Source: Nitrosopumilus sp. | Lineage (GTDB): Archaea; Thermoproteota; Nitrososphaeria; Nitrososphaerales; Nitrosopumilaceae | Assembly: GCA_965223425.1 (NCBI GenBank) | Contig: OZ245003.1 | Coordinates: 1,760,001 to 1,824,000 of the forward strand | Direction of reading: 5' to 3' | Length of the DNA: 64,000 nucleotides | Shown: piece by piece, positions 1 to 64,000 of the stretch | Layout: each line of letters starts with the position of its first letter | Numbering within the stretch: position 1 is the first letter of the stretch | Notes under the pieces: model-generated | Databases searched by the model: none | What the model was told of the DNA's origin: nothing | What the model saw: only the letters and a program-made list of their open reading frames with translations | Program-made: the position numbers and the translations under genes

Positions 1-890
1 GAGGTCGTGTCTGCCAACCAAATTGTTCCATCATTGTCTATCACTGCCCCATTTGGAGTAAGTAATTCTGGAGGTAACGTGTAAAGTTCTACAAAATTAA
101 GTAAAGGAAGAAATTCTTCGCCGGAAGTTGCAACAGCATCAGAATATCCATTTTGATTAAATTTAACCAAAACTCCGCCCTGTTGGAACAGCCAATTAGT
201 ATACCAGACATTATCGTTTGCATCAACTGTAAAATCTGCAGTTACAGAACCATCAATAAGTGATGGAACGTTAAGATAATTCACATCGCCGCCTGATTGA
301 GTTGGATCCAAGAACGTGAGTTTGTTTCCAGTAAAATCATTGATAATAATTTGAGAGCCATAGATTTGGAGTTTTTGAGGCAAAGAATTTCCGTTAGAAG
401 GATATGCTAACCTTTCGTATTTTTCATCAAGGGTTGAAAATTTCCAAACGGAATCAAATGCTTCATCAGTAAACCATACTGAGCCATCTGGCGCATAATC
501 AATTCCCCACATCATTGAGCGACTACCAGGCGGCCAAGAAGGATTATCATATTCGGTAAATGTTTCAGAGGTCGGATCAAATTTTGCTACTTTACCAGTA
601 TTGGTCTGAGTGAACCAAACATTTCCATCATAATCAGTTGCAATCGCTAATGGATTTGTACACGGTGTTGGAATTGAGAATTCTTGCACATAATCAGTAA
701 ACTTTGCATCACCAGAACCACAAAATTGTGCACGCTGTTCATCAGGAAAATTATCAGCCGGAGTTCCCGTGACGGTGGTATCAAGTTCGTCATTTGGGGT
801 AAGTCCCGGAACTGCGATCGTAACTCCAGAAGTAACCATGATTCCGCCTAAAAACACAAATGCCAAAATTCCCTTAGTTTTCTTTTTCAC
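1..890 (-). CDS. Secreted Vgb (virginiamycin B lyase)-like beta-propeller protein, N-terminal part; runs off the window start
   Basis: GTG start at 890, signal-like N-terminus (KKKTKGILAFVFLGG), repeated DG-x-V/I-W-F propeller motifs (DGNVWFTQ, DGSVWFTD, DNVWYTN) read from the reverse complement. Confidence 0.7.
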   Translation of the reverse strand, partial: MKKKTKGILAFVFLGGIMVTSGVTIAVPGLTPNDELDTTVTGTPADNFPDEQRAQFCGSGDAKFTDYVQEFSIPTPCTNPLAIATDYDGNVWFTQTNTGKVAKFDPTSETFTEYDNPSWPPGSRSMMWGIDYAPDGSVWFTDEAFDSVWKFSTLDEKYERLAYPSNGNSLPQKLQIYGSQIIINDFTGNKLTFLDPTQSGGDVNYLNVPSLIDGSVTADFTVDANDNVWYTNWLFQQGGVLVKFNQNGYSDAVATSGEEFLPLLNFVELYTLPPELLTPNGAVIDNDGTIWLADTT

Positions 891-935
891 AAATGAAAAA
901 TCATAATTGCCTTGTTATATCTTATTCCAAATAAT

Positions 936-1289
936 CTAGAGTAGTTTTAAATCGCCTGTTACTTTGTCTACCATGCTTTCAGGGGCAGGGCCAATAGATA
1001 CGCACGTAGTGGTTCCAGGAGCTATTTGGGTGTGTCCGGCATCGGTAACTTCAGACCAAGGAAGATTCAAGTCAATTGCATGTCTTTTAACTTCATCCAG
1101 GCTTTTTATCCCATCAACTTTAACTACAACCTTTTCTTGACCATTCCACCATTGTTCATACCATTCAGGATGGGACTTTCTTACATGCTCTGCGCCAAGA
1201 ACACAGGCATGCCCTACTTGAGCAGCTATCTTTCCCTTTCCCATCTCTAGATCAGTCCTAACAGCAATCACCTGTTTGATGTCACCCAT
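936..1289 (-). CDS. pth2: Peptidyl-tRNA hydrolase Pth2
   Basis: KQVIAVRTDLEMGKGKIAAQVGHA and DAGHTQIAPGTTTCVSIGP motifs. Confidence 0.95.
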   Translation of the reverse strand: MGDIKQVIAVRTDLEMGKGKIAAQVGHACVLGAEHVRKSHPEWYEQWWNGQEKVVVKVDGIKSLDEVKRHAIDLNLPWSEVTDAGHTQIAPGTTTCVSIGPAPESMVDKVTGDLKLL

Positions 1290-1355
1290 GTTGTTACCAG
1301 ATACAGGCTTAATGAAAAACTTTTGAATTAAATAATTGACAAAGAAACAAAATCT

Positions 1356-2492
1356 ATGGACTTTGATGTGGTAGTTGCCGGAGGCAGTGTTGCAGGGTTG
1401 TTATGTGCAAGAGAAGTTGCTTCAAACGGATTTTCAGTACTTGTGGTTGAAGAAGATTATGAAATAGGAACCCCTGAACATTGCGGGGGATTGGTAAGCA
1501 TGGCGGGGCTTGAAGAGCTAGGGGTAATTCCATTTAGAAAAACTTTTGATCATATGATAGAATCTGCTAAAATCACAGCACCGAATGGAAATAGTTTTAC
1601 GATTAATTCAAAGAAACAAAAAGTAGTCGAAATTAGCAGAAGAGAGTTAGACAAACAGATAGCTTTTCAAGCTCAAAAAAACGGAGCGATAATTAAAGTC
1701 AAGACAAGTTTCCAAGAGATCACAGAGACCGGGATTAGAACAAACGAGGAAACAGTTGTTTGCAAGGTTTTTGTTGATGCAAGAGGGGTTTCGTCACTGA
1801 TACAAAAAGACAGAACGGGATTTTTATCATCAGCACAGTATGAAATTTACGCTGATTGGGTTAAAAAAGGAAAAGTAGAAGTGGTTTTTGATCAAGAAAA
1901 ATATCCAGGATTCTTTGCATGGATAATTCCATCAAGTGGCGGTAAAGGAAAAGTAGGAATTGCTGGAAGAGGAATCAACGTAGCTGAAACGCTAGACAGT
2001 ATACTACAAGAAAAAGGAAACTATTCAACAATTAGAAAAATTTTTGCCCCAATCTGGGTAAAAGGCCCCATTGCAAAGTTTGTAGAAGGAAAAACAGTAA
2101 TCGTCGGGGACGCTGCAGGGCAGGCAAAACCAACCACTGCAGGAGGAATTTTTACAAGTGGGATGGGCGGAATTTATGCAGGAGAGGCAATATCCAAATT
2201 TTTAAAAACAAACAGCACAGCAGATTTAGAACAATATCAAAAAAAATGGACAGAACGGTTTGGCAAAGAGTTTGAAAAACAGGCATTTGCAAGAAAAGTT
2301 TTAGAAAGAATAGACAACGAAACAATCAACAAATTATTTGATTCAATTACACCAGAGATCGTAGCAGAGATTTCAGAAAAAGATGGTTTTGATTTTCATA
2401 CTGGTTCAATTGTCAAATTGCTAGGAATGAAAGGATCAATTAAGACAGCACAAACTCTAATTGGTGGAGAAATCAAAAAATTACTCAGCTAA
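1356..2492 (+). CDS. Geranylgeranyl reductase-family FAD oxidoreductase
   Basis: N-terminal Rossmann-like DVVVAGGSVAG, CGG, FFAWIIP, VGDAAGQAKPTTAGGI. Confidence 0.85.
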   Translation: MDFDVVVAGGSVAGLLCAREVASNGFSVLVVEEDYEIGTPEHCGGLVSMAGLEELGVIPFRKTFDHMIESAKITAPNGNSFTINSKKQKVVEISRRELDKQIAFQAQKNGAIIKVKTSFQEITETGIRTNEETVVCKVFVDARGVSSLIQKDRTGFLSSAQYEIYADWVKKGKVEVVFDQEKYPGFFAWIIPSSGGKGKVGIAGRGINVAETLDSILQEKGNYSTIRKIFAPIWVKGPIAKFVEGKTVIVGDAAGQAKPTTAGGIFTSGMGGIYAGEAISKFLKTNSTADLEQYQKKWTERFGKEFEKQAFARKVLERIDNETINKLFDSITPEIVAEISEKDGFDFHTGSIVKLLGMKGSIKTAQTLIGGEIKKLLS

Positions 2493-2615
2493 AACGTGCT
2501 CAAATTCCAGCTAGGCGAAATGCCTCAAATCTGAGATCAGATCAGCGGTTTGGTTCTGCACATGAGAGTGGTTTCCTTAATCATTTAGCTTAGCTGAATT
2601 CTAAGGAAGGTATAA

Positions 2616-3105
<490 letters not shown>

Positions 3106-3113
3106 GTGGTTTT

Positions 3114-5282
3114 TTGGTACGCAAAGAAGAACCTTTGCAGGTGCGAATTGGGGAAGCAAAGCAGAGAGACGTCGGCAAGAAACGTGCCAGGATTGGGCCT
3201 GAAGCCATGGATTTTCTCAAAGTAACTCCAGGGGACATTATTGAGGTGATGGGTTCAAGATCTAGCTGTGCAGTTGTTTGGCCAGTTGACGAAGACGAAA
3301 AATTTCCAGACATCATTAGAGTCGACGGACAGACCAGAAAAAACGTCGGTGCATCGCTAAATGATATTGTAAAGATTAGAAAAGTGACGTCAAAAATTGC
3401 AAAGACAGTCTCTTTAACACCCGTAAATGATTCAGTTACAGTAGACAAGGAATTTACTGATTTTGTTAAAAACAGATTGAAAGGATTGCCAGTTACACAT
3501 GGCGATGAGATTTCGGTGATGATTTTAGGAAATTCCATGGACTTTAAAATTACAAAAACCACTCCAAAAGGCGTAGTCAAGATAGACCGTTCTACAAATC
3601 TTAATATTTCAGCAGAAACTGCAGTTGACAGAAAAGTTCGTGTAACATATGAAGAAGTAGGCGGGCTTGGACACGAAGTCAAGGCAATGAGGGAAATTGT
3701 TGAGCTTCCATTAAAACATCCAGAGTTGTTTTCAAGATTGGGAATTGACCCACACAGCGGGATTTTACTTTATGGGCCGCCGGGATGCGGAAAAACGTTG
3801 CTTGCAAAAGTTCTTGCAAGCGAATCAGAGGCCAACATGTTTTCTATTAACGGTCCAGAAATTATGAACAAGTATTATGGCGAAACAGAGGCAAAGATTA
3901 GAGACATTTTCAAAGAAGCTAAAGACAACTCGCCAAGCATAATTTTCATTGATGAGATTGATGCAATTGCACCAAAAAGGGAGGAGGCTTATGGGGATGT
4001 TGAGAAAAGAGTTGTTGCCCAATTATTGGCACTAATGGACGGTCTTAATGACAGGGGGAATGTCATCGTGCTTGGCGCCACAAATAGGCCAGAAAGTGTT
4101 GATCCTGCACTTAGAAGACCGGGTAGATTTGACAGGGAATTTGAGATATCTGTGCCCAACGAGGATGAAAGGCTAGAGATTCTTTTAATTCACACCAGAG
4201 GAATGCCGGTAAGCGATGATGTGGATCTAAAGGACTTGTCGTCAGAACTGCACGGATACACAGGCGCAGACATCAAGTCACTTTGCAGGGAAGCTGCAAT
4301 GAAATCAATTAGAAGGTATTTACCAGAAATTGATCTTGAGACAGAGAAGATTCCTTCTGAAGTGTTACAGGCAATGCAGATCAAACTAATCGACTTTTAC
4401 GATGCTATGCATGAGGTAGTTCCTACAGCAATGAGGGAGTTTTATGTTGAGAGGCCAAAGATTTGGTGGAAGGATGTCGGGGGATTAGATGAGATCAAAA
4501 AGTCATTAACTGATAATCTCATTACGGCAATGAAAGAACCAAGTAAGTTCACAAAGATGGGCATCAGGGCGCCAAGAGGAGCTTTGATCTATGGGCCGCC
4601 AGGATGTGGAAAAACTCTCCTTGGACGAGCGCTAGCTACTGAAACTGGGGCAAATATGATTTTAGTTAGAGGTCCTGAAATTCTTTCAAAATGGATTGGG
4701 GAATCTGAAAAAGCAGTCAGGGAAATATTTAGAAAAGCAAAAGCGTCATCACCATGTGTAGTTATTTTTGATGAATTAGACTCGCTGGCACGTTACAAAT
4801 CAGGAGAGGTGGGAGTGAGTGAAACTGTTCTAAGTCAGCTGCTTACAGAAATTGAAGAGGGGGTTTCCTCGCGAGTGGTAGTAATTGGAATCACAAACAG
4901 GCCGGATATTTTAGATAATTCTTTGTTAAGAACGGGGAGATTGGATCTGGTCCTATATGTAGAGCCCCCAGATGAAAAAGGGCGATTGGATATTATCAAA
5001 ATTTTAACAAGAAAAATGCCACTGTCCAATGACATAAAACTGCAAGAAATTGCAGTAGCTACACAAAACTATACGGGCGCAGATTTAGCAGCGCTTTGCA
5101 GAGAGGCAGCAGTTCAAGCCATGAGAAATAACTCATCAAAAATTTCAAGTCAGGACTTTGCAAATAGTCTGAAGCAAGTCAAACCATCCATCACAAAAGA
5201 AGTGGATCAGTGGTACAATACGGTAAGAGAAAGTATATCTAACGTGGTGCCCAAGTCAGGAGATAAGACATTCTACGGGTAA
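3114..5282 (+). CDS. cdc48: CDC48/VCP/p97 family AAA+ ATPase
   Basis: N-domain plus two AAA modules (GPPGCGKT twice; IIFIDEID and VIFDELD; RPGRFDRE). Confidence 0.95.
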   Translation: MVRKEEPLQVRIGEAKQRDVGKKRARIGPEAMDFLKVTPGDIIEVMGSRSSCAVVWPVDEDEKFPDIIRVDGQTRKNVGASLNDIVKIRKVTSKIAKTVSLTPVNDSVTVDKEFTDFVKNRLKGLPVTHGDEISVMILGNSMDFKITKTTPKGVVKIDRSTNLNISAETAVDRKVRVTYEEVGGLGHEVKAMREIVELPLKHPELFSRLGIDPHSGILLYGPPGCGKTLLAKVLASESEANMFSINGPEIMNKYYGETEAKIRDIFKEAKDNSPSIIFIDEIDAIAPKREEAYGDVEKRVVAQLLALMDGLNDRGNVIVLGATNRPESVDPALRRPGRFDREFEISVPNEDERLEILLIHTRGMPVSDDVDLKDLSSELHGYTGADIKSLCREAAMKSIRRYLPEIDLETEKIPSEVLQAMQIKLIDFYDAMHEVVPTAMREFYVERPKIWWKDVGGLDEIKKSLTDNLITAMKEPSKFTKMGIRAPRGALIYGPPGCGKTLLGRALATETGANMILVRGPEILSKWIGESEKAVREIFRKAKASSPCVVIFDELDSLARYKSGEVGVSETVLSQLLTEIEEGVSSRVVVIGITNRPDILDNSLLRTGRLDLVLYVEPPDEKGRLDIIKILTRKMPLSNDIKLQEIAVATQNYTGADLAALCREAAVQAMRNNSSKISSQDFANSLKQVKPSITKEVDQWYNTVRESISNVVPKSGDKTFYG

Positions 5283-5284
5283 AA

Positions 5285-5584
5285 ATGACTATTCCACTAC
5301 GAAATAAAATACATGATAAGATCAGGGAAGCAGGATCATCCATAACGGACGTTGATCTTTACAAAGTCTTGCTAAAAGAAGGGCATGTTCTTCCTGAAGA
5401 CAAGTTCAACAAGCTACTTTTGGATCTAGAAATACTTGGACTAGTCAAAGTGTCATGGATTACAAAAGATGAGCGCAGAATAGAAATCAACATTGCTGAA
5501 AAAGAAATAGACAAAGTTGAAGAGCAGAATGTAGAAATGGTGGAAAAAGACTACGAAGCCAGCTTCCCGGGATTTGAAAAATAA
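5285..5584 (+). CDS. Conserved winged-helix-like hypothetical protein
   Basis: 99-aa ORF immediately downstream of cdc48; LLDLEILGLVKV wing-like motif. Confidence 0.7.
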   Translation: MTIPLRNKIHDKIREAGSSITDVDLYKVLLKEGHVLPEDKFNKLLLDLEILGLVKVSWITKDERRIEINIAEKEIDKVEEQNVEMVEKDYEASFPGFEK

Positions 5585-5588
5585 CTAC

Positions 5589-6482
5589 TCAGAACAAAGG
5601 CATATGAAACGCCGCATCTAACGCAACGGCTACAAAAATTATTGTAAGGTACGGGGCAGTGACTTTGTACGCTTTCCAGGCAAATTCAGATGTAGGGGTC
5701 TTTGTTAGCTTGTAGTGATATGCAAGCATCAATCCGCCGGAAACTGCTGCAATTGTTGTGTAAAGAACTCCCAACCCATCTGGAATAAGCGAGAGTGCCA
5801 AAGAATAAGGAAGTAAAATTATTGTGTTGCCTAAAATGTACTTTGATGTTTTTTGCATGCCAATCACAACAGGCAACATTGGAACTTTTGCTTGTGCATA
5901 CTCGTCTTTAATCTTCATTGCAAGGCACCAAAAATGGGAGGGAGTCCAGACAAAAACCAAAAATCCAACCAAGAATCCCAACAAGTCCATGCTGCCAGTG
6001 GCCGCTGCCCACCCTGCCCAAGCTGCTGCACTACCGGCAATTCCTCCAATCACAATGTTTGAGGTGTTTAGACGCTTTAGCCAAACTGTGTAAATGATCA
6101 CATATGAAAAAATTCCAACGGCAATAAAGAAAGCAGAAACCGCATTTAATGCAAAGAAACCATAGATTACAGATACGCAGCTTACGACAAATCCATAAAT
6201 CAAAACATGAGACGCTGCCATTCGTCCAGAGGGGATGGGTCTAGTACTGGTTCTCTTCATTTTTGGATCAATGTCTTTATCATAATAGTGGTTCAACGCA
6301 CTAGAGCCTGCAGACGCTAACGCACCTGCAATAATTATGTGCAAGTAAGACCAATAATCAAGATCAGGGGCGCCATCAACTAGTTTACTTGCGGCATACA
6401 TCGAGGCGACTGCAGTAATAACTAGAAGAACTACTATCCGTGGTTTGGATATCTCCATTATTTCTTTAAATCCCAATCTCAC
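5589..6482 (-). CDS. cyoE: Protoheme IX farnesyltransferase (heme o synthase)
   Basis: KPRIV, ALNHYYDKDID..MKRT..RPIPSG, YTVWLKR, WTPSHFW. Confidence 0.95.
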   Translation of the reverse strand: MRLGFKEIMEISKPRIVVLLVITAVASMYAASKLVDGAPDLDYWSYLHIIIAGALASAGSSALNHYYDKDIDPKMKRTSTRPIPSGRMAASHVLIYGFVVSCVSVIYGFFALNAVSAFFIAVGIFSYVIIYTVWLKRLNTSNIVIGGIAGSAAAWAGWAAATGSMDLLGFLVGFLVFVWTPSHFWCLAMKIKDEYAQAKVPMLPVVIGMQKTSKYILGNTIILLPYSLALSLIPDGLGVLYTTIAAVSGGLMLAYHYKLTKTPTSEFAWKAYKVTAPYLTIIFVAVALDAAFHMPLF

Positions 6483-6573
6483 TCTATCCTATTCCAAAGC
6501 CATTTAATTTCTTCGTCTATAATCCATAATGTTTCAAAAGGAATAAGTATCTCAGTCCTACCAGCTATCTTAA

Positions 6574-7665
6574 ATGAGTAATTGGGATCTCATGATGCCA
6601 GGAATGGGATTAACGGCCATAGGTTTGGCAGGTGTTGTGATATCGTATGCAGGTATTGCACATACGTTCATTGATGGCATGCATGCTTTAACTGGGCTTA
6701 CTATGTTTGTAGGGCTAATTTTCTTAGCTGCAGGTATCTTGGATGGGGGGGTTTCAACTAGCAACAGAGCTAAAGCAACGACTCTGGTGATTATTTCAAT
6801 AGCGCTAGGGTTCGGAATGTTTGCGTTTACCATGAACACGTCAAACTACGTAATTACGATATCAGGAATTTTAATGGGAATTGCGTTTCCATCAATAATA
6901 ATAGCATACTTGGCAATGAAACATCCAACGATTGTAAAACCAGTCGGATCCATTGTTGCAATGGCAGGAGCGACAGGAATCATCATGTGGCTGGCATTTG
7001 GATTTGTAAGTCCTGACACATATATGATTCCTCAACAAGCTGCAGTCGAAGAAGCAATAGAGGAAGCTGCGCCAACAGGACCAATATTTTCAATTCAAAT
7101 TTTAGAAGGTTCTGCTGAACAAGGTAATCCTGATTACGAACCAGATGTTGCAGTTGTTCCGCAAGGACACATTGTTGAATGGACAAACATGGATCCAGTG
7201 GTGCATACAGTAACTAGCACAGAAGGTTTTGGTGAAATATTTGATTCTAGTTTAATTGATGTAGGCGGCGTGTATACGTTAGATACAACTGATTTAGAAG
7301 CTGGAGAATACGAATACCTATGTAGCTTACATGCTTGGATGGTTGCAACACTAGTCATTGAAGGGCCAAAAGAACCAGTCAAAGTTGTAATTCCAGAAGG
7401 AGCTGCGATTCCAGAAGAGGGGCAAATCTACTACGATCCTCAAGTAATTGACATACCAGTCGGGACAACTGTTGCATGGGATAATGTAGAGAACATGGTG
7501 CATACAGTAACTTCAGGCAAACCACCTGTAGATTCAGATGGGTTGTTTGACTCGGGAGTGATGGAAGCTGGGGATGTTTTTGAATTTACGTTTACAGAAC
7601 CAGGAAATTACGATTATTACTGCACATTCCATACATGGATGGTAGGAACTGTTAACGTAGAATAG
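6574..7665 (+). CDS. Membrane-anchored protein with two plastocyanin-like (type I copper) domains
   Basis: About five N-terminal TM helices; two HTVT...C-x-x-H-x-W-M ligand sets (CSLHAWM, CTFHTWM). Confidence 0.9.
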   Translation: MSNWDLMMPGMGLTAIGLAGVVISYAGIAHTFIDGMHALTGLTMFVGLIFLAAGILDGGVSTSNRAKATTLVIISIALGFGMFAFTMNTSNYVITISGILMGIAFPSIIIAYLAMKHPTIVKPVGSIVAMAGATGIIMWLAFGFVSPDTYMIPQQAAVEEAIEEAAPTGPIFSIQILEGSAEQGNPDYEPDVAVVPQGHIVEWTNMDPVVHTVTSTEGFGEIFDSSLIDVGGVYTLDTTDLEAGEYEYLCSLHAWMVATLVIEGPKEPVKVVIPEGAAIPEEGQIYYDPQVIDIPVGTTVAWDNVENMVHTVTSGKPPVDSDGLFDSGVMEAGDVFEFTFTEPGNYDYYCTFHTWMVGTVNVE

Positions 7666-7667
7666 AT

Positions 7668-8060
7668 TTGCAGAAAATAACTTTATCCCAATCAGATAAA
7701 AAAATTCTTGCTGAACATGCAGAAAATGAAAAGCCTAACGAATCATGTGCAATACTGTTTGGCAGAGGCAGCCTTGTCTCAGAGGTGTTCTTAACAAAAA
7801 ATATTGAAGAGTCTTCAGTTAATTTTACCATTTCAAATGAACAGTTAATTGAGGGGTACGACATTGCAGAAGAAAAAAAGTTGGAGGTGATAGGCATATT
7901 TCACTCACACCCTGATTCAGACGCATACCCATCAGATACTGACAAAAAATTCATGCAGAGCAATCCGGTAGCATGGATAATTTATTCAGGAGTCAGCAAA
8001 GACTTCAGAGCATATATTCTTGAATCAGACATTATGGAAATTCCAATCAAGGAAAAGTAA
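7668..8060 (+). CDS. JAB/MPN (M67) metalloprotease
   Basis: PNESCAIL and GIFHSHP...PSDTD JAMM motif. Confidence 0.9.
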   Translation: MQKITLSQSDKKILAEHAENEKPNESCAILFGRGSLVSEVFLTKNIEESSVNFTISNEQLIEGYDIAEEKKLEVIGIFHSHPDSDAYPSDTDKKFMQSNPVAWIIYSGVSKDFRAYILESDIMEIPIKEK

Positions 8061-8061
8061 C

Positions 8062-8250
8062 TCAGGGCTTTAAGCTAAAAGTGGCACTTTTGCCATCTGC
8101 TTTGTTTAGAACGGTTTTGTCAGGAGAAATAATTTTGCCAAGAATATCAACAGGGGACGCGGGGATAATCTCTCCAGACTTTCCAATTGGGGTAGGACCA
8201 TAAAACAAGCATATTGCTTTTCCGCTTGTTGGTTGATAAATAATTTTCAT
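8062..8250 (-). pseudogene. C-terminal remnant of a cyclophilin-like fold (DUF369-type) protein
   Basis: GKAICLFYGPTPIG...EIIPASPVDILGKI matches the family's C-terminal half; the N-terminal half is absent. Confidence 0.55.
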
Positions 8251-8308
8251 TTTAATAATAAAACAATGAAAAAGAAGATGATAGATGTATGTCAAAGTTT
8301 GATATAAT

Positions 8309-8686
8309 CTAAAGATTTACTTGTTTTCTAATCTCTGTTGGAAAATCACAAACTATTCCAAATCTAGAATTTATTTCGTTAGTAACAACATCTGATTTTG
8401 TGCCGCCTTTAACTCTATGAGGTGAAAAAAATCCGGTATCACAAGATGCAATATAGAAGTTAACATGACCACTGTTTGCTTCGATTTGTCGTTTAATCGC
8501 TATTGCTTCAGCCAGAATTCTACTGTCTCCAAGATTAGGATGTTTTCTCATAAATTTTTCTACCTGAACAGCCTCACGGTTAACTTGTAATCTATGGGCA
8601 CGGTAGGCTTCAGCTTTTAAGCTAGCCTTCCATTTTGAATTCACTATAGACTCAGTTCTTCGTTTAGCCTCAATATTACGGTTCAT
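8309..8686 (-). pseudogene. 5'-truncated PIN-like protein
   Basis: PNLGDSRILAEA...IASCDTGFF acidic motifs of a PIN C-terminal half; the ORF begins right at the edge of the MITE at 8689. Confidence 0.5.
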
Positions 8687-8688
8687 TG

Positions 8689-8774
8689 GGTTCTGTCAAG
8701 TTATCGTGTGTTTATGGATCTGAAAATTATATGATTCAGTATTTCATGCTAGCACACGACAACGTTACAGAACC
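8689..8774. mobile_element. 86-bp MITE with IS6-like termini, copy 1
   Basis: GGTTCTGTCAAGTTATCGTGTG ... CACACGACAACGTTACAGAACC (22-bp TIR, 3 mismatches); identical to 9205-9290. Confidence 0.85.
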
Positions 8775-8779
8775 TCAAT

Positions 8780-9157
8780 ATGATCAATTTTAAATATAGG
8801 TTGATTTTTTACAAGTCTGTGAACAAGAAACTTTTTGTTGTTTTGATGACAGTTTGTATGAGTGTGCCGATAATTTATGCACAGACTGATGACATGTCAT
8901 TATCAGAACAAATAAACAAACTAGAGAAAGAAATGGAAAATAAAGACATGTTAATTTTGGAGCAGGTGAAAGTTATAAATGAACTGTACCTACAGGTCAC
9001 AATGCAGTATGAACCCTTCTCACTTGAAAAATTCCCAGATACTGACGGATTCAATCCTCTGTGGCTTGAAAACGAACGTGATAAAATCCATCAGACATGT
9101 ATTGATGCTGAATCTGACGGATATCACAATTTAAAATACTGCAAACACATATCATAA
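8780..9157 (+). CDS. Small secreted/coiled-coil hypothetical protein between the two MITEs
   Basis: Signal-peptide-like KKLFVVLMTVCMSVPIIYA, coiled coil, C-terminal Cys pair. Confidence 0.6.
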   Translation: MINFKYRLIFYKSVNKKLFVVLMTVCMSVPIIYAQTDDMSLSEQINKLEKEMENKDMLILEQVKVINELYLQVTMQYEPFSLEKFPDTDGFNPLWLENERDKIHQTCIDAESDGYHNLKYCKHIS

Positions 9158-9176
9158 TTTAAAATACTGCAAACAC
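9121..9176 (+). repeat. 28-bp tandem duplication
   Basis: atatca(c/t)aatttaaaatactgcaaacac x2; the second copy contains the stop codon of ORF 8780-9157. Confidence 0.85.
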
Positions 9177-9204
9177 TTGATCCCATCACACGAAAAACAG
9201 AATA

Positions 9205-9290
9205 GGTTCTGTCAAGTTATCGTGTGTTTATGGATCTGAAAATTATATGATTCAGTATTTCATGCTAGCACACGACAACGTTACAGAACC
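9205..9290. mobile_element. 86-bp MITE with IS6-like termini, copy 2 (direct orientation)
   Basis: Identical to 8689-8774; no flanking TSD. Confidence 0.85.
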
Positions 9291-9352
9291 GGCAAAAAAC
9301 CCTTGCGTAGTAAGAGTTGTGGAATTAAATATCCCTTTTTTTGAGGACTATC

Positions 9353-9610
9353 ATGGAAATTCACGTATACGACACCTATGTCAAGGCAGCAGACGGTCAT
9401 ACTATGCACTTTGATGTAATTACCGGTGAAAAAGATCACAACAAGGCCATAGCATATGGCAAAGAGTGGCTAAAGTCAGTTGGTGAAGGAGAAGCAGAGA
9501 TGACAACAAATGAATGCCAATTCTGCCACTCACAAGGTGCACCAGAGCCTGTTGAACAGGCAATTAAGGAAAACGGCTACTTTATCCAAAAAATGGAAGG
9601 CTGTCCTTAA
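9353..9610 (+). CDS. DUF2024 family protein
   Basis: MEIHVYDTYV...MHFDV...CQFCH...IQKMEGCP. Confidence 0.85.
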   Translation: MEIHVYDTYVKAADGHTMHFDVITGEKDHNKAIAYGKEWLKSVGEGEAEMTTNECQFCHSQGAPEPVEQAIKENGYFIQKMEGCP

Positions 9611-9667
9611 TCATTTTTCCTTTTTCTATAAGATCATATTTTTTAGATTAATCAATGCAGGGATAAC

Positions 9668-9850
9668 ATGTCCGAACACAAATATTCAAAGTGGACAGTG
9701 GAGGGGGAAAAGAAGACAGAATGGATTTGCGGGTGTTTCCTAACGGCAGACAACTATTTCAAATTCTGTGATAAACATAATGACACTTTGAAAAAAGCAA
9801 TTCAAGCTCAGATTGATGAGTTAGATATGACGCTAATCGTTGAGGATTAG
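9668..9850 (+). CDS. Small Cys-containing hypothetical protein
   Basis: 60 aa, WICGC...FCDKH; host-like codon usage. Confidence 0.6.
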   Translation: MSEHKYSKWTVEGEKKTEWICGCFLTADNYFKFCDKHNDTLKKAIQAQIDELDMTLIVED

Positions 9851-11886
9851 ATGGCAAGTACTGCGACAAATGCAGATACAAAGACGATTGCAATTGTGTT
9901 TAGTAATTTGATGACGGTGTTAAGTGCAGGTCCTGCAGTATCCTTGTATGGATCGCCAATAATATCACCTACTACTGCGACCTTGTGTACCTCGGAGCCT
10001 TTCTCGCCTTTCATCTCAACTAGTTTCTTTGCATTATCCCATGCGCCGCCAGTGTTTGCCAGATGGTATGCCAACAGGATTCCAGTGACAACTGAGCCCA
10101 TTAACAATCCTGCCACAGCAGTTGGGCCTAACAGTATTCCCAGAATTATTGGGGAAGTAATTGCTACAATTGCTGGCTTCCAAAGTTCTTTGATTGATGC
10201 GACAGTTGCAATATCCACACATTTAGCATAATCTGGCTTTGATTTTCCGGTAAGAATTTCAGGGTCTGATTTGAATTGTCGTCGGACTTCATCTACCATT
10301 TTTCCTGCGGCCCTAGACACGCCATTAATGAGTTGGCCTGTAATGATAAACGGAATCAGGCCACCGATCAACAAGCCAACAATAATGGCAGGGTTTGTCA
10401 AGCTGTAATCTAACTCTAAGATCCCTTCAAAAATATGAGATGCCTCAAATTGGAACGCCTGAATCATGGCCAAAGCAGCTAACGCAGCACTGGCAATTGC
10501 AAACCCCTTTGTAACTGCCTTGGTGGTATTTCCAACCGCATCAATTTCATCTGTGACTTTACGGTTTTCTTCTCCCATCCCAGTCATCTCTACAATACCG
10601 CCTGCATTATCTGCGATTGGGCCAAACGCATCAATGCTTAGAACAATTCCTGCAAGACTCAACATCGCCATTGCAGTTAATGATGTTCCAAAGATTCCAT
10701 AAAGAACCGGATCTGCGCCTTCAGGAGCTGCAGATGATGCAATTGTATAAGACAAGATGATTGCAACGACTAGTGCAATCATGAATGGTCCCGTTGACTG
10801 CATTCCTTTGATAATTCCCATCAGGATTAATGACGCATATCCCCATTTTGCCGAATCTGCGATTTCTTTGACAGGGCCTTTTTTGTAGCTTGTATAAGTG
10901 TCAGTGATTTTTTGGATAACAGGAACCAGTATTACGCCAATCACAGTAGAGCCAAACAAAGCGTATGCTGCTGTAGATTCACCAATGAATTGCGTGATAA
11001 AGACATAGTTTAGCCCAATTGCAATTGCAGCTGAAACGTAAAATGAGCGGTTAAGTGGCTTCATCACATCTGTAATGTTTTTGGAACCAACAATTACGAC
11101 ACCAATGATTGATGCAATCATTCCAGAAGAGCCAATTAAAATCGGATAAAGGAAAAAGTTTGGCGCTCCAATTAATGCCGCAATTAGCAGTGCTGCAAGT
11201 ATTGTAACAATGTAAGATTCGTAAACATCAGAGCCCATTCCGGCCGCATCGCCGACATTATCGCCTACGTTATCAGCAATTGTTGCAGGGTTTCGTGGAT
11301 CATCTTCAGGAATGTTTGCTTCAACTTTTCCTACCAAGTCTGCGCCCATATCTGCTGCCTTGGTAAAGATGCCGCCACCAATTCTAATGAATAGTGCAAT
11401 GAGACTTGCCCCAATACCAACACCTGCAATTGTGATTGGGTCTGGATAAACCAAGTACAATCCTGTAATTGCCAAGAGAGCCATTGCCGGAACCGCTAGA
11501 CCAACTGTAGCCCCTCCTCTAAAGGCCATGGCAAATGTTTGTCCCAATCCTTTGCTGCTCAGATTTGCAGCTCGAACTGCTGCTTTTACTGTAATTTTTA
11601 ATGAAATAATTCCTGCAACTGCTGAAAGCGCTGCACCTACTGCAAATGCCAATCCGTTTGACGGGGTTAGAAATGCGCCAATAATTACCGATAATGCTAT
11701 AGCGACAGGAACAATGATTTTCATTTCCCTTTTTAGAAATGCTCCGGCGCCTTCTTTGACAGCGTTGGAGATATCCATCATTTCTTTTGTTCCAGAAGGC
11801 TGTTTTGTGATCCATGCAACCAAACCGCCGGCAACTAAAAAGGATGCAATGCCTGCGCCAATTGGCAGAATTTCAGCAGTTTCCAT
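9847..11886 (-). CDS. hppA: Membrane ion-translocating pyrophosphatase (probably K+-independent, H+-pumping)
   Basis: GGGIFTKAADMGADLVGKVE, EDDPRN, DNVGDNVGD; Lys in the GNTTKA signature. Confidence 0.95.
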   Translation of the reverse strand: METAEILPIGAGIASFLVAGGLVAWITKQPSGTKEMMDISNAVKEGAGAFLKREMKIIVPVAIALSVIIGAFLTPSNGLAFAVGAALSAVAGIISLKITVKAAVRAANLSSKGLGQTFAMAFRGGATVGLAVPAMALLAITGLYLVYPDPITIAGVGIGASLIALFIRIGGGIFTKAADMGADLVGKVEANIPEDDPRNPATIADNVGDNVGDAAGMGSDVYESYIVTILAALLIAALIGAPNFFLYPILIGSSGMIASIIGVVIVGSKNITDVMKPLNRSFYVSAAIAIGLNYVFITQFIGESTAAYALFGSTVIGVILVPVIQKITDTYTSYKKGPVKEIADSAKWGYASLILMGIIKGMQSTGPFMIALVVAIILSYTIASSAAPEGADPVLYGIFGTSLTAMAMLSLAGIVLSIDAFGPIADNAGGIVEMTGMGEENRKVTDEIDAVGNTTKAVTKGFAIASAALAALAMIQAFQFEASHIFEGILELDYSLTNPAIIVGLLIGGLIPFIITGQLINGVSRAAGKMVDEVRRQFKSDPEILTGKSKPDYAKCVDIATVASIKELWKPAIVAITSPIILGILLGPTAVAGLLMGSVVTGILLAYHLANTGGAWDNAKKLVEMKGEKGSEVHKVAVVGDIIGDPYKDTAGPALNTVIKLLNTIAIVFVSAFVAVLAI

Positions 11887-11922
11887 GTTATACTTTGCTT
11901 GCCTAAATCTGGGAAATATAAA

Positions 11923-12300
11923 TCAATTAGGGAGGACTCGGTTTCGTTTCCTGTAAGGCGCAAATGTTTTTCCTCTCAGTCCCTGCCTTACCAACTTGTT
12001 GAATCTTTTACCATGGGCAAGATATGGGAATCTCATATGGATCAATTCGTGGACTATTGTGTTTTCAAGAGTCTTCTCATCAGGAATTTTTCGGATATTA
12101 AGAAAAACTAGATTATGCTGGAGGTAAGACACGCCATAATACTTGTAGGCAGATGTTCTGCACCCCTCTGTCATTTCACGGGGCATGTCAAGTACTTCTT
12201 TTGTAACAAACAAGATCTTGGGTTCTGAAATAGAAAATCTATTTGCATAAATTCCAACTTTCTCTAAGATTTGCAATTTAAGATCAGGATCAAGCTTCAC
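11923..12300 (-). CDS. Small zincin-like metalloprotease (HExxH)
   Basis: ENTIVHELIHMRFPYLAHGKRF. Confidence 0.7.
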   Translation of the reverse strand: MKLDPDLKLQILEKVGIYANRFSISEPKILFVTKEVLDMPREMTEGCRTSAYKYYGVSYLQHNLVFLNIRKIPDEKTLENTIVHELIHMRFPYLAHGKRFNKLVRQGLRGKTFAPYRKRNRVLPN

Positions 12301-12451
12301 AGGAGAGCATCACATAATCTGTGTTTATTTGGAAATGTCAATAGTTGTACGATATTTGGTTTATTTTGGTTCTTCAATTGTGAATTAATAGGGTCAGAGG
12401 TTTTAGTAGTGTAATCATTAATCATACAGCCACCGTCTCATCACACCCCAA

Positions 12452-12955
12452 CTATTCCATTAAATCAAGTAGTCTTTGTATTTTACTTTTGATGTCTGGA
12501 GTAATTTTGACTATGACTAACCCCTCGTTTGGTTGGCCATACAAAACTACAGCGTTATTTGGGGCATAAATACAAACGGGCAATACCAAAAGATCTTCCT
12601 CACCATGAACATTTAGCCGTACAGGAGGCTTCATGGCAAGAGCTTTTTTGATAAAATCAATGCTTTGAGGAGTGATTTCTGCTGCGGGGTTGTCTACAGT
12701 CAGTTCTGTAGCATTTGCTAATTTTGGCGGTTCTCTTTTTTCTCTTTTTTCTTGGCCATCAATTATTTGTAAAGAGGGAATCAGGTCAAATTCAATCATT
12801 TTTTCAGTTGTTCTGTCACCTACAGTAATGATGTAGGGGTTTTCTGAGAGATGTTTTTTGATATTTGTTTTATCAGCTTGGCTTTCAGGCAAGAGCGTCC
12901 CTAAAGGAATTTTCAGTTGATCTCTTATAGAATCCGGTAGTTTCACAGAAATCAT
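12452..12955 (-). CDS. GTP-dependent dephospho-CoA kinase (DUF359)
   Basis: TVGDRTT, IIDGQEKR, NPAAEIT, GEEDLL, YGQPNEG. Confidence 0.9.
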   Translation of the reverse strand: MISVKLPDSIRDQLKIPLGTLLPESQADKTNIKKHLSENPYIITVGDRTTEKMIEFDLIPSLQIIDGQEKREKREPPKLANATELTVDNPAAEITPQSIDFIKKALAMKPPVRLNVHGEEDLLVLPVCIYAPNNAVVLYGQPNEGLVIVKITPDIKSKIQRLLDLME

Positions 12956-14073
12956 TACTGGTTGGAAGTACTCGCCTCTGGTGCAGCTTCTTCACCAGAA
13001 CTTTCAGATTCCGTTTCTTGTTGCAGTTTTGCTGCAAGAATACTACATTGTGCTGCAATATTTTTTGCACTTGCTCTAAATGCATTAGCACTTGGGGAAT
13101 CAGGAGTTGTAATCATAATTGGTTTGCCTAAATCAGAACCAGACATAATTCCGGAATTTAACGGAATCTCACCTAAGAAAGGCATCTTGAAATCTTCACT
13201 AATTTTCTTTGCACCTCCATTACCAAATATGTAGTGTTTCTCATCACAGTTTGGACAGATAAAGTGACTCATGTTTTCAACAACTCCAATAATTGGGACA
13301 TTTAATTTTTCAAACATTCCAATTGCTTTGACTGCGACATTGCTTGCAACATCTTGCGGAGTTGTGACAACTAGAATGCCAGTAATTGGAATTGTTTGTG
13401 CCAACGTCAATGGGATATCACCGGTGCCAGGAGGAAGATCTACAATAAGATAATCCAAGTCAGACCAGTTAGTATCAACTAAAAATTGTTTTAAGATTCC
13501 AGAAATAATCGGACCGCGATAGATTGCCGCCTGGTGCGATTGTTCTGCAAAGAAACCAAACGATACAACCTGTAGTCCATTTGATTCTGCCGGTTGAAGT
13601 TTGTTATCTTCTACTTCCATGTATCCATCTTTCATTCCAAGCATCAGTGGAATGCTAGGACCATAGATATCAGCATCTAACAGCCCAACTTTGGCTCCTG
13701 TTTGTTGTAATGCCAAAGCTAAATTCAGTGAAACAGTTGATTTTCCCACTCCACCTTTTCCACTTGCAACGCCAATAATGTTTTTGACAGTTGCCATTCC
13801 AGTATCGGCATCAAGTGAGCGGCCTTCCATTACTTTTGCAGTTACATTCATATCAAAATTTTTTAAATCAGAGATTTCGCCAATAACTTTTCTGACATCA
13901 TCTTCAATTTCGACATTGAAAGGACATGCGGGGGTTGTTAATTCCAAAGTAAATTTCAGATTACCATCATTTAGTTCAAGGTCTTTTATCATGCCCATTG
14001 ATACTATGTCTTTTTTCAAATCAGGATCAATTACTGTACTGAGTTTTTCAAGAACTTGATCTATTCCAACCAT
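12955..14073 (-). CDS. mrp: Mrp/NBP35 Fe-S cluster carrier ATPase with N-terminal DUF59 domain
   Basis: DPDLKKDIV..., ASGKGGVGKS, DLPPGTGD, CPNC. Confidence 0.95.
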   Translation of the reverse strand: MVGIDQVLEKLSTVIDPDLKKDIVSMGMIKDLELNDGNLKFTLELTTPACPFNVEIEDDVRKVIGEISDLKNFDMNVTAKVMEGRSLDADTGMATVKNIIGVASGKGGVGKSTVSLNLALALQQTGAKVGLLDADIYGPSIPLMLGMKDGYMEVEDNKLQPAESNGLQVVSFGFFAEQSHQAAIYRGPIISGILKQFLVDTNWSDLDYLIVDLPPGTGDIPLTLAQTIPITGILVVTTPQDVASNVAVKAIGMFEKLNVPIIGVVENMSHFICPNCDEKHYIFGNGGAKKISEDFKMPFLGEIPLNSGIMSGSDLGKPIMITTPDSPSANAFRASAKNIAAQCSILAAKLQQETESESSGEEAAPEASTSNQ

Positions 14074-14306
14074 TGCGTCAAAAAGTCAGTTTACATTATT
14101 TAAACTAAGGATCTATTGTAGGAATACCCCCTGTTGGTTTTTGGTGTTTTTTTGGAAAAAATTATTAAAAATCAATACAAATTTTGATAATTTTTTTGAT
14201 CATAATTCACAAAAATCAAACAAGCTGAAAAAAACTTGAAGAAACTAAAATAGAAAAAAGGCAGGTAGTCAAACACTATCTACTGCATGTGGGTTAGATC
14301 TTAAAC

Positions 14307-15608
14307 CAGTAGTTGGGATTGTACCGTTCCAAAACAGCCCACAAATCACCCGGTAGGCGGTGGCCACCTGGCATACACATATTCTGCAAACACGCGGATC
14401 ATCCTGTTTAAAACACCGGCAAGTGTCACATGATATCTTTGTCTGCCCGCCGTGCGACGCAGGCCTATCCAGATGTTGTTTAGCACCAGTGACAAGACAA
14501 ACAAAAGCATCCGTACGGAGGGGTTCCTGCTGGCAGTGCGCGCGCGTACGCTCTTTGCAGACCTGTACCCCGTTTCAATTCCCCACCGTTTTTTGTACTG
14601 CTCTGGGATGTACTTGACAACGTCCCTTTCATTCTCGCATGGCAGCGACGTTGCAAATGCGCGATACCTGTCAAACATGGTGCCGTCTTTTTTCCTGGCG
14701 TCATCCCTGATCAGAACCAGGTTGAACGTGAACTTTTCGGAGCCTGATTTTATGGTGTACCTAGAGACATCGCCGCGCATTCCTTGGGCGTGCTGTACAA
14801 TGGCGCGCTTGATGCCGGCATTCTTTTTTGCCGGCATGATAAAATGCCTGTGAAGCGATCTGACAGTCTGCATCACGTCTGTTGCGTAAAACTCCCTGTC
14901 AAGAAGGTAAAGATTGATTCCAAGGTGCAGCTTGGAGCACTTTTTGATGGTTTTACGCACGAATTCGCCGTTGGATGTACCCCGGGTGACCGGACTGAAG
15001 CACAGGTTGGCCTCCTTGCCGCCCTGCACTATCTTGGATGTCATGTATGACTCACCTGTACGTTCCTGACTCGTATTTTGACTGTATGAGGTGTTTGAGG
15101 TCGGGGTTTTTGTCATGGTGCGGAATCTTGTGCTTGTCTATTGCAGCTACCGTTGTTTCGTTGCTGATGCGTCGCCTCATGCTGCGGCATGCCGTGTTGA
15201 CCGTATCATGCATCATCTGGTCGCAGAAGCGGTTCATCTTGCCCTGCTTTATGATGCGCAGCTTTTTGAGCAGCCAGCTGCCCGACGGCATGCGGATGCC
15301 GGGAGAGCCGAGATCGCGTGCGCCGTTGGCGTATCCGTTGTAGCTGGCCATGACCAGAAGCATGTGCGCTGCATCCCTGAGGCTGTACAGCGTGTTGTGT
15401 CTTGTGCCAAAGGCAAGGTTCAGGTGTTGCAGTGCGGACTGGAAGATTTTAAATCCCCTGATGTCTTGGTTCTGTTGGTGTGTTTGCCCATCTTTTTCGT
15501 ACATGTTAAGGTGGGTGAGCATGCCTTGTATTTGGATCTGGTTGATCGTGTTTTGTTCTCAAAATGATCAGTTTGGCCTATATCCAAAATGTACAATCCC
15601 AACTACTG
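14307..15608 (-). mobile_element. ISH3-type (IS4-like DDE) insertion sequence, 1302 bp
   Basis: Perfect 18-bp TIR CAGTAGTTGGGATTGTAC; 5-bp TSD TAAAC at 14302-14306 and 15609-15613. Confidence 0.9.
14346..15522 (-). pseudogene. ISH3-type transposase, frameshifted near 15055
   Basis: AIDKHKIP in ORF 15052-15522; LLDREFY and YKKRWGIETGYR in ORF 14346-15116; no slippery site at the junction. Confidence 0.85.
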
Positions 15609-16081
15609 TAAACGATGGCAGGGTGTACATTCTTTGGATTATGCCTGATCAATCTTTCAAGTGCCTGAGAAGCCGCGTATTTGTTTGTATCAATATAAAT
15701 GCCCGCATGGGAATGGTTTTTGGGTTTTGGTCTATGTTTGATTTGTGGCATATGCGTCACCTCACTTACAGCGGTCTTGATATCTCCGACACCAAGAACT
15801 GCAAACATACCTCTCTTTCTAATCTCATAGCCAGTACCGGGAAATAATTCCCGAAGCTGATCTACAGCTTCAGACACATTTGACTGGACAAGAAATTCTA
15901 ACCAATTGACCGATAGAAATTCTTCTCCCTTGCGAAATCTAAATGCTGTAATTGTAGGCATATTATATTCATTAATGGTTCCAGGACTACAATATCGTGC
16001 CACGTTGTCTTTGTCGGGAATGTCTTTGTCGGGAATGTCTTTGTCGGGAATGTCTTTGTCGGGAATGTCTTTGCCGATCAC
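15578..16081 (-). CDS. Hypothetical protein, possible ART/RES-like toxin fold; N-terminal DKDIP repeats; C-terminus extended into the IS
   Basis: VARYC...AFRFR...LSVNW...HSHAGI; the original stop (GTT TAA) was split by the ISH3 insertion. Confidence 0.6.
   Translation of the reverse strand: MIGKDIPDKDIPDKDIPDKDIPDKDNVARYCSPGTINEYNMPTITAFRFRKGEEFLSVNWLEFLVQSNVSEAVDQLRELFPGTGYEIRKRGMFAVLGVGDIKTAVSEVTHMPQIKHRPKPKNHSHAGIYIDTNKYAASQALERLIRHNPKNVHPAIVYSSWDCTFWI
16006..16073. repeat. 15-bp in-frame tandem repeat, about 4.5 copies
   Basis: tgtctttgtcgggaa units encoding (D-K-D-I-P)n. Confidence 0.95.
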
Positions 16082-16740
16082 TTGAGCATCAGCACATCCA
16101 TAAACGGTTTAACAATTCGCATTACTTCATTCATATCTTGGACACCGTTGGTAAATTTTGGGGATGCGTCTGATGATTGAATCAGAATCGAAAACATGAT
16201 GTCACCAGAGGACAGAAATTCCACGGATAGATCCCCATATTCCTCTATGAACCATTCTGCATTTATGAATCCATCAGGACTGACGGTGATTTGTGGGCGG
16301 GGCAGTTTAGGATTGTCCATAACAAAGTGGGCAAAGTTACTCAAAGACTCAAGGTCAATGGATTTTTCATACTGTGAATCTATTGGAAGTTTACGCAGAT
16401 AGTCCAGACGCTCAGCGATTAAATTCAAGCCACAATCTCGAATTTTGGTAATGACGTCATGCTCCGACATGATGAGATGCAGTATATCCATGCGCCACGT
16501 TTCCGGTAACAATTGCCAAAATGCATGTTCTTCCCGATGTATTGTTGATGGTGGAATATTGAGTGCCATATTCATGTCGGCATCATCTTTCGCCAGCGTG
16601 TTTGCTACTTGATCATTGGGTATCCTCCACATGAATTTACTTTCTCTCATGTCTTCTGAAATTTGATATACATTACCAGAAACTCCCTGTATCAATTGCT
16701 TATTTGATTGGGCATGTGGGGTCATTCCAATTCGATCCAT
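16078..16740 (-). CDS. Hypothetical protein, translationally coupled to 15578-16081
   Basis: 220-aa ORF with a 4-bp overlap; PRPQITVSPDGFINAEW...LSVEF C-terminal domain. Confidence 0.7.
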   Translation of the reverse strand: MDRIGMTPHAQSNKQLIQGVSGNVYQISEDMRESKFMWRIPNDQVANTLAKDDADMNMALNIPPSTIHREEHAFWQLLPETWRMDILHLIMSEHDVITKIRDCGLNLIAERLDYLRKLPIDSQYEKSIDLESLSNFAHFVMDNPKLPRPQITVSPDGFINAEWFIEEYGDLSVEFLSSGDIMFSILIQSSDASPKFTNGVQDMNEVMRIVKPFMDVLMLK

Positions 16741-16818
16741 ACACTGTTTACAACATCCAGTAATTATGTGATCTAATCGGAGATTGATTAGCCAGAATCA
16801 CACAGTTAAGGCCAATGA

Positions 16819-17259
16819 TCATGGTAAGGTACTTTTCATTAGAAGGGATATGCGATGGCCTACAAGATCTCTGATTTCAAGGATCCTTGCATAGCTGTTA
16901 AGTATAGAAATGTCTGATGGTTTTTTAGGCAGATATATAGTCAATGAAAAACCAAAAAATTTTTCTTTAGGGTTTGTAATTATACGATGTCTGATATTCC
17001 TGCTAGTTAGCAGATTTCTCAGTTCGTATTCTATACTACTTTGATATTTCTCATCCATATTCAAAAATTCCTCTACAATACTGTCACTGAATTTGTTTGT
17101 GTACTGCACTTCTATAATCTGGGTATTCTTGCGTATTAGAAAGATAACATTAGTCTTTTTAACGGCTGCCGCAAATTCGTATCCTGGTGGAGGAGTATTA
17201 AGAACCATACCTTCAAGTTCCGATTGCTTAAGCCAATCGGGCATACTAGCTTCGGTCAA
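16819..17259 (-). CDS. Hypothetical protein (DUF2299-like)
   Basis: 146-aa ORF; WLKQ..., alternating strand/helix pattern recalled from archaeal DUF2299 proteins. Confidence 0.45.
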   Translation of the reverse strand: MTEASMPDWLKQSELEGMVLNTPPPGYEFAAAVKKTNVIFLIRKNTQIIEVQYTNKFSDSIVEEFLNMDEKYQSSIEYELRNLLTSRNIRHRIITNPKEKFFGFSLTIYLPKKPSDISILNSYARILEIRDLVGHRISLLMKSTLP

Positions 17260-17311
17260 TTGCTAATCATGCGATATGTACACTATTAAGACTTTGGGCA
17301 TATTTCAGTTA

Positions 17312-18397
17312 TAGCGAAAAGATAAAGTTCGTGAACTAAATTATTCCAAAACAAAAGACTTTTTGATCATATTGTATGGTAAAACTCAATGAACAAACCA
17401 GAAGCACTTGACGCAGCATACAAAAAAGAAAATTCCAAGGCTACAGTAAGAATGCTTGCAGTGTTGATGATTCTAAAGGATGGGAAGGACATACAATACA
17501 CTGCAAAAACATTGCACCACTGCAAAAACCTGGTGAGAAGATGGGTGAGTCGTTTTGAGGAACACGGTCTTGATGGCCTCTACGACCTTCCAAGAGGCGG
17601 CAGACCAAAAACAATCTCAAAGAAAAGAATGGATTGTATCATGTCAAAAGCAATGCTAACTTTGTTCACTCCTGTAATGTTGCAGCAAAGTATCTTTTAT
17701 TCCACAGGAATAAAATTTCACATAGCCCACATCAGAAAAATAATGCATCAGTATGGCATGTCTGCAAAAACTGCACAAGGATACCACATCAATCATGCAA
17801 GTGTATCTGCTGTGAAAAGTTGGCAGCAACGCATCAAAAAGAGAGTTTCACTCCTAAAAGAAGACGGATTTGTCATTGGAGTGGAAGATGAGGCATTTTT
17901 TGTACGGGAACCCAAGACAGGAAAAAAATACTGGTCATTAATTGCCAAGAGAATATTTCTTCCACATGTGGGAGGACATCAAAATCTGGCAGTATATGGA
18001 ACAGTTACAGAAAATGGCAGTCAACTGTTTAGAGTTTATGATAAATTGATGCTGTAACATTTGTAGAGTATCTAAGAGTTACATTGGAAATATGGCAAGA
18101 TTGCAATCATGCTGGACAGAACATCAGTTCACAAATCAAAGAAAGTTAAGGGATATCTTACAGATAACAGTGATGTCAAACTAATCTGGTTGCCAAAGGG
18201 ATCGTCTTATCCAAACATGATAGAGCAGTGCTGGAAGACAAGCAAGTATGCATTGTTAGTATCAGAATATTATACAATGTTTGCAATAATGAACAAAGCA
18301 GTCTCTGAATATTTTAGAGTGACAAAGTTCAAGCTTGATGTTGCAAATCATATTTTTAGAAATCCTGCAAATGTTCACGAACTTTTGATCGTCGCTA
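17312..18397 (+). mobile_element. IS630-family element, degenerate
   Basis: TIR TAGCGAnnnnnnAAAGTTCGTGAAC at both ends, flanked by TA (17310-11, 18398-99). Confidence 0.85.
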
Positions 18398-18450
18398 TAA
18401 AACAGCTCCGACGTGCTACTTTTTGCGTCTTGCCTTTCTGTATTTTTTGA
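17389..18450 (+). pseudogene. IS630-family transposase, split
   Basis: HTH (RRWVSRFEEHGLDGLYDLPRGGRP), VEDEA, MLDRTSVHKS, LPKGSSYPNMIE; frame broken near 18050. Confidence 0.85.
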
Positions 18451-18688
18451 CCTCGCCTACAATCTCCTTGTCTGAGACTTTCAGCTTCTTTGAGGCCATC
18501 TTCTTGAATATGCTATCCCACTTCTTCTTCACATCAGGAACACGAAGCGTTTTCATCACTATGATGTCCCCTTTGCGCATCACGACAAATCTTGTCTTTG
18601 TCTTCAGCCCCATCTCCTTTCTGAAGAGTTGAGGTATCACTACCTGGCCTTTCTCGCTCATGGTTGTTATTTCAAGTTCTTGTGACAT
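18416..18688 (-). CDS. AbrB/MazE/SpoVT-family antitoxin-like DNA-binding protein (orphan)
   Basis: TTMSEKGQVVIPQLFRKEMGL. Confidence 0.85.
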   Translation of the reverse strand: MSQELEITTMSEKGQVVIPQLFRKEMGLKTKTRFVVMRKGDIIVMKTLRVPDVKKKWDSIFKKMASKKLKVSDKEIVGEVKKYRKARRKK

Positions 18689-18892
18689 CTTTCTTACCTG
18701 TAGTAATATTTTACTTTCTTACCTTATATAGTTCAGTATGATGTCAGTTAAGCGAAATGAACACAACAGCACTGGGGGAACTTTGCAATGCCCAGAATAT
18801 CATTGGAAGGTGCTGATGGTTTTAACAACTGGTAGCCCCTAGCGACAACCTGTTCCTTGCCAAAAAGATTGTCGGTGGTTTTAATCAAAAAA

Positions 18893-20047
18893 TTAAAAGA
18901 AATCAGACAAAGTTTTCTGCCTCATTAATTTTGAGATATTTCCATGGGAGAGCCATTCAGATTTACTTACGCTCATCTTACTTGATGCCAGAATTAGTGC
19001 GTCTTCAAAATTCTCAGTTATTGCGGGATTTTGCTTCATAGCCTCACGAATTCCTTCACGAACCTGCCATACGCCTACAGGAATGGAATACTCGGGCCGA
19101 ATTTCTCTAAGAATCACAACTCCTGCTTGAATTTTTTGTTTTGATAGATACTCAGTAACTCCCAACCTAGCTGCAAAATAAGCACCAGCTATTGCAGGAG
19201 GGTGATTAATGCCACGCGCATCTTCAAAATCAGATCCAAATCCAAGTATTCCATTAGAATACCAAGATTCAATCATCTCATATATCCATCTATGTGGGAA
19301 TAAAATAACAGAGAAAGCATTTCCTAAATGCTCATATGAAAAGACTTGACATGAGTCAATCAAATCATAATCTAAAATTTCATCTGTAAGAGACTTGGAA
19401 ACAATGTCATCAGTGGCAGCAATACTCCAACGTGTTGGAACTAATTTTCTTTTTTGTCCCAGCATTCCAATACTGAAACATTTTTGAATTTTGGAAATTT
19501 CAATTCCGGAATTATACAAGTTTAAAACCGCGTCTTGAGCTTTTAGATCCTTATCGTAGAATGCTTTTTCAATTGATTTTACAGAATGTGTATCAGAAAA
19601 TTTTGCAGATTTAACCTGACCAATTGGGCCAAAAGGGGCACTCTCCCCATCAAGAGATATGGAAGAAGGGGCTTTTTCAAATATCAAATCAGAGTCAGTA
19701 GGTTTTGAAGACATTGTGACTTCCTGAAGATTTTCAATATAGCGCCCATCGGTTTGAGAAATAGGAATTTTTTGTATGCCGCGAACTAAATTCAATCTAA
19801 AATTTACAATTTCCTCAAGCGACCTTCCTTTCCATTTTTCAGGATTGTCAAGAAGACTGGTGTCGCCATGAATTGGCGGAACCATTGGGCCAACAAAGAC
19901 TTTAGGATAATTGTAAGATCCTACAAAAACAGATGGGGGACTGGTGCCACTTATTGAATCAGAAGAAAATAGATTTCCATATTTTGATAAAGACTCGTGC
20001 CATTTTGCCAAAATTGAACGTCGGATGTCTTGAGAGTCAGATGACAT
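18893..20047 (-). CDS. nreA: Nre family DNA repair protein
   Basis: SPPSVFVGSYNYPKV, RKLVPTRWSIAATD, PVGVWQVRE, C-terminal PIP box QKTLSDFF. Confidence 0.92.
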   Translation of the reverse strand: MSSDSQDIRRSILAKWHESLSKYGNLFSSDSISGTSPPSVFVGSYNYPKVFVGPMVPPIHGDTSLLDNPEKWKGRSLEEIVNFRLNLVRGIQKIPISQTDGRYIENLQEVTMSSKPTDSDLIFEKAPSSISLDGESAPFGPIGQVKSAKFSDTHSVKSIEKAFYDKDLKAQDAVLNLYNSGIEISKIQKCFSIGMLGQKRKLVPTRWSIAATDDIVSKSLTDEILDYDLIDSCQVFSYEHLGNAFSVILFPHRWIYEMIESWYSNGILGFGSDFEDARGINHPPAIAGAYFAARLGVTEYLSKQKIQAGVVILREIRPEYSIPVGVWQVREGIREAMKQNPAITENFEDALILASSKMSVSKSEWLSHGNISKLMRQKTLSDFF

Positions 20048-20145
20048 AATTTTTGTGCCTAAATTATGCCTATTAACTTGCCTAATCAAAGATTTTGATG
20101 GTTAGTCAACGTAGGGTGTTTAAAGATCAAAAACTAACAAATCAC

Positions 20146-21072
20146 ATGTCAATTAAAAAAATTGTTTCGTTTTTGCCCAGTGCAACTGAATTACTATATG
20201 AATTTGGGGTACAGGACAAACTTTATGGGGTAACACATGAGTGCAAATACCCGCTAGATGCAACATCAAAACCCCAAGTCATTAGTTCTGTGATGGATTC
20301 AGAGAAAATGACTAGTAAGGAAATCGATACGATGACTTGTCAATTATTAAATGATGGAAAAGATATTTTTGTTTTAAATGAAAAAAATCTAAAAGACGCA
20401 GAGCCGGACTTGATTATTTCACAAGAGACTTGTAAAGTATGTGCAGCATACACCAATCAAGTAAGCAAGGCAATAAAGATTCTCCAAAGAAAACCAGTAC
20501 TGCATTCTATGAATCCACATAACTTACAAGAAATCATAAACTCAGTTATAGAATTAGGGAAGATTTTAGAAAAAGAATCAAGAGCAAAAGAAATCACTGA
20601 TGGACTGGAGGAAAGGATTCAGAATATCAAGAAAGTCCAAAACGTACGGAAACCAAAAGTTCTTGCAATAGAATGGATTGAGCCATTCTTTACTGCAGGA
20701 CACTGGATTCCTGAAATGGTGCAAATTGCGGGAGGGACTAACTTGACAAGTAAAATCGGCGAGCATTCAAGGCGGTTAGACATTCAAGAAATTATCGAAT
20801 CAGAACCTGACATAATTATTATGATGCCATGTGGTTTTGATACAAAACGAACAATTTTAGAATATAACAAATCACTAAAAGAAAATACAAAATGGAATTC
20901 TCTAAAAGCTGTAAAAAATAATCAGGTTTTTGCAGTGGATGCAAATTCATTTTTCAGCAAACCTAGCATTAGAACCATAGGGGGATTGGAGATACTAGCC
21001 AAAATCATCAATCCAGAGAAATTCAGAGATATTGAGGTCTCCAGACTGTCTTATTCCAATATTGCAGTCTAG
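20146..21072 (+). CDS. BtuF-like cobalamin/Fe-siderophore-type substrate-binding protein
   Basis: KIVSFLPSATE, GVTHECKYP, QETCKVCA, EWIEP..AGHW. Confidence 0.85.
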   Translation: MSIKKIVSFLPSATELLYEFGVQDKLYGVTHECKYPLDATSKPQVISSVMDSEKMTSKEIDTMTCQLLNDGKDIFVLNEKNLKDAEPDLIISQETCKVCAAYTNQVSKAIKILQRKPVLHSMNPHNLQEIINSVIELGKILEKESRAKEITDGLEERIQNIKKVQNVRKPKVLAIEWIEPFFTAGHWIPEMVQIAGGTNLTSKIGEHSRRLDIQEIIESEPDIIIMMPCGFDTKRTILEYNKSLKENTKWNSLKAVKNNQVFAVDANSFFSKPSIRTIGGLEILAKIINPEKFRDIEVSRLSYSNIAV

Positions 21073-21135
21073 GCACAAAAAACGACTGTCATAAGAGATA
21101 ACACACAACTGGCTATATCCATTTTTGGAAATAAC

Positions 21136-22425
21136 GGTTCTGTCAAGTTATGGGCACCTGAAAATTTTCAATTCACGGATAGGCATATACATAAATGCTC
21201 CAAAATCATATAATATTTGTTGAAGGCAACAAAGTCAATAGCACAAAAATATACGCCAAACTCTGACCTAATGGACATGATGGCCACATTCACAAAGATG
21301 GTCAATCATTGCATCAAGATAGGGTTAAAAGAAGACACTCACAATATGAAGAGGCTGTCCATGTTATGTTATCACGAATTACGTAACTATGACATTTTAT
21401 CGTCATACAAACTAAATGCAATATCAAGGGTTGCTGGCATATTATCAAACAGAAAACAGTCAATAAAACGTGGCATCATGGTTAGATACCCAAAGATAAC
21501 AAAGTCGTTTATCACTAATTGTTATGGTATAAAACACAATGGTGCACTACTCACAATCCCATACAAGAGTAGAAATCCAATCAACGTCTTGTTAAACCCA
21601 CATACCCAAAAAATCCTGTCTGATCCCGCCTTGACAGTACGCTCGTTTTCATTGACTGCCTTCAACATCAGTCTTTGTGTTTCAAAAAAAGTACAAGAGA
21701 TAGAGTGCACCAAGAAAGTTGGAATAGACAGAAACCTAAGAAATGTGACGTGTGGGAACGAGGAACAAGTAACATTTTACAAGACAAACAAGCTGTTATC
21801 CATAAAGGAGAACACAGTACACGCCAGGGCAGGCTTCCGCAGAAATGATCGCAGAAAAAAAGGCCGATTCTGGAAGATAAAACAGCGAAGAATGGCCAAT
21901 AGAACAAAACAATACATACACAGAATCTCAAAGGATATAGTGGACAACGCAGTCAAAAACAAGACTGTAATCGTCATGGAAAACCTGAAAGGAATAAGAA
22001 AATTGTACCGAAAAGGAAACAGTCAAGGTAACAAGTATAGGCGCAGATTAAACGGGTGGCAATTCTACGAGCTGCAACGCCAAATAGAATACAAAGCCCA
22101 ATGGGTCGGGCTCCCACCAGTCGAATATGTAGACCCAAGAAACACGAGCAAGATGTGTCCAAGATGCGGAAAGAAACTCCAAGAGGACATGCAACACAGT
22201 CGTAAAATGTCGTGTAATAATTGCGGATTGTTTATGGACAGGGATATTATCGCTGCCATGAACATATCACGCAAACTGTCCCCTAGGTTTAGGGATAGTA
22301 GAGATGACATAGGTAAAGCGCAGTCCGGTGTTTTTGAACCGGCGATGATGGAACCCTGCATACCGGTAATCCAGATAGTCGATATGTCAAAGTCGAGTGA
22401 TAGGTGCCTATAACTTGACAGAACC
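21136..22425 (+). mobile_element. 1290-bp TIR-bounded element carrying only tnpB
   Basis: 24-bp TIR GGTTCTGTCAAGTTAT(G/A)GGCACCT (21136-21159 and 22402-22425); 8-bp TSD GAAATAAC (21128-21135 and 22426-22433). Confidence 0.92.
21217..22413 (+). CDS. tnpB: TnpB RNA-guided endonuclease
   Basis: RuvC I GIDRN, RuvC II VMENL, RuvC III DRDIIAAMNI; Zn finger CPRC...CNNC; WQFYELQRQIEYKA. Confidence 0.93.
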   Translation: MLKATKSIAQKYTPNSDLMDMMATFTKMVNHCIKIGLKEDTHNMKRLSMLCYHELRNYDILSSYKLNAISRVAGILSNRKQSIKRGIMVRYPKITKSFITNCYGIKHNGALLTIPYKSRNPINVLLNPHTQKILSDPALTVRSFSLTAFNISLCVSKKVQEIECTKKVGIDRNLRNVTCGNEEQVTFYKTNKLLSIKENTVHARAGFRRNDRRKKGRFWKIKQRRMANRTKQYIHRISKDIVDNAVKNKTVIVMENLKGIRKLYRKGNSQGNKYRRRLNGWQFYELQRQIEYKAQWVGLPPVEYVDPRNTSKMCPRCGKKLQEDMQHSRKMSCNNCGLFMDRDIIAAMNISRKLSPRFRDSRDDIGKAQSGVFEPAMMEPCIPVIQIVDMSKSSDRCL

Positions 22426-22568
22426 GAAATAACTAGCACGACGGCGCTAGTTAGTTAGTTATTAGTACAAGACACGACATGCCAATGGACTCAGAAACGT
22501 ATGATTTGCTACAAATGACAGTGATGTTTTAATGAGATTAAAGAAAAGTTCAACAAATTGAAAATTAG

Positions 22569-23780
22569 TTATTTTTTTGAAGCGCTAATTAATGAAACAA
22601 CATCTCTGTCTCTTAGTTGATAGTCAACTGGCAGTCTCAAATTGTATCTCAAATCTTTTCCATAAAGAAGGCCTTTAGTTAAATCAGAGTGAATTTCTTT
22701 TGCAAGATCATTGATTGTTGCTCCGTTTTTTAACAGGATCAGGTCAGGAAGTATCCGTCCCTTTTTGTCAGCAAGGTTTTTCTCGTCTGCAACAGGGTAT
22801 ATCGAATTCATTTTAAGCAGTTTGAAAACTGCAACGTTAATTGCAAATTGGACGCCTGTCCTCATGTATTCACCCATAATTCCTTTTTTGATAAAATTTA
22901 ATGCGTTAACTTGTTTCTCGTTTAATTCATCAGACTTGATTATTTCAAATTGTTCAGAACCAGGCGAATATTTTATGAGTCCTTTTTGTTCTGCACGTCT
23001 AAGACTAAATTCACTATCACCGCTAACCGGAATCACTATAGAGTCATTATAACGCTCTCTTAATTTAGAAAAATTTTTGTCGGCACCTTCAACATCAATT
23101 TTGTTAGCTACAATCAAAGTAGGTTTTGAAATTTGTCTCAGATATGATGCAAATTTCTTGCTATCAACAATATCAAAATCATCAAAATCTTTTTCCTCAA
23201 GTCCAGTTGCCAACAATGTATCTTTAACATGAGTTTTGTTAACACCAATACCACGGTAAAGATCAGTGATTGCATCCAAAATATCAGAGCCGGTTCTGAT
23301 CAGTTTGGATACTTTGTCTCTGTTTCCTTCTAAAATTTTATGATACCACATGATCAGTTCTTCTTCTATATCTGCAAAATCAGAGATAGGATCACCGGTT
23401 CCGACTTCGGTGATTTTTCCTGTTGAACCAATTCCGCCGGATGCATCAACAACGTGAAGTAACGCATCAGATTGTGCTGCAATAGATAGAAATTGATTTC
23501 CCAACCCTTTACCTTTCCATGCATCTTTGATGAGTCCTGGCAAGTCAATTAGTTCAATTGGAATGTATCTCCACCCTTCAACACATTTTGAATTATTTGG
23601 GTTATCTTGTACTTTGAATTCCGGGTGAACGCACAGGGATACAGCATGTGCCACGCCAGATACTGGCTTTTTAGTGGTGAACGGATAAGATGAAATTTCT
23701 TCGGAGGATAACGTGGCAGAGTTGAAGAAAGTTGTTTTTCCAGTATTGGTTTTACCAATTAGACCAAGCTTGATTGGCAT
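22569..23780 (-). CDS. ychF: YchF/OBG-family GTPase with TGS domain
   Basis: GKTNTGKTT, YPFTT, DLPGL, GKGLGNQFL, NKID, C-terminal TGS domain. Confidence 0.88.
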   Translation of the reverse strand: MPIKLGLIGKTNTGKTTFFNSATLSSEEISSYPFTTKKPVSGVAHAVSLCVHPEFKVQDNPNNSKCVEGWRYIPIELIDLPGLIKDAWKGKGLGNQFLSIAAQSDALLHVVDASGGIGSTGKITEVGTGDPISDFADIEEELIMWYHKILEGNRDKVSKLIRTGSDILDAITDLYRGIGVNKTHVKDTLLATGLEEKDFDDFDIVDSKKFASYLRQISKPTLIVANKIDVEGADKNFSKLRERYNDSIVIPVSGDSEFSLRRAEQKGLIKYSPGSEQFEIIKSDELNEKQVNALNFIKKGIMGEYMRTGVQFAINVAVFKLLKMNSIYPVADEKNLADKKGRILPDLILLKNGATINDLAKEIHSDLTKGLLYGKDLRYNLRLPVDYQLRDRDVVSLISASKK

Positions 23781-23814
23781 ACAATAATTGCCAGATTAGA
23801 ATATTTATCTCTGC

Positions 23815-24183
23815 CTAGTAATTATTTGAAGAGTTTTTGATTTTGATTTTTTCAAGAGATTGATTGAGTTCTTTGATGGCCCACTCAATATCAGACACGT
23901 CATCGGCAGACAGTGAATCTTCCCATTTTTCTAAAACACCACTGGCAATTTCTGAACAGTTGTACAACAAGTTCCAATAGGGATGGTGTTCAGCTGTCGT
24001 ATATGCAAGTTCAGTCAAATCACCAAGACCATTTTTTGCTCTTGCCAATGATGAGATTTTTTCACCAAATATTTTGATAATGTCATTTTCAAGATCTTGC
24101 TCAATTTTTAGAGGAGTGTTTTGTTGCTCATATTTTTTTGCCAAATCAAGAAGGTCGTGATAAAAATTTTCAAAATTCGCCAT
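23815..24183 (-). CDS. Conserved hypothetical protein
   Basis: Likely start MANFENF at 24183, just downstream of the CoA-binding gene. Confidence 0.7.
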   Translation of the reverse strand: MANFENFYHDLLDLAKKYEQQNTPLKIEQDLENDIIKIFGEKISSLARAKNGLGDLTELAYTTAEHHPYWNLLYNCSEIASGVLEKWEDSLSADDVSDIEWAIKELNQSLEKIKIKNSSNNY

Positions 24184-24184
24184 G

Positions 24185-24604
24185 TCAATACAGTCTCTTG
24201 TGTTCTGCCAACATACATCTGTTAAAAACGACTTGAATTCCTTCTTTTCTTGCAAGCTCTTCAGCTTCTGCATTATGAATTCCTTCTTGCAGCCAAATCA
24301 CTCTAGGTTTTTTCTTTACAGCCTCTTGAACAAGCGGTAAAACCTGATCAGAGGGTCTGAATACATCTACGATGTCAATTTCATCATCAATTTCTGAAAC
24401 AGAACTGTAGCATTTTTTTCCTAAAATTTCATCAGCCATTGGGTTTACAGGAGTAATGTCATATCCATTATCAGAAATGTGTTTGGGGACATAGTGAGCC
24501 GCTTTTGATGGATTTCTAGACATTCCTATGACGGCGACTCTTTTCAAAGACAAGATATCATAGATTTGCTCATCAGTATGATGGTCTTGTTCCATATAAA
24601 ACAC
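24185..24604 (-). CDS. CoA-binding protein (YccU-like)
   Basis: VAVIGMSRNPSKAA, PVNP, IDIVDVFRP, WLQEG, NRCM. Confidence 0.92.
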   Translation of the reverse strand: MFYMEQDHHTDEQIYDILSLKRVAVIGMSRNPSKAAHYVPKHISDNGYDITPVNPMADEILGKKCYSSVSEIDDEIDIVDVFRPSDQVLPLVQEAVKKKPRVIWLQEGIHNAEAEELARKEGIQVVFNRCMLAEHKRLY

Positions 24605-24681
24605 ACAGATAGGCAGAATATAATTTTTGAAGAACAGCAGTTGAGCAAAGAATATTTTAGGACTAGTAGAAATAGTTCATC

Positions 24682-25197
24682 ATGGAACCAGAACCAAAAG
24701 ATGTGATAGTTTTAGGTGCAATTAGACGTGGCGCAAAAAAATTTGATAAAATTCAAAAAACAACACAAATTAAACCTGAAGAGATCAATTCCATTCTAGA
24801 AAAATTAGAGGAGAAAGGATTCATTCAAGTACAAGAAAAGAAGGGGTTGTTTGGCAAAAAAATAGAATTAACAGTCACAGAGAAGGGATCCAAAGAGCTA
24901 GATGAACGAATTCACGAATTACAAGAAAAATGGAATAACATGTCGCAAATCTACCAAACAGGGGACAAACAAAAACTCCAGCAGGCCATGGATGAGAACA
25001 AGAGTTTTCTTCCCATGATGATGTTCTTTGGAGTAATGGATGTGATGATGTTTGGAATGATGTTTGGAATGATGGGAATGGCAATGTCAGATTATGTACC
25101 GGCAGAAAACATGCCAGAAGGTGCAGATGGAGATGCAGGCGACAGTATGGGTGGGGGCATGGATGATGGCGGGTTTGACTTTGACATTGGGTTCTAG
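24682..25197 (+). CDS. Winged-helix (MarR-like) protein with a Met/Gly/Asp-rich tail
   Basis: LEKLEEKGFI...LTVTEKG. Confidence 0.75.
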   Translation: MEPEPKDVIVLGAIRRGAKKFDKIQKTTQIKPEEINSILEKLEEKGFIQVQEKKGLFGKKIELTVTEKGSKELDERIHELQEKWNNMSQIYQTGDKQKLQQAMDENKSFLPMMMFFGVMDVMMFGMMFGMMGMAMSDYVPAENMPEGADGDAGDSMGGGMDDGGFDFDIGF

Positions 25198-25233
25198 CGC
25201 ATATTTTATACTTGAATTAAAAACAAACCATAG

Positions 25234-26232
25234 TTGATTTACAATTCATTTGATAATCCGGGATTAGTAAAAGTTCTAACATTTTTGCAAACCCACAATA
25301 CAGAATATTTGTCTGGACAAGACTTGAGTGATGTTCTAAGAATAAGCAGGGTTGCAGTGTGGAAACATATCAAAAAAATTCAAGAGTTAGGGTACACAGT
25401 AGAATCAAAGCAAAAATTAGGTTACAAACTAACTGCAAATTCAAATTCACTTTTTCCATGGGAAATTACTTCAGGTCTTAAGACAAAGGTTATTGGACAG
25501 AAGGCTTACTATTTTGATTCAGTTGACTCTACTCAAAATCAGGCATTAAAAATGGCAGACGAACCTGCAAACAATGGCGCGATAATAATTGCGGCAACAC
25601 AAACAGGAGGCAAAGGAAGGGCCAAAAGAAAGTGGATTTCGCCTAAAGGCGGAATTTGGTTTTCAATAATTTTACAGCCGAAATTTGATATTTCAATTAC
25701 TACATTGTTTCCAATTGCATCATCACTTGCATTATCAAACACATTACAAAAAACATTAAAAATTTCACCAGAACTAAAATGGCCAAACGATTTGACTATC
25801 AAAGGTAAAAAACTTGCGGGAATACTAGTAGATGCATCATTAGAGTCAAATAGGATTGAGAGTCTTGTTTTAGGCATCGGAATAAATTTTGATGTAGATG
25901 TAAAACAAATCGAAAAAGCACTCAAAGGTTCTCCAAATTTTTACGGAGTTGCATCACTTGGTGAACAAAAAAATAAAATCAGACCTGTCCAATTAATTCA
26001 GACATTTTTGACAGAATTGGAAAAAATATATGAATTGCTAAATAAAAAGCAGACCAAAAAAATTATTTCAGAATGGACAAAAAGATCATCAACAATTGGA
26101 AAGAGGGTAGAATTAAACACCACAGATGGAAAAATGAATGGAAAAGCAGTTAAAATTGATGAAGATGGGGCGTTAATATTAGATAACGGGGAAAGGATAC
26201 TGGCAGGAGACATCATTCACCTATCAAAATAG
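25234..26232 (+). CDS. birA: Bifunctional biotin ligase/repressor
   Basis: N-terminal HTH (SGQDLS..ISRVAVWKHI), QTGGKGR..W.SP, KWPND, KKLAGIL. Confidence 0.95.
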   Translation: MIYNSFDNPGLVKVLTFLQTHNTEYLSGQDLSDVLRISRVAVWKHIKKIQELGYTVESKQKLGYKLTANSNSLFPWEITSGLKTKVIGQKAYYFDSVDSTQNQALKMADEPANNGAIIIAATQTGGKGRAKRKWISPKGGIWFSIILQPKFDISITTLFPIASSLALSNTLQKTLKISPELKWPNDLTIKGKKLAGILVDASLESNRIESLVLGIGINFDVDVKQIEKALKGSPNFYGVASLGEQKNKIRPVQLIQTFLTELEKIYELLNKKQTKKIISEWTKRSSTIGKRVELNTTDGKMNGKAVKIDEDGALILDNGERILAGDIIHLSK

Positions 26233-26233
26233 A

Positions 26234-26581
26234 TTATTTTTTGGCAGTTTTTGATTTAGTTTTTACCTTTGATTGTTTTTTTCTCTGAGAGGGAATCATA
26301 GAAGATTGTTCCTTTAAGATGTCTTTTAGATCGCTTTGTATGTCAAAGACAGTTGAGAGCAATTCTTCTAATGCATCAGAATACCGGACATACGCAGATA
26401 ACAGTTCAGTCTTTTTTTCATTTGCTTTAGACAGATACTCGTTAGATCTCAACAAGTTTGCCGAAACAATCAGTTCAGGAATGTCAGATACAGGCTCGCC
26501 CAACTGATCCAAATCAGATTGAACCTGTTGAATTTTTTTACGTAAATCATAGATAATCTCTCCTGCCCCAACTTTTTTCAT
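26234..26581 (-). CDS. Conserved coiled-coil hypothetical protein
   Basis: 115-aa ORF with host-like composition. Confidence 0.65.
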   Translation of the reverse strand: MKKVGAGEIIYDLRKKIQQVQSDLDQLGEPVSDIPELIVSANLLRSNEYLSKANEKKTELLSAYVRYSDALEELLSTVFDIQSDLKDILKEQSSMIPSQRKKQSKVKTKSKTAKK

Positions 26582-27225
26582 TACAAAAACACGTAATCGT
26601 GAATAAATTAAAGACTTTCCAACACATGTGAGATAAAGGAAGTTCTGTAGGCTCAGTCATAAAAGAGAATGTAGGTAGAAATTATGGATAAACTATATCT
26701 AAAATCACAATATGAAAAAAACTGCAATGAATACTCTTTGTTTTGTGTTCATAATTTTGTTAAGCTCGTCAATTGTGGCGGGGGCCACATATGCACAAAC
26801 AGAAAATGATCTAGAGCCAATGTTTACTCAAGCCAGATCACATATCGTCAACGGGGATTACAAACAGGCTCTAACAATTTACGATGAGATCTTAGAGATT
26901 GCACCAAGCAATATTTCAACGCTAAAAATGAAAGGAATAGTACATAGTAATCTTGATCAACACGATAAATCCTTAAAACAATTTTTCAAAGTTTTACAAT
27001 ACAAGCCAGATGATGTTATTGCACTAACAGGTATGGGAGTAGGGTTTGGGAATCTAGGGGAATACCAGGCATCTAAAATTTATTTTGAAAGAGCATTGAG
27101 AGAGAAACCAGATAGTGTTGTGATCAACAACTATAATGAGTTTGTTGAAAATGTGATTTTAAAATATCCATACACCCCAACAGAAGAACCAAAAGTAAAA
27201 GAATTCGTGTCTACAATACCCAAAT

Positions 27226-28594
27226 CAGTAGTTCCCAGATGTAGATTTACCGCAACCGCAACCGGCATCGGTTCTACTTGCCTCGATCATTGACAAACAA
27301 CTCGTTTCTGCTTGTAATGTACACGATAAACAACGCCATGGTGAGTTTTTTTCCCGCAGAAGACACTCTTCCATGCCTCTTTCCCGCATCAAGGCAGAAC
27401 CTGGCAATCCTCCACAGGTTGTACAGCAGCAGCGGCAGGTAAAACATCAGCAGCCTCACAGACAGGGAGTTGCTGCATGTCCTGCCCATGATCTCCTTTA
27501 TGACGCGAAACCCCGTCTCGATGCCCCATCTCTTGCGGTACTGCTCCGGTATGATGCCTGTCATGGCTCTGGCGCTCCTGATGGGAATGTTTGTTGCAAA
27601 CGCAATGTATTGCTCCTCCCCCTCCTCTTCCCCCTCCCCCTTTTTCTTCTTCTTCCTGTCTCTTTTGACAATTACAAGGTTGTAGGTCACAGTTACGCCG
27701 TCTTTGTTGGTCATTGACTGCTGCGATACCTGGCTTGCCTTTCCGTCCTTGTACATCTTGACTATCCTCTTGATCTTGGAGTTCATGATGACAGGCATAA
27801 TGTAGCGGCACCCGCCCTTTCCTGCCTCTGTCATGCAGTCAACGTTGTAAAAGGCGCGGTCGTACAGGAACACAGTCTTTGAGTGTGCGCCCCCTCTGAG
27901 GATTTTCGTGCGTGTTTTGGCTATAAAATCGGCCAGTTTTTCCTTTGCCGGTAGTAGCTTCGATTCCAGGACAATCTGCGAGGAGTCCCTGCCGACTCCG
28001 TGCACTGCGACATACGAGAGAAACGTGGATGTTCCTGCCCTTGGACGCGACTTTCTTGTATGCCCCTGCAGCTGCTCCCCATGGTATGGTATGTCCGTAA
28101 CGTCTATTGCAATGGCGTCGATGTCCTGCAGCATTCCTGTATGGCGGGCGTGCCGCACCGTGCGTGCTAATGTCTTTGCACACCAGGCCTGCACGTCTGC
28201 CGGTTTGACGCCACGGACTGCAGACATGACCAGGTCTGCATCAGGCGTACGTGCACCCGTGTCTTGAAGCCTGTTGTGCCGTACGAGGGATTCTACAAAC
28301 GTGTTTCTCTCAGACGCCTTGATTAGCACGTCCAGTATGTCATTGCATCCGTATACGGCGTTGTGCCTCTCAGACATTGGCATGCCAAGCTTTTGAAACG
28401 ACGAGCGCAGGATTTTAAACCGGTTTGATGTTATATTGTACTGGCGTGCGATCAGTTCGTCATGTAATTCGACTTTCATGACATATTGCACGCCGTAGCC
28501 TAATCTGGATCTTTGCATTGCAGTTATGCGGTAACGCACCGGCATCTGGGCATAAACCTACATCTGGGCACAAATCTACATCTGGGAACTACTG
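27226..28594 (-). mobile_element. ISH3-type insertion sequence, 1369 bp
   Basis: Perfect 23-bp TIR CAGTAGTTCCCAGATGTAGATTT; 4-bp TSD AAAT. Confidence 0.92.
27274..28545 (-). CDS. ISH3/IS4-type DDE transposase, apparently intact
   Basis: AIDVTDIPY, LYDRAFY, YRKRWGIETGFRVIK (YREK signature). Confidence 0.9.
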   Translation of the reverse strand: MPVRYRITAMQRSRLGYGVQYVMKVELHDELIARQYNITSNRFKILRSSFQKLGMPMSERHNAVYGCNDILDVLIKASERNTFVESLVRHNRLQDTGARTPDADLVMSAVRGVKPADVQAWCAKTLARTVRHARHTGMLQDIDAIAIDVTDIPYHGEQLQGHTRKSRPRAGTSTFLSYVAVHGVGRDSSQIVLESKLLPAKEKLADFIAKTRTKILRGGAHSKTVFLYDRAFYNVDCMTEAGKGGCRYIMPVIMNSKIKRIVKMYKDGKASQVSQQSMTNKDGVTVTYNLVIVKRDRKKKKKGEGEEEGEEQYIAFATNIPIRSARAMTGIIPEQYRKRWGIETGFRVIKEIMGRTCSNSLSVRLLMFYLPLLLYNLWRIARFCLDAGKRHGRVSSAGKKLTMALFIVYITSRNELFVNDRGK

Positions 28595-29643
28595 AAATGG
28601 ACAAAATCAATAATAAAATTATGGGCAGAAGGGGATATAGAAGATGCAGAGTTTATTTCAGCACTGTCATATTTGCTAGAAAACAAAATAATTCAGATTC
28701 CGCCAGTAGAAGTAGAAGTAGAAGTAATACGGAGTGAAATTCCAGAAGAGATAAGAGCCGATGCAGAATGGTGGTCAGATGATGAAACCGATAACGAAGT
28801 TATCGTAGCTGGTCTTCAACATATGATCAAAAACGGAATGATTGAGGCAAATACCCAACATATGCCTCAAAAATCACAAGAAGAGCTAGATCATGAATTC
28901 TACTTGTTTAAAAAATATCTAAGAGATATTGCAAACAATATATCCAAAGAGAAAAGATACATCGAATTTCCAAATCCTAGTCAGGATGTGATAAAAAAAT
29001 TCCTCAGAGACTACATCAAGTGGAATTTTGAAGAACAGGTCAAAACAGCATCTACAAGTTTTCCTAGTCCAACGTATGAGATAGTGGATGAAACAATAGT
29101 TATTTCCTATAGTGTATTCATAAATGAGCAACCATCAGGGCTTCCGTTAGATCATGTCAGCACATTAAAAAATTCTTTTGCATTTTGGGAGGAACAGGAA
29201 TTAAGTGCAAACAATCAGAAAGTCAAAATAAAATTTGAAATTACAAACTTGAAACACAAAGCTAATGTTTGGGTAACTTGGGTGGTTAGGGACATTGGAG
29301 AAGGAGTTCTTGGACATGCACATCTTGGAAAAGGGGTTGTAGAAGTGACACTTGGGGATTATAATTGTGATGGGAGTTTTCAGTTATATGATATCAACAG
29401 TGTTGAAACAATCATGACGCATGAGTTAGGACATTCTATTGGTTTGAAACATGTGACAGATGAAAATGACATCATGTATCCATCATATACTCCAGCATAT
29501 GCGTATTGTCTTCTAAAAGGAATTTGAAAAAATAAAACCACATTCTAAAAAACTAGAATAAGAATTAGCTTAACCTACATACAAACAACCTATGGAAAAT
29601 TGGTAAAATGAATAATAAGATAATATAGTAACTAGACTCAGCT

Positions 29644-30555
29644 ATGCTCAAAAATTCAATGATTACTGGTCCCAAGTGTCCAGCATGCGGAGATAAAAAA
29701 ATGGTCACAGATGAGAATACAGGGGAGCTGTTCTGCGGCAAGTGTGGTTTTGTAGTAACTGATAAAATTGCAGACACGGGTGCAGAATGGCGTTCGTTTT
29801 CAAATGATGAAGTGAACAAGGCAAGAACCGGAGCTGGAACTTCACTAACAATGCACGATATGGGATTATCAACAGTAATTGGTGCAGTTAACAAAGATTC
29901 AACAGGCAAACCACTATCTGCAGGTGTAAAAAGTTCCATTGAAAGATTAAGAACCTGGGACAGTAGAAGCCAAGCACATTCTTCTGCAGATAGAAATCTA
30001 AGACAGGCACTTAACGAAATGGATAAATTAAAAGATAAACTTGCATTAACGAATGCGGTAATAGAAAAAGCAGCCTACATTTACAGAAAAGCAATGGAGA
30101 AAAAATTAGTTAGAGGCCGTTCAATCCAAGGGTTAGTTGCAGCATGTCTTTATGCATCATGTAGAAATACTGAAACTCCCAGAACACTTGACGATATTGC
30201 CAAAGGAATCAATATCAGAAGAAAGGACGTAGCGCGATGTTATAGACTAATTTTCAGAGAACTCGAGTTAAAAATGCCAGTAGTCGATCCTGTAAAAGGA
30301 GTTTCAAGAATAGCAAGCATTGCAGAGTTAAGTGAGAAAAGTAAACGTAAAGCAATTTTAATTTTAAACCAGGCAAAAGAGATAGGGATGGTTGCAGGGA
30401 AAGATCCAATGGGGATAGCTGCTGCTGCACTTTATCTTGCATGTATTAGTACAGGAGAGGTAAAATCACAAAAAGACATTTCGATTGCATCAGGAGTCAC
30501 AGAGGTGACTATAAGAAACAGATGTGCCGGATTGAGAAAAATGCTCAACGACTAG
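29644..30555 (+). CDS. tfb: Transcription initiation factor B
   Basis: CPAC...CGKC Zn ribbon, EWRSF, HDMGLST, GRS, GKDP, GVTEVTIRNR. Confidence 0.96.
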   Translation: MLKNSMITGPKCPACGDKKMVTDENTGELFCGKCGFVVTDKIADTGAEWRSFSNDEVNKARTGAGTSLTMHDMGLSTVIGAVNKDSTGKPLSAGVKSSIERLRTWDSRSQAHSSADRNLRQALNEMDKLKDKLALTNAVIEKAAYIYRKAMEKKLVRGRSIQGLVAACLYASCRNTETPRTLDDIAKGINIRRKDVARCYRLIFRELELKMPVVDPVKGVSRIASIAELSEKSKRKAILILNQAKEIGMVAGKDPMGIAAAALYLACISTGEVKSQKDISIASGVTEVTIRNRCAGLRKMLND

Positions 30556-30974
30556 AATGTTTTCATTGTGTTTTTTTTAAGCGGTTCAATTATTTTGAGG
30601 GTTTGAAATGAAAGTTTCCAAGTAGGTTTCTTTTTTTCAAGATACTAAAAATACACCATCATCGGCCAATGAAAAGATCATTACAATGACATCTCTGCAT
30701 GGCAGAAATGCACCTTGCCAAATTCATGCCTCATCCTTGCACGTAAGTCAAGTTATACGAACATCATTTCATCCTGCTTTTGAGCCTCAGAGTGAACAAT
30801 CATTCTTTCATTCCACCTGCAGTAGATGGTCTCACTGCTGATGAATATCTAGACGCATCTTAGAATCTAATTTTGCGATTGTTGGCACGTTTTTTTTTTC
30901 AAGCCCCTCGACAGTTTGCATTTGTTTAACTAAACAAGCGATCTATTTATTGCGATCTGTACTAACAGATATCT

Positions 30975-31559
30975 GTGCAATCAGAGCCATCTAAAGATAA
31001 AGACATTACCGACTATTACAAACACTTGTCGCTTTTCTGGACAGATATCATACATTTGATGTCAAGCAAGCCACAAGCACTAACATCAATTGGGCCAATG
31101 AGGGCTTTTACGGCCAACTCTAAGAAAATTTCCACAGAACTAATTGAGATCAACGAAGTGTTAATGGAGTTTAATCAACACTTGACAGAATATTACAAAC
31201 AGCTTTCAGAAACTTGGGTGGATGCACAAAAGAAAGTAAACATAAAGGCACCTGAAGTTCCGCAAGATGTTGAGCAAATAGAGGCATTCAAGAGAATTTG
31301 GATAGATATTTTTGATAATGATTTTACAGAATTATTTGATTCTGGAAAATTTGGAGAAAATTATGGAAAGCTGGTTTCAAAAGAACTTGAATTGACCAAA
31401 CATTGGAATAATATCACCAATGTAATTTTACAATCAGTTAACCTTCCAAGTAAGGAAGAGATTGATGAAGTTTACAAAGAAATACATTCTCTTAAAAAAA
31501 GAATTGGAAGGTTGGAGTTAGAACTAAAGAAAAAGGAAATGAAAAAAAATGCAAAGTGA
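30975..31559 (+). CDS. phaE: Class III PHA synthase subunit PhaE
   Basis: C-terminal NLPSKEEIDEVYKEIHSLKKRI; overlaps phaC. Confidence 0.85.
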   Translation: MQSEPSKDKDITDYYKHLSLFWTDIIHLMSSKPQALTSIGPMRAFTANSKKISTELIEINEVLMEFNQHLTEYYKQLSETWVDAQKKVNIKAPEVPQDVEQIEAFKRIWIDIFDNDFTELFDSGKFGENYGKLVSKELELTKHWNNITNVILQSVNLPSKEEIDEVYKEIHSLKKRIGRLELELKKKEMKKNAK

Positions 31560-32613
31560 ATCAATAGTAGATCCAAAAATAATTGAAGAGGTTTTAAAAT
31601 TCAGTAAAAATGTAATAGACGCTCCAAAACTAGTTTCTGCACCTGATGAAATTAGTTTGGAAGTAACGCAGCACGATGTGGTACAGGAAATGGACAAAAC
31701 AAGGCTCCTACGCTATAACGCTCTTACAGATAAACAGCATAAAACGCCTTTGTTAATTTCATATGCGTTAATTAACAGATATCACATACTTGATATTCAT
31801 CCAGAAAAAAGCTGGGTGAGAAGCCTTCTCCAGCAAGGATTTGATGTGTATATGTTAGATTGGGGGACGCCAACTAGTTTGGACAAGTATCTTGATTTTG
31901 ATGACTATGTTAATGGCTACCTGGATTCCTATGTAGAGTATATCAAAAACGAGTCATCTACTGAAAAGATTTCATTACAGGGATACTGTACCGGTGCAAC
32001 AATAGCAACAGCATATACATCACTACATCCAGAAAGTGTAAAAAACTACATTGCTACTGCGCCAGTTATCGACGGATGGCGCGATACTACCGTGATTAGC
32101 AATCTTGCAAAGCATATGGATGCAGATAAGATGGTAGAAACTATTGGGAACATGCCTCCAGAATACATGTATTATTGTTTTTCAGTCCTAAAGCCGTTTG
32201 AGCAGGGAATTGAAAAATATGTCAATTTTTTCAAAAATATTGATAACAAGAAATTTGTCGATAGTTTCCTTAGAGTAGAAAAATGGTTGGGAGATACGCC
32301 TCCCATTCCTGGACAGTTATTCAAACAGTGGATTAAAGACATCTATCAGGACAATTTACTCATTCAAAACAAGATGTCCATAGAAGGGCAACTCGTTGAT
32401 TTGAAAAAGATAGATATGCCAATTTTCACACAAGTGGCAGTGGGAGATCATTTAGTGTCTCCTGAGTGCAGTATGCCGCTTCACTATGCAGTAGGAAGCG
32501 AAGACAAAACATTGAGAATGTACCCAACAGGTCACGTTGGAATGATAGCTAGTTCATTATCACAAAAGAAAGTTTTGCCGGAATTAGGGCAATGGCTATC
32601 TGAAAGATCATAA
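31549..32613 (+). CDS. phaC: Class III PHA synthase subunit PhaC
   Basis: YALINRYHILD, DVYMLDWG, catalytic GYCTG, DHLV, TGHVG. Confidence 0.93.
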   Translation: MQSESIVDPKIIEEVLKFSKNVIDAPKLVSAPDEISLEVTQHDVVQEMDKTRLLRYNALTDKQHKTPLLISYALINRYHILDIHPEKSWVRSLLQQGFDVYMLDWGTPTSLDKYLDFDDYVNGYLDSYVEYIKNESSTEKISLQGYCTGATIATAYTSLHPESVKNYIATAPVIDGWRDTTVISNLAKHMDADKMVETIGNMPPEYMYYCFSVLKPFEQGIEKYVNFFKNIDNKKFVDSFLRVEKWLGDTPPIPGQLFKQWIKDIYQDNLLIQNKMSIEGQLVDLKKIDMPIFTQVAVGDHLVSPECSMPLHYAVGSEDKTLRMYPTGHVGMIASSLSQKKVLPELGQWLSERS

Positions 32614-32649
32614 AAGAAAAAAATAAAAAATAAAAATTTAGATTCGCCA

Positions 32650-33084
32650 CTAGTTGTTCTTTGTGGTGAATGCAGAAATCCAAGATTGTAGAATGTTTCT
32701 GTTTAGTTCAGCAAATGACTTTGCATTATCGTTGAATGTTTTGATGTTTTGTTGCGTTGCATCGATAGTTGCAAGTGCTACTTGGTTTTGTATTGAAGCT
32801 GCCTTTACAAATTCTTCTGTTGTATCACGGATTACTTTGAGAGTTGCCTCAGGAATGCTTGTTGCAATACCTGTTTTTCTTGCATATTCCTTTTGTAGTG
32901 TGATAGTTGAATCTACCACGTTCTCATATGCTTGCAAGTATTCCTGTTGTACATTAGTAATTGATTGATGGTACTGTGGTACTGATTGTTTAATACCATT
33001 GAAGAGTTTGTCTACGCTTTGCTGACATACTGAAAATACATCTTTTGAATTTCCTTTTGTTGTTGTTGTTGTTTCGTTACTCAT
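32650..33084 (-). CDS. Phasin-like PHA granule protein
   Basis: Amphipathic all-helical Q/N/T-rich 144-aa protein next to phaC. Confidence 0.65.
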   Translation of the reverse strand: MSNETTTTTKGNSKDVFSVCQQSVDKLFNGIKQSVPQYHQSITNVQQEYLQAYENVVDSTITLQKEYARKTGIATSIPEATLKVIRDTTEEFVKAASIQNQVALATIDATQQNIKTFNDNAKSFAELNRNILQSWISAFTTKNN

Positions 33085-33506
33085 TGTTTCACCTCCCTAT
33101 TTTTTGATTTTTTTGCAATTGGCAGGATAACGACTTGAACCAGATCACCTTCGCCCAAACCAAGCGCGTTACGTTCAGCCTCAGGGATTGAGATTCTTCC
33201 ATTACTACTGACGGTAGTTTTGTAAGCACCCCAATTCATGAAGGAGGGAAGCATTTGTCCAATGTTGAACATGGCGTCCATGCTTTTACTTTGCATTAAA
33301 GACATGCCCTGCATCATATTTGATCGAGTCTCTTTAGCACTGTCAGAAACTCCTCTAAGGGTTTCTAATGGGTTAAATGTTTGACCAGATTGATTTGCCA
33401 TCAAAGAGCCAAAATTCTTCATAAATTCTGCTTGTGCACGTCCACTTTTTTGGATCCAATCTTTGAACATTTCTGTGGGATCATATTGGTTAGTATTACC
33501 ACTCAT
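33081..33506 (-). CDS. AbrB-domain regulator (PhaR-like)
   Basis: TTVSSNGRISIPEAERNALGLGEGDLV; coupled to the phasin-like gene. Confidence 0.75.
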   Translation of the reverse strand: MSGNTNQYDPTEMFKDWIQKSGRAQAEFMKNFGSLMANQSGQTFNPLETLRGVSDSAKETRSNMMQGMSLMQSKSMDAMFNIGQMLPSFMNWGAYKTTVSSNGRISIPEAERNALGLGEGDLVQVVILPIAKKSKNREVKQ

Positions 33507-33542
33507 TGGTAATGGTAGGGATTAATGGGTATTTAAATGCAT

Positions 33543-34388
33543 CTAAGAGCCATTAAGAAATTCTAGAACTTTGGAGGCAAAAGTATATGGATCTTGAACA
33601 TACGGAGTATGTCCACACCCATCCATTCTATAAAATCGGCAATCCTGAATTGTCGAGACAAATCTGTCTGCATGGCTAATCGGGATAACGGGATCATTAG
33701 ACCCCCAAATTATCATAGTTGGTGTAGAGATGGTTTGAAGTTTGGATGTAATTAGTTCAGAATTTTTTAGCCCTAGCAGAGTAGACATGAAAGCAAGTTT
33801 TGCATTAGGTAATTGCATTCTTTCTATAAACCCATTAACAATTTCTTCATTGGCCTTTTGCCCAGAACCGTCCATCAGTTCAAATGCATTTTTTGCGCTT
33901 TGTTCATTTGGGTACAAGGCAGCCATAATATATGCATCAAGTGCAGGAGTGGACTGTTTCATAGCCCCAGAAGGCGAAACCAGAACAAGTTTTTCAACAT
34001 CTTCAGAATGCGAGACAGCATACCCAGCAGATATTTGTCCTCCTAGCGAAGAACCAATGATACTAGGATGGGTAATTTTAGAGGCGATAAAAAAATTTTT
34101 TAGAAATTCTGAAAAAAAATCAGGGGTATAATCAGCAAGAGGCTTGTCACTATAACCAAACCCAATAAGATCAGGAACTACAACATGAAACTCATCTGCA
34201 AAGATAGGAACTACTTGATTCCATCTTTCAGCAGATGCACCTAAACCGTGAATAAGCACGAGTGTTTTTTCAGAATCGCCGGATTCGAGATAACGAATCT
34301 TGTTTCCATCGATTTGAAGAAATTTTTCTTCCACCATTTTAGCGTCAATTATCATGACTAGATAAGTTTTAGTGAATTTAGCGATCAA
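33543..34388 (-). CDS. Alpha/beta hydrolase
   Basis: HGLG, DLIGFGYS, GSSLGG nucleophile elbow, NDPVI, GHTP. Confidence 0.9.
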   Translation of the reverse strand: MIAKFTKTYLVMIIDAKMVEEKFLQIDGNKIRYLESGDSEKTLVLIHGLGASAERWNQVVPIFADEFHVVVPDLIGFGYSDKPLADYTPDFFSEFLKNFFIASKITHPSIIGSSLGGQISAGYAVSHSEDVEKLVLVSPSGAMKQSTPALDAYIMAALYPNEQSAKNAFELMDGSGQKANEEIVNGFIERMQLPNAKLAFMSTLLGLKNSELITSKLQTISTPTMIIWGSNDPVIPISHADRFVSTIQDCRFYRMDGCGHTPYVQDPYTFASKVLEFLNGS

Positions 34389-34468
34389 ATGCGTTTATGG
34401 TTTTTCTAGATTTCCAAATTATGAACTGTGCAGAGTATGTTTTTTAAGATCAAAAATATGGGTATTGT

Positions 34469-34900
34469 ATGATAAAAAAGAAAATTTCAAAAATCCTAGT
34501 TCCACTCGATGGATCCAAAAATTCGATCAGAGGCCTTGAGATGGCAATTACTTTAGCCAGACAATGCGGATCAATCATCACTGGAGTGTACTCAATTCAT
34601 GCGCCCCCACATTCAGAATTTAAAGGAGTAGGCTCAGTTGAAAAATCACTAAACAGCGAAGTGAAAAAAATCATGAGTAATGCCAAGGTACTATCAGCTC
34701 AAAATGGAATCGTGTTTAAAGAAAAAATAATGAGAGGCGATATCGGATACAACATCATCAGACTTGCTCAGGGGAAAAACAAATTCGATATGATTGTGAT
34801 GGGATCTCGTGGAAGAAGCTCTACAAAAGAAATTTTCTTTGGCAGTGTTTCAAATTATGTAATACACACAGCAAAGATTCCAGTATTGGTAGTAAAGTAA
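34469..34900 (+). CDS. Universal stress protein
   Basis: KILVPLDGS, DMIVMGSRG...FGSVS. Confidence 0.93.
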   Translation: MIKKKISKILVPLDGSKNSIRGLEMAITLARQCGSIITGVYSIHAPPHSEFKGVGSVEKSLNSEVKKIMSNAKVLSAQNGIVFKEKIMRGDIGYNIIRLAQGKNKFDMIVMGSRGRSSTKEIFFGSVSNYVIHTAKIPVLVVK

Positions 34901-34901
34901 T

Positions 34902-35375
34902 TTATGAATAACCACACTTTTTGAAATATTTTTGATGGTATTCTTCTGCTTTATAGAACGAAGGGGCAGGAACAATTTCAGTAACAATTGGATTTTCAAA
35001 TTTTCCAGATGTCTCTATTGTTTGTTTAGATTTTTCAGCAATTGCTTTTTGTTCCTTATTATGATAAAAAATTGCGGAGCGATACTGAATTCCCACATCT
35101 GGGCCTTGCCTATTCAATGTAGTTGGGTTATGATTATTCCAAAAAACATCAAGAAGTTCTTCATAGGATATTTCATCAGGGTTGTATTCCACTTCTACAG
35201 CTTCTGCATGTCCGGTTTTATCTGTGCAGACTTCCTCATAAGTGGGATTTGGAAGTTGGCCACCAGTATATCCTGCTTGTGTGGATTTAACACCTTTAGT
35301 TTTGCCAAGTAAATCTTCAACATGCCAAAAACATCCTGCACCAAATGTAGCTTTCAATTCAATTAGCATGCACAT
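34902..35375 (-). CDS. msrA: Peptide methionine sulfoxide reductase A
   Basis: [31 protein letters not shown]. Confidence 0.96.
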
Positions 35376-35408
35376 GCATCAAATTAAAACTATTTGTTAA
35401 AAATGAGA

Positions 35409-36476
35409 TTAATCAATTACAATTAATCCTTCTTGAAGAAGGAATTTTAATGAATTAACAAATTCATCTTCTGAAATTAAATCTTGAGACCACCAATGTG
35501 CAGTATTACGAACCCAACTTGGAATTTCATTATCTGATGAGGTTTTAGCAGAAACATCTGAAATCATGATTATGTTATTATCCAACATGAATTCTATGCC
35601 TGCAGTAAAATCAGAAGTAGCTATGTCACCAGTTGCCCACAATTCAGCGTCAGTTTTAATCCAAGAAGGCATCATAACCGGATCTTCATATCCTAAAATA
35701 TTGTAAATTGATGAGTTTGGAAATTGTGAATCAAACCAAGATTTGTAATCAGATTCAGCATTGTACCTGTCAATGTAATATTGTGGGGATTTGTCAAGGG
35801 AGGGAAAATTAGCAACATGGGTTGTTTTGTATCCCACCACATCATCAATAGAATTAGTAGGAAATTGTGAATCAAACCAAGATTTGTAATCAGATTCAGC
35901 ATTGTACCTGTCAATGTAATATTGTGGGGATTTGTCAAGGGAGGGAAAATCCAGAATTTGTAATTTCAGGGTTGTAAAATCAGATGCAGGTTCTGGTGTT
36001 GGTTTTGGTGTTGGCGTTGGTGTTGGCTCGGGTGTTGGCGTTGGTGTTGGCTCGGGTGTTGGTGTTGGCTTGGGTGTAGTAATCTCTTGGTATTCTATGG
36101 ATTGTTCCATACTTCCCCCGTATGTAATTTTGATAGGATAAGTTCCATCAGAGGGCCAGGTAGGACCACCAGCTATCAACGAATGTGAAAAGCTACCATC
36201 GGAATTAACAGGCAAAGTCCAAAAATATGCAAAGTTAGAATATCCAGGAGTATAGATCTGAATAGTCACAAACGGTATTTGAGGATCATATGAAACAGTT
36301 CCAGAAATGCTCAACGAGTCATCTTTATGATAAATGGATTTGCCAGTGGTAAAATCATCTACTGTTCCAAATACTACTGGAAAGGCAAAAGGAACAAGTA
36401 AAAACACGAAAATAGCTGCAAAATACCGAGCCATATCCTGAAAATTAATTTTAAGCATAATTAAAGAATTCGCCAC
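35409..36476 (-). CDS. Secreted/surface protein with Pro-Thr linker and thaumarchaeal C-terminal (IP.W..NTA.WW) domain
   Basis: Signal peptide, PTPEPTPTPTP linker, duplicated FPSLDKSPQYYIDRY motif. Confidence 0.8.
   Translation of the reverse strand: MANSLIMLKINFQDMARYFAAIFVFLLVPFAFPVVFGTVDDFTTGKSIYHKDDSLSISGTVSYDPQIPFVTIQIYTPGYSNFAYFWTLPVNSDGSFSHSLIAGGPTWPSDGTYPIKITYGGSMEQSIEYQEITTPKPTPTPEPTPTPTPEPTPTPTPKPTPEPASDFTTLKLQILDFPSLDKSPQYYIDRYNAESDYKSWFDSQFPTNSIDDVVGYKTTHVANFPSLDKSPQYYIDRYNAESDYKSWFDSQFPNSSIYNILGYEDPVMMPSWIKTDAELWATGDIATSDFTAGIEFMLDNNIIMISDVSAKTSSDNEIPSWVRNTAHWWSQDLISEDEFVNSLKFLLQEGLIVID
35719..35950. repeat. Two identical 91-bp intragenic repeats (period 141 bp)
   Basis: 35719-35809 equals 35860-35950. 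Confidence 0.9.
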
Positions 36477-36491
36477 ATTGTTTGATTAGAC

Positions 36492-36884
36492 TTAGTTCAC
36501 ATCAGTGAATATTTCAACAACCTTTTTGGCCAAACTTTCAATATTAACAGTAGGTTCTGCAGAGATTAGCAATAAAATATGTGTGATTGGGAATGGAAAA
36601 CTTACTAAAACTGCTTTATCTCTTCTTGCAGCAAGATAGTTTATCGGCCCTAAGCTTTCATCAAATTCTTTTCGAATAGATGCTTTTGAAACAAAATCAA
36701 AAAATGATTGCAGTTTAGTTTCATCTCCTTCATAAGGTACAAGTCCTTCTTTAAAACCTCCGGCCACAAGTTGACCAGCTTTATCAATGATTCCTGCAAA
36801 GCGTATTTCAGACTCTTCAAGCAATTGATTACATTTATCACCAAATAATTTCAAAGCAGTGCCAGCATCAGACATGATAAACAT
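36492..36884 (-). CDS. Roadblock/DUF6659-like thaumarchaeal protein
   Basis: IRFAGIIDKAGQLVAGG...FDESLGPINY. Confidence 0.75.
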   Translation of the reverse strand: MFIMSDAGTALKLFGDKCNQLLEESEIRFAGIIDKAGQLVAGGFKEGLVPYEGDETKLQSFFDFVSKASIRKEFDESLGPINYLAARRDKAVLVSFPFPITHILLLISAEPTVNIESLAKKVVEIFTDVN

Positions 36885-37124
36885 GTCAAAATATCAAAAA
36901 TAAAAACCTAGCCAATTTTAATCAGTGCTGTGGATATCTTAAGAAATATGCCAACTGGCCAACTCGGTTTAAGAAATTTTGAACGGAGTTAATAAGTTAA
37001 AACTGAAGACAAGTCATTATTGAAAACAGCAGCAGCAATGTGCCTGTTAGATGAAAGAATTTCAGAATCTGAGTATCTGCAAGCCATGGAAAGCCTAATT
37101 TCACAAAACGCCCTCAATGTCTAG

Positions 37125-37970
37125 TTAGAGTTTACATTTTAATAGAACATAATCAATTATTTTTTCTTGTGATGCTTTCTTCATTTTTTGAATTGATTTG
37201 AAAAGAAGATTTTCAACATATTTAGGATAATTCTTCAAGATTGATTTTTTTAACTGCGGCCTATTTTTTATATAATAATCAGCAAGAGGATCATATACGC
37301 TTGAACCAATTAATTTTTCACCAGAGACAGAAAAGCCTACAGATGAAATGAGATCTTTTAGATAATCCATACTATAATGTTCAGAAGACCAAGTGAATTT
37401 TAAAAGTCCTAATTTTCCAATTGAGGAATCACCAGTAGTTATAGGAATAGCCATTACAAGCAATCCATTTTGAGTCAAGACTCTTTTTGATTCAAAAATA
37501 AAATCACCCAAAGGCTTGAAATGTTGTGCAGATTCTAACGCCAGTACACGGTCAACAGAAGAATTTGCAAATGGGAGTTTGGTAGATGTAGAGTTTAAGA
37601 ATTCAATGTTTTTTTGTTGTCCAGAAAAAGATAATTGCTTAAAATTAATATTTACATCATACAAGTTAAGATTAGAATAGCTATCCCTCCACAGTTTTGA
37701 GGGGGCAGACAGCCCACTTCCAACATCAACTACGTGTTTACCAGAAGACAGTTCTGCTAAATCTCCAAAAACCATACATAGATTATTTTGTGCTGAAATT
37801 GGATCTGTATGTTTTGAAGACCAATAGCCAAAATTTAGCATAGAGCCACCAGTGGCAATCTGCATCACAGGGGAAAGGGTAGTGTAAAGATTCACAATAT
37901 CTTTTTCATTTCTACGAAATGTCCAAAGAAATGCATCAAGGGGGTTTATCGATACCAAAAATAATTTCAA
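37125..37970 (-). CDS. SAM-dependent methyltransferase
   Basis: MLNFGYW, VVDVGSGL, LPFANSSVD...ALESAQHF. Confidence 0.88.
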   Translation of the reverse strand: MKLFLVSINPLDAFLWTFRRNEKDIVNLYTTLSPVMQIATGGSMLNFGYWSSKHTDPISAQNNLCMVFGDLAELSSGKHVVDVGSGLSAPSKLWRDSYSNLNLYDVNINFKQLSFSGQQKNIEFLNSTSTKLPFANSSVDRVLALESAQHFKPLGDFIFESKRVLTQNGLLVMAIPITTGDSSIGKLGLLKFTWSSEHYSMDYLKDLISSVGFSVSGEKLIGSSVYDPLADYYIKNRPQLKKSILKNYPKYVENLLFKSIQKMKKASQEKIIDYVLLKCKL

Positions 37971-38571
37971 ATTTATTGGGACAGTCTAGTTATTAATTTC
38001 TAGGGTAACCCTTCAGAATTCTCAGCACAATGCCTGTGAACCCATTTTTCATCTTTATTTTTTGCAGTTTCCTTGCCATCATGCGCCGCCACTGCAAAAG
38101 GTGCCACAAGCAGCATAGTAAGAGAGGCAAGGGTAAGGATTGCCATGTACAACCGGTGGGTGGCAGCAACAATGTAGGGGAGCAGGTGCATGGATCCTGG
38201 GATGAACGGGATGTGGTCAGGCCGAGTTATGCAACACACACTAGCAGGATCGGCGGGTCTTTTTACGCGGTTTTGAATCAGGACGCCATCACATGACGGA
38301 CGGAATTCCCTGATGACGAGTTGGATCTTTGACGTCAGCAGGATTTCTAGGCAACTTCAAAAACGTGAACAGGTTACTAACTGTTGATCAACACATTTTA
38401 TTAATTTGAGGGTACCAGTAATTTCATGAGCGAATCTGATTCAGGCATATCTTCAAGGATCGTCATTGCAAAGTGGTCAGACAGATTTCTGGCATGGTTG
38501 ATTGATTTTATTGTTGTCTCTGCAATTTCAACGCCAATAATTCTTGCATCGTTTGGAACGCTGGATTATGA

Positions 38572-40034
38572 GTACGTGTTCACCTGATTTAGCTCAATTT
38601 TACACATATTTTACAATCTCGGCCATATAGTCAATATTCTTGTTCTTCCAAGTGGTGACACACGAGAATAGATTCCCCATCCATTCCATGGTATCTACAG
38701 ATCTCAGCCCGCCACGGATCTTTCTGTGTACTACAATCTCGCGCAATCCGCGCTCGGCGGCATTGTTGGTAGGCGGGATGCCTGGGTCTGATACGAACCG
38801 GAACATGTCAGGCGCTGCCCTGCCCAGCTTTTTCATGAAATGCTCCAATATGGGATTATCCGAATATTTCATGATCAGCTGCCTTATCCGCCGCAACAGT
38901 CTGCAGCAGAGATCCGTTTTGTTTCCGGTTGCACCGCATCCATCCTTGTACATTCTTTTTAGCACATCCCGTACGCACCTGCATTGCGGGTCGTCATATT
39001 TGATGCACAGGTCACGCGCCTCGCGCAGTATGTGCGACCAGCACCTCTGAATCTTGTATGTATTGTACGATCTCCAGCCGTCACACACGATGGTTCCGTC
39101 CCAGTTATCCAGTATTTCTTCCAGTACGTCACCGCCCCTGCTGGGCCGTATTGCATAAAACGTATCGCCACTGGCCGGATTGTAAAATATCCACACCCAG
39201 ACCAGGACTCCGTCGAGTCGTATGGATGTCTCATCGATGTTGAGTACGGCCGCACCTCTTATTTTTTCCAGTATCCTCATGCTTGGATTCTCCAGATTCG
39301 TGCCCACATACCGCACTATGTTGTGGATTGTGCCAGTAGATATTGGAACTCCCATATTCGTGATTCTTTGGGCGTTTAGTCTGCATGGCATTCGATCCAT
39401 GTGGTTGGTCACTATCTCAGATATTATGTTGTGGCCATAATTTCCATATCCGGGCAGACAGGCATCGCCCTGTATTCCTGCCTTGCCGCATTGGTTGCAC
39501 GTACACGTGTGTATTGTGTGTCGTGTGGTAACTGGTTTTGGTACGGGAATCTCCGTAATGTCGCGTACGTTCGTATCTGTCACGTCAAGCTCGGAGGCGC
39601 CGCAGTTGGGACACGTTTTGGGCATGTGCTCGGTGAATTCTGTTGGTTTGGGCCTGCTAGTGGTTCCCTTGTGGCCGGTTTGTGCGCCCTGCTTGCGGGG
39701 CGATTTTTCATCGGTGTCTTTTTTGTAGTTGCGCGTACGCTGTCGGGTCAGGGTGTTATGGGAAGGTGGTGTGTTGGGATTATCATAATATGCCACTATG
39801 CGCTCAAGTGTCTTTATTCTGGATTCATACTTGTTTGTCATCTCCCCATACTTGTTTGCCATCTTTTCTATTGTCTGCTTTTGAATCAGATTTTCTGTGC
39901 GGAGCTGCTTGTACATTTTCTTGTAGTCGCGCGTATCCTTCAATATGACAGGTAAACCGAACTGGTATTTAGCTTGAGATGGTGATCAAAAATTGATCCA
40001 TTGGGGAAAAATTAGGCATGACGTGAACAGATAC
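38572..40034 (-). mobile_element. IS66-family element (single-ORF type), 1463 bp
   Basis: Ends GTACGTGTTCAC / GTGAACAGATAC; 8-bp TSD GATTATGA. Confidence 0.92.
38600..39943 (-). CDS. IS66 transposase (TnpC-like)
   Basis: NTPPS, GAQTGHKG, CPNC..CNQC, IDET, VCDGWRSY, QRCWSHILR, PTNNAAERGLR. Confidence 0.93.
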   Translation of the reverse strand: MKDTRDYKKMYKQLRTENLIQKQTIEKMANKYGEMTNKYESRIKTLERIVAYYDNPNTPPSHNTLTRQRTRNYKKDTDEKSPRKQGAQTGHKGTTSRPKPTEFTEHMPKTCPNCGASELDVTDTNVRDITEIPVPKPVTTRHTIHTCTCNQCGKAGIQGDACLPGYGNYGHNIISEIVTNHMDRMPCRLNAQRITNMGVPISTGTIHNIVRYVGTNLENPSMRILEKIRGAAVLNIDETSIRLDGVLVWVWIFYNPASGDTFYAIRPSRGGDVLEEILDNWDGTIVCDGWRSYNTYKIQRCWSHILREARDLCIKYDDPQCRCVRDVLKRMYKDGCGATGNKTDLCCRLLRRIRQLIMKYSDNPILEHFMKKLGRAAPDMFRFVSDPGIPPTNNAAERGLREIVVHRKIRGGLRSVDTMEWMGNLFSCVTTWKNKNIDYMAEIVKYV

Positions 40035-40494
40035 GATTATGAGTATGACGAAGACGTGTTTTGGGCAGAACTCACACAATACATTCCAACTGGTGTCTTG
40101 TTTTTTGCATATTGGACAATTTTGGAATTCAAAATATCCCAGACTGTCGGCAAAAAAGTTCTAAATTTAAAGGTCACAGACATTTATGGAAACAGGCCCA
40201 GTTTGAAGGGAGTTATGGTCAGTAGTTTTGGCAAGTCGTTTCTGCTGCCAATTGATGTAATTCTGGGATGGATTCTAACCAACGATAAACGGCAAAGGGC
40301 ATTCAACAAGTTAGGCGACACCTTGATTGTAAAAATTAAAGACCCCGAAGATGGCTCTAATCTCAAATACATCAAAGACTAGATTGGGTCATATTTTGTT
40401 AAACAGTCGCTCTGAAGATTTAACCAACAGATCTATTAACAACAGTCGATCTTTCTCGTTAGAGTGTCTGAAAATAGCAGAGAGTGGTGGATTG

Positions 40495-40915
40495 GCCTGC
40501 CTGACGAACTACAAAACGACATAGAATTCGAAGAACAGGATCAATAAAACTATCAGGACTAATGACAATCCTTGAAATAGACATGTTATGGTACTGACAA
40601 CAATTTCAGAGATAACTGACATCCAAAGATTTGCAACAACAAGGAAACTCGTATCATATACGGAACGGCATCATCACACAGGGACAGCGGAGAGACACAA
40701 AAAGGTGGAGCAATAACAAAACAGGGCTCTACATGGTTGCGCAATACAATGGGAGAAACTGCAAATACTGCGATACGATTTGATTCGAGGATGGAATAAT
40801 TTTACTTAAGAATTGTAAAAAGGTAATGAGAGCAAAAGGCAGAGGTAGTTGCTGCAAGGTAGATGATGCTTGAGATAATCTGACACATGCTAACAAACTC
40901 TGAAGAGTATCGTAC
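40495..40915 (+). pseudogene. Degraded IS110-family transposase relic
   Basis: Fragments ISEITDIQRFATTRKLVSY / DSGE...GAITKQGSTWLR in broken frames. Confidence 0.7.
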
Positions 40916-41223
40916 ACAGGATCATGAGTTGACGTAAAGAAAGCATGAGAAAATGCAATGCAAATCAGAAACGTCCTGATTCAGCAAAGCACACTGAGAA
41001 TGATCCGCAGTAGAAGAAGAGACGGTTCGCATGTAAGAATGTTTATTCTAGAGCCATGTTTAGCATATCAAATTCTATACGTTTCATCATTTTCTAATTC
41101 AGTTGGAAGATAGATAGGATCTATGCATTTTATTCTGATTAGTGATTCAATAGTTGACTTGTTGCTTAGGAAATCATTATTATCTGTGGTTGCAAATAAG
41201 CATGTTTTTCCTGAATTTTTCTG

Positions 41224-42365
41224 TAGTTAGCACATTAAATAATTGAACATTTTCACAGGCAGGATCTCCTTTCTGGCAAACAGCTTGCGTACTGACTGCT
41301 CCATCTCATCTAGCGTGCCAAACACCTTTGCAGACAGTACCCGTTTTATCACCCTCCACTGCATCTCAATGGGATTAAGCTCCGGCGTGTACGGCAGCAG
41401 GTACTCCAGAACTATCTCGCCGTTGTATCTTTCCAGAAACTCCTTTACCTTTTTGGATTTGTGATATGACGCATTGTCTACAAACAGCAGCACCTTGCCG
41501 AATCTTTTGTGAACCCGTTCCAAAAAGTTGCAAAAGCTGTCGCTGTTTGACTTTTCATAAAACATAAAGTAAAACGCGCTTGCCGCCAAGGCTCCAAAGA
41601 TGTATCTTCTTTCGCGTGACAAAACAGAGGGGGATGTGGCGCGCTTGCCGCGCCTTCTCCACCCGTAGCCGGGCCTGTTTGATGCCTTTTGAATCGAGGA
41701 TGCATCGCCGGCCAGTACGGTGTATCCCTGCGCCGACTTTTCTGCAACGAGTTTTTTTGCCCGCTCCTGAAACTCTTTTTGCTTTCTTTTTGAGGCTGAT
41801 CTTGGGTTTTTTGGACGCGCCTTGCTCCACGAAAAGCCCATCTCCCTGACCAGCTGCAGCGCGCCTGTCTTGCTGTACTGCACGCCGAACTTTTTCTTGA
41901 TGTGCAGCCTTGCGAGGTTGGAATCCCACAGGCTGCTCTCAAAGCCGCATGATTCTGGCCCCGCATCCAGGTCTGCTGCAAGCTGTCTTGCCTGCGGCCC
42001 GCCTATCAGGTGCTTTCGTCCCCTGCCGCTGCGCTCGAACCTTGCGCGTATTCCCTCGTCCTGTGCGCGGTTGAGCCATGCAGATATGGTGGACTTGGGC
42101 CTTCCCAGCATCCTTCCAATCCTGTCTAGCGGCACGCCGTCCTTGCGCTGCATGTACGCAAGCAGCCTGTCGCGCCTTCTGGGATCGGTCTCTTTTTTGT
42201 ATGCCCTTTTGAGGTCTGCAACGCTGGTGTTTGGCAGAAATTTTGCCCCCCTTGCAACCTGTCTCTTTTTTTGTTTGTACATGCAGTGTGTGCGGTATGG
42301 CCTGTCTTGGATCTTTTGGCCAAAAATAATTGTCAAAATGGTTCAGGTTTTTTATGTACTTACTA
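41224..42365 (-). mobile_element. IS630-family element, 1142 bp, TG duplication
   Basis: Imperfect TIR TAGTTAGCACATTAAATAATTGAAC / TAGTAAGTACATAAAAAACCTGAAC; TG on both flanks. Confidence 0.88.
41227..42336 (-). CDS. IS630-family transposase, single intact ORF
   Basis: HTH, LAGDAS, FVDNASYHKS, PYTPELNPIE. Confidence 0.92.
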   Translation of the reverse strand: MTIIFGQKIQDRPYRTHCMYKQKKRQVARGAKFLPNTSVADLKRAYKKETDPRRRDRLLAYMQRKDGVPLDRIGRMLGRPKSTISAWLNRAQDEGIRARFERSGRGRKHLIGGPQARQLAADLDAGPESCGFESSLWDSNLARLHIKKKFGVQYSKTGALQLVREMGFSWSKARPKNPRSASKRKQKEFQERAKKLVAEKSAQGYTVLAGDASSIQKASNRPGYGWRRRGKRATSPSVLSRERRYIFGALAASAFYFMFYEKSNSDSFCNFLERVHKRFGKVLLFVDNASYHKSKKVKEFLERYNGEIVLEYLLPYTPELNPIEMQWRVIKRVLSAKVFGTLDEMEQSVRKLFARKEILPVKMFNYLMC

Positions 42366-42984
42366 TGGTATGCTTCAACCTCACACAGAATCTTAATGTC
42401 CATAGGTTTTTTCCTAACGGTATTTTTCAACTTGGGCTCGTTTTGTAATTTTTGACAGGTTAAAGAATTTATTGGCTCAGAAAACACCTTATATTCCCTC
42501 AATTTTGTGTGAAAATTAAATTTAATTCTTGAGAGATTTTTATTAAATTCTACCATGACATCTAACACAAAATCATTTGTTTCTCGGGGGTTTTTACTAC
42601 GATAGTTTTCAGTGAGAAATCTAACAAGAACCGATTCCATATTGTTAATGATTTCAGCTTCAGTTGATCTTACTGGATATGTCTTTTGCTTCAAGAAAAA
42701 AGATTCAATAAAAGACAAATCAGACAATTCAACTGTTTGTTTCTCTGCTTTGAAGATACGAAATTCTGTAATGAAGTCTTTAGATGTCTGTTCTATGAAT
42801 GAGATCACCTTTGCAAGCCTGTTCTCCACCTCGCACTTTACCGTTTCAGGCATACATTTTTCAAATGAAAAAATCTTTTGAAACCCGTCTATGGCACCAG
42901 AACGTGATGATTGAGCCTCGTTTCCAAACACTTCTGCTAGAAAAATGGACGAATCAACACAAACCGCAATATTGTCTGCTTTAG

Positions 42985-43911
42985 TCATGTTTCAAGGATT
43001 ATTTGATTTAATTTTTCTTCAAAATCCTTAAAAGATTCAGACTTGGAAGAATTCAAAACAATATCCTCACTCAGATATTTTTTATCTAGAAAATTTGTTA
43101 ATTCAAAAAGGTTCTTTCTAAATATGTTTAAATGGATTCTAAATTTTTCTTCAGAGCTACTTTCAAGAGTAAGAGGTATGGATCTGAACAAGTCTTTCAT
43201 TTCTGTTGCACTGTTGGATTTTAGATAGAATCCAAGTGTAAGTTCGGAACGCGATGTTTTTGTAAGTATTTCTGAAAGATTCTTATGCTGTCTTTCATAC
43301 TTTGATAATTCATTTTTTATTTTTATATTATTTGCCCTTACTAGATATAATCTGTTTTGTAGTTTGGTCAGGTCGCTTGCAAGAGATCTCATCACGGATA
43401 TTTTCTCTATGTATGAAAGATTGTACAGACTATACAATTCCAATGGCAAATTAGAATCTAAAAACTCCGCCATGGATTTTCTGTGCCATTCATCATATGA
43501 GGTTTTAAGCACTAATGATAATTTAGACAAGGAATCGATCATCAAGCTAAATTGTTCGTGTGGATCGTCTGGAAAATTGGTTTTAAAAGTGTCAAGCACC
43601 TCTTGGATTTTGACATATTCGTTTAAGAATTCTGAAAAATACTTTTTCCACAATGCTAGATATGCATCTGTGGTAAACCAGTTTGCTCTGAAAGAAATTT
43701 GATTTGCAACAGATTCTATCTCATTTGATATTATTTTCTCCAGATCTGGTTGTTTGTCAGGGGTCAGATCAATGACGGTTCTTTTCTGATAATGCTTTGA
43801 GGCCATTTTTTTCTTAAGACTTGGCTGGAAATATTGCAATACATACAAAACAGCTGATTTTGTAAAATTATGCTTGTCATAATTCTGGAAATCGGCAGTT
43901 AACGCTTGCAA
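42985..43911 (-). CDS. Hypothetical helical protein coupled to the PIN gene
   Basis: 308-aa AT-rich ORF with a 4-bp overlap onto 42988. Confidence 0.7.
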   Translation of the reverse strand: MQALTADFQNYDKHNFTKSAVLYVLQYFQPSLKKKMASKHYQKRTVIDLTPDKQPDLEKIISNEIESVANQISFRANWFTTDAYLALWKKYFSEFLNEYVKIQEVLDTFKTNFPDDPHEQFSLMIDSLSKLSLVLKTSYDEWHRKSMAEFLDSNLPLELYSLYNLSYIEKISVMRSLASDLTKLQNRLYLVRANNIKIKNELSKYERQHKNLSEILTKTSRSELTLGFYLKSNSATEMKDLFRSIPLTLESSSEEKFRIHLNIFRKNLFELTNFLDKKYLSEDIVLNSSKSESFKDFEEKLNQIILET

Positions 43912-44992
43912 TTAAACCACTTGATTTACTGTGCAAGATTCCTTGCATATAATATCTTCTATATGGGGTGCCCTAGAAATCATCAAGATTTCACCTCCTT
44001 GTAGATCATGCCAGACCTCATGGAACAATCAGATTGGTACCAGAATCCCTTTCGGTAGATATCAAGGTACGAGTTCACGTCCCCTTACAAATAGGCGCGA
44101 ATTTTACGGAATTTGTGTTGTTTACGCAGAGTAGGTGAACTCATATCCATGTGCCATCCTTATAAGAATTCCCAACATTTTTCATCCTGACAGGTACGGC
44201 ACAAGCTAGGATTATTTCCAGACCGCAAAGGCCCAAGACAACAAAGAGGCGAACAGTTATCCATCCGAGGCAATCACAGAGGCAATCCCTCAGTATCATT
44301 CTCCATTCTTTTATCAGGGTATAATGCAATTACAAGGCGAGGCATACAGACTACTAGGTCTGTCCCTCAACGAGTTCATCGCAATTGGCATCCTGACTGT
44401 AATTTGTAACAAACGCCCTTCTCTCCTTGAGCATGCGGTAAATGACTCGCAGCAGCTTTGAGGCAGCAGCCACTGATGCACGTCCCTTGCCCCTCCTCTT
44501 TGCAAGCCTCTTGTAGAATATCGAAATGTCAGACTCTGGCGCATACCTTACATGCGACAAGACGCACTCTGTCAGAACCCACCTGCATATGCTGCTTCCA
44601 TGGTGCGTTATGTGTCCATAGTGCACGGACTCGCCGGAGGATCTCACAGACGGAACAACGCCGACATAAGAGCACAGCTTGTGCGAGTTGACGAACCTTC
44701 CTATGCCGTCTATTGTACATGCAATGACCAGTGCAGAGTATGCCCCGACACCCGGAACGGTCTGCAGCAGAGTTGCATCCTCGTTCTCCTTTGCTGCCTG
44801 GCGCACCCTTGCATCTGACTGGAGTATCTTGTCGTTTATGCTGTTTATCGTGTCCAGGTACGAGTCTATCCTATAGTCGCTTATCTTTCGAACCTGCGCA
44901 ATCCATGGCCCGCAAAACGGCTTGCCGTCAGGCCGAATCGATCTCTGCAGCAGTATGCCGTGTATGGAGTTCTTCAGTCCTGTCCTGTGGCG

Positions 44993-46122
44993 TAGTGAAT
45001 TGGATTAACAATCGGTCACAAAACAGACAACATTGTTTTATCACAAGATCTAGATCCCAGTGTATGGCAGAATCCGCATGAAATACAACAATTCTGCAAT
45101 ACCGGCAGACAGAAGGTTCCTGTCCGGCGTCTCCAGTGCGCGCCTGCGCAGCATGCAAAAAAAGGAGACAGATCCCAGGGCCGCAGCAAGACTGCTGGCA
45201 TATGCCATGCGCAAGGAGGGCATGTCCATACGCCGGATATGCATGGCCCTCAACAGGTCATATTCCACAGTACGGGGCTGGCTTGTGCGCGCCGCACAGC
45301 TTGGCACCTGCGGCAGGTACGACATCAAAAACAAAGGCGCGCCAAACAAGCTCGATCCGGAACAGACAAAGCAGCTGCGCGCAGACCTGCTGGCAGGCCC
45401 GCGCAGTTGCGGGTTCGAGTCCGGAGTGTGGACGGCACCGCTGCTGGCCGCACACATCAGAAAAAAGTTCGGCGTGCAGTATGCCACTGTCAGCATATAT
45501 GACATACTGCACAGGATGGGCTTTTCGTGCAGAAAGCCGCGTCCAAAGCACCCAAGTCAGCCTCAGAATCAGAGAAAAAAGAGTTTAAAAAAAAGCAGAG
45601 GAGATAATCCAGAGTCATCCAGACCATACGGTGATTACAGTTGATGAGGCCTCCTTTATCATTGGGTGGAATACCAAGAACGGGTGGTACCTCAAGGGCA
45701 AGCCCGTCACCACTCCAGTCAGCCTGTCGCGCAAAAGGTTCTACTCGTTTGGGGCGCTGTACGACGGCGGCTTTGACTGCAGGTTCTATGCCAAGGCCGA
45801 CAGCTACGGCTTTGTGGACATGCTCGGACACCTGCATCTCAAGCACGGCAAGATCATCGTCTTTCTTGATAACGCATCGTACCACAAGTCAAAGATGGTC
45901 AATGATTTTGTCGACTCGTATGACGGCGACATAGTCCCTGTTTACTTGCCCGTGTACACCCCGGAGCTGAATACCACGGAGGGGCAGTGGAGGCTGTTAA
46001 GAAGGGCCACTGCAAACGTGATGTATGAAAGCACAAAGGTGATGAAGGAATCCATATGGACAATGCTGGATAGACGTGAGGTCAAGATAACAAGAATGAG
46101 CGGTTATTTATCCTAGTCACTA
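44993..46122 (+). mobile_element. IS630-family element, 1130 bp, CG duplication, nested in IS110
   Basis: TIR TAGTGAATTGGATTAACAATCG / TAGTGACTAGGATAAATAACCG; CG on both flanks. Confidence 0.88.
45060..46116 (+). pseudogene. IS630 transposase in two ORFs (A8 slippery site near 45590 plus a probable 1-bp deletion near 45553)
   Basis: HTH ORF 45060-45644; DDE ORF 45631-46116 (VDEA, FLDNASYHKS, PELNTTE). Confidence 0.8.
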
Positions 46123-47046
46123 CGTACCAGGTTGTGCCGGTAATTCACCAGGTCCCTGTTGTTCATGTTCTGCAACGTGGGTACGTGGCACGATACTATG
46201 TATCCTCCCCTGTGCATGTCTGCCAGAATTCTGGCATCCACCTTGTCAGTCTTCTTTTTGGACTCTGCTATGAGCTTGGTGGTGTACGGGTTTGACAGCG
46301 ACACGTCCATGCTTAGCTCGTCTCTTATCTGAAAGAACGGCGCCTTCCAGACAGACGAGGATTCCATCACAAGCTTAGAGTCCTTGTGCAAACAGCCTAT
46401 GTTGTACCTGATGTCTTCGGCTGTGTTTGCTATCTCTTTGTTGAGCAGTTCCTCGCCGTTTTCATCCATGACTGACATCTGGATGGTCTTCTTGTGGACA
46501 TCCAGGCCGACAAAGACAGCTGACATGCATATCCTCGGATCTGGGGTTGTGTGTTTGTTTGCATTTCTGATCCTTGCAGTACCGGCTCTGTTTTCTGAAC
46601 CAGAACCACTCTTATCATCTGATTTCCTTGATCGGGGCACATAAGATTACATATCAAGCATCCCATCATTTATGTTGTGCCAGTCTCCCTTATGGCCAAC
46701 AGATCCATACTCATCAACAGATCCATAAAACCTCCTGTTGACATGGATACAGACACTGCGTTATCTTCAATGACAAAACAGGAGATATGCCTGGCTTACG
46801 CTAGGCTGACTAAAAATAAATCACCGTACAAGTCGTGTATATGTTCCACTTGATGAATTAAAAATGAATTCATCGTGCATAGTCTCTATGCCAGGCGTCA
46901 AACACAGACTGCTAGTCAGAAAGTAAATGGTTGAAACACCAAAAATAACGTGCCTAGGACAGATGAAAATTGGTAATGCGTTGAAAAACAAGGGCATAAC
47001 CGTATAATCGTATAATATTATATACTATAGTACCCTATATGGTACT

Positions 47047-47286
47047 ATGGAACCAATGACATCTATTCAAGTTTCTAAAAACTCAAAGGCTATCTGGAAT
47101 ACGTTGAAAAACCATCCTAGTGAATCTTTTGAGACCATGATTAACCGTATGGTAAATATACTAAATGAGGACGATTCTGAATTATTATCTAAAAAAGATG
47201 TTCTGGAAATGGAACAATCAGTTAATGATTTCAAAAATGGCCAATACATCACAAATGATGATCTCAAAAAGAAGTACGGTATATGA
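47047..47286 (+). CDS. Type II antitoxin-like protein
   Basis: TSIQVSKN...ESFETMINR...LKKKYGI; 4-bp overlap with the toxin gene. Confidence 0.75.
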   Translation: MEPMTSIQVSKNSKAIWNTLKNHPSESFETMINRMVNILNEDDSELLSKKDVLEMEQSVNDFKNGQYITNDDLKKKYGI

Positions 47287-47546
47287 AATGGACTGCAGTT
47301 TGGTCTGAAAAGGCAGAAAAAGGATTAACCAAACTTCCAAAGGAAGATGCAAAACGAATTATTCTAAAAACTAGCGACGTAGAAGAAGATCCATTTTCGT
47401 ATCTTGAACGTATGACCAATTCCCCATTTTACAAATTTAGAGTTGGAATGTGTAGAATAATAATAGTAGTAGTAGTAGATGTTGTAAATGACAAACTCAT
47501 ACTTCACATGGTTAAAGTGAAGGAAAGATCCAGAGTTTATAATTAA
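47283..47546 (+). CDS. relE: RelE/ParE-family toxin
   Basis: WSEKAEKGLTKL...YKFRVG..RII...KVKERSRVY. Confidence 0.85.
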   Translation: MKWTAVWSEKAEKGLTKLPKEDAKRIILKTSDVEEDPFSYLERMTNSPFYKFRVGMCRIIIVVVVDVVNDKLILHMVKVKERSRVYN

Positions 47547-48134
47547 TAATCTACAAATCAAATTATTTTGTAGTACGTCGTCTCAAGTTTGCCACCCATC
47601 ATTTGAAAATGCTAACTAATAATGCACCAACAGCTATTATTGGAATTAAAATATACTGTACAAAATTTTTAAAATTATTTTTAATATTTCTTTTTTTATG
47701 TAGATCTTTTTGATCTTTTACATGTCTTCATCCATATCAGTTATTGTGTACCTTCCGCTTGTTTCAGTTATTCTATTTCGAGTCACTAACATAGACATTA
47801 CTTTTATCAAAAGGATTTGATTGCCAATCTTCTACAGAAGATGCTAGACGGTATTTTTGCATCAACTCATCAAATTAAATCTGAGGATTTTTTTTTTGGA
47901 TTATATCCAAAATGGTTCCGACAGTATCAAGCCTCATGATTTTATTAAAAATATTATCTGAGTTTAAAAATGTACAGCATCCGCTAAGGGTGTTAAAAAT
48001 GAAATTACAGAATAGGAAATCCTATCCTGCAATTAGAATTGAAATCATCGTGTAATATGTGATCATCGTGCACTTCCTTGTGTTTTCATACCAAGTAAAT
48101 GGTCAAACACAAGGAAATCGCCTCTATGTAAGTG

Positions 48135-51130
<2,996 letters not shown>

Positions 51131-51273
51131 AGCCACATATTACACGACTATGCACGACGATCATTGCAAGTCTCCTGGCAGAGAACCTGCTACATCCTTC
51201 ATACACCACTTTCGTGATGCATTGCATCGATGATTCAATGTGAAGACTAGTGCATCCGTCACTTTCCTTGTCT

Positions 51274-52745
<1,472 letters not shown>

Positions 52746-52963
52746 CTGAATTATTTGATTTTTGATTATTGAAGTACATTTGTACTTTTATTGGAATTGA
52801 CGGATGCACATAATCTTCACATTTCAGATATTGATCACTTGATCAAATCCTCATTTTTGTATGCGTAACTGGAGGCCCATGAATCACAAAATGGCATAAT
52901 GCCATACTTCATCACAAGCGCCGCCTATTGCGTTACGTATGCAGAAGGTGAAGAAAGCAGAAT

Positions 52964-52974
52964 CCATATAAACC
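52964..52974 (-). promoter_or_regulatory. Candidate TATA box of the rRNA operon
   Basis: TTTATAT on the minus strand about 220 bp upstream of 16S. Confidence 0.4.
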
Positions 52975-53115
52975 ATGCGTGAAATTATGCCTGATCGGCA
53001 AAAAAGTTGAAAAAATTACAGGCTTTCAATTTAGGTCATTTTCAGGCACGAATTGGGATGATTTTTTGGGATTGAAAGAATTTGATAGTTAAAATTGTAG
53101 AGTTTGTTTTGAAAA

Positions 53116-54414
53116 TTGCTTTTGAGGAATTATATTTCAGAATACAAAAAGAAAACAAAGACATCTGCAAAGATATTTTCCAAGTCTTCAAAACTTCATG
53201 TCAATGGCGTTTCTCACAACATAAGATTTTATGAGCCATATCCATTTGTCGTAAAATCATCTGCAGGAAAAAATCTTGTTGATGTAGATAACAACAAGTA
53301 TGCGGATTACTGGATGGGTCATTGGTCTTTGATTTTAGGGCATGATCCAAGAAATGTCAAAGAATCTTTGAAAAAACAGATTGAGAAAGGCTGGATGTAT
53401 GGAACTGTAAATGAGCAGACAGTAAAACTATCAGAATTAATTTCAAAGGCAGTTCCAGTTGCTGAAAAAATTCGTTATGTTACATCAGGAACAGAAGCTA
53501 CAATGTATGCAGTAAGATTAGCCCGTTCTGTTACAGGTCGAAAAGTGATTGCAAAAATTGATGGGGGATGGCACGGATATACTTCGGATTTATTGAAGAG
53601 TGTGAATTGGCCATTCTCAGAGTCAGAAAGTAGTGGAGTAATCAATGAAGAAAAAATTGTCTCAATCCCTTACAATGATTTGGAGGAGTCCTTGGAAATC
53701 CTAAAAAAACATGCAAAGAATCTGGCAGGCGTAATTGTCGAACCTGTGTTAGGCGGAGGAGGGTGCATTCCGGCCACCAGAGAATATCTTAAAGGAATTC
53801 AAGAATTTGTCCACAAAAACAAATCTCTGTTTATCTTAGATGAAATAGTCACCGGCTTTAGATTCAGATATGGATGCCTCTATCCAACTATGAGACTTGA
53901 TCCTGATATTGTAACTTTAGGAAAAATTGTCGGGGGCGGAATGGCAATTGGGGTAATGTGCGGGAAAAAGGAGATCATGGAGTATGCCAACACCGCCGGA
54001 AGAAAAAAATCAGAACGCTCCTATGTTGGAGGCGGGACATTTTCTGCAAATCCAGCTTCGATGATATCAGGACATGCAGCACTAAGTCATCTTAAATCAA
54101 AAAAATCAGTATATTCAAAAATTAACTCACTTGGAGAACTTGCCAGAAAGGGGATTGGAAAGGCATTGGATGGAAGAGTTGCAGTAACTGGAAAAGGATC
54201 ACTGTTTATGACTCATTTTCTAAAAAAGGGCACAACTGAGATTACAAATTCTGCACAGGCTGCAAAATGTGATTCTGCGATGCTTAGAAAATATCACTTT
54301 AAGATGATTGCTCATGACGGAATCTTCTTTTTGCCAGGCAAATTGGGAGCAATTTCAGATGCCCATACCAAAGATGATGTCAAAAAGATGGTTAGAGCAT
54401 CTGAAAATTTTTAG
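53116..54414 (+). CDS. hemL: Class III aminotransferase, glutamate-1-semialdehyde 2,1-aminomutase-like
   Basis: [50 protein letters not shown]. Confidence 0.85.
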
Positions 54415-54417
54415 AAA

Positions 54418-54783
54418 TTATAAACCGCTTGGAAATGCGGTATTTTTCCAAATAGTTAGTTGATTAAAGACATCCACGTAATTTTCAGATTTTATGGTGA
54501 CATGGACATGGGCAAAAAGATCTCCAAATCGGGCCTCAAATATCAAGGTACACTCTTTTTTAAAAAAAGGAACGGTGATTCCAACTTTTTTCAGGGAAGT
54601 GAATTTGAAATTTTCAATTTGGATGATGTTGTCTTTGATTGTGACTTGTTTTTTTGCAGGATTCTTGTTGACAGAGTCATCTAACTCTTTTTGAACAGAG
54701 TCATTCCAAACAGGACTGTCTTGAGGCCATCTGTGTACATGAATTTTATCACAAAAATATTGAATCTCAGAGGCAGACAACAA
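54418..54783 (-). CDS. Conserved hypothetical protein
   Basis: 121-aa ORF with host-like codon usage. Confidence 0.65.
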   Translation of the reverse strand: MLSASEIQYFCDKIHVHRWPQDSPVWNDSVQKELDDSVNKNPAKKQVTIKDNIIQIENFKFTSLKKVGITVPFFKKECTLIFEARFGDLFAHVHVTIKSENYVDVFNQLTIWKNTAFPSGL

Positions 54784-54850
54784 TCAAATTCATTTCTATT
54801 TCAAATTAAGCGTATCTTAATACATTGACGCGCCAAAAATTGAGGACTAA

Positions 54851-55057
54851 CTAGGACATTGTTCTGAGTTGTTTCTCAGTATCTCTGATAAAATCCTCAT
54901 ATTTTATAATCATGGTAGTAAGGCGAAATGCGTTGATTTGATCTTCATTATTTTTTGATCCCAAGAAGGGCTTTCTTTGTTCCATCAATCTTTGCTGTTC
55001 TTCTGTTGCTTTGAGAATATCGTTTCTAAGATCTTGGCTTGTTGCCATGCACACCAT
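54851..55057 (-). CDS. Small conserved helical protein
   Basis: MATSQDLRNDILKA... 68-aa ORF. Confidence 0.65.
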   Translation of the reverse strand: MVCMATSQDLRNDILKATEEQQRLMEQRKPFLGSKNNEDQINAFRLTTMIIKYEDFIRDTEKQLRTMS

Positions 55058-55188
55058 ATGTGAGTTTTAGATTTAAGAATTTCATTTGGTTTTAAAAGAT
55101 TGCAACTGTTTAATTTTTTTAAAATTAATTTACAAATATAAAGAAAACATTACCAGAATTTAAAATATAGATTTGCAGTAACTGAGCA

Positions 55189-55707
55189 ATGCCAAAAGCC
55201 TATGTCTTAATCAGCGGAAAATTAGGATTGGAGAATGAGATAATATCTAAATTAAAAACAATTGAAAACGTGGTTGATGCTCATGGAACACTTGGCACAT
55301 TTGATTTTATATCCAAAGTAGAAGCAGACTCTGAAGAGCAAGTCAATCAAACCATCTTGGAGAAGATTCGCAAGATGGATAATGTTAGTGCCACTATCAC
55401 ACTGACAGTCGTTGAAGATACAGATTTTTTCGTAGTGGATTCAAACAAGCTTACTGGTTCAATTTTGGGAGGGATTGGCGCACAAGCTTATGTGGTGTTT
55501 CATACAGATCGCGGAAAAGAAATTCTAGTCGCAAAAAATTTCAATAAAATTCCTGAAGTCAAAGAAGTAGATGTCGTGCTAGGATACTATGATGTGATAG
55601 GAAAAATCGAGACATCCAGTCACAAGGAACTTGAAAAGATAGTTACAAAAGACGTTAGAAAAATAGGAAATGTTCAGAGTTCGATGACTCTAATGGTTAA
55701 TGTGTAA
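55189..55707 (+). CDS. Tandem Lrp/AsnC ligand-binding (RAM) domain protein
   Basis: Two repeats of AYV....G.E...G.Y/FD...IRK..NV...TL. Confidence 0.88.
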   Translation: MPKAYVLISGKLGLENEIISKLKTIENVVDAHGTLGTFDFISKVEADSEEQVNQTILEKIRKMDNVSATITLTVVEDTDFFVVDSNKLTGSILGGIGAQAYVVFHTDRGKEILVAKNFNKIPEVKEVDVVLGYYDVIGKIETSSHKELEKIVTKDVRKIGNVQSSMTLMVNV

Positions 55708-56298
55708 AATAGTGAATGGTCAAGTAAAGGCCAATATTTTGCCCCTTGCAACTCTATCTAGAAATTTCTGTCTTTTTCTCTATCTTCCATCTTTTTAGAC
55801 ATGGTTGAATATGATAACTATTTGATAGAATGCAGTTAGGGCAAATTCTGAAAAAATGTCTAAAATTGATCAAAAGAATAAACATCTTTAAAGAAATAAT
55901 TTTTCAGATTTAATTTCATTATATCTTACAATACTATATGAAAGAAGAGGCTCTCTGTAGAAACCATCTGGTTTTGAACGTTAATCAAAAGACTCGGATA
56001 TTTGATTGACATACTTGAAATGGATGTGCCTTCTTCTTTGTATGATCAAATGCGCGACTTGACTGGTTCGAGACGCTCCGTGATGATCATCATTTGACAA
56101 AAAATAAAAAACCCAATTTAAAGTGGGAGTCATTTGTAAACACATCAACAGAGCCTCCTTGAGGCAAAATCTACAACATAGGTGATTTGAAATTCTTACC
56201 AACGAGCAGATACGATGTTTGAAAACTATCCTTGTTAAGAAGTGGCTTTTTCTCCCAGTTCCACCACTATTTCTTTGGTTTGTTTTTTGGTGAGCAAT

Positions 56299-56565
56299 CT
56301 ATTCCTCCAGATATTCCTGAATTTTATCAACCATCTTTGGGTTGAGACTTGCCTCTAATCCATATCCTGTAGGTTTTGATAGAATTAGATTCTCTTTGAT
56401 CAAGACTTCTCCCATCTTGTCTACTTTTTTGGAACCCTGTTTTCCTGTGTCCCTTTGGGTGAACCCTTTCTTGAGATTCTCAAACGAGGTATGGCTACCA
56501 CCCCAGTTTCCACGTCTGTGTAGTTTTCGTATGATCCTCCCCTTGATTTCTTCATCAGTTAGCAT
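56299..56565 (-). CDS. Small basic archaeal hypothetical protein (wHTH-like)
   Basis: RKLHRRGNWGGSHT...LIKENLILSKPTGYG..SLNP. Confidence 0.65.
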   Translation of the reverse strand: MLTDEEIKGRIIRKLHRRGNWGGSHTSFENLKKGFTQRDTGKQGSKKVDKMGEVLIKENLILSKPTGYGLEASLNPKMVDKIQEYLEE

Positions 56566-56627
56566 ATGTTTACTTAGAGTACCTTTGTTGGTTCACACTT
56601 AAATATATTTGAAGGAATGGTAATACT

Positions 56628-56951
56628 ATGGAAAATAGATCATTACTCCTACAGTACATGGGAGACACACCTAAACTCAGAATAATAGACTTTTTTCTGG
56701 ATAACAAAGAGAGTGACTATTCTAAAAAAGAGATCATAGAGTACACAGGCATCTCAAAGACTACACTATACAAGATTTGGGATGAGATTTTAAAATTCGA
56801 GTATCTAAAAACAACAAGAAAGTATGGCAAGGCCCAACTGTATGCGCTAAATCCAGATAGTATGCTTATCCAAAAGTTCAAGGATTTGGATAATGAGTTA
56901 GGCAGACAGGCCATGCAAAAGGCAATCGAAAACCCAATTCCTGCTCAGTAG
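56628..56951 (+). CDS. Winged-helix transcriptional regulator
   Basis: GDTPKLRIIDFFL...SKKEIIEYTGISKTTLY...TRKYGKAQLY. Confidence 0.8.
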   Translation: MENRSLLLQYMGDTPKLRIIDFFLDNKESDYSKKEIIEYTGISKTTLYKIWDEILKFEYLKTTRKYGKAQLYALNPDSMLIQKFKDLDNELGRQAMQKAIENPIPAQ

Positions 56952-57296
56952 ACTTGTCATTACCACTAGTAGTCGGGATGCAGTGGCAATCATAAATTCG
57001 TTAGGATCCGGACAAATTTCTGTCCAGATATGTCATTATGTCAAGCCCATACCTTACGGTCCTAAAGTATCCTGATACCGATTGCACATGTCTTGCTTTG
57101 TAGGATAATATCTGAATACGGGCAGGCCGCATCTACTGCGGTTGCAGACCTACACGTGTTTACGTGGACCATTGTCATATGATGTAAAATGTCTGGCAAA
57201 ACAGAGGCTGCCCGCATCGCATTTGAGAGGTGATTAAAAAATTCAAATCATCAGGACAAGCCAAACTTTCATTAGCAGTGTTATTTTGTAAAAATC

Positions 57297-58121
57297 ATGG
57301 GATTATTTGGTTCCAATAAAGAAAAACCAGAAGATTTACTATACAATGCAATGGCCATGGTGCAGAAAAATCAGCCAAAAAAAGCAGTCTCATTATTTGA
57401 TAAAGTTCTAAAACAAGACTCTGAAAATACTTCGGCGCTATTTAACAAAGGCCTGGCCTTAAATCAGATGAAAAAATACAGCGATGCAGTCACATGTTTT
57501 GATAAATTATTACAAATCAACCCAAAAGATGCTCAGGCATTTAACAACAAGGGAATTGCATTAGCAGAATTGGGTAACATTCAGGATGCCGCAGAATGCT
57601 ATGATAAAGCAATAGAATCAGATTCAAAATATGCTGCATCTTATTTTAACAAGGGGGTGTTACTTGACAAATTACAGGAACGTGAAGAAGCTATAGAAAT
57701 CTTAAACAAGGCAATCTCAATTGACCCAAAAAAACCCAATGCGTTGTTCTACAAAGGAATTGTGCTAGGTAAAATGAAAAAACATGAGGAAGCCTTGAAC
57801 TGTTTTCAAACAGTTTGTAAAAAATATCCAAAACACCAAGACGCATTTTTTCAAAAAGGGGTTCAGTTGGCAGAATTAGAACAGCACGAAAAAGCAATCA
57901 AGATATTTGATGAGATTCTATCAAAACTCAGAGATAATGCAAATGTCATTTATGCAAAATCACGAAGCAGGGCAGCGCTGGGGCAGTATCCAGAAGCGCT
58001 GGATTTACTAAAACAGGCAGTTTCAAAAAACCCCAAAGTTATTCGTTCATGGGCAAAAGAAGAAAAAGCATTTACTCATTTGCACAATGATGCCAAGTTT
58101 AGAGCACTAGTAAAATTATAG
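57297..58121 (+). CDS. Tetratricopeptide repeat protein
   Basis: Multiple A-F/Y-N-K-G TPR units. Confidence 0.92.
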   Translation: MGLFGSNKEKPEDLLYNAMAMVQKNQPKKAVSLFDKVLKQDSENTSALFNKGLALNQMKKYSDAVTCFDKLLQINPKDAQAFNNKGIALAELGNIQDAAECYDKAIESDSKYAASYFNKGVLLDKLQEREEAIEILNKAISIDPKKPNALFYKGIVLGKMKKHEEALNCFQTVCKKYPKHQDAFFQKGVQLAELEQHEKAIKIFDEILSKLRDNANVIYAKSRSRAALGQYPEALDLLKQAVSKNPKVIRSWAKEEKAFTHLHNDAKFRALVKL

Positions 58122-58823
58122 GATTTTTTTTCTTACAGCGTCTATTCTGATAATGCCGACTTTCTTTTTTGGACCAATCAGCCTTGCCTCAAAAATAGGC
58201 ACGTAAACTTTGGAAACCTCCCGTAAAACAAACTCATCGGACAAATTTCGAACATCAGCGTCTAAGGGTTTTTTTAATCTTGTTTGAAGTTTGTCAAGTA
58301 CCGCATCATAAGTTAATTCAGGTTCTTTAACATTTCGGGAATTTTTTTCAAGAATTCGTTTTGGATAATTCTCAATAGTTTTAGAGTTGATTTTAAACGG
58401 AAATTTAATCTCACGCCCATGATGATCAAAAGTTAATTCGTCTTCTTCTTCAACAAAAACATGCTCTTCTAACTTCAAATCAATCTTGTTTTTTCCACGT
58501 TTTCCAGAAAATGTTTTAGCAAACCCAGATTTTGAGCGCACAGGAAAAAGACCATCGCCTAACACTACATCGCGAATGTTATAATCAACAGATATGCTAT
58601 GGGTTGCTTTTCTGTAATAATCAGCCACATATTTTCCTGAAACCATCAAAATACACTCATGATATAATTCCAAAGAATGAACATGAACTTGTTCTTTTTT
58701 TGGTTTTGAAAGTAGAGATTTGAAAGGTTTTGTTTTCTTTTGTTCAATAATCTCCATAGCTTCTGTTTCATCAATATTTTTCCGAAGAACGACGGTTTTC
58801 ACATCATAAGCGTTATCTGCCAA
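58116..58823 (-). CDS. Conserved thaumarchaeal hypothetical protein
   Basis: 235-aa ORF ending VYVPIFE...IRIDAVRKKIL. Confidence 0.7.
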   Translation of the reverse strand: MADNAYDVKTVVLRKNIDETEAMEIIEQKKTKPFKSLLSKPKKEQVHVHSLELYHECILMVSGKYVADYYRKATHSISVDYNIRDVVLGDGLFPVRSKSGFAKTFSGKRGKNKIDLKLEEHVFVEEEDELTFDHHGREIKFPFKINSKTIENYPKRILEKNSRNVKEPELTYDAVLDKLQTRLKKPLDADVRNLSDEFVLREVSKVYVPIFEARLIGPKKKVGIIRIDAVRKKIL

Positions 58824-58904
58824 AACTAAACAAAATACACATTTCTATCTATTAAATCAATTCCGTTAAGAAAGAGATAATAGATTTGAAGGAATACTAA
58901 AAAC

Positions 58905-59270
58905 ATGGGAACAGCAAAAAAAGGCGGCTATATTGAGAAATTTCTAAAAAAAGCAGACAAGGCACTGCAAGAGGGGGTCAAAAAAGCAGACGAAGCATTA
59001 GATGACGCAGTAGAGCTTGGAATAATGACTGCAAAACAAGCCACAAAGACAAGTAAGGAGCTGCGCAATCAAGCAAAAAAAGAAAGGGATGCATTACAAA
59101 AAAAAGGAATTAAAAAGATCAATGAAGGCATATCGGCTGCAAAAAATGTGACTTCCAACACACAAAATGATTTGGAGGTACTGAAAAAACTTGGAAAATT
59201 AAGAAAGTCTCAAGTAATTACAGAAAAAGAATTCCAAGCAAAGAAAAAGAAAATTTTGGATAGAATTTAA
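58905..59270 (+). CDS. Coiled-coil protein with C-terminal SHOCT-like motif
   Basis: LKKLGKLRKSQVITEKEFQAKKKKIL. Confidence 0.75.
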   Translation: MGTAKKGGYIEKFLKKADKALQEGVKKADEALDDAVELGIMTAKQATKTSKELRNQAKKERDALQKKGIKKINEGISAAKNVTSNTQNDLEVLKKLGKLRKSQVITEKEFQAKKKKILDRI

Positions 59271-59271
59271 C

Positions 59272-59727
59272 ATGAAAAAATCAAGTATTTATGGAAAAGG
59301 AGACAAAAGAAAAGTAAATCCAAACTGGTTTACAAACAAAACATGGATGAAGATTTTATCAGAGAAAATAAAATCAAAAGAACAAGACATCTATCATGTA
59401 CATTTTGAGAAAGGAGCGAAAACAAAACTTCACGCACATAATGGAAATCAAGTGCTGATTGCAACAAAAGGAAAAGGCAGTCTTGAAATTTTTAGAAAGT
59501 ATGGAACAAGCAAAACTAGCTTTAGAATTAAAAGGACGCAGAAGATCTCCCTTGATGAGGGAGACATTGCGCATATTCCAGCAAAAACACTTCATACCCA
59601 CGGCTCAACTGATAAGAAAAGGACATTTTCCCATATTGCAATAAACGTCTTGCCTAAAAAAAATTCAGCATACAAAACAGCATGGTACGAGTCAGATTTT
59701 AAGACCAGAGTTTCAGAAATTATTTAG
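59272..59727 (+). CDS. Cupin domain protein
   Basis: HAHNGNQVL...GKG; IPAKTLHTHG. Confidence 0.85.
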   Translation: MKKSSIYGKGDKRKVNPNWFTNKTWMKILSEKIKSKEQDIYHVHFEKGAKTKLHAHNGNQVLIATKGKGSLEIFRKYGTSKTSFRIKRTQKISLDEGDIAHIPAKTLHTHGSTDKKRTFSHIAINVLPKKNSAYKTAWYESDFKTRVSEII

Positions 59728-59732
59728 ACAGC

Positions 59733-60095
59733 ATGTCAGTAAGAAAGAATTTTGAGATTGGCTTTATACAAGGTAGCGAAGGAAGTAAAATTAAACAGTA
59801 TTTTCACCCACACAACACGCTAAACGGAATCAGCTACAGCATAGCGCAATTTACGCTAGAACCGCAAAAAAAATCCAAACTCCACAAAATTAGCTCATCA
59901 GAGATTTACTATATTTTAGAAGGGAGAGGAGATCTGCAGATTGATGGGGAAACACATCATCTTGAAAAAGATGATTCAGCGTATGTTCCACCAAATTCTA
60001 AACAATTTATTAAAAATACAGGCGCAGTTGACTTGAGATTTTTATGTATAGTAGAACCTGCATGGAAGGCAGATGGTGAGATTTTGTTAGAATAA
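59733..60095 (+). CDS. Cupin domain protein
   Basis: LHK....EIYYILEGRG; YVPPNSKQ.I.N. Confidence 0.85.
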   Translation: MSVRKNFEIGFIQGSEGSKIKQYFHPHNTLNGISYSIAQFTLEPQKKSKLHKISSSEIYYILEGRGDLQIDGETHHLEKDDSAYVPPNSKQFIKNTGAVDLRFLCIVEPAWKADGEILLE

Positions 60096-60111
60096 AGTCA
60101 AGACAATGTAA

Positions 60112-60831
60112 GTGTTTTTAACATATTACAAGTCTCTATTTTTAGTGAATACATACCAGGCACTCAAAGTATTGAATGTGGAACAAAATTCATCTCAAGA
60201 CGAGATCAAGACAGCTTATAGAAAACTAGCATTGGAACTGCATCCGGACAAAAATAAATACAATCGGGAAGATGCAGAATTCAAAAAAATCACAGAGGCA
60301 TACAATCATCTTAAGAAAAACCACAATGAAAAGAAAATCCCTCCTCAGGGACATTCTGAAAATAAACCAAAAACAAACTTTAAGAAAAAGTCTCAGTGGG
60401 GGGCAGCGCCAAAAGAAGAAGGGGAAAAAGAAGAAACTCCCGAGCAAGACTGGGGCAAATACACCAAAGAGTTTGAAGAAGGGGATCCCGACTTTTGGAA
60501 AGAATACAAACGAAAGTTTTGGGAGGAATACAATGCGCGCATACGACCAGATGGTAAAAATGGGGAATATGACAAAGCAAAGGAACCCAACAAACAGCCA
60601 AATCTGTTTGTAAATGTTGATGAGAGCTTGTGTATTGGCTGTTGCAGTTGTGAAATTATAGCGCCAGATGTTTTTCACATAAATAAAGAAAGCAAGTCAA
60701 ATCCAAAATCATCAGTGGTTAATCAAAAGGGTGCAAGAGTGAACAAAATAATGAATGCCGCAAGAACTTGCCCAACAAAGGCAATTAGCGTAGACGATAT
60801 AGACATGAAGGAAAGGCTGTTTCCCTACTGA
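60112..60831 (+). CDS. DnaJ-ferredoxin fusion (DnaJ-Fer)
   Basis: J-domain with HPD; C-terminal CIGCCSC...CP ferredoxin motif. Confidence 0.9.
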
Positions 60832-61241
60832 GATTGGATTTTTAATTTATTGTAAAGTTCTTCAATTTCAGATTCGGATAATTTCAATGTAGTGTTAAAC
60901 ATGCTGTGAATCGTACCTGCAGAATCATCTGAACTTCTAGGAACAAGATGTACATGAACATGCGGTACTTCTTGACCAGCTCCTTTTCCATCATGCACAG
61001 CAACCAAAGTTGCACCAGTCAGGCCATCTACTTTAGGAATCATCTCATGTACAAGTGAAAACAAGTCGGTATTTTCTTCAGGACTTAATTCTTGAATTTT
61101 TTGATGGTGGTTTTTTGGAATTACAAGAACATGTCCTTTTGCAAGAGGAAATGCATCTAAAAAAGATATTGAGCTTGTTGTCTCCTTGAGAATTTTTGCA
61201 GGAATGTCACCGGCGATGATCTTACAGAAAATACAGTCCAT
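60825..61241 (-). CDS. hit: HIT family hydrolase
   Basis: [27 protein letters not shown]. Confidence 0.95.
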
Positions 61242-61389
61242 ACTACTGGTTCATAAAATTTTCAGAATATTAAATCATTGTTTAACTACTCGTTTCCATG
61301 ATTTTAATTTATCAAAATCATATATTTTATGCCCGGATTTACATGCTCTTCAAGGAATCAACTTCTTTAAACTGTTCAACATATTCCAT

Positions 61390-61496
61390 TAGTAGACCTT
61401 ATGCGTAATCGATCAAACTAATATTGCTAGATGATTTTTGCCTTAGTAAACCAATTTGATTTTGAATTTTTAGTCGATTACGCATAAGGTCTACTG
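61390..61496. mobile_element. 107-bp MITE-like element with ISH3-type terminus
   Basis: Perfect 22-bp IR AGTAGACCTTATGCGTAATCGA (61391-61412 and 61474-61495); right end reads CAGTAG like the ISH3 elements; no TSD. Confidence 0.7.
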
Positions 61497-61715
61497 GAAA
61501 CTTGAAAGGGGTTTTTTGAATGATTTCTGAGATTTTGAACGAGTGTAAAGATAGGCGGGTGCTGGGAATTACAAGTCGTCAGTTTAGATGCAAAATAAAG
61601 AAAAGAGTTTTGAAATGGTTTCTTTCTCGAACCATCAGGGTTACACCGTACCTGGATGCCGTTGTCGTGAACCTGCTGTGTACTGACGGCCATTGTCACC
61701 TGCTGTTTCCTGCAT

Positions 61716-64000
61716 TTACTGCCTTTCCACATAGCCCACTGTTATAGTATCAGAGCTTGCCGAATTGCCTTCTGCATCGGTGACGGTGCACTGCAGCTCT
61801 ACATTTCCTACAGTGTCTGCAGAGTATACTATTGTTGCAAAGTTGTCAAAGGCTTCAGCATGTGTGCCGTTTATGTTCCAGGATGTGTCATAATGATGCG
61901 GAATATGCACCGAATCATCATATGACACGTAGCATGTTGCATGCACATACTCGTTCACAAAAGGGCTCGGATTATTGGCCGTCACCATGACAGATTCCAC
62001 ATTGCTGTGATCGGCAGCTATCAGTGCGTTGCCATAAGCCGTACTGGACTCACCGGATGCCCCAGATGATCCGGCCGCTGTGGCAGGTGCGTCTGCCTGG
62101 GATGCAGGGGAACGAGAAGGGGAAGAAAAATACGTCACGCTTTTTGTGGCGTTCCCATCGATGGTTATTTTCAACAGCGCATCATGTACGACCGTATACG
62201 GAACGGATCCCTCAAGTCCGTCTTTTGATATGCCGACTGTATAGTTGTTAAACACAAGCTTGTTGGCATTGTGAAAGGTGGAGTTTGCCATGAATTTTGT
62301 CAGCACCTGCTGCGGCACGTGTCCTGTGGAGTTCGTGATGAGGGATATGTGTGAGGTCGGGTTTTCATGGTCATCAACACCCGGACTGTCGGCAATGGTT
62401 ATGGTGGCATTGGCGACAGGCAGGGAGCTTCCATCTAGCACCTGCAGATCCAGCCTGTTCTGGACGAACACCTTGGCTGTGACATCAGGCCCAAAATAAA
62501 TGCCGTTCTCGTCAAAATCTACGCTGACCATAAAGCTCTCACCCGAAAACAGGTTCGGACTGCTAAAGGGGTATTTTGATATGCGTACGTCCGGCGATAT
62601 GGGGGCATCTATCACATCATCATAAAAGGTGTTGTTGCCATATCCAGAATGCATACTCACGCCACAGTTAGTTGGTGAGGAATTCGAGGGTGTGATGTGG
62701 TTGTGCGCAAAGTAGTTGCTCACCGAATACGCGATGTCACTGTAAGTTATCGAGATTCCGCAGTTGTTCCTATAGCCATCTGTGAAGATGGTGTTGTGTG
62801 TAGCGTTGATTTTGTGTGTGTTAAAAAATTGCAGTCCTGTATTGGTATACAGAAGGCCGTCTGTGCTGATCGTGTTGTTGTGTATTGCAATGTCTGTGCT
62901 GTATCTGACATACATCCCGTCGTTGAATCGCTCACCGTCAGCGACAATGCTGTTGTTTGAGACGGTGACATTTTCAGAGTGGTCTACGCGTATTGCCTTG
63001 CTGTGCTGGACACCGTATGTGGATATGGTGTTTCCGTCTGCGGTGCTATTGTGTGAGTGAAGAAAATAGATCCCCTTGTTGAAGTTGCCCGTTCCGTTGG
63101 GATAAATCAGGTTGTCAGTTATGGTCATGCCATATCCGGTCAGAAACATTCCAGAGTTTGACTGCCTGCCAAAGGTGTAGACGGTGTTGTTTGTTATTGT
63201 AGAATCATCGCCATGAACAGTCATTCCACTGCTGATGCTTTCTGGGTTGTCAACTGAGACCACGTTTCCGTAAATTTTGGCAAAGTCAGTATCCAAATTC
63301 AGGTGTATTCCTGCCCCCAGCCCGAGATTGCGAATGTCGCTGTTTGCGATCCTGGGGCTTTCCGCAATAATTGCGTATACGGCATGGGCATATGACGTTC
63401 CGTTATACTTTACTGCCAGGTTGGCCAGCGTGACGTTGCTTGCACGATACACCTCGACTGTATGACCGGTCAAGTTGGACCAGATCAACGGACGCGGGCT
63501 GGCAGAGGAGACAAGAAACAGCCCGTCCACGTTAATGTCAAGGGATTCATTGTATTCCCGCGAGTCGGCAATCACCACGGCATCGCCTGTGGTTGCAGAA
63601 CCCACCGCTTCACGTATTGACGTGTGGTTGCAGCCTGCAGCGCATACAGTGAATATGGACTCTACGACTGCCACAGTCCGGGTTTTTTGCTCGGCGTGGT
63701 TTTTTGACGAGTCCTGCACGTCATAGGTCAGGACGTATTCCCCGATGGTGTCTGTATCCACAGTGCCCTTGATTGTGATTTTGCCTGAGATGTCTCCGTC
63801 TGTGTTGTCGGTTGCAGTTGCAGTCTCTACAAACTCGCCTTGCTGCTCTACCACGACTAGATCATACCCGTTCAGTGAGATTACAGGCGGTACTGCGTCC
63901 TGCACTGTTCGCACCGTTATTGTCTGCGTCGCACTGGCGCTGTTTCCCGTAAAGTCAGTTGCAGTCCACAGTATGGTGGTGGTGGTGCCCACCGGAAAGG
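61716..64000 (-). CDS. C-terminal part of a large surface protein: HYR-like/Ig-like repeats, parallel beta-helix, Ig/PKD-like end
   Basis: WTATDFTGNSASATQTITV, PPVISLNG...ATATDNTDGD...YDVQDSSKN, many N-T-I beta-helix rungs; ORF continues past the window end. Confidence 0.8.
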   Translation of the reverse strand, partial: FPVGTTTTILWTATDFTGNSASATQTITVRTVQDAVPPVISLNGYDLVVVEQQGEFVETATATDNTDGDISGKITIKGTVDTDTIGEYVLTYDVQDSSKNHAEQKTRTVAVVESIFTVCAAGCNHTSIREAVGSATTGDAVVIADSREYNESLDINVDGLFLVSSASPRPLIWSNLTGHTVEVYRASNVTLANLAVKYNGTSYAHAVYAIIAESPRIANSDIRNLGLGAGIHLNLDTDFAKIYGNVVSVDNPESISSGMTVHGDDSTITNNTVYTFGRQSNSGMFLTGYGMTITDNLIYPNGTGNFNKGIYFLHSHNSTADGNTISTYGVQHSKAIRVDHSENVTVSNNSIVADGERFNDGMYVRYSTDIAIHNNTISTDGLLYTNTGLQFFNTHKINATHNTIFTDGYRNNCGISITYSDIAYSVSNYFAHNHITPSNSSPTNCGVSMHSGYGNNTFYDDVIDAPISPDVRISKYPFSSPNLFSGESFMVSVDFDENGIYFGPDVTAKVFVQNRLDLQVLDGSSLPVANATITIADSPGVDDHENPTSHISLITNSTGHVPQQVLTKFMANSTFHNANKLVFNNYTVGISKDGLEGSVPYTVVHDALLKITIDGNATKSVTYFSSPSRSPASQADAPATAAGSSGASGESSTAYGNALIAADHSNVESVMVTANNPSPFVNEYVHATCYVSYDDSVHIPHHYDTSWNINGTHAEAFDNFATIVYSADTVGNVELQCTVTDAEGNSASSDTITVGYVERQ

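Follow-up and report, generated by a model that had tools for sequence, protein, structure and literature searches.

IS6-like ends and a one-sided TTR motif around tnpB in Nitrosopumilus and other archaea

The genome of Nitrosopumilus sp. carries, in the 64,000-nucleotide stretch of contig OZ245003.1 that we analysed (positions 1,760,001 to 1,824,000, hereafter the window), a 1,290-bp unit that comparative anatomy shows to be a non-autonomous IS6-like transposon, with tnpB and a predicted overlapping guide RNA as its sole cargo and with movement presumably supplied in trans. The explanation that we favour as a whole, with a probability of roughly 0.7, combines trans mobilisation of such an IS6-like tnpB element with a guide that would start with the target-site duplication, and with cutting of the empty allele by the encoded nuclease.

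The tnpB unit, its family and its candidate transposase partners

The unit spans positions 21136-22425 and contains an intact tnpB as its only gene. Its inverted ends are 24 nt each and identical at 23 of the 24 positions (Table 1). Direct reading and a repeat search agree on this layout, as the initial annotation had described it: tnpB alone in a 1290-bp unit with 24-bp terminal inverted repeats, one mismatch between them, and a perfect 8-bp duplication. The stop codon (TAA, 22411-22413) lies within the right end, again as annotated, and 57 nt of the unit precede the tnpB ORF. The unit shares with IS6-like elements an 8-bp duplication and ends in the form of inverted repeats, which start with GG and have G as their seventh base (GGTTCTG...).

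Table 1. Coordinates of the tnpB element and its predicted features within the window
Feature	Position	Strand	Remarks
Candidate TAM TTG (consensus TTR)	21125-21127	+	Directly 5' of the left duplication; from the position table of 42 elements
Left 8-bp target-site duplication copy, GAAATAAC	21128-21135	.	Single copy at the empty orthologous site in G008
Left terminal inverted repeat	21136-21159	+	IS6-like (GGTTCTGT...); sequence GGTTCTGTCAAGTTATGGGCACCT
tnpB, 398 aa	21217-22413	+	Only long ORF; start codon uncertain (TTG at 21217)
Raised synonymous-site conservation, likely scaffold extent overlapping the tnpB 3' end	22125-22425	+	5' limit approximate
Predicted scaffold helix 1	22276-22298	+	22276-22282 pairs with 22292-22298; 6/7 pairs changed on both sides
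Predicted scaffold helix 2, long-range	22305-22389	+	22305-22311 pairs with 22383-22389; 6/7 pairs changed on both sides
Predicted scaffold helix 3	22392-22419	+	22392-22397 pairs with 22414-22419; 5/6 pairs changed on both sides
Right terminal inverted repeat	22402-22425	-	Reverse complement GGTTCTGTCAAGTTATAGGCACCT; holds the tnpB stop
Right 8-bp target-site duplication copy, GAAATAAC	22426-22433	.	Direct reading
Predicted guide template (duplication and right flank)	22426-22445	+	From the motif position and helix 3 ending 6 nt earlier

Judged from its sequence, the ORF is a TnpB by family models above their cut-offs, a D-E-D triad and a C4 zinc finger. It scores 126.7 bits against NCBIfam NF040570 guided_TnpB (cut-off 100) and 77 bits against Pfam PF07282 (cut-off 26.3), matches Pfam Cas12f1-like_TNB with an E value of 1.3e-21, and matches PDB chains of TnpB and Cas12f. 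The three acidic RuvC residues and the zinc finger that had been noted initially were located as D171/E255/D343 and, in the pattern CxxC...CxxC, as C314/C317/C333/C336. We infer that the protein is an active nuclease.

To place the unit in its family, 89 tnpB loci from about 35 genomes were examined: the 14 tnpB-family loci of this genome, 33 from a related Nitrosopumilus MAG (OZ240211.1), which carries more than 30 family loci, and 42 from other genomes. Repeat pairs were called by a finder anchored on GGTTCTG/CAGAACC, and a clean element was defined as an anchored repeat pair with an 8-bp duplication containing at most one mismatch. An anchored GGTTCTG-type repeat pair lies directly around tnpB at 73 of the 89 loci, and 42 of the 89 also have the 8-bp duplication (at most one mismatch). 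These are 42 independent elements, each with its own duplication, and provide the further copies with the same ends and different duplications for which a search had been proposed. Repeat-plus-duplication anatomy was found at 0 of 15 bacterial TnpB control loci. Among the distant loci, 14 of 42 have no anchored repeat pair, the ends being visibly degraded in some (L211, L242); GGTTCTG-type ends and 8-bp duplications are kept down to ~37% protein identity, in other archaeal classes. At the genome level, the 24-mer end pattern has five matches, against none for a reversed-pattern control. The orthologous site in a relative (G008) is empty and has one GAAATAAC only, which supplies the empty site that was to be sought in relatives. 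Together, the 24-mer control, the recurrence in 42 elements, the bacterial controls and the single GAAATAAC in G008 place the anatomy of the window unit beyond chance. In the DNA runs X2, X4 and X5, no element-skipping contig was present among those listed and only the occupied allele was seen; empty alleles may still exist.

The initial annotation had proposed that tnpB was captured by an IS6-type non-autonomous element. The association itself stands, but a recent capture in this genome does not: the association of tnpB with IS6-like ends, as read from the sequences compared, is old and clade-wide, and spans several archaeal classes at ~37-47% protein identity.

As an alternative, tnpB could be a passenger whose copies are either in decay or domesticated, for instance as RNA-guided repressors, with no role as nucleases. 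Three copies in this genome are broken in a way that favours this reading, one by a frameshift (C1:2433495-2434822) and two others by IS630-type insertions that split them. However, 11 of the 14 loci are uninterrupted, seven of eight aligned distant members retain both the D-E-D triad and the zinc finger (in L052, A replaces E), and the many copies with duplications that differ point to continuing mobility. We consider the passenger explanation very improbable.

IS6-like transposase elements whose ends are near-identical to those of the tnpB elements occur in the same genomes. Their transposases score 42-53 bits against Pfam PF13610 (DDE_Tnp_IS240; cut-off 27) and match the NCBIfam IS6 model over its full length with 103-111 bits, below the cut-off of 125; they are 340-378 aa long and have N-terminal zinc-binding regions. 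In the genome studied here, a degraded IS6-like transposase gene (G000:C1:793017) adjoins an end that is identical to the left end of the window unit at 28 of 30 positions, and to a sister copy of the window element at 29 of 30. One intact transposase copy with similar ends is present at C1:917303-918340, with a single end recognisable. Relatives carry complete IS6-like transposase elements with matching ends and 8-bp duplications. The complete MAG element L091 (1,970 bp, duplication CTATTGTG) has its first 19 end bases in common with the tnpB elements L033 and L040, and the ends of L129 and L127 match the main tnpB family of this genome (GGTTCTGTGAAGTTATCG...). The IS6 transposase with matching ends that had been postulated has its candidates in the DDE_Tnp_IS240 elements of relatives and in the degraded gene here. 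No tnpB was found within 2 kb of any of the 69 IS6-transposase loci retrieved (0/69), from which it follows that tnpB would ride on a non-autonomous element moved in trans.

A predicted guide-RNA scaffold and a one-sided motif

Across the last ~300 nt of tnpB, third-codon-position conservation rises from ~0.78 to ~0.91 in 42 copies. Three helices are predicted in this region (Table 1). Together they have 92.8% of cells paired, compared with 63% in shuffles and ~36% when slid, and 118 double-change cells, compared with 42.8 in shuffles; in helix 2, 97.9% of cells are paired. Helix 3 takes its 3' strand from within the right inverted repeat and stops 6 nt short of the end of the element, leaving AGAACC single-stranded. 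The covariation supports a putative scaffold for a guide RNA, with a last helix formed in part from right-end bases, in line with the course of the omegaRNA through the right repeat that had been considered initially. For helix 3, the covariation could also arise at the level of DNA, if a subterminal site of the transposase changes together with the repeat. The loop of helix 1 (AGGTTT) has its complement in the final bases of the right end, and this candidate pseudoknot has 98% of cells paired with only one double change, a result equalled by 60 of 500 shuffles; the data are compatible with a pseudoknot, with too little variation to test it.

A search of Rfam with positions 20900-22700 at E values up to 1 returned one sub-threshold snoRNA match in the flank, and by this search the scaffold belongs to no described RNA family. 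A promoter and terminator scan found promoter-like matches to be no commoner than in shuffles, and a hairpin at 22430-22453 in the flank; neither result bears on the signals of the element itself. In the RNA-library run X1 (small share 0.08, Logan contigs), likeness of at least 93% occurs only within 21913-22424, in 9 of 30 bins. The contigs show 0-10 differences from the window and would therefore come mostly from relatives; they carry no strand, end or expression information, the library may contain DNA, and the absent cover on the 5' part and the flanks is no evidence either way.

These observations bear on the possibility that an IS605/IS607-type tnpB element inserted once into a miniature inverted-repeat element, with repeats unrelated to tnpB. 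Such nesting has in its favour the prior expectation for TnpB elements, and nothing further. It is already contradicted by the repeat pairs immediately around tnpB at 73 of the 89 family loci, by the tight fit of the ORF, which starts 57 nt into the unit and ends within the right repeat, and by the scaffold, which pairs and co-varies with repeat bases. Its probability is close to nil.

A T-purine dinucleotide directly precedes the left duplication, on the tnpB-upstream side, in 41 of the 42 clean elements, and TTR does so in 31. On the opposite side, the counts are 7/42 and 3/42, respectively (binomial P ~1e-34), and in the genome background TR and TTR have frequencies of 13.1% and 4.2%. In a position table of the 42 elements, T is found at -11 in 31, T at -10 in 41 and a purine at -9 in 41, and the neighbouring positions have no consensus. 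The T-rich TAM suggested for the window copy has its counterpart in a TTR directly before the left duplication in nearly all copies. An independent scan of all the sequences assembled for the comparison yielded 57 elements, 42 with and 15 without tnpB, and the motif was present upstream of tnpB in 41 of the 42, compared with 6 of the 30 sides of tnpB-less elements (Fisher P 1.6e-12). In this small control set of elements with the same kind of ends, T-purine occurs on one side or the other in 6 of 15. Among the IS6-transposase elements with a duplication (n=9), TTR is found on 3 of 18 sides. The one-sided motif suggests that the nuclease influences which insertions persist, and fits a guide that starts at the duplicated bases.

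Alternatively, the insertion machinery itself could pick the site, if an IS6-like transposase or a host feature (promoter, oligo-T terminator) prefers TTR-N8 and TnpB is irrelevant. The many AT-rich left flanks in the family, some of them T-runs such as CCATTTTTG at the window copy, agree with this idea, and so does the T-purine in 6 of the 15 tnpB-less elements. A preference of that kind is harder to reconcile with a motif at one fixed position among neighbours without consensus, and with its tie to the tnpB-upstream side, for which a symmetric repeat pair gives no reason. It also sits poorly with the low counts on the sides of the tnpB-less and the transposase elements. In addition, the window copy sits between two convergent genes, and hence where no promoter lies. 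Site choice without TnpB appears unlikely to us.

Proposed mechanism and self-protection

In the mechanism that we favour, the tnpB unit would be moved in trans by IS6-like DDE transposases whose genes lie elsewhere in the genome. The guide RNA would be transcribed through the 3' end of tnpB, with a last helix made partly of right-repeat bases, and after the six unpaired bases AGAACC it would continue into the flank, so that the guide would open with the 8-bp duplication and then take in the right flank. The covariation, together with where the motif lies, supports at the level of prediction a guide that begins with the duplication; its length of ~16-20 nt is an assumption taken from other TnpBs. 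An empty allele, made up of TTR, one copy of the duplication and the right flank, would offer a full protospacer behind TTR. At the occupied left junction, the guide would match over 8 nt only, and the right junction would present ACC rather than TTR before the match; on these two grounds, we predict that the nuclease would spare the element that encodes it. For the elements of this genome, the exact guide match is preceded by ACC in 12 of 12 tested, the window 16-mer included. A 15/16 match to the window guide at C1:2020704, preceded by GTA, was judged to be due to chance, since one-mismatch matches occur for 4 of the 12 guides.

TnpB would then cut empty alleles, and recombination would copy the element back. 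Candidate empty alleles are the sister chromosome, incoming DNA, and a site rejoined across the two 8-bp copies after loss of the element. Only insertions that land behind TTR in the right orientation would gain protection or drive, which would explain why nearly all survivors have the motif while the transposase itself has no such preference. We infer the cutting of the empty allele, be it for homing or for retention, from the layout of the sequences. Bacterial IS26-type elements are described as forming replicative cointegrates and never excising (PMC6807381), and a 2026 review holds that, since excision by a DDE transposase makes a break in any case, a nuclease contributes little (PMC13565253); both points speak against the step at which TnpB would meet an empty allele.

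TnpB could also act during insertion. Together with the RNA or an end of the element, it would recognise TTR and position the IS6-like transposase, causing oriented insertion in a primitive CAST-like manner. Directed insertion would likewise give a one-sided motif at a fixed distance that is restricted to tnpB-carrying elements, and would make a strong filter on random insertions unnecessary. Against such targeting, the guide of the donor matches the old flank and not the new target, so that TnpB could contribute only by binding the motif, with no R-loop formed; moreover, the 1.29-kb unit encodes no adaptor such as the TnsC or TniQ of CAST, and the parts of the TnpB literature consulted offer no precedent. 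We regard assisted targeting, too, as doubtful.

We speculate that the one-sided TTR is the first natural footprint of TnpB shaping the insertions of a duplication-making DDE transposon that is itself indifferent to the target. In its bold form, TnpB would steer the transposase to TTR in one orientation, as a guide-independent forerunner of CRISPR-associated transposition. In its mild form, only motif-adjacent insertions would be kept or driven, with the duplication-containing guide letting TnpB destroy the empty allele. We offer this generalisation tentatively, and consider it unlikely to hold.

Relation to known systems and implications

What is understood about TnpB comes from IS605 and IS607 elements, whose excision leaves no scar and whose insertion takes place at a short, fixed motif. 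The window TnpB belongs to the same protein family as those of the tnpB-only IS200/IS605 elements (IS1341 group) and ISDra2. As in these systems, the guide RNA would overlap the gene at its 3' end, and here it is expected to extend to the right end of the transposon and on into the flank; also shared with the IS1341 group and ISDra2 are a motif at the left flank and a guide from the right flank. IS200/IS605 and IS607 elements are described as having no terminal inverted repeats and no duplication (PMC13565253), whereas the window element possesses both, with repeats of 24 nt and a duplication of 8 bp, as do its relatives (42 elements), which rules out membership in IS200/IS605 (including IS1341) or IS607. 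The window unit has no room for a TnpA gene of its own. Furthermore, IS200/IS605 elements directly adjoin their motif, which is identical with the target site of TnpA. Here the 8-bp duplication stands between motif and element, and would itself belong to the guide.

DDE-linked TnpBs are already in print. Altae-Tran et al. (2023, PNAS; PMC10691335) described the DDE-transposase-associated TnpB branches DDE-1 to DDE-6, in which, as here, TnpB lies inside elements with inverted terminal repeats and the 3' end of tnpB is near the transposon end. Solo tnpB genes with ends like those of transposase-bearing elements are reported in the same paper, and movement in trans was already suggested there. 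Its main text names IS630 and contains the word 'IS6' zero times; a 2026 review lists ISL2, IS630 and IS1031 as TnpB-linked DDE families (PMC13565253). The six branches were found by gene neighbourhood, by which the present clade, with tnpB at 0 of 69 transposase loci, would be classed as solo. A motif footprint beside the duplication is not described in the parts of PMC10691335 consulted, and its supplement may hold this clade.

Fanzor1 proteins are similar in being TnpB-type nucleases inside TIR/DDE transposons with inverted repeats that make duplications, and in having an RNA that runs through the right end. For the solved Fanzors, the 5' copy of the duplication is assigned to the motif and the 3' copy to the RNA scaffold (PMC13565253). 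Here, in contrast, the 8 duplicated base pairs vary between elements, the motif stands outside them, and they are expected to make up the first 8 nt of the guide.

The elements resemble IS6/IS26 and the archaeal 'IS6' entries of ISfinder in their ends starting with GGTTCTG, their 8-bp duplication and the match of the partner transposases to DDE_Tnp_IS240; the bacterial end consensus of IS6/IS26 is GGTTCTGTTGCAAA (PMC6807381). They differ from IS6/IS26 in that the window element encodes no transposase, and in the size, the N-terminal zinc-binding regions and the sub-threshold NCBIfam IS6 scores of the partner transposases. Harmer and Hall hold that archaeal members should be kept out of the IS6 family, and according to PMC6807381 there are no experiments on archaeal members that would speak to copy-in cointegrate formation.

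Both NCBIfam Cas12f2 and PDB Cas12f chains match the C-terminal half of the window TnpB, which links it to Cas12f (type V-F). Cas12f enzymes use PAMs of the TTTR or NTTR type, resembling the TTR found here. Unlike Cas12f systems, the element has no CRISPR array and no adaptation genes, and its guide would be fixed by the insertion site.

A literature search, in which subscription journals were thinly covered, retrieved no paper linking TnpB with IS6-type ends, nor one on this motif footprint. The study of prokaryotic systems beyond IS605 and IS607 has been urged in a 2026 review (PMC13565253). For the question of whether and how a nuclease helps ordinary DDE transposons, the clade is a compact natural case, in which the transposase that would move the 1.3-kb unit in trans shows no evident preference for particular sites, yet the unit sits almost exclusively behind TTR, and in a single orientation. 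It makes homing or retention directly testable against steered insertion by TnpB, and from it we also predict an archaeal nuclease of small size that would work with a short motif, TTR, and a defined scaffold RNA. More generally, gene-neighbourhood screens miss the transposase partners of 'solo' tnpB genes, and transposon ends together with duplications reveal these partners.

The window element and its tnpB family

The 1,290-bp unit at 21136-22425 has the anatomy given in the initial annotation. Direct reading and a repeat search confirm the inverted repeats, the duplication of GAAATAAC, the single tnpB and its stop codon (TAA) within the right repeat. The interpretation of the unit as an IS6-type element with tnpB cargo is supported by the comparisons below, from which we infer its function. 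By sequence, the ORF is a TnpB: it matches Pfam Cas12f1-like_TNB (E 1.3e-21), NCBIfam guided_TnpB (126.7 bits, cut-off 100) and, at the sequence level, solved TnpB and Cas12f chains (E 3e-13 to 4e-9), and it keeps RuvC residues D171, E255 and D343 as well as four zinc-finger cysteines. The neighbours are ordinary archaeal genes, and the strands and ends of the flanking two place the unit between convergent genes. A 24-nt hairpin, TAACTAGCACGACGGCGCTAGTTA (22430-22453), begins 4 nt inside the right duplication and shares bases with the predicted guide template; it resembles a terminator region belonging to the convergent GTPase gene.

Features of the window element, its flanks and transposase genes of the source genome (window coordinates unless prefixed C1, the first contig; flank positions relative to the left repeat)
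Feature	Location	Strand	Remarks
Periplasmic-binding-protein gene	ends 21072	+	neighbour
Left target-site duplication	21128-21135		GAAATAAC; abuts left repeat externally
Left inverted repeat	21136-21159		24 nt; 23/24 positions match right repeat
tnpB ORF	21217-22413	+	398 aa; sole long ORF
Predicted helix 1	22276-82 with 22292-98		covariation alignment
Predicted helix 2	22305-11 with 22383-89		covariation alignment
Predicted helix 3	22392-97 with 22414-19		3' strand within right repeat
Right inverted repeat	22402-22425		24 nt
Right target-site duplication	22426-22433		GAAATAAC; abuts right repeat externally
Obg-like GTPase gene	ends 22569	-	neighbour
Nre gene			neighbour
Flank position	-11		T in 31/42
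Flank position	-10		T in 41/42
Flank position	-9		purine in 41/42 (G 24, A 17)
Other flank positions	eight duplicated positions, -18 to -12, right flank		no base similarly favoured
Degraded transposase gene	C1:793069-793965	-	298-aa frame; start 29 nt inside end at C1:793017
Intact transposase gene	C1:917303-918340		345 aa; single recognisable end GGTTCTGTCAAGTTGTAGTG

A search of related strains for the empty site, suggested in the initial annotation, was successful. In the related genome G008 the flanks of the window copy are only ~21 nt apart and read ...CCACTTCTG GAAATAAC ATTGTATGG..., with one GAAATAAC and not two, which indicates that the duplication was created by insertion. Two other relatives (G018 and G016) read ...TTTTGGAAATTAGA... 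at the same place. Right of the duplication the sequence has diverged between species, and the G008 site is the relative's version, not the exact pre-insertion allele of the source strain.

In the source genome (G000; 2.64 Mb, 2 contigs), where the window spans C1:1760001-1824000, a protein search gave 22 matches. They comprise 14 family loci with 83-92% identity, 11 of them uninterrupted; the remaining matches are fragments and, on contig 2, three distant TnpBs (G000:C2:36379-47200; 27-31% identity). This 123-kb contig has a G+C content of 47%, vs 41%. A sister copy (C1:2433495-2434822) shares its repeat with the window element but is flanked by a different duplication, TTATAGAT. The 1,291-bp units of a larger subfamily have GGTTCTGTGAAGTTATCGGGAGTT at their ends, and their duplications include GATACTAG, CAATACAG and CTACAGGA. 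Two inverted elements (G000:C1:1325308-1326598 and 1451399-1452689) have exchanged halves of their duplications, TAGAAACT and TTATGTTA, which indicates a ~126-kb inversion via recombination between these copies. Two others (G000:C1:594234-596770 and 2292571-2294969) are broken by an insertion with a 339-369-aa ORF, whose 369-aa form, present in many places in the source genome, belongs to the IS630-type transposases (Pfam DDE_3, 3e-24, and HTH domains).

The metagenome-assembled genome OZ240211.1 (MAG; Nitrosopumilus sp. by its title) holds more than 30 copies of the family, and relatives with 37-72% identity occur in records titled Nitrosotenuis, Nitrosotalea, Nitrososphaera, Bathyarchaeota/Bathyarchaeia, Methanomethylicota, Thermoproteota and Sysuiplasma. 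Among 1.84 billion cluster representatives, 111 matched at E <=1e-30 and 7,460 at E <=0.001; judged by these searches, the family is a modest TnpB subfamily. A repeat finder anchored on GGTTCTG/CAGAACC was applied to 89 loci (14 own, 33 MAG, 42 from other genomes). It detected a repeat pair around tnpB in 73, and a pair with an 8-bp duplication (at most one mismatch) in 42 (8 own, 22 MAG, 12 other); none of 15 bacterial TnpB control loci passed the same test. Further copies with their own 8-bp duplications, which the initial annotation had wished to see, are represented by 42 clean elements. That an IS605-type tnpB element is nested inside a miniature element is contradicted, as the repeat anatomy around tnpB holds family-wide.

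IS6-like transposases with matching ends

Pfam DDE_Tnp_IS240 is found at 8 places in the source genome. Next to the degraded gene, the first 30 bases of the end at C1:793017 match the left end of the window element at 28 positions and that of the sister copy at 29. A complete 1,970-bp element in the MAG (L091/L104) encodes a 378-aa transposase and has perfect 24-nt repeats, GGTTCTGTGTAATCTTCGTGATAT, and the duplication CTATTGTG; its first 19 end bases are common to two tnpB elements of the same MAG (L033 and L040). With this transposase as query 69 loci were retrieved; a repeat pair was detected at 18 of them, 9 of which have an 8-bp duplication as well, and at none of the 69 does tnpB lie within 2 kb of the IS6-like transposase. 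The ends of L129 and L127 (GGTTCTGTGAAGTTATCG...) match the main tnpB subfamily of the source genome. These two loci, L091/L104 and the end at C1:793017 provide candidates for the IS6 transposase with matching ends anticipated in the initial annotation, and movement of the element in trans by an IS6-like transposase is well supported by sequence comparison.

The partner transposases score above the cut-off of Pfam PF13610, and align over the full length of the NCBIfam IS6 model with 103-111 bits, below its cut-off of 125. Passages of Harmer and Hall (PMC6807381) give GGTTCTGTTGCAAA and 8 bp as hallmarks of bacterial IS6/IS26 and describe archaeal members as only distant relatives, for which no experimental data were found there. 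Because of this distant kinship and the sub-cut-off score, we name the partner ‘IS6-like’.

Several other repeats were observed. The 17-nt word AGTACATTTCGCTTAGC (and its complement) occurs on both sides of the degraded gene (G000:C1:792900-794483) and beside the tnpB element at 1451399, and may belong to another repeat family. In the window, identical 86-bp miniature elements with IS6-like ends (GGTTCTGTCAAGTTATCGTGTG... / ...CAACGTTACAGAACC) lie in direct orientation at 8689-8774 and 9205-9290. The ~430 bp between them hold a small ORF, and no matching 8-bp duplication flanks either copy. Single IS6-like ends (GGTTCTGT...GTGATATRG...) are located beside DNA-methyltransferase-like and other cargo-like ORFs at G000:C1:1830804, 1655669, 1690092, 1625327 and 647905; no partner end was found within ~1.5 kb, and these single ends may be relics, or belong to larger units that carry cargo. 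At G000:C1:2107253-2113913, 31 head-to-tail copies have a 222-bp period, every unit starting with GGTTCTGCTCTTTTGC.

A one-sided flanking motif and the predicted guide RNA

With the 42 clean elements oriented by tnpB, the T-rich motif suggested in the initial annotation is present before the left (tnpB-upstream) duplication, as TTR (T-T-purine) in 31 and as T-purine in 41, with L056 as the sole exception. On the opposite side, in the other orientation, the counts are 3/42 and 7/42. Against genome-wide background frequencies of 4.2% (TTR) and 13.1% (T-purine), binomial P is ~1e-34. Among the 12 elements outside the source genome and the MAG, 9 have TTR and 11 T-purine. Another 19 elements have good repeats whose duplications have been exchanged; 13 of them retain the left T-purine. 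In a 344-bp remnant that still includes the tnpB 3' end (C1:1199933-1200276), TTG is present on the equivalent side.

Scanning all sequence in the study independently gave 57 distinct elements that combine a repeat pair with a duplication. In the 42 with tnpB homology, T-purine is on the tnpB-upstream side in 41 and on the other side in 7, compared with 6/30 sides in the 15 without (Fisher P 1.6e-12 by sides; 4.9e-06 for ‘either side’, 6/15). The motif could reflect host promoters picked by the insertion machinery, but it is position-exact, one-sided and lacking around tnpB-less elements, and the window copy sits between convergent genes. Since the control comprises only 15 elements, we retain this explanation as an unlikely one.

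The motif lies exactly 5' of the left duplication, the position required if the guide starts at the first base after the right repeat, and not as expected were the duplication part of the scaffold. In Fanzors the duplication is reported as part of the scaffold in passages of a 2026 review (PMC13565253), whereas here it is predicted to lie inside the guide. These data indirectly support a guide composed of duplication plus right flank, and TTR as the putative transposon-adjacent motif (TAM). The predicted 16-nt guide was traced in the source genome for 12 own elements, and in every case its exact match stands behind ACC, with which the repeat ends. A 15/16 match to the guide predicted for the window element at G000:C1:2020704, preceded by GTA and inside unrelated sequence, was judged to be chance.

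Third-codon-position conservation rises from ~0.78 over most of the gene to ~0.91 in the last 300 nt (42 aligned copies). Three helices were predicted by aligning the final 220 nt of 20 diverse elements, and in 17 of their 20 pairs one or more sequences have both partners changed. Paired cells amount to 92.8%, compared with 63.2% in shuffled alignments (0/500 reach it) and 31-39% with the partner slid; double-change cells number 118 vs 42.8 in shuffles. Repeat variants between subfamilies are matched by changes in the inner strand of helix 3, which six bases, AGAACC, separate from the duplication. The scaffold proposed to run into the right repeat is consistent with this fold, and covariation indirectly supports an RNA that reads through the repeat, although that of helix 3 could instead reflect a DNA-level subterminal site. 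The helix 1 loop, AGGTTY, is complementary to AGAACC, and one lineage has AGAGCC with AGGCTT. A pseudoknot between this loop and the last repeat bases stays a candidate because the columns hardly vary. Rfam gave no match at the scaffold.

Proposed cycle and relation to known systems

Sequence comparison shows a non-autonomous element with IS6-like ends and 8-bp duplications, carrying tnpB and a putative structured RNA as cargo, with matching transposases elsewhere. We propose that TnpB would cut alleles reading TTR, one duplication copy and the right flank, and that recombination with an occupied copy would then restore or spread the element. Occupied junctions would be safe, the left matching over only 8 nt and the right being preceded by ACC. 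After element loss, joining across the two 8-bp copies would, by our own reasoning, rebuild the exact guide target. Against this homing model, IS26-type elements do not excise according to passages of PMC6807381, DDE excision already leaves a break according to those of the review (PMC13565253), and the empty allele was not seen among the sequencing-run contigs examined.

Because no preference of the partner transposase for TTR is evident in the small control set, a filter is the best reading of the near-universal motif: insertions landing behind TTR in the right orientation would persist or spread. TnpB steering the transposase to TTR sites would be expected to leave the same footprint; we regard this as improbable.

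That TnpB can ride on DDE elements with inverted repeats is already known in principle. Altae-Tran et al. (2023; PMC10691335) describe, in the parts considered here, six DDE-associated TnpB branches, all with inverted terminal repeats, and a tnpB 3' end usually no more than 250 bp from the edge of the transposon; the ends of some solo tnpB resemble those of transposase-bearing elements, implying movement in trans. Inverted repeats are common to both systems, with an IS6-like partner here. The main text of that paper names IS630 and does not contain ‘IS6’ as a whole word, and passages of the review (PMC13565253) name ISL2, IS630 and IS1031. Our literature search uncovered no publication in which TnpB is connected to IS6-type ends or in which a motif footprint next to a duplication is described. 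The IS6-like partner and the strictly non-autonomous state appear to be new, as do the predicted geometry with the duplication inside the guide and the one-sided TTR footprint.
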